DNA from: an uncultured virus (IMG/VR IMGVR_UViG_3300024261_000020)
Taxonomy: Duplodnaviria > Heunggongvirae > Uroviricota > Caudoviricetes
DNA length: 20,000 nt
Direction: 5' to 3' (one strand)
Virus record (IMG/VR): IMGVR_UViG_3300024261_000020
Span: 52,465 to 72,464 of that record
Shown here: in pieces, positions 1 through 20,000 of the stretch
How positions within the stretch are numbered: position 1 is the stretch's first letter
How the letters are laid out: the number at the start of each line of letters is the position of its first letter
The notes under the pieces: generated by a model
Databases searched by the model: none
The model's input: the letters and a program-made list of their open reading frames with translations, nothing else
Told to the model about the DNA's origin: nothing
Made by a program: the position numbers and the translations under genes

Positions 1-47
1 ACTTTGACTTTGAGTTTCGGACCGTAATGTGATTTGTCGTATGCCAT
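1..47 (-). CDS. 5' end of an ORF running off the window (MAYDKSHYGPKLKVK...)
   Basis: ATG at 47-45, 2 nt after the TAA of the 50..796 ORF; frame open to the window edge. Confidence 0.5.
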   Translation of the reverse strand, partial: MAYDKSHYGPKLKVK

Positions 48-49
48 AA

Positions 50-796
50 TTACATCTCTTCTATTCTAAAATTAAGCAAACCAGAAAAGGCATTGCTCTT
101 GTTGTTTTTGTTTCCCATTAACATGACGATTAGTTCGTCATCACCTTTTTTTAGCAAATTGTTGCAAATTTGTAAAGCCGCCTCCTCACTCATTTCGTTA
201 AACATTTCGCAATGCATCGGGGCGAATCTGACCCCGAGCGCCCGTATATCTTTCGTACCGTCCTGAAGCATATCGTTCAAACATTCCACAGGACCAAGTC
301 TACTGAACACAATTTTTCGTGCCTTCTTTGACTCGTGACTTTTATGTTCTTTTAATTTATCAATCGAACATACCTCCAACGCGAACAGATAAAGGTATGG
401 GTCAGAACTGTCAGTCAACTTATCGTATATATTTATCGTTCTGACATAACCACTTTGCGCGAGCAGCAGTCGGATCCAATTAATTCCGTATGCCCCAATA
501 ATTCCGTCATCAAGATCGTCGCTAAAAACCTCGTCTAATAACTCAGGGTAAACTGTGAAACAAAGTTTAATAAAACTTCCTCCTGACCCTGGCCCCATCT
601 TCTCAATGATTTTTCGAAAACTTAACGAATTATTCTCTTCTCCGCCAATGTGGTAATAAGTTGTATAGCAACTTCTTATCTCCTCTTTGCCAAGGGATAA
701 TTTAGAAAAGCATTTGATAAAATTCCACATTGTCGCATCTTTGTAATTCGCTAACTCTTCAAGAATACTTTGAGGTGTTCTCTTGTTTATCTCCAT
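50..796 (-). CDS. hypothetical protein, 248 aa, helical; possibly HEAT-like C-terminus
   Basis: Long ORF on the dominant strand, packed between neighbours; no catalytic motif recognised. Confidence 0.75.
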   Translation of the reverse strand: MEINKRTPQSILEELANYKDATMWNFIKCFSKLSLGKEEIRSCYTTYYHIGGEENNSLSFRKIIEKMGPGSGGSFIKLCFTVYPELLDEVFSDDLDDGIIGAYGINWIRLLLAQSGYVRTINIYDKLTDSSDPYLYLFALEVCSIDKLKEHKSHESKKARKIVFSRLGPVECLNDMLQDGTKDIRALGVRFAPMHCEMFNEMSEEAALQICNNLLKKGDDELIVMLMGNKNNKSNAFSGLLNFRIEEM

Positions 797-830
797 ATAT
801 TAAATTTTTCACTCCGGGTATTGTGAAGAG

Positions 831-1667
831 CTAAAGGTCCTCCATAGTAAGGACCGAAAACCCTGCGGCTCCTTTGTGCCCGCCACCACCGGGGAACGAT
901 TCCGCAATCTTAGCAACATCGACTTCGCCTCTCGACCTTAACGAGAAGACATAATGCTTTCCGTCAAAATTATAAGCAGCCGCTACGCCAAAATCTGTAC
1001 TATCAGCAATCTCCGAAAGGATGTCTCCACGGAATATCACTGCGGTGTTAATGACAGGGAACTCAATTCCTCGGATAGTCATGTAATACATGCCTCTCTT
1101 AATGGAATCACTGATCTCCTTTTTGTAATCAAGAAGAATTCTTCCGCCCTTAATCTGATTCATCAAACCTCTTGAGGTCTCAATGTCTTGAGCAAAATCA
1201 TCCCAGATTTCAAGATTCTTTTCATTAGAATCAAGATTAGCCAAAAGTGCTTCGGCACCCTCTAGCTCCCACTTATGAATATCTCTATCTTCAATGTACT
1301 GAAGAATCTTTGGAACGTCTTCGTCAGGGAAAAGGTATTTCCATGCCAACACCGCGCCTGAGTTATCCATTTTAAATATGGTTTCAAGATTCGGACGAGT
1401 AACGCCCTCCATCGATTCCATAGCCGTAATGTGGTGATCGATAACGACCACGCTCTTAGCTCTTTCAATCACTTCATCCATTTCTGGAAACTTAAAACAG
1501 AAATCTACTATCCAGATATCTCTGTCGTCAATATCATCCGGTATCGGATCACCATGCTTTACTGCACAGTAATCAATACCATATCCGTATTTTTTCCAAA
1601 ATGCATATGCCGCGCCAAAGCCGTCAGGGCAATTGGCATGATATATCAACATACTTCTTTTACTCAT
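831..1667 (-). CDS. DHH/DHHA1-family phosphoesterase (nanoRNase NrnB-like)
   Basis: Motifs YHxxCPDG, VDF, IDHH, IEDRD, SLRS, GGGGHKGAAG; start moved to ATG 1667 (ATGA overlap with purA stop). Confidence 0.9.
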   Translation of the reverse strand: MSKRSMLIYHANCPDGFGAAYAFWKKYGYGIDYCAVKHGDPIPDDIDDRDIWIVDFCFKFPEMDEVIERAKSVVVIDHHITAMESMEGVTRPNLETIFKMDNSGAVLAWKYLFPDEDVPKILQYIEDRDIHKWELEGAEALLANLDSNEKNLEIWDDFAQDIETSRGLMNQIKGGRILLDYKKEISDSIKRGMYYMTIRGIEFPVINTAVIFRGDILSEIADSTDFGVAAAYNFDGKHYVFSLRSRGEVDVAKIAESFPGGGGHKGAAGFSVLTMEDL

Positions 1668-2674
1668 ATATTCTCCGGTGAAGAGGAAAAGATCACTCTC
1701 TTGAGAAGGGAACAATTCTTTCTAAGAAGAGTCTCCAGCACTCCGGTCATATCGGTAATGCTTTCGAACTCAGAAAGCTCGTTCTGAATCCCTCTACAAT
1801 ACATCCTGTAAACTCCGGCCTCTTCCAATACATCACATTTGCTAACAACAACGTGTGTGCATCCAGTCAAATTGATAGACTTAATCAGCATATCAACATC
1901 AAGCCAATTTACCTTTCTTCTGCGCCCTGTGGTCACACCATATTCGGCCCCAATTTCCCCAACCTTTGACAGCATAGGGTCATCAAGTAGTGACGCAGGA
2001 AAAATAGGATCTTCTCCGCTTCTTGTGTCATAAATTTTGGCAGCGCCCCAGATGCTCTTAATGAGCTGTGGTGCGAAGCCTATACTGCAAGCTCCATAGG
2101 CAAGTGTAATGCTTGAGGTCACATAGGGATAATTCCCGTGATCAATATCTAACCAAGCCCCCTGCGCTCCTTCACACAATAATACACCGCTAAGCTGACC
2201 GTCCCATAGGATGTCACTGCCTTCGTAATAGTCTTTGGCAAGAAGACCTGTTCTTGCCGCCTTAGCTGCGTAACTCGGTGCAATACCTTTTGAGGTTGTG
2301 CCAAGCTTCTTTGCAAGGTTCTGCTTGTCAAACTCAATATGCTCGTCTTGAACAATGTGGCAATTCGGAGATACCTTCACAAGAGAGGTATCGAATCCGT
2401 GTCCTGCGAGGTAAGCCAATTCTTTTTCAAATTCTTCTGGATGCAATACACAGCCGGGACCAACGATGGAAAGCATTCCGTGGAATACGCCGCTTGGAAC
2501 AAGGTGTGTTTTGTATTTTTCGCCATTGACGTAGACCGTATGGCCTGCGTTATTGCCTCCGGCCCAGCGAGCCACGGCGTCGTACTGCCCTGTAGCTGCC
2601 AAGGCTGAGGTGATCTTTCCTTTTGCTTCATCGCCCCAAGCGAGCCCCACTACAACATCTGCGGATAACAACAT
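1664..2674 (-). CDS. purA: adenylosuccinate synthetase, short form (336 aa)
   Basis: WGDEAKGK P-loop, GGNNAGHT, HLVPSG, EGAQG..LDIDHGNYPYVTSS, EYGVTTGRRRK.NWLD, SKCD; GGAGGA SD before ATG 2674. Confidence 0.93.
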   Translation of the reverse strand: MLLSADVVVGLAWGDEAKGKITSALAATGQYDAVARWAGGNNAGHTVYVNGEKYKTHLVPSGVFHGMLSIVGPGCVLHPEEFEKELAYLAGHGFDTSLVKVSPNCHIVQDEHIEFDKQNLAKKLGTTSKGIAPSYAAKAARTGLLAKDYYEGSDILWDGQLSGVLLCEGAQGAWLDIDHGNYPYVTSSITLAYGACSIGFAPQLIKSIWGAAKIYDTRSGEDPIFPASLLDDPMLSKVGEIGAEYGVTTGRRRKVNWLDVDMLIKSINLTGCTHVVVSKCDVLEEAGVYRMYCRGIQNELSEFESITDMTGVLETLLRKNCSLLKRVIFSSSPENI

Positions 2675-2693
2675 GTAAATTCCTCCATGAGCG

Positions 2694-2722
2694 ATAATAG
2701 TACCGAAGCGAATACAAGGCAA
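2694..2722 (-). promoter_or_regulatory. candidate sigma70-type promoter for the purA-DHH unit
   Basis: TTGCCT-17 nt-TATTAT on the minus strand, just upstream of the purA SD and downstream of a terminator; same -35 hexamer as the promoter at 16880-16908. Confidence 0.55.
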
Positions 2723-2791
2723 CTACTAAGAGCTACGGACATGCTCCCTTATACCACCCTGTGGGAAATTTGGAAAAATATGCTCTAACGC

Positions 2792-2820
2792 AAACAAGGA
2801 AGGCTAAGCCCTCCTTGTTT
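2792..2820 (-). terminator. intrinsic terminator-like hairpin after the 525-aa gene
   Basis: Minus strand AAACAAGGAGGGC-TTA-GCCTTCCTTGTTT; the one mismatch is a G.U pair on the minus strand. Confidence 0.65.
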
Positions 2821-2840
2821 CTGCTCCATTCTAAATTGGC

Positions 2841-4418
2841 TTAGGAATTTTCTGCTGCCATCTTTAGAAGCTGATCTTGTCTGTCCTCAAAAGCCACGCT
2901 TCTTCTGGTACGTCCTCTGCCAGCTCTATAATCCCTTACTTTCAGAGTAAGGATATCACTGACTGCCTTGTTTTGGAACTCAGACATCTTGTAGGTTGAT
3001 ACGGTTTTGCCACCGCGCTCTTCTGTTCCTTCAGGTGTCTGTGTCTGATCATAACTATCATAAAGCGCAAGACCCTTCTCAACATCGCCTCCGCCTCTGA
3101 AAGAGAGAACAGCTTCTACTGCCGCTGCTGGATCTCCGAGTCTTCTGATTCTTCTTCTGACTCTTGCGTTTCTTAGTCTTAACGGACCTGCGATTCTCGC
3201 TTCTCTTGTCTTAGAAGAAATAGCTCTGAAGTATTCTTCCATTGCCTCTCTTGGAGGCTTACCCTCTTCTGCAATAGGTGGCTCAGTATCCTCAGCAGGC
3301 TTAGCTGCCTCATCTGTTTTTGCGGCTGGCGCTGCGGGAGCAGCCCCTCCTAATAGTCTAAGAACAGCATCTACATTACCTCCAGACGGAATGGTTCTAT
3401 CTGTAACCTGCTTCCTGTACCACTTAACCCATGACAAGAAAGACGCATCATATCCCTGATTAGGGTTGGCTGCCACCCATGCTTCCCAGGCGGCTTTCAT
3501 GCCTTTTGGTCCACCATTTGCGAAGTAACCTTCCCAGCCGGATCTTGGCTTAGCTACCGGAGTTACTCCGCCAGACGGCTGCTCTGCTGGCTTTGCAAGC
3601 ACTCCTTCGCCGGTCGAAACTTCTTCCGCAGAACTTTCCCCATAACGATCTTGCATCCCCCACTCTTTTGCAAGACTCATAAATTCCGCTTTTCTGTCAT
3701 CACTCAGCGCAGGCTTGCGCTGCTTGAGCATTTCCCACATTTTCTCTAATTTGTTGGGTGTAAATTCACCGTCTGGGCGATAAAGCCAATCTGTAATCAT
3801 CCCAAAATCATATACTAATTTTTTATAGATTTCATCTTTTCTCGAATCAGGGGCAGAATTATCAGGTGCAGGAGGTTTTACAGACTCCGAATAGTTTATT
3901 CTATCGTCGGTAAGTGCCAATGCAACAAGTGCTGCGTCCTTTTCTCCAACCTTATCTAACCCTTCGGCTAATTTCTCAATTAAGTGTCTCATGTTTGATT
4001 CCTCTCTCAGGAAGTTGTGACTTTTGTTAGTAAATAAGAAGTCAAAGAATTCTTCATCTGTTTCATCATCTTCTGAGATTCCCTGTTTCTTCTGAGTTTT
4101 GTAATGTTCTGGAGGAAGATCTACGCCCTCCTCTTTAGCTCCAAAAAATTCAGTCTCTTCATCCTCGCCCTGTTCTCTGCTGAGTCCAGAAGGCTGAGGA
4201 CTTCCTGGCAGGTCAAGAACTTCGCCGCCATATAAAGATTGAGGCATACTGGTCAAGCCTAAGGCTTCCTTTTCCATACCTTCCTCCTCAATCTCTTCAT
4301 CATCTGCTTTATTCGGGATTGCAAACATCATCTCCCCTACAGGAACGTGCATGCCTGACGCAGCTTCTTCAGATGGAACTAAATCATCTAATGAAAACCC
4401 CGGCGTCTTTTTCTCCAT
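2841..4418 (-). CDS. hypothetical protein, 525 aa, acidic low-complexity N-terminus and Pro/Ala linkers; probable virion internal protein
   Basis: Long ORF coupled to the upstream gene by TGATG overlap; internal SD+ATG at 3992; function is inference. Confidence 0.8.
   Translation of the reverse strand: MEKKTPGFSLDDLVPSEEAASGMHVPVGEMMFAIPNKADDEEIEEEGMEKEALGLTSMPQSLYGGEVLDLPGSPQPSGLSREQGEDEETEFFGAKEEGVDLPPEHYKTQKKQGISEDDETDEEFFDFLFTNKSHNFLREESNMRHLIEKLAEGLDKVGEKDAALVALALTDDRINYSESVKPPAPDNSAPDSRKDEIYKKLVYDFGMITDWLYRPDGEFTPNKLEKMWEMLKQRKPALSDDRKAEFMSLAKEWGMQDRYGESSAEEVSTGEGVLAKPAEQPSGGVTPVAKPRSGWEGYFANGGPKGMKAAWEAWVAANPNQGYDASFLSWVKWYRKQVTDRTIPSGGNVDAVLRLLGGAAPAAPAAKTDEAAKPAEDTEPPIAEEGKPPREAMEEYFRAISSKTREARIAGPLRLRNARVRRRIRRLGDPAAAVEAVLSFRGGGDVEKGLALYDSYDQTQTPEGTEERGGKTVSTYKMSEFQNKAVSDILTLKVRDYRAGRGRTRRSVAFEDRQDQLLKMAAENS
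4022..4032 (-). promoter_or_regulatory. intragenic candidate late-promoter motif TACTAACAAAA
   Basis: One mismatch to the TACTAATAAAA copies at 5497 and 12163; 29 nt upstream of in-frame ATG 3992, which has SD AGAGAGGA. Confidence 0.55.
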
Positions 4419-5977
4419 CAGTCCCTTCCGAAAGGACCGCTTCCACCTGGGACTGTGAAAAGTGCTGCAAGCCTATCTACGTTAGCAGATGCCTTCTTTC
4501 TTATATCCTCTATTGAGTCCATAGATGCCAGTGTGAAATCTTCAGCCTCTGATGATGATGGGTATGATGATGGGTATCCACCCGGAGACATGACCGTCTC
4601 AGATTCTCTCATTGACTGCTGACCTACTGCCCTTGCCCTGTTAGCAAGATGAGCATAGTTCTGAAGCTCAAGAGCATATCTGAGGAGAGTCTCAGGATCT
4701 TTTAGATCCGAAAGAACATTTCCAGCAATCATTGCCTCAAACCTTTCAACAAGGAATCCCGCACTCTCTGGAGAAAGCTCTGCATCCATAAGCTGACGCA
4801 TTGGCATACCCGGGTCTGCAAGTCTAAACTTCTTCTGAAGTTCAGTACCAAAGTGTCCTGAGTTAACCCAGCCAGCAAACTGAAGCTGTGCTTCTTTCCA
4901 GTCTCTTGCAGGATCACCTGTAGACTCTGTGAGAAGATGTCTCCCTTCGGAAGGGGACTTGTCCCCTTCTGGAACATACTCGGACAATACAGCCCAAGCT
5001 CTTGCATTTTCTCTTGTAATATGTGCGCCAACGGCTCTCTCTGCCCTTGGGTTAGGGGCCGCTCCTGGCCCATAAGTGTAGCTGGAAACTCTGAAGACAC
5101 CTTCGGAAGGAAGGAATTCGTAAGAGTAAGGATCTTTGTCTGGCCTAATCGGACCAAGCTTTCCAACTACTCTTGACTCTGCTGGTTCAGCAACTGGAGC
5201 ATCGCTGAAACCTTCCGGACTGGTCGTAACAACAGGGTTCATAGGCGGCGCAGGAGGAATTGTTCCTCTTAAAAATGGAGAAGACTGTGGAGACACAGGA
5301 GGCTTAGGGACTGGAGGGGCAGCAGGAAATTCTTCCTCTTCGTCCGCCTTTCCAAAAGGCCACCTAGCTCTCTTCTCTATCATCTTGGTTACTTCATCAG
5401 CAGCCTTGGTCTCACCAAAACTGTCCAACTTGTTTGCTAAATCTGCAAGAATGCGCAATGCTGACATGTTATGTCTCCTGTTTCTGTCCAAATTCGTTTT
5501 ATTAGTAGCTCCGAATATACTCATGTCGATATTCAGACTCGCCAAAGATACATCTCCATCACCGGCTCCTGCGCCAGCACCTTTTGATCCACCTTGATTA
5601 GGCTTTCCCTGCTTCCAATTATCTTGTAATGTTAAGATATCAATGTATCCCTGCCTAATAGCAGAAATGAAGAAAAAGTCTCCGCCTGGGCCTGACCTAA
5701 TTTCAGCAACTTCTCTATTATTCTGTTCACCAGAATCTGGTTCCGCTGGGCGCCATGCTCCGGTATCTTTGTTCCCTAATTTGAAACGGTGAACAACGTT
5801 GCCTGCTGAATTACTGAACATGAATGCCATTCGATCATTTAGTCTCGCATTCCTTTCTTCAGTAAACTTTGGAAACATAATTCTCAACGCAAGACGAGCA
5901 GTCGTGCTAATACGGATTTTATTTCCGGTAGCAGGATCTGTCTTCTCTGTAACTTCTAAGTCTGCAAGCTTACGCAC
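4418..5977 (-). CDS. hypothetical protein, ~519 aa, Gly- and Pro-rich linkers; probable virion internal protein
   Basis: ORF track gives TTG at 5992; GTG at 5977 has a GAGG SD and is preferred; internal SD+ATG at 5467. Confidence 0.8.
   Translation of the reverse strand: MRKLADLEVTEKTDPATGNKIRISTTARLALRIMFPKFTEERNARLNDRMAFMFSNSAGNVVHRFKLGNKDTGAWRPAEPDSGEQNNREVAEIRSGPGGDFFFISAIRQGYIDILTLQDNWKQGKPNQGGSKGAGAGAGDGDVSLASLNIDMSIFGATNKTNLDRNRRHNMSALRILADLANKLDSFGETKAADEVTKMIEKRARWPFGKADEEEEFPAAPPVPKPPVSPQSSPFLRGTIPPAPPMNPVVTTSPEGFSDAPVAEPAESRVVGKLGPIRPDKDPYSYEFLPSEGVFRVSSYTYGPGAAPNPRAERAVGAHITRENARAWAVLSEYVPEGDKSPSEGRHLLTESTGDPARDWKEAQLQFAGWVNSGHFGTELQKKFRLADPGMPMRQLMDAELSPESAGFLVERFEAMIAGNVLSDLKDPETLLRYALELQNYAHLANRARAVGQQSMRESETVMSPGGYPSSYPSSSEAEDFTLASMDSIEDIRKKASANVDRLAALFTVPGGSGPFGRD
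5497..5507 (-). promoter_or_regulatory. intragenic candidate late-promoter motif TACTAATAAAA
   Basis: Identical 11-mer to 12163-12173; 29 nt upstream of in-frame ATG 5467, which has SD AGGAG at 7 nt spacing. Confidence 0.6.
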
Positions 5978-6000
5978 GTTCACCTCAATCAAACAAACTA

Positions 6001-6011
6001 TATTATTAGAA
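6001..6011 (-). promoter_or_regulatory. candidate late-promoter variant TTCTAATAATA
   Basis: CTAATA core located between the groEL-unit terminator and the start of the next gene. Confidence 0.4.
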
Positions 6012-6015
6012 ATGA

Positions 6016-6051
6016 CAAAAGCCCGACAGCTAAATTGCTATCAGGCTTTTG
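6016..6051 (-). terminator. intrinsic terminator after the groEL unit
   Basis: Minus strand AAAAGCCTGATAGC-AATTTA-GCTGTCGGGCTTTT; 10-bp stem whose two mismatches are G.U only on the minus strand, followed by a U-tract. Confidence 0.8.
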
Positions 6052-6066
6052 AACTATTTGCTAAGG

Positions 6067-6351
6067 TCAATATTCTTCAATATCAATGTAGTATGCTATG
6101 ACCTTTAAGAAATCTCTTGCTGATCTAATCTCTACATGCTTTGGGGCTGCCTTGAGTTCATTGCGAATGTTGTCAACTTCTGTGTCGTTTAAGACCTCTT
6201 CGATTGCTTCAAGTCGAATTCCGCAAATCTCCCCATTTGGAAATACATTAAGTGCTTCCATAATCTCAGGGTGCTCTTCCAATGAGAAATGCTTATTGTT
6301 CTCGAACTTCTGAAGATTGAGTCCTGCATTGACCAGCAAAAAATCATCCAT
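6067..6351 (-). CDS. hypothetical protein, 94 aa, acidic, translationally coupled to groEL
   Basis: TAATG overlap with the groEL stop; no GroES motifs. Confidence 0.75.
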   Translation of the reverse strand: MDDFLLVNAGLNLQKFENNKHFSLEEHPEIMEALNVFPNGEICGIRLEAIEEVLNDTEVDNIRNELKAAPKHVEIRSARDFLKVIAYYIDIEEY

Positions 6352-7952
6352 TATCTCTCCGTTTCAGTTTCGTAAATTGCAACCTCTGTCGTCAGCAGTG
6401 TTCCACTGGCTGATGCAGCATGCTCCAAAGAGCTTCTTACAACTTTACAAGGATCCATAATCCCATTGTCTAACATGTTAGTTACAAACTCAAGATTAAG
6501 AGCATCATAACCGCTTGGCTCATCAGAATTCAAAATCTGCTCAACAAAATCATCAGCACCAGTGACTCCGGCGTTATCAAGAATCTGATAAAATGGGGCC
6601 TTAACTGCCTCTCTGATAATTCCAATGCCGGCCACCTCTTCAGGAAGAAGGCCATCTGTCTCAATCTCGTCAAGGACTGGAAGGGCATGAATTAGTGCGG
6701 AGCCACCACCGGGAACTACACCTTCTTCAAGCGCTGAACGTACAGCGTTGATAGCATCTTCCACTCTGTCCTTTCTCTCTCTCATTTCAGCTTCAGATTT
6801 TCCGCCGACCTTAAAAATCGCTGCCGAGCCAGTGATTCTTGCAAGTCTGCTTTTTAGAATCTCAAGCTGATAATCATGTTGACCACCAGCAGTAAGCTGC
6901 TCTTTAATCTGAATGGCTCTCGCCTCAACATCTTTGGGATCTGCCCCACCTTCAATTATAGTTGTGCTGTTCTGGCTTACGATGACCCTGCGTGCGGTCC
7001 CAAGATCAGCAACTGTTGCTCCGTCAAGACCGATTCCGTCATTATCACAGAACATCTTTCCGCCAGAAACAATGGCAAGGTCTTCGAGGAATGCACGTCT
7101 CGAATCACCAAACCCAGGAGAACGAACTACCGCGATTCTAATATTTCCCTGAATCTTGTTGTAGACAAGATGAGCAATAGCTTCATCTGTGATCTGCTTT
7201 ACAACCAAAAGAACGGGTTTGGATTGCTCGGCTAATTCCTCAAAAATTTCCCTTACATCAGTGATGCTGGAAATCGCCCCATCATAAGGAAATATAAGAC
7301 AATCATCAAATTCTGCCGTAAATCTTGCAGAATTTGTCACGAAATGCTCAGAGGTCCATCCCTTATCGAGCTTGATACCTTCCGAGTAGAACACCTCAGT
7401 TGATCTTCCAGTCGCTTCCTCAACGGAAATGACTCCGTGCTGACCAACTGCCGCGATAGCTTCTGCGATTTTGGCACCGAGAACCTTATCATTATTTGCA
7501 GAGATTACAGCAACACTTCTCATGCTTGCTTCATCGCTTACAGATGCAGATAAGCCCTTCAGTCTACTTGAAAGTTTTGTCACAGCAAGGTCAATGCCGC
7601 GTCTAAGAAGAACAGGGTTGAGTCCCTCTTCGTCTACAAGAACTAAGCCTTTGGAGTAGATTGCCTGAGCGAGAACAGTTGCAGTTGTTGTCCCGTCTCC
7701 TGCCGCGCTATTTGCTGCGGCTGCAACCGAACGCACCAACTGTGCTCCCATGTTCTGAATTCTATCATCCAATCTGATCTGTCGAGCTACAGTCACACCA
7801 TCTTTTGTAATAAGCGGGTGACCCCATTCCCTTTCGATAGCAACGTTTCTTCCTCGCGGACCAAGAGTGGCCTTAACGGCGTTTGCTAAAATATCTACAC
7901 CTTGAAGCATTTCTTTTCTTGCTTCAGGTCCAATCTTTACAACTTTTCCCAT
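6351..7952 (-). CDS. groEL: group I chaperonin GroEL (phage-type, no GGM tail)
   Basis: TLGPRGRNV, ITKDGVTVA, AGDGTTTATVLAQAI, PGFGD.R, KDRVEDA, GVVPGGG, GIMDP.KV; GGAG SD. Confidence 0.97.
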   Translation of the reverse strand: MGKVVKIGPEARKEMLQGVDILANAVKATLGPRGRNVAIEREWGHPLITKDGVTVARQIRLDDRIQNMGAQLVRSVAAAANSAAGDGTTTATVLAQAIYSKGLVLVDEEGLNPVLLRRGIDLAVTKLSSRLKGLSASVSDEASMRSVAVISANNDKVLGAKIAEAIAAVGQHGVISVEEATGRSTEVFYSEGIKLDKGWTSEHFVTNSARFTAEFDDCLIFPYDGAISSITDVREIFEELAEQSKPVLLVVKQITDEAIAHLVYNKIQGNIRIAVVRSPGFGDSRRAFLEDLAIVSGGKMFCDNDGIGLDGATVADLGTARRVIVSQNSTTIIEGGADPKDVEARAIQIKEQLTAGGQHDYQLEILKSRLARITGSAAIFKVGGKSEAEMRERKDRVEDAINAVRSALEEGVVPGGGSALIHALPVLDEIETDGLLPEEVAGIGIIREAVKAPFYQILDNAGVTGADDFVEQILNSDEPSGYDALNLEFVTNMLDNGIMDPCKVVRSSLEHAASASGTLLTTEVAIYETETER

Positions 7953-7953
7953 G

Positions 7954-8013
7954 TTTTAATCTCCATAGAACATAAAAGGTTCCAACCATTTTTACGTTTC
8001 GGGTAGATTAAAA
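7954..8013 (-). promoter_or_regulatory. long imperfect leader hairpin covering the groEL SD
   Basis: UUUUAAUCU/AGAUUAAAA, CC/GG, AACGUAAAA/UUUUAUGUU and GGU/ACC around a UGGA loop (paired by eye). Confidence 0.6.
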
Positions 8014-8018
8014 ACTAT

Positions 8019-8708
8019 TTAAACATCAAAAGAATTTGTATATGCTCTACTTACCTTCTCTGCAAGTTCGTCGTTCAAAAGTAGTGCTGCTGACAATGGG
8101 TCAGAGCCGGCAAATGGGTCTGCTACTACATCACCCTCTGCTCCGCCATGCAATATGATGTCTCTCCATATTTCGTGAGGCTTCGGAGAGTCATTGGACG
8201 CTGGGTCATAACCAATCTCAGGAATAGCACACTTCTTTGTAGGCTTCTTATACTCAAACACATTGCGAGCACCTTTGACAAGGACTGCTGGCTTCTTTGG
8301 CTTGCAGAAATAATGGATGTACTCGACTGAATTCCTCCAGTGATACCCGCCACCAAACCTTTCTTTATCCCAAACGATAGTATTAAGGTAACGATAGCCT
8401 GCATCGAGCATGAGCTGTTTCGTCTTTTCATATCCATCACGATTGGAGAAAACATAGATTCTTCCACCATCATTCATTAAATCTTTAATCTTGACAAAAA
8501 CACTCTGAAGTTCCTTCCAGTCCATCCTATGATACATGAGGTCGGCACCTTCATGATAGGAGTGTCTCCCTGAGCCATTTTTGTTATCGAATGGATATGG
8601 AGGGTCGGTAATGACTAAATCTAATCCGCAGCCCTCACTGTCTATGTAATTAAGCCACTCGTTAATCGGTAAATTCGTCCGATCCAATATCAGTGTTTCC
8701 TGCTCCAT
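8019..8708 (-). CDS. N6-adenine/N4-cytosine DNA methyltransferase, beta class
   Basis: Motif IV DLVITDPPY near the N-terminus, IVWDK, PKP, motif I VADPFAGS near the C-terminus. Confidence 0.88.
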   Translation of the reverse strand: MEQETLILDRTNLPINEWLNYIDSEGCGLDLVITDPPYPFDNKNGSGRHSYHEGADLMYHRMDWKELQSVFVKIKDLMNDGGRIYVFSNRDGYEKTKQLMLDAGYRYLNTIVWDKERFGGGYHWRNSVEYIHYFCKPKKPAVLVKGARNVFEYKKPTKKCAIPEIGYDPASNDSPKPHEIWRDIILHGGAEGDVVADPFAGSDPLSAALLLNDELAEKVSRAYTNSFDV

Positions 8709-9366
8709 AATCTTTCAACCTCACAATTCCGTCAATGATTTCAACATAGGTCTGATGCGAGACCCAATCTCCAGTGTTTACATAAGTCTTGATAGAAATA
8801 TCATCCTTATCAGGAAGTCCCCAAATTACAAACTCTGGATGGTGCGAATGCCCCATTATAAATACGTCAACGTCTTTATTCTTTTTCAAAATATCCCAGA
8901 TACGTCGTAGCTTTCTCTTTTTAATCTTGTAATCTGACCACCAAGTAGTTATATCGAACTCTGTGATCTTTTCAATCGCATCGTGAACGATAGACAGTAG
9001 CGTCATAAATATTTTGTTCTGAAGAATAGGATGATCGTAGGCATCCCCATGCTCAACCCTAAACTTTCTTCCGCCTTCTTCAAATTCATATTTGTCAACA
9101 AATTTGATGCCGAAGAATTCTTTGCCAATAAACCCTCTGAGCGGGGTATCGTGATTTCCAACAACATAAATGATAGTCTTTGAGTAATCAACTGTGCGTG
9201 CGATTGCTAAAGCACGGTCAGTAAACTCAGGGACCTTGATGAAATCAATAATGTCCCCTGCTAAAATTAACTCATCATATTCGACTTCACTTAAAAAACG
9301 CAAAAGCTCAACCGCCTTAAAATATTGGCTGCCAATGTGAATGTCGGATATGACGACTCTCTTCAT
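8662..9366 (-). CDS. calcineurin-like metallophosphoesterase (LpxH/UDP-2,3-diacylglucosamine hydrolase-like)
   Basis: ISDIHIG, GDIID, GNHD, HGD, GHSH, YVNTGDW. Confidence 0.9.
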   Translation of the reverse strand: MKRVVISDIHIGSQYFKAVELLRFLSEVEYDELILAGDIIDFIKVPEFTDRALAIARTVDYSKTIIYVVGNHDTPLRGFIGKEFFGIKFVDKYEFEEGGRKFRVEHGDAYDHPILQNKIFMTLLSIVHDAIEKITEFDITTWWSDYKIKKRKLRRIWDILKKNKDVDVFIMGHSHHPEFVIWGLPDKDDISIKTYVNTGDWVSHQTYVEIIDGIVRLKDYGAGNTDIGSDEFTD

Positions 9367-9376
9367 TTATTTGTCC

Positions 9377-9721
9377 CTATCTATTCCATTCTGCGAATGT
9401 TGTCCTAATCTCTTCTGCAAAATCAATTCTAATCAATCTTACACCAGGGACCGTAAGCAGAATTTGTTTTGGTCCTTGAGTTTCCTCCAAGAAAATGTCC
9501 AGCCATTCCTCCGCACTCTTCTTGGTTCTGAAGATATCCGAAAAGATATCTTCTGACGGGATATGGATAATGCTCCATTGCCAATTAGGCTGGGCTCCCG
9601 AGTCTTTTAACTTGTATTTAGCTATTCCGAATACTGGAAAGTCCTTTACAACATAACCATCAACGGTTTTACTGTGACCATCCACTATCATCATTTCATC
9701 TTTTTCAAACTCTATGTTCAT
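9377..9721 (-). CDS. hypothetical protein, 114 aa
   Basis: ATGA overlap with the upstream gene; ends in TAG 10 nt before the next ATG. Confidence 0.75.
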   Translation of the reverse strand: MNIEFEKDEMMIVDGHSKTVDGYVVKDFPVFGIAKYKLKDSGAQPNWQWSIIHIPSEDIFSDIFRTKKSAEEWLDIFLEETQGPKQILLTVPGVRLIRIDFAEEIRTTFAEWNR

Positions 9722-10668
9722 TGAAGCAATCCGAGGTCTGTCCCCTCGAATGGCGAACCTTCGCCTGTAAGCTCTGCGATAATGATTCTTAGAAGCGCTT
9801 GCTTAATTAGATCATCATACTCTTCTTTCTTGAATTCGAATCTCAAAGCCCTATTCTTATCCCTTTGTTCTGACACCAAACCATCAATTTTCGAATCGAG
9901 GATTTGTCTCAATCTTGCAACTGTAGAGTGCAGCCTTCGAAGTTGCATCCCACCGTCCTTATCTTCCTTATAGAAACGATCGATTGCGGTGTCAAGATGC
10001 TTTAGCTTAGAATCAAGTTCGGGATCATTCTCTGCCATTCCTGGCGTTAACTTAGGTCTGTCTCCGCCATGAGTAGAGGTAAACTCTCCTGCGCCAGTTT
10101 CGTCAATCTTAACCCTTCTGATATGTTCTGGTCGCCCTTGCGCACCTTCCATAATTCTTGAAGCATTCGCAATCACAGACTGCTCAGCCTGCGGATCCAA
10201 TATCATAAACTTTGTTCCAGATGGTAAAGATGAGTAATCTGGTGGAATCTCAAGCATTGGTTGGTTAGCCTCAAAACGATGCACCTTACCAGGGTTGAAC
10301 ACTGCTGCTCTGAGCGCCGCTGTAGCTGGTGTGTCCAAATACCCGTACTCAGTCTTAACTCCAAAGTATCTTTCATAAGGAGTTGCCTTTCCTGGGTCAA
10401 GGACATATAGGTGAGGAAAACCTTTTCTTCTTGCTACCTCTGGAATCGTGATCCAATTGGAATTATTAGACATAGCGATTGCCTGATTGATATCTTTCGG
10501 CCTAAACCTTGTGGTGAAGTCTTCCATAAAGACTTCATGGTTTCCGAACTGACCCTCATCATAAGGGAGGAAATCGCCCATGAAAGAGCTTACATCTTCA
10601 TCATCATCAGTCTCTTGAGCAGCTTTGATCAAGTCCTCTAAAAGGGATTTTCTAATCTTTCTATCCAT
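9718..10668 (-). CDS. hypothetical protein, 316 aa; possible late/virion protein
   Basis: GGAG SD; TACTAATA upstream; N-terminal LIKAA followed by an acidic stretch. Confidence 0.8.
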   Translation of the reverse strand: MDRKIRKSLLEDLIKAAQETDDDEDVSSFMGDFLPYDEGQFGNHEVFMEDFTTRFRPKDINQAIAMSNNSNWITIPEVARRKGFPHLYVLDPGKATPYERYFGVKTEYGYLDTPATAALRAAVFNPGKVHRFEANQPMLEIPPDYSSLPSGTKFMILDPQAEQSVIANASRIMEGAQGRPEHIRRVKIDETGAGEFTSTHGGDRPKLTPGMAENDPELDSKLKHLDTAIDRFYKEDKDGGMQLRRLHSTVARLRQILDSKIDGLVSEQRDKNRALRFEFKKEEYDDLIKQALLRIIIAELTGEGSPFEGTDLGLLQ

Positions 10669-10709
10669 GTGATAGTCTCCAGATTTGGGTATTCACATGA
10701 GCTTCATGA

Positions 10710-10717
10710 TATTAGTA
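10710..10717 (-). promoter_or_regulatory. candidate late-promoter motif TACTAATA
   Basis: Intergenic, immediately after the previous stop, 41 nt upstream of ATG 10668. Confidence 0.55.
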
Positions 10718-11053
10718 TCAATCCTCGGTTTTTGAGTCCTCCTGAACAGCTTCGGGCTTTTGTTCCTCAGGCTCGGCGGCTACTTCTTCCTTCTTTCTTT
10801 CCTCAATCACATTGAGCTTACCCTTCAAGACTGTAACCGCCATATGAATGACCTCTTCTTCGTCTTCAAATGGAGCTAATGTCATCATGTGCTCCATCCT
10901 GGCTCCGTCGAACAGGCTGTCTTTTAGCTCCTGAAGCTTCCTCTCTACATCAATGATAGTCAAAGCGTCACGAAACATTCCATTGAGAGTGACCAATGTT
11001 TCTTCGTCATCAACAGAGTAAATGTAATTTCTTAGTTCAGTCGGATTGTTCAT
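10718..11053 (-). CDS. hypothetical protein, 111 aa, acidic, helical
   Basis: GAGG SD; short overlap with the upstream gene. Confidence 0.75.
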   Translation of the reverse strand: MNNPTELRNYIYSVDDEETLVTLNGMFRDALTIIDVERKLQELKDSLFDGARMEHMMTLAPFEDEEEVIHMAVTVLKGKLNVIEERKKEEVAAEPEEQKPEAVQEDSKTED

Positions 11054-12161
11054 ATAGTCGCCTCTCGATTACTTTACTTATTTCTTCCATGTCGCAACAT
11101 AGCAACAAACCTATATACTCATCTTTAAAGCATGACATTCTCGAAAATGTCTTAAATGATGTTAGAAATCTTTTAAGATAAATACCTTTAACCTTACTCA
11201 AGGTTTCTGGAGTGATCTCTGAAAAAAAGATTAAATAATCTGGATCATACTCTGGGGTGAGATTCGTTGCATTGAATAAATTGATGATGGCATATTTTGG
11301 AGGGCCAACATAATCCGCAGTATCCTCTGCTATTCCAACTTGAAGATACAGGTCCGCAATCTTATCTGCCAAGTCTTCTGAGAAGCCAAATCCGTACCTC
11401 TCCATATACTTAAATGCTCTACAGGCAGAGTTAATAGATATGCTATCGTGTCGCTCAAGGAAACTCTTTGTCGGAAAGATTGTCTTCTCTTCGAAAGTCC
11501 TCTCAGCTTTTTTTGTAAAGTGTAGTAAGCCATTGTAGTAGGCTGCTCTTGTATGGTGAAAATCAAATGTAGAAAAAACTTCCTCTAACGAATCACAGGT
11601 TCTTCTTATAATCTGAAAAGCATTCCTCATTTTAATTCGCTTTCTATACGGAATTACAATTGGCTCAAACAAGCCGAACACTGACGGAACCGCTATTTTT
11701 CCTAAAAGTTTAACTGTATGCTCAAGCCTATATGTGTGTGCGAATCTGCTAACCTTCAGAAGGTCAGAGGAAATGCCGAAGCTTTTCTCAAATGATTTCT
11801 CGGAAGCAAGACTTTTCTCCACAAGTCCTGCGTTTTCTTTAAGGCCAAAGGGATAAAGCTCCTGACTTGTGATTATTTTCATCTTTCTTAAAGAATGGTT
11901 CTCCGGAATCCAGATATCTATATCTCCAAATTTCGCAATACCTTTTGTCGCTTCATCCTTTAACCGTTTATCCTCAAGATTTATGAGACTCACATCTAAG
12001 TCTGCAAAAAACTTATCCCAATCTTCTACGGTCTTATGCAAATATAGCAGCCACGTAGCAAACCCACCTGCTATTATTAAGTTTTGATTTGTAATTTCCT
12101 TTGGTAGGAAATACTCCGCAACCCTTACTACGTTAGCATTACTGGCTTGAATTATATTCAT
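11037..12161 (-). CDS. Pol-beta-superfamily nucleotidyltransferase-like protein (CCA/poly(A) polymerase head-like)
   Basis: IIAGGF...GDIDIW (GG + DxD), later FQII and TFDF..TRAAY, R..KY..RYGF. Confidence 0.7.
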   Translation of the reverse strand: MNIIQASNANVVRVAEYFLPKEITNQNLIIAGGFATWLLYLHKTVEDWDKFFADLDVSLINLEDKRLKDEATKGIAKFGDIDIWIPENHSLRKMKIITSQELYPFGLKENAGLVEKSLASEKSFEKSFGISSDLLKVSRFAHTYRLEHTVKLLGKIAVPSVFGLFEPIVIPYRKRIKMRNAFQIIRRTCDSLEEVFSTFDFHHTRAAYYNGLLHFTKKAERTFEEKTIFPTKSFLERHDSISINSACRAFKYMERYGFGFSEDLADKIADLYLQVGIAEDTADYVGPPKYAIINLFNATNLTPEYDPDYLIFFSEITPETLSKVKGIYLKRFLTSFKTFSRMSCFKDEYIGLLLCCDMEEISKVIERRLYEQSD

Positions 12162-12162
12162 T

Positions 12163-12173
12163 TACTAATAAAA
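12163..12173 (+). promoter_or_regulatory. candidate late-promoter motif TACTAATAAAA for the only plus-strand gene
   Basis: Lies in the 34-nt divergent gap, 22 nt upstream of GTG 12196 (SD AGGAG). Confidence 0.6.
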
Positions 12174-12195
12174 CCTTTATGCTTAGGAGCAGTCA

Positions 12196-13122
12196 GTGGA
12201 CAAAGAACTTAAATACCTTATTGATATCCTAAAAGAAGCCAACCTTAACCGCGAAGCCGACGAGCTTACGCACTTGCTAATCAAGTCTGCAAATATCGTT
12301 GGCGGAGACCTTGAGGCGTGGAAAGCAGTTCTCAATGAGATCGAACGTCCTCACGAAACTCAGGTGCAAACTAAAGCTATAGTATACCTCGTTGAAGCTG
12401 CAAAAAACCTTAAAGATGCAGCGGCGCTAAAAGAAGCTGACCCTGAAGATATTAAAGATTCTGCTGAGAAGCTTAGGGTTGTAATGTCAAATATGAATAT
12501 GACATCAGAGGATTTCTTTGTTAAAGAAGCAGGAGCTATGGCTCTGCTCGGCAAAGCTGCTCCACTATTCAGTTTCTTAATAGCCATTAAGAATGTGTAT
12601 TATGGCTTTCAGGAATTCAAAAAAGTACAGGGTAAATCTGGTGACGTTGGCCTTAACTGGATGGACACACTACAGCCTGCAAAAATGATGAGCAAAGCTA
12701 AAGAGTATTCCGAGTCTCCAGTCGAACTCAAAACCGTTGTAGAACTTACAAAATCTGGCAGCTTACTGTGGGACGAAGGAATTTCTTTTGTCGTCAATCT
12801 TCTTGACGGGTTTAAAGATATCCTCCTATTGATGCCGACAGTATTGGGATATTTCGCAGGTCTTGGAATTGGAGGCTTGACAGTCTCCGCAATAGACTTT
12901 GGTATCTCTATGCTTCTATGGCTCGCTGTTGAAGCTCCTGCCGAGAAGTTCATGAAGACTCTTTATCTGCCAAACCTTGAATTCATTACCGGTACAGCAC
13001 AAATGGCAATTGCTTCCCTTATTGAGCAGCAGGCGCCTACGCCTGATGATTCGGAAGAATTGCCATTAGCCGATGAAGATGAGAACTTTGACGCCGAAGC
13101 TTGGTGGGCTTCAATCGCGTAA
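12196..13122 (+). CDS. hypothetical protein, 308 aa, with shared N-terminal helical module and a C-terminal hydrophobic hairpin
   Basis: Fills the gap between minus-strand genes; AGGAG SD; hydrophobic segment ILLLMPTVLGYFAGLGIGGLTVSAIDFGISMLLWLAV. Confidence 0.85.
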   Translation: MDKELKYLIDILKEANLNREADELTHLLIKSANIVGGDLEAWKAVLNEIERPHETQVQTKAIVYLVEAAKNLKDAAALKEADPEDIKDSAEKLRVVMSNMNMTSEDFFVKEAGAMALLGKAAPLFSFLIAIKNVYYGFQEFKKVQGKSGDVGLNWMDTLQPAKMMSKAKEYSESPVELKTVVELTKSGSLLWDEGISFVVNLLDGFKDILLLMPTVLGYFAGLGIGGLTVSAIDFGISMLLWLAVEAPAEKFMKTLYLPNLEFITGTAQMAIASLIEQQAPTPDDSEELPLADEDENFDAEAWWASIA

Positions 13123-13161
13123 AACAAAGGCTACGTCATCCTATAACATCTTATGGGAAAT

Positions 13162-13410
13162 TTAGAAAACTTTGGCGAATAGACTCTTTACCGAAAAAAC
13201 AGCAGAAACATAAGCCTTGTCATGCCACTTAGGAACAAGCTCCTCGTCACGGTTCCTCTCTGAGCGCTGTCTAATTACAGATAACTCGTGTTCCGTCATC
13301 ATGAGAGTTTCGTAATGCCCATCCTCATCAAACACGAGAACCTTGTGATAACAATGCTCCGAGTTAATCTCTCTCACCTTGTTAATAGACTCGAATAATT
13401 TACCGATCAT
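13162..13410 (-). CDS. hypothetical protein, 82 aa
   Basis: GAGGAG SD; short overlap with the upstream gene. Confidence 0.7.
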   Translation of the reverse strand: MIGKLFESINKVREINSEHCYHKVLVFDEDGHYETLMMTEHELSVIRQRSERNRDEELVPKWHDKAYVSAVFSVKSLFAKVF

Positions 13411-13777
13411 TTATGATCTCCTCTGGTATCAGCAAAGACAAACGTGTAGCCATGCATAAAATCTCTTTAACTTCCCCGATCAAAATCTTGCCCTGATTGC
13501 TCGGTTCATTATGTGTATAAAATTCTCTTCTTACCAAAGTCCAAGTAAATCTTAGTCTCGCTGGTCCCAAAAATCCAAGAGAAGGGGGATACGATAAGCT
13601 ACTAATTGAAATAAACCTTACAAAGTGTCCTGTACCCTTAAGTCGTCTCTTTATTTTTTGGCAAGCTGCATCTACAATTGGAAGCCAGCAATCACCACAT
13701 AGAATTTCTGTATGATAACGATTATTAAACATTTCAGGATACTTGTCATATATTTTTTGCTGAAGTTCATCTCTCAT
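13400..13777 (-). CDS. hypothetical protein, 125 aa (KYPEMF...CGDCW...LRF pattern)
   Basis: Start moved to ATG 13777 (ATGA overlap with the AlkB-like stop). Confidence 0.7.
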   Translation of the reverse strand: MRDELQQKIYDKYPEMFNNRYHTEILCGDCWLPIVDAACQKIKRRLKGTGHFVRFISISSLSYPPSLGFLGPARLRFTWTLVRREFYTHNEPSNQGKILIGEVKEILCMATRLSLLIPEEIINDR

Positions 13778-14343
13778 ACAAATGCCCTTGCTGTTACAGA
13801 AATTCTTTTGCCTGAGTACTTCCCATGATAAGGAACCTCGTGCGTGTGCGTGCGGTTGGTCTCCCAAGGTATGACAACTACAGAACCGTTAGAGACAATA
13901 TAGTCCTCAAAACCTTTACCCTTACCGCGCTCCCTAATTCGGAAGGCTCTGTCTGCACCAAGTGATGCGGTAATTATATGCGAGCCCTTTACGAGTCCTG
14001 TGGTGCTATCCGTATGCCTACCTATGTAGTGCTTTAGATCGGAGTCGTACCAGTTAAGAAGCAACCCGTTATATGCAGGATTGAATGTCTGTGCCCATAG
14101 CAGAAACGGCTCAAGTTCTTTTGTGATCGGCAGCGCTTCGCTTGTCTGGTTTGAAAAGAAATAATTTTTCCCATAGGCTTGTTGCCATCTTGGGATAAAG
14201 ACTTCTTTGTCAAACATCCTGATCGCATTGAAATGTGACGGACGAATCTCCCATAGCTTTTCGAACTCATCCTTGTCAAGGGTTAGATGCTCCGGCAATT
14301 TTCCGACGAGGAATCTTGCTCCAGCTATGGTTATCTCATTCAT
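13774..14343 (-). CDS. AlkB-like 2OG-Fe(II) dioxygenase
   Basis: PRWQ, YN..LLNWY, HTD (HxD), SLGA.R.F, H(EVP), RISVTAR (RxxxxxR); GAGGT SD before ATG 14343. Confidence 0.88.
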   Translation of the reverse strand: MNEITIAGARFLVGKLPEHLTLDKDEFEKLWEIRPSHFNAIRMFDKEVFIPRWQQAYGKNYFFSNQTSEALPITKELEPFLLWAQTFNPAYNGLLLNWYDSDLKHYIGRHTDSTTGLVKGSHIITASLGADRAFRIRERGKGKGFEDYIVSNGSVVVIPWETNRTHTHEVPYHGKYSGKRISVTARAFV

Positions 14344-14353
14344 TGTTACCTCT

Positions 14354-14575
14354 CTATACGACTTGCCACGTATCCTCAATGAGTTCTCGCCTCAAAGCCT
14401 CATACTCTGAACCTTTATCTATGTAGACGATGCCGATATAATCAGTGCCATCAAATCCGATCTCTTCCATTTCTATAAGCACACTAAGGTTCTTAAACAT
14501 CTTAGCGTAATCATATAGATCGTGATAGTCCTTTACCTTAAGGGCATAAGGAATATTTAGCTCAACCTTCTTCAT
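14354..14575 (-). CDS. hypothetical protein, 73 aa; likely paralog of 14918..15097
   Basis: AAGGTGG SD before ATG 14575; the longer start in the track overlaps the upstream gene. Confidence 0.7.
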   Translation of the reverse strand: MKKVELNIPYALKVKDYHDLYDYAKMFKNLSVLIEMEEIGFDGTDYIGIVYIDKGSEYEALRRELIEDTWQVV

Positions 14576-14921
14576 TGAAAACCACCTTGAACTTAACACC
14601 GTTTTCATCATAGTAGAAACATTCAAAGCCATCAATGTCAGCTCTCCAGCTACTATCTGATCCATACTCAAATGGCACTTCCAGCCAACCCTCTTGTTCG
14701 TCCGCCCAGGCATTGTTTGAATCAATCGCTGCGTTCCAGAACTTCTGACGATAAGCCAACCTGTCTTTTAAGATCTTTACCTTCTCAAGAAAGTCGTCCT
14801 CTTCTGCGAACTTCACTTTCTCTTTTGAATAGTGATCTGCATCTCCGTGCATAAACTCTGCTACAATCTCCCACATCAACTTAGGGGCTCTGGTCTTTAC
14901 TGGTACAAGATCATATTTCAT
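14562..14921 (-). CDS. hypothetical protein, 119 aa, acidic/aromatic
   Basis: GAGGA SD; ATGA overlap. Confidence 0.75.
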   Translation of the reverse strand: MKYDLVPVKTRAPKLMWEIVAEFMHGDADHYSKEKVKFAEEDDFLEKVKILKDRLAYRQKFWNAAIDSNNAWADEQEGWLEVPFEYGSDSSWRADIDGFECFYYDENGVKFKVVFNEEG

Positions 14922-15097
14922 CTTTTAAGTTCCTCTTCGATATAAATTACGGCGACGTGTTCTTCTCCGTCTTTACCAATGTACTGCACACATAGTTCAT
15001 CAGAAATCAAATGCAGAATTCGCTGAATATATGGCAACTCTTCGTAATTCTCAAAATAGAATTCGTATGGAAGATCTACTTCTAATATCCAAATCAT
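14918..15097 (-). CDS. hypothetical protein, 59 aa (MIWILEVDLPYEFYFENYEE...IGKDGEEHVAVIYIEEELKR), absent from the ORF track
   Basis: GGAG SD; fills the gap exactly; ATGA overlap with the next gene; aligns with 14354..14575. Confidence 0.75.
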   Translation of the reverse strand: MIWILEVDLPYEFYFENYEELPYIQRILHLISDELCVQYIGKDGEEHVAVIYIEEELKR

Positions 15098-15112
15098 CCT
15101 TTCTCCATGTTA

Positions 15113-15340
15113 TCATTCTAAATATAATTTAACCTGCACAATTATCGATAGCCTTTGCGCCGCAAGCCTTTTTGAACGAGCATTACTATTCATTACAAAT
15201 TCAAGCTTTCCGTCATTTGATAGATAAATCCTATCGAATTTTTCGAAAATCCTCACATCCATAATCTCGAACGACTCATTATTCGTAAGAGATTCGTAAG
15301 CAGCTTTTTCCACGTCTGCAATGAAGCTCCTATCCAGCAT
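15113..15340 (-). CDS. hypothetical protein, 75 aa
   Basis: Tight packing in the small-gene array. Confidence 0.65.
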   Translation of the reverse strand: MLDRSFIADVEKAAYESLTNNESFEIMDVRIFEKFDRIYLSNDGKLEFVMNSNARSKRLAAQRLSIIVQVKLYLE

Positions 15341-15342
15341 TT

Positions 15343-15537
15343 TTATTTTTTTCTTCCTTCGTTTCGTCTTTCCTGCTCTCTCAGCTTAGCACATCTGTCG
15401 TAATGATATTTCCGTACATCCTCAGGCCACTCATCAGTTGTGTGATCCTCAAAAGTCACAATAACCCAATATCTCTCCCTGAAAGGAAGAAGCTTTTTCA
15501 GAATGAACCGTTTGATCATCCCCACCTTTCCTTCCAT
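15343..15537 (-). CDS. hypothetical protein, ~58-64 aa (start may be ATG 15519)
   Basis: Tight packing; AGGTGGGG upstream of ATG 15519, which overlaps the previous stop as ATGA. Confidence 0.6.
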   Translation of the reverse strand: MEGKVGMIKRFILKKLLPFRERYWVIVTFEDHTTDEWPEDVRKYHYDRCAKLREQERRNEGRKK

Positions 15538-15734
15538 TCTTCAAATGACATTGACTTTTCCGGAACATAAGGTGAAATATCAAAATTGTGAAAAGGACAT
15601 GAGCCATTAACTACGTTGTTCTCAATAAGATATCTCTGGACCTTTTCGGCATCCTCTTTTGAGTTAAGAACAATATGAGCCGAATGCTCGTCTCCAGACA
15701 CAGATGTCATATCAAAAGTTAAAACGTGTATCAC
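15516..15734 (-). CDS. hypothetical protein, 72 aa
   Basis: GTGA overlap; GGAG SD. Confidence 0.65.
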   Translation of the reverse strand: MIHVLTFDMTSVSGDEHSAHIVLNSKEDAEKVQRYLIENNVVNGSCPFHNFDISPYVPEKSMSFEEWKERWG

Positions 15735-15994
15735 TCATCACTCCAAATACTGCTACTATCCCATCGCTTGACTTTGAGACATATGGTACAGCGCTTACCG
15801 TCCATCATCTTCTGTTTCCCATATCCATCATCCCATTCCCACCTGTATGGTGAAACAAAATCCTCTGGATGATCGCAATTTACCGAAAGGTCCTTTTTCA
15901 ACAGAGAGATTGCATCGTTACATACCTTAGAGTATTGCTTACGAGCCTCTATCCATTCAGATAGCTTAGCAAGTTTCTCAGCTCTACTTAGCAC
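15731..15994 (-). CDS. hypothetical protein, 87 aa, possible Zn ribbon (CDH...CTIC)
   Basis: TAAGGAG SD before GTG; CxH and CxxC pairs. Confidence 0.7.
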   Translation of the reverse strand: MLSRAEKLAKLSEWIEARKQYSKVCNDAISLLKKDLSVNCDHPEDFVSPYRWEWDDGYGKQKMMDGKRCTICLKVKRWDSSSIWSDE

Positions 15995-16006
15995 TTTCTC
16001 TCCTTA

Positions 16007-16291
16007 TTACGTTAATGAATTGTAATAGTCCCAAATTGAAGAATCAAATGGAGATAACAGATCCATCATGGATTTAAACATATAATGCGCAGCATCATCA
16101 TCGGCATATCCTGAAGACTCTATTTCGTTTAAATGCTCTAAAGCTTGCCCATAAAGCAAATCAAATTCCATTATCTTCTATTCGTCAGAATAATCTGAGA
16201 GCGGCCTAATCCACTTTTCAACAGATTTAAGTTTCTCAAGTTTTAATTCTAACCTTTTGATTTCCTCTTCAAGAGCTTCTTTCTTGCCCAT
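16007..16291 (-). pseudogene. 94-codon frame interrupted by an in-frame TAG at codon 38 (16178-16180); pseudogene, readthrough gene, or two tiny genes
   Basis: MGKKEALEEEIKRLELKLEKLKSVEKWIRPLSDYSDE*KIMEFDLLYGQALEHLNEIESSGYADDDAAHYMFKSMMDLLSPFDSSIWDYYNSLT; GGAGG SD upstream; fills the gap between neighbours. Confidence 0.6.
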
Positions 16292-16862
16292 CCTCTGCCT
16301 CCTTATAATCTAATCCGCCGCAACGCACAGGCTTTGCCATATTCTTCGCTACCTCTTTGCAGAAATGGTACACGGTATCGTCTGGCCAAATGTTTTTGCA
16401 AAGGTTTCCAATATTGCAAACAAATCTAACATTGCCCTTCATATAGCCAACAGAGGGATCCGTTCTGTCGAGACTTGGCTTCCAAGGATTGCCTTTATCT
16501 TTTTCCCAAACAGATGCATTCTTTGGCAATACCATCTTTAGCCCGCTCAATGCACACCTACCATCTTGTATTTCCCATAAGACTTTAAGATATTCTACAT
16601 CTATATCATACTTGTGCTTTCTTTCACGCGCTTTTTTTACAAAGTATCTAAATGGGGAATATTCATCTTGTCTATTTCCAGAATTCAAATTAGAAGGTCT
16701 GCCTATACCTAATTGGTCTCCAAGATTATTCTTAACACCTTTTCCTGTGCAGCTTCTTGAACAGAACATTCTCCTGTCAAGCTTAAGAGATCTATTGTAC
16801 TCTTTCTTAGCCCTACTAAAGGTAGTTCCGCATATTTCGCAAGTTAACTCTATTTGTGACAT
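16269..16862 (-). CDS. His-Me finger (HNH/endonuclease VII-like) putative homing endonuclease with N-terminal Zn finger
   Basis: CEICG...FCSRSC Zn finger; QDGRCALSG...PSLDRTDPSVGY.KGNVRFVC...N..K. Confidence 0.8.
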   Translation of the reverse strand: MSQIELTCEICGTTFSRAKKEYNRSLKLDRRMFCSRSCTGKGVKNNLGDQLGIGRPSNLNSGNRQDEYSPFRYFVKKARERKHKYDIDVEYLKVLWEIQDGRCALSGLKMVLPKNASVWEKDKGNPWKPSLDRTDPSVGYMKGNVRFVCNIGNLCKNIWPDDTVYHFCKEVAKNMAKPVRCGGLDYKEAEDGQERSS

Positions 16863-16864
16863 AT

Positions 16865-16908
16865 TTGCCCTCCACCTTAATTATACGCAATTAAGGTGGA
16901 GCAGGCAA
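16865..16908 (-). promoter_or_regulatory. SD-sequestering hairpin overlapping a sigma70-like promoter
   Basis: Perfect 13-bp stem CTCCACCTTAATT/AATTAAGGTGGAG plus 5-bp TTGCC/GGCAA; TTGCCT (16908-16903)-17 nt-TATAAT (16885-16880). Confidence 0.8.
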
Positions 16909-16915
16909 GTTTTGA

Positions 16916-17318
16916 TGGTGGAGGCGGAGGGAGTCGAACCCTCGTGTCGCATAACGTCAATTTCAAGTCGTTCACAAGCTTATCCCATTTCTCTAAATAG
17001 GCAAAGTATTCATTTTATCCCCTGACGCCAAATGATAGACGCCTCCTCCCTTTCGGGCTACTCCACTTTTGAACAATGTTTATGTCAGTGCGTTCAACCA
17101 CTTATCTGTGTTTGGATATATGGAACACAGAGTCCACATGCCTAAATCGGAATTAGGCGTATGCTACTACAGGAGCGCCGAAGCCTCTGCCTGCGTTTGC
17201 GTACACGAATGAATAGTCGTCAACTAGTTTGTTTTTTGTAACGCTTATAACGATCTGAGTTACCTTGATCGGCTTGCACTATTCCTATCTGTTACCCGGT
17301 CGAATCCAAAACGCCCCC
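16916..17318 (-). ncRNA. ssrA: tmRNA (one-piece, 403 nt)
   Basis: 5' GGGGGCG.TTTGGATTCGAC; 3' T-arm GAGGG-TTCGACT-CCCTC then CGCCTCC-A-CCA; acceptor stem with G3.U; pk1 CGATC/GATCG + GTAAC/GTTAC; A-rich linker and UAGUU before the resume codon; tag 17221-17153. Confidence 0.95.
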
Positions 17319-17327
17319 GAGTTTTTA

Positions 17328-17627
17328 TTACTCTTTCACAGAACCTTTCTCTATCTTAATTAACCTTGAACTCTTAATCTTAAACTCACCAGTTTCAATC
17401 TGCTTACGCTGAGAGGTCCTGATATAAGAAGGAGTTCTACTCTTCCTAAGTTGCAACGTTACAACCCTGCCACCAAGTTCTGGAACTGTTATCTGACAAG
17501 ATCCGCAAGTGAGGCCGCTTACATAAAGGAGCTTGCCTTTCCATAAGCGGCCACTATTTGCATAAATGACTTCGTCACCGATACGCAGTGGCTGATCAAG
17601 TAAATCATACATTACTACGTCAGTCAT
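17328..17627 (-). CDS. hypothetical protein, 99 aa, possible SH3/KOW-like barrel (D..DQPL.IGD.V.Y)
   Basis: TGATG overlap; stop lies 9 nt before the tmRNA 5' end. Confidence 0.7.
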   Translation of the reverse strand: MTDVVMYDLLDQPLRIGDEVIYANSGRLWKGKLLYVSGLTCGSCQITVPELGGRVVTLQLRKSRTPSYIRTSQRKQIETGEFKIKSSRLIKIEKGSVKE

Positions 17628-17872
17628 CAGTCTTCCGATACTTCGATGACTCCATCGATTTTGACAGCCTCAGGGATCTCGTAACCATGCCAATGAATCG
17701 GCAGGCTATTGCCCCATTTGCTCTGTGCATGAAATTTCACCGGAGTCCACTTTGAGTGTGAGCCTCCAAGAGTTTCAACTGTTTCATTGTCCCATCTAAG
17801 CTCAGCAGTCACCAAGCCAACGGAATCGTAACGCAGACAAATCCACGTATATACATTATCTTCTGTGGTCAT
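17627..17872 (-). CDS. hypothetical protein, 81 aa, Trp-rich
   Basis: GAGGT SD before ATG 17872, preferred over TTG 17893. Confidence 0.65.
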   Translation of the reverse strand: MTTEDNVYTWICLRYDSVGLVTAELRWDNETVETLGGSHSKWTPVKFHAQSKWGNSLPIHWHGYEIPEAVKIDGVIEVSED

Positions 17873-17907
17873 ATTTACCTCAACAAGTTTCAATTATATG
17901 TTTGTTA

Positions 17908-19095
17908 TCAATAAGTGTTTTTTACACCCACAGAACACATGACCCTCTTCATGTCTTCTTTATCAGAAGACTCCCACGCTGTACCTATTGCTCTCATATA
18001 CTGAGCTAAGGTAATGTTATCAGGAGAGAATGCTTCTGCATAGAAATCTCCTGTAGGGATGAGCAAGTCTCCAGAGTTGACAACTCCTGTAACCAATACA
18101 GGAACCTGACCAATGAAGGACATTACCTGTCCAACTGATTCTTCGTCAACTCTTTCGTTACCAACAATGATTGATCTATGAGATACCACCATCGGTGTCC
18201 CTGGGCCTTCTTTGTAGAATGCCTTATCCCTTACATACACTATGTAGCCCTCTGGTAGTCCGAGGTATTTGTCACCCTCTGGAACCTCTACGGGCCACTC
18301 ACTTAAATCGCCACACTCAATGAACTCACCATAATCAGCAGAACCGGAAACGAATACGCAGTCTCCCGTACTATTGACTTCTACATTGTCTGGTGAAATA
18401 CCATACGCTGCGGAGTCTCCAGATGTTCCTTCCGAATAGAAGGCACTCGATGTTGCGGTAGCTGCTCCCCTGATCAAACCTCTTGTGGTCTGAGCAGCAC
18501 CGGAAGCAAATGTCGCGTATCTTGTCGAGGAAGATGGAGACTCTGTCAAGGTTCTAACCATTAAGACATCAGAGCCAACAGTCGTTGACCTGTTCAAAAG
18601 GTCCACCACATAAGTGGAGTCTTGTGTTCCAGAAAGGAAGAGCCCAGAAGAACTTATATTTACCGCACATTGAGTTAGGCCAAAGGCTCCAGTCAATGAC
18701 AGCGATGAATATGCAATCACCGCACAGGTGGTGCCAGAGGTTATATTAACCTCGTCTCCAGCAGTCAAATCGTAATCATTTGTTGGAGTCACATTAATAT
18801 CGTCGTTTCCGACTAAGTTAATGTCCCTTCCTGATGTTAACGTTAGATCCGAAGAAACACCGGTTGCTGTGATCGATAAAGTAGCGGCTCTTGTGATATC
18901 GCCATTGGCCACTATGGAGCCACTGAATGTTGCCGTACTTGATACTGACAAACTACCAGTGATTGTCGTGTTGCCTAACGCACCTGATATTGACACATCA
19001 CCTGTGAAGGCAACCGTATCCGCATCAAGCGTTAACGTCTTTCCTGACGAGAGCTTTACTTTTAAATCATCTGTATATCTATCTACTGTTCCCAT
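17908..19095 (-). CDS. tail fibre/spike-like protein with C-terminal intramolecular-chaperone autocleavage (peptidase G2-like) domain
   Basis: Thr/Ser/Gly-rich beta repeats (GDVSISG, GSLSVS, GRDINL, GDEVNI); SADYGEF...IGQVPV.V.G.V.SGDLLIP...IGTAWE. Confidence 0.75.
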   Translation of the reverse strand: MGTVDRYTDDLKVKLSSGKTLTLDADTVAFTGDVSISGALGNTTITGSLSVSSTATFSGSIVANGDITRAATLSITATGVSSDLTLTSGRDINLVGNDDINVTPTNDYDLTAGDEVNITSGTTCAVIAYSSLSLTGAFGLTQCAVNISSSGLFLSGTQDSTYVVDLLNRSTTVGSDVLMVRTLTESPSSSTRYATFASGAAQTTRGLIRGAATATSSAFYSEGTSGDSAAYGISPDNVEVNSTGDCVFVSGSADYGEFIECGDLSEWPVEVPEGDKYLGLPEGYIVYVRDKAFYKEGPGTPMVVSHRSIIVGNERVDEESVGQVMSFIGQVPVLVTGVVNSGDLLIPTGDFYAEAFSPDNITLAQYMRAIGTAWESSDKEDMKRVMCSVGVKNTY

Positions 19096-19151
19096 GACTA
19101 ATCCCTGTGAAGTGAGCGTTCACTATAACTCACTTCATTATTAGATTAGTC
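19096..19151 (-). promoter_or_regulatory. two-tier leader hairpin over the tail-gene initiation region, with a CTAATA motif in its 5' arm
   Basis: Outer GACTAATC/GATTAGTC (8 bp) abutting the ATG; inner TGAAGTGAG/CTCACTTCA (9 bp); TCTAATAAT at 19145-19137. Confidence 0.65.
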
Positions 19152-19289
19152 TTCCTTATTAGATCCATAGTTGCGACGAATTGTCTGTGCATAAAGGGCA
19201 AGAATTACAATTGCCCACTGTGACATAACAGCGGCTGTTGCAACTGGTGTAACAACAACCTTCACCGCCTTCTTAACAAGCTTCCTCAT
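19146..19289 (-). CDS. small protein, 47 aa, basic N-terminus plus one hydrophobic segment
   Basis: GGAG SD and ATGA overlap at 19289; MRKLVKKAVKVVVTPVATAAVMSQWAIVILALYAQ. Confidence 0.55.
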   Translation of the reverse strand: MRKLVKKAVKVVVTPVATAAVMSQWAIVILALYAQTIRRNYGSNKED

Positions 19290-19804
19290 TTTCTCTCCAA
19301 ATACTGACGAACATACTCTGTCATGATTGCTGTTCCTGTCTGGGACGTATTCAAACAAAACCCTACTCCGAGCATTGGTATGAAAACATTATCTCCATTC
19401 AAGGTACATTCGATGGGTACGCCAGTTGTTTCATGGCCTAACACCAGACACGTATGCGTGTCCATGTCGAATTTGTAATCGAACAGGCTTACAGAATCAT
19501 CCGAAAGCTCGGCCGACACTATATTATACCCGTTCTTCTTTGCAAACTCTGTAAAGTCTCTCGGCTGAGAGAAAGAGTAGATGTCAACGTAGTCATACAG
19601 ACTGCCGGAGCGAGAGTTCAAAAAACTTCTGTCCGGTACGGAGCCTATTACATAAATAGTGCCCACACCATAGCAAGCAGCGGTTCTGATTGTGAAAGCA
19701 AGATTGTCATCAAAATCAAAGTTGACCGTGACAATGCTAAGCGGTAAAGAAATTGCATCATTCTTTTTCCCATTATACCTCTGTCGGCGTGTCTCCTGTC
19801 TCAT
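19286..19804 (-). CDS. SpoU/TrmH-family SPOUT RNA 2'-O-methyltransferase
   Basis: Motif 1 NLAFTIRTAACYG, motif 2 LVLGHETTGV, motif 3 IPMLG...CLN.S. Confidence 0.88.
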   Translation of the reverse strand: MRQETRRQRYNGKKNDAISLPLSIVTVNFDFDDNLAFTIRTAACYGVGTIYVIGSVPDRSFLNSRSGSLYDYVDIYSFSQPRDFTEFAKKNGYNIVSAELSDDSVSLFDYKFDMDTHTCLVLGHETTGVPIECTLNGDNVFIPMLGVGFCLNTSQTGTAIMTEYVRQYLERK

Positions 19805-20000
19805 TTTTCACCAGCCTAAATCCCCTACTATACATTACGAATTTCTTGCCAGTGACTAACAGTCTTGATAGCTTCCAAACAAATAGATATTGTTTGGGAT
19901 CGGCATTGCTGAAATTTGCTGACCAAAAAGCCTTAAGCTCATCCTCTTTTCCATCCCATTTCTCATAGAATGCTTCTGGAGTACTTCCTGTAAGGCTTTG
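19773..20000 (-). CDS. 3' end of an ORF entering from beyond the window (...TPEAFYEKWDGKEDELKAFWSANF...TPTEV)
   Basis: 76 codons in frame from the window edge to TAA at 19775-19773. Confidence 0.65.
   Translation of the reverse strand, partial: QSLTGSTPEAFYEKWDGKEDELKAFWSANFSNADPKQYLFVWKLSRLLVTGKKFVMYSRGFRLVKNETGDTPTEV

Follow-up and report, generated by a model that had tools for sequence, protein, structure and literature searches.

Two adjacent genes of an uncultured megaphage contain in-frame internal cassettes predicted to yield nested C-terminal isoforms

Do two long neighboring genes of an uncultured marine megaphage each contain a second, shorter gene in the same frame? The question is raised by a window of 20,000 nucleotides at the end of a 72-kb contig, which belongs to a parent genome of ~395 kb (395,127 bp, G001). 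Here two genes, which we call the 4418 and the 2841 gene, lie in tandem on the minus strand, and the original prediction held that each hides a promoter-like motif, a Shine-Dalgarno (SD) sequence and an ATG from which a short form is made. We favor the reading that the two genes are nested in-frame pairs whose internal cassettes would yield C-terminal short forms, and give it a probability of roughly 60%.

The long ORF of the 4418 gene (P0002, 4418..5992, minus strand) comprises 524 codons and begins at TTG 5992; in the public annotation it starts at GTG 5977 and has 519 aa (P0004). Inside it, the 11-mer TACTAATAAAA (5497..5507, minus strand), read in frame as (A)TNK(T), lies 29 nt before the in-frame ATG 5467, which is preceded at a spacing of 7 nt by the SD AGGAG (5475..5479, minus strand), part of two Arg codons (AGG AGA). 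Initiation at this ATG would give a short isoform of 349 aa (4418..5467, minus strand) in the frame of the long form and with its stop, opening on a helical module (MSALRILADLANKLDSFGETKAADEV..., 5366..5467, minus strand) recognized by profile and alignment comparisons and modeled by AF2, at low confidence, as a helical hairpin at residues 165-209.

The 2841 gene (P0001, 2841..4418, minus strand; 525 aa) begins at ATG 4418, which shares one base with the stop codon of the preceding gene (TGATG). Its internal motif is the C variant TACTAACAAAA (4022..4032, minus strand), read as (F)TNK(S) and again 29 nt before an in-frame ATG, at 3992, with a purine-rich SD GAGAGAGGA (4000..4008, minus strand; AGAGAGGA at 4007-4000) 7 nt from the start. 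The predicted short isoform has 383 aa (2841..3992, minus strand), and it is this form that the public gene call records (P0009), leaving 426 conserved coding bases unannotated. Terminator-like hairpins lie upstream of the two-gene unit (6016..6051, minus strand; 15 pairs and a T-run) and just 3′ of the 2841 gene (2799..2814, minus strand). All coordinates, SD positions and isoform lengths originally proposed for the two cassettes were confirmed on the sequence. RNA folding around both internal starts was no better than in shuffles (z = +0.94 and +1.23), and revealed no hairpin that would sequester them.

We examined the motif across the genome, using crude gene calls (longest ORFs, with the start picked by SD). 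In an unbiased 7-mer scan upstream of the resulting 494 genes, TACTAAT ranked first, occurring in 17 regions vs. 1.63 expected. A start with an SD lies 18-45 nt downstream of 13 of its 42 copies (0.74 expected). One copy is at 10711..10717 (minus strand), 42 nt before ATG 10668 of a 316-aa gene (9718-10668) that has GGAG 8 nt before its ATG. A 335-kb relative (G002) served as an independent comparison genome; 9 of its 77 copies fall in the same zone vs. 1.18 expected, including those before the orthologs of P0003 (described below) and of another motif-led gene. Variants of TACTAAT with one mismatch show little or no enrichment, so that a TTCTAAT found 27 nt before GTG 5977 (2 of 86 copies in the zone vs. 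1.51 expected) cannot be called a copy of the motif.

The exact 11-mer is less informative. Its three matches within the window (0.91 expected) are not significant, since 16 of 200 shuffles reach that number, and the complete genome contains four copies vs. two of a reversed control. The fourth copy is intergenic and lies exactly 29 nt before an ATG. The third, at 12163..12173 (plus strand), precedes P0003 (12196..13122, plus strand; 308 aa), the lone plus-strand gene here, which carries the helical module at its N-terminus. The original prediction was right that the same 11-mer stands before this gene, although the spacing to its GTG 12196 is 22 nt rather than 29; AGGAG follows at 12185-12189, and TACTAAT also precedes the ortholog in the 335-kb relative, at 25 nt. 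Its distribution in both genomes marks the motif as a genuine upstream element conserved in this phage clade.

Is the element a promoter? Its enrichment is no by-product of TAA serving as the stop of an upstream gene, which is the case at 0 of 28 sites. Six of these 28 sites have a divergent neighbor gene close upstream; at five of the six there is no same-strand gene for >10 kb, and at four the 5′ end of the neighbor lies just 1-35 nt before the motif (1 nt for the TACTAATAAAA copy at 12163..12173). Such sites need a promoter, and TACTAAT, heading strand-switched units, behaves like one consisting of a -10 element only. A scan of positions 2600-6400 for the sigma-70 -35/-10 consensus gave no site at 5507 or 4032, and an alignment of 18 motif sites showed no conserved column 5′ of the motif. 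Each of the two phages has a gene for a Sigma70_r2 protein, in which sigma factor region 2 only was detected, and no RNA polymerase beta subunit was found in either.

These features recall phage T4, whose late promoters consist of a -10 element only (TATAAATA) read by gp55. In both cases a short A/T-rich element stands close before SD-led starts without a -35 partner, and a sigma-like factor is encoded, here detected by its region 2 only. TACTAATA matches the T4 consensus at 6 of 8 positions, and its own promoter activity is putative. T4 gene 49 produces nested proteins from different promoters; likewise, in the megaphage a promoter within the gene would determine which of the nested products appears. 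A full-text literature search on TACTAAT as a phage promoter brought up no paper of relevance, judged from titles and abstracts.

The original prediction called for a genome-wide scan for intragenic TACTAAYA followed by an SD and a start. Five such motifs lie deep inside same-strand genes, and an SD with an in-frame ATG follows in two instances only, those of the 4418 and 2841 genes. The full cassette deep within an ORF is thus confined to these two adjacent genes in 395 kb.

Conservation was assessed in the family of the 4418 gene, which has 167 hits in a library of 1.84 billion proteins and whose members are related to each other, so that sequence counts do not represent independent events. 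The five close homologs all have a continuous frame through the cassette, with ATNK, R172 and M176 invariant and a K-to-M gap of exactly 10 residues. In a wider alignment the internal Met (given as Met176/M169) is invariant in 34 of 34 sequences, as are H, E and H in the HExxH motif, and three family proteins start at this very Met. Among 88 occurrences of the module in representatives at 50% identity, Met directly precedes it in 69 and is absent in 19, and "TN" stands upstream in 46, with a gap of 11-12 residues in 30 of the 46. TN is followed by I, K, N, T or M in 42 of these 46; the five residues differ in chemistry, and all of their codons begin with A. At position -4 from Met, R or G is found in 50 of 66, and position -3 is occupied by S, R, G, E or D in 55 of the 66. 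Second-copy modules (n = 5) have TN in no instance and lack the Met in four.

At the DNA level, the three family loci for which DNA was available all have TACTAATA at the site (GCT ACT AAT AAA, ACT ACT AAT ATT and GCT ACT AAT ATT), where the chance of TACTAAT given the residues, estimated from codon usage, is 0.06-0.14 per locus. All three likewise have GGAG-N7-ATG, encoding differing residues (RR, GR and RS). SD and motif are kept at the nucleotide level across phages of 34-44% GC. With distances of 45 and 48 nt from motif to ATG, the other two phages reach or exceed the upper limit of the usual 18-45 nt zone. A distant TARA relative (L035) has neither motif nor SD. The conservation of motif, SD and Met on which the original prediction was staked is therefore present in 4418-gene homologs, and by these comparisons the cassette of this gene is old.

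An explanation at the level of the protein has to be weighed here, namely that "ATN...[GR][SR]xxM" is a conserved peptide, for instance a maturation cleavage site or a hinge between HExxH domain and module, its likeness to promoter and SD being coincidental. The HExxH domains lying just upstream could cut there, and in part of the 4418 family further spacer residues are conserved (NKF[DE]K.GSF.M), which suggests some protein-level selection. The tolerated residues, however, are alike in codon bases and not in chemistry (after TN, I/K/N/T; at -4, R or G); all three loci agree at synonymous sites, an unrelated neighboring protein has the same DNA cassette, and the same 7-mer emerged independently as the top upstream motif. 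Both cassettes also lie within predicted disordered linkers (pLDDT ~26 in P0002, 38-45 in P0001). We consider a purely protein-level motif very unlikely. It is this restriction by codon base, and not by chemistry, that makes signals of this kind visible in protein alignments alone.

A closer competitor retains the short forms and dispenses with the promoter. The short form of T7 gene 4A/4B comes from internal initiation on the long mRNA; likewise, the internal SD and ATG alone could be functional here, with TACTAAY inactive, a relic, or serving another nucleic-acid role. The strongest signal is indeed the conservation of SD and Met, the distance from motif to ATG has drifted in relatives, to 45-48 nt, the variant at the 2841 site is the unenriched C form, and both genes form one unit between terminator-like hairpins. 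This reading leaves unexplained why all three loci retain TACTAATA at synonymous positions, why A-first codons follow TN so regularly, and why the same element heads strand-switched units that need a promoter; we regard it as unlikely.

The case for the 2841 gene is weaker than that for the 4418 gene, since TACTAAC is not enriched before genes (1 of 21 copies in the zone vs. 0.37 expected in G001, 0 of 27 in G002) and its relatives were compared as proteins. Met143 of the 2841 protein is invariant in 7 of 7 homologs, and FTN[KN] is found in 5 of 8; the remaining three have FNKN, YSKN or YANK, which cannot encode the ACTAA core. The best-conserved part of the protein, in seven homologs and P0016, is its N-terminal 128 residues. 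The claim that each locus gives a long and an independently transcribed short form, or arose by fusion through a leader, thus holds in part: in the 4418 family motif, SD and Met are conserved and an N-terminal domain has been fused, but independent transcription is putative, the 2841 site has the C variant and three of the eight homologs of the 2841 gene cannot encode ACTAA.

Both internal starts were also said to open on a helical module shared with P0003. Compared profile to profile with nine N-terminal modules, the 2841 family scored 79% (E = 1.6e-5), with Met aligned to Met, and the 4418 family 62% (E = 7.4e-5), whereas a plain HMM built from six N-terminal modules detected neither internal module, leaving moderate support overall. 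The module, which may resemble helix-turn-helix motifs of the SAP/HeH type, had no Pfam match at E<=0.01 in module-bearing proteins. Apart from it the two genes are as dissimilar as had been stated (hhalign probability 0.5% overall), and since their families are alike only in the module, the cassette is not a recent duplicate.

The long forms appear genuine as well. No full-length homolog of either gene has a stop upstream of the internal ATG, a check that the original prediction had proposed, and protein conservation extends to the N-terminal parts; with the frame continuous, this argues that the long forms are real. That stops before the internal ATGs were lost in sequencing or assembly, and that these are ordinary separate genes, is exceedingly unlikely: two further assemblies carry an identical copy of the 3152-nt two-gene region and a third is identical over the 1875 nt that it covers, making a stop hidden by assembly error improbable, and the full-length homologs with a continuous frame come from other samples.

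The N-terminal domain of P0002 (residues ~11-125; 5618..5962, minus strand), present in the long form only, stands alone as a protein of ~115-155 aa in many relatives and has a gene of its own in most, including G002 and the otherwise too diverged L035, from which it follows that a fusion occurred. It could then be argued that an upstream ORF simply ran through a leader, leaving motif, SD and ATG inert and long proteins as the only products; the cassette residues do resemble translated AT-rich leader DNA. A dead leader would decay, yet the Met is invariant throughout the wider alignment and SD and motif have survived at the nucleotide level in phages of differing GC content. Moreover, the cassette is already present inside the ancestral HExxH-containing gene, where no fusion with the N-terminal domain exists. 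We therefore hold an inert relic of fusion to be quite unlikely.

That ancestral layout is seen in an uncharacterized megaphage family with the order HExxH...NPFPGGE...module...PFGR(D), which P0002 joins through its sequence between cassette and C-terminus (profile positions 286-640), sharing the invariant Met and the module. Most members, P0006-8 among them, carry the HExxH domain. It is absent from P0002 and its closest relative P0005, in which the small N-terminal domain is fused in front instead. No Pfam peptidase family matched P0006 or P0021.

Returning to the nested pairs, we propose the following mechanism. Long proteins of ~520 aa would be made from the upstream start, GTG 5977 or TTG 5992 in the first gene and, in the second, ATG 4418, coupled to the stop of the first. 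Within each frame would lie an expression cassette: the -10-only promoter-like TACTAAT(A), which the clade places 18-45 nt before many genes and which is probably read by the phage's own sigma factor on host polymerase, then a short unstructured leader, an SD, 7 nt and the ATG. The helical module after this ATG would correspond to the opening of many free-standing phage proteins. Transcripts from the internal elements would give the short forms of 349 and 383 aa, which have the C-terminus of the long forms, and internal initiation on the long mRNA probably adds to them. The short form would be a constant unit with a front that differs between relatives: it can be an HExxH domain, the N-terminal alpha/beta domain or the two together, or be missing. 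What we infer from sequence are promoter activity, use of the internal ATGs, independent transcription of the short forms, the role of the sigma factor and the functions of the proteins.

Nested in-frame isoforms are probable here, and the strategy itself is already known in phages. T7 gene 4A/4B, phiX174 A/A*, lambda C/Nu3 and Mu I/Z are in-frame nested genes expressed by internal initiation, and the long forms of lambda and Mu have a protease joined to the C-terminal unit. The predicted pairs are like all four in having one frame, an internal SD and ATG and a common C-terminus, and like lambda and Mu in that relatives of the 4418 gene tether an HExxH domain to the C-terminal unit. In contrast to these systems, the proteins are unrelated to any of theirs, the genes lie outside a recognizable head module, a promoter-like element is also in frame, and the same cassette occurs in two unrelated neighboring genes.

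Confirmation of both forms would carry the protease/scaffold logic known from small phages, a free unit beside the same unit tethered to an enzyme, into new domains. The two loci would also be a clean example of translation and transcription signals under selection within a protein-coding frame. For a clade of uncultured 330-400-kb phages, in which public gene calls can miss either isoform, they supply a promoter motif and a regulon that can be tested. A broader proposal, which is tentative and which we think doubtful, is that marine megaphages possess a portable "expression-and-address" cassette: a -10-only TACTAATA promoter with a phage sigma factor, a fixed short leader GGAG-N7-ATG, and a ~30-aa helical module marking co-regulated proteins, possibly for assembly or packaging. 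Placed in frame, it would turn a gene into a tethered-enzyme long form and a free short form with exchangeable N-terminal cargo (HExxH, RelE-like, acidic disordered tail), and would be held at codon level across >150 proteins.

No match was obtained in cultured phages by tblastn with both proteins, or in a profile search of genome contigs with alignment A2, and IMG/VR queried with single proteins and with alignments A1 and A2 returned the same phage only. A metagenome scan found the locus itself and L035 only, and of 23 loci retrieved with a back-translated NPFPGGE pattern one (L065) is a true relative. Pfam and PHROGs assigned no family to P0001, P0002, P0003, P0006, P0021 or P0047, the Protein Atlas gave no usable match, and a BFVD fold search gave no convincing one (TM <= 0.13). 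The N-terminal domain of P0002 was modeled by AF2 as an alpha/beta fold with pLDDT 70-84, and a PDB-wide VIA search with it returned MqsR, two RelE proteins and a CDI toxin at Z scores of 5.9-6.8 and a top hit at 7.8, all inside the grey zone that the tool states; the weak RelE/MqsR-like fold matches span 6.2-7.8.

The original prediction placed a promoter-like motif, an SD and an in-frame ATG inside each of two tandem long genes, and all of these elements are present at the coordinates proposed. In the 4418 gene (P0002, minus strand), TACTAATAAAA (5507-5497) lies 29 nt before in-frame ATG 5467, with AGGAG 7 nt before the ATG, and in the 2841 gene (P0001, minus strand), TACTAACAAAA (4032-4022) lies 29 nt before in-frame ATG 3992, with AGAGAGGA 7 nt before it. 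The corresponding short frames are 349 aa and 383 aa. TACTAATAAAA also precedes the free-standing 12196 gene (12163-12173, plus strand), as had been claimed, but its spacing to GTG 12196 is 22 nt, not 29. A fourth exact copy occupies an intergenic gap outside the window, with the same 29-nt spacing to an ATG. As a signal against chance, the exact 11-mer by itself is weak: the window holds 3 matches vs. 0.91 expected, 16 of 200 shuffles of the window do as well, and the 395-kb genome of the same phage contains 4 copies vs. 2 for the reversed control. The scan of this genome for motif, SD and start found five deep same-strand TACTAAYA sites, two of them followed at working distance by an SD and in-frame ATG, so that the full deep-intragenic cassette occurs only in these two adjacent genes. 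Alignment of the 4418 and 2841 proteins with hhalign (probability 0.5%) revealed no detectable kinship apart from a helical module, and the two leaders have little in common beyond the motif, arguing against a recent duplication. Around the two internal starts, RNA folding is no stronger than in shuffled sequence.

The 20-kb window forms the end of a 72,464-bp contig, and its reverse complement is contained in G001, a 395,127-bp IMG/VR virus record with a completeness rating of 100%. This genome membership, the presence of nearly all genes on one strand, and the window's products (a GroEL-type chaperonin, adenylosuccinate synthetase, DHH phosphoesterase, DNA methylase, metallophosphatase, 2OG-Fe(II) oxygenase and SpoU methylase) identify the window as a piece of an uncultured megaphage. 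A search of cultured phages with the 4418 and 2841 proteins returned no relative of either. The two-gene unit is bordered directly upstream by the chaperonin gene (6351-7952, minus strand) and directly downstream by the adenylosuccinate synthetase gene (1664-2722, minus strand). Two terminator-like hairpins flank the pair, and the stop codon of the 4418 gene overlaps the ATG of the 2841 gene by one base.

The motif was examined as an upstream element across G001, using 494 genes called crudely as longest ORFs with starts picked by SD and without use of the motif. Of all 7-mers in the region 13-80 nt upstream of these starts, TACTAAT was the most enriched (17 regions vs. 1.63 expected), and the next-ranked words overlap it (ACTAATA, CTAATAA, CTACTAA). 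The enriched words also include the tRNA T-loop words GGTTCGA and GGGTTCG, suggesting many tRNA genes. TACTAAT lies 18-45 nt before a start in 13 of 42 copies (0.74 expected). Its single-base variants are barely enriched, TACTAAC occurring at this distance in 1 of 21 copies. The window has a further TACTAAT copy at 10711-10717 (minus strand), 42 nt ahead of ATG 10668, the start of a 316-aa gene whose N-terminus is acidic. Eighteen TACTAAY sites lie 14-53 nt before SD-chosen starts and show no conservation further upstream of the motif, and a consensus scan detected no sigma-70 type promoter at the cassettes. Two of the motif-led genes in G001 encode HNH endonucleases, and another encodes a 1069-aa protein with a sub-threshold match to a tail-sheath C-terminal region.

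A profile of the wider 4418 protein family led to a locus in an independent relative, G002, a complete 335,169-bp IMG/VR phage of 34% GC, in which the motif behaves the same: TACTAAT stands 18-45 nt before a start in 9 of 77 copies, vs. 1.18 expected. Its motif-led genes include the ortholog of the 12196 gene (25 nt upstream) and the ortholog of another motif-led G001 gene. Upstream 7-mers with the strongest enrichment in G002 (L038-L054) are not TACTAAT; they are words that overlap within a longer repeated element (GTTAACCGATGAACAG..., GAAGCTGGTG, ATGGATGTA).

Enrichment of the motif as the stop codon of the upstream gene was ruled out, as its TAA serves as that stop in none of 28 sites in the two phages. 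At six of the 28, the neighbour close upstream is a divergent gene; no same-strand gene occurs for >10 kb at five of these, and at four of the six the 5′ end of the neighbour is only 1-35 nt before the motif; at the 12196 gene, the motif begins 1 nt from it. Genes so placed need a promoter of their own, and there is no room for anything else. Both phages encode a sigma-70 region 2 protein, this being the sole region detected in the G001 protein, and neither encodes an RNA polymerase beta subunit. From these strand-switched heads, the enrichment, and a sigma factor without a beta subunit, we infer that TACTAAT(A) is a −10-only promoter element, probably used through the phage sigma factor. The sigma factor gene (G001 361194-361961, corresponding to 33034-33801 of contig G000, outside the window) comes third in a unit led by the fourth TACTAATAAAA copy, 29 nt before the first ATG, and the sigma factor could thus drive its own operon. 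A PD-(D/E)XK/Cas4-like nuclease gene sits between in this unit.

The DNA of the 4418 cassette was compared at three family loci, which read GCT ACT AAT AAA ... AGG AGA CAT AAC ATG in this phage, ACT ACT AAT ATT ... GGG AGA CAA TTA ATG in G002, and GCT ACT AAT ATT ... CGG AGT GCT AAT ATG in a 332-kb phage (L065). All three carry TACTAATA at the motif site, and all three have GGAG exactly 7 nt before the ATG despite encoding different residues there (RR, GR and RS). From codon usage, TACTAAT would be expected for these residues at 0.06-0.14 per locus and the GG|AG junction at about 0.05-0.18, which argues that selection acts on the nucleotides, not the peptide. The motif-to-ATG distances in G002 (48 nt) and L065 (45 nt) reach or exceed the upper limit of the usual zone. 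At L035, a distant TARA locus, the N-terminal domain has a gene of its own encoding 155 aa (tblastn E 2e-9) and the module is preceded by neither the motif nor a well-placed SD, indicating that the cassette belongs to the closer members of the family.

At the protein level, the frame is open in all five proteins at 41-100% identity, with ATNK, R172 and M176 invariant and a K-to-M gap of exactly 10 residues. A profile run against 1.84 billion representatives yielded 167 matches, in which the first ~120 residues mostly form a free-standing protein of 115-155 aa. In most relatives the protein starts at profile position 137, with an HExxH domain leading into ‘SVATN’, after which come a short spacer, Met, the module, a variable stretch and PFGR(D) at the C-terminus; the Met does not vary in an alignment of 34 sequences, and neither do the H, E and H of HExxH. 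P0002 and its closest relative (P0005) have lost the HExxH domain and carry instead a fused small N-terminal domain (5618-5962, minus strand, in P0002), which in relatives stands as a small gene of its own immediately before the HExxH gene. Among 88 module occurrences, Met lies ≤13 residues before the module in 69 (in three as the first residue of the protein) and TN lies upstream in 46, with a TN-to-Met gap of 11-12 residues in 30 of the 46. TN is followed by I (17), K (13), N (8), T (3) or M (1), giving 42 of 46 with A-first codons against a background of ~0.25-0.29. These sequences are related and the counts are not independent events. The informative feature is which residues are tolerated: they are unlike in chemistry and alike in A-first codons. 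Counting back from Met, position −4 holds R in 27 and G in 23 of 66 sequences, and S, R, G, E or D accounts for position −3 in 55 of 66. Second module copies within the same proteins have TN in 0 of 5 and lack Met in 4 of 5.

In the 2841 family, the N-terminal 128 residues are the best-conserved part (seven homologs and one cut at a contig end). The public gene call (P0009) is the 383-aa short form (2841-3992) and leaves unannotated the 426 bases upstream (3993-4418) that encode this part. FFDFL and M143 are also kept. FTN[KN] is found in 5 of 8 homologs, and the other three cannot encode the ACTAA core. The 2841 motif is of the C type, a variant without enrichment upstream of genes. G002 has no homolog of the gene, and a search for DNA of any 2841 relative found none. 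The internal start is therefore plausible, and the promoter part of the cassette doubtful.

Hidden stop codons, which would make these ordinary separate genes, are an unlikely explanation: two other assemblies carry the two-gene region without any difference, a third does so over 1875 nt, and the frames are continuous in homologs from other samples, arguing that the long forms are real. The best reading of each locus is a nested pair of in-frame genes, for which sequence comparison gives strong support at the 4418 gene and moderate support at the 2841 gene. The short form would be the constant unit, with exchangeable domains tethered in front. Nested products are known from T7 (4A/4B), phiX174 (A/A*), lambda (C/Nu3), Mu (I/Z) and T4 (gene 49), and T4 late promoters offer a further parallel. 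The mechanism is thus of a known kind; novelty appears to lie in the protein family, the motif and the codon-level signature.

Many motif-led genes in both phages open directly with the helical module, of type h..L..L...LG/N...EA..V. This ~30-aa module opens at least 9-12 proteins per phage, most of which have TACTAAT or the variant ACTATTAT at a distance of 25-33 nt upstream, and might be an address or docking element. Module-opening genes are found in the window (12196-12290, plus strand), in G001 at 87956, 91470, 119536, 138153, 198707, 223347 (minus), 245683, 261900 and 288175 (minus), and in G002 at 4821 (minus), 17563 (minus), 208048 (minus), 231267 and 253997.

An AlphaFold model of the 4418 protein (5 sequences, mean pLDDT 56.5) contains a confident N-terminal domain (residues 11-125) and a confident C-terminal domain (residues 287-460), with residues 126-179, including the cassette, at very low confidence. 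Fold searches with the N-terminal domain gave weak, grey-zone RelE/MqsR-like matches (Z 6.2-7.8) and nothing in BFVD. Residues 1-138 of the 2841 protein (4001-4418, minus strand) are strongly conserved, acidic and predicted to be disordered. This region contains SGMHxPxGE, DEETEFFGA and EEFFDFLF, and resembles a string of short linear motifs.
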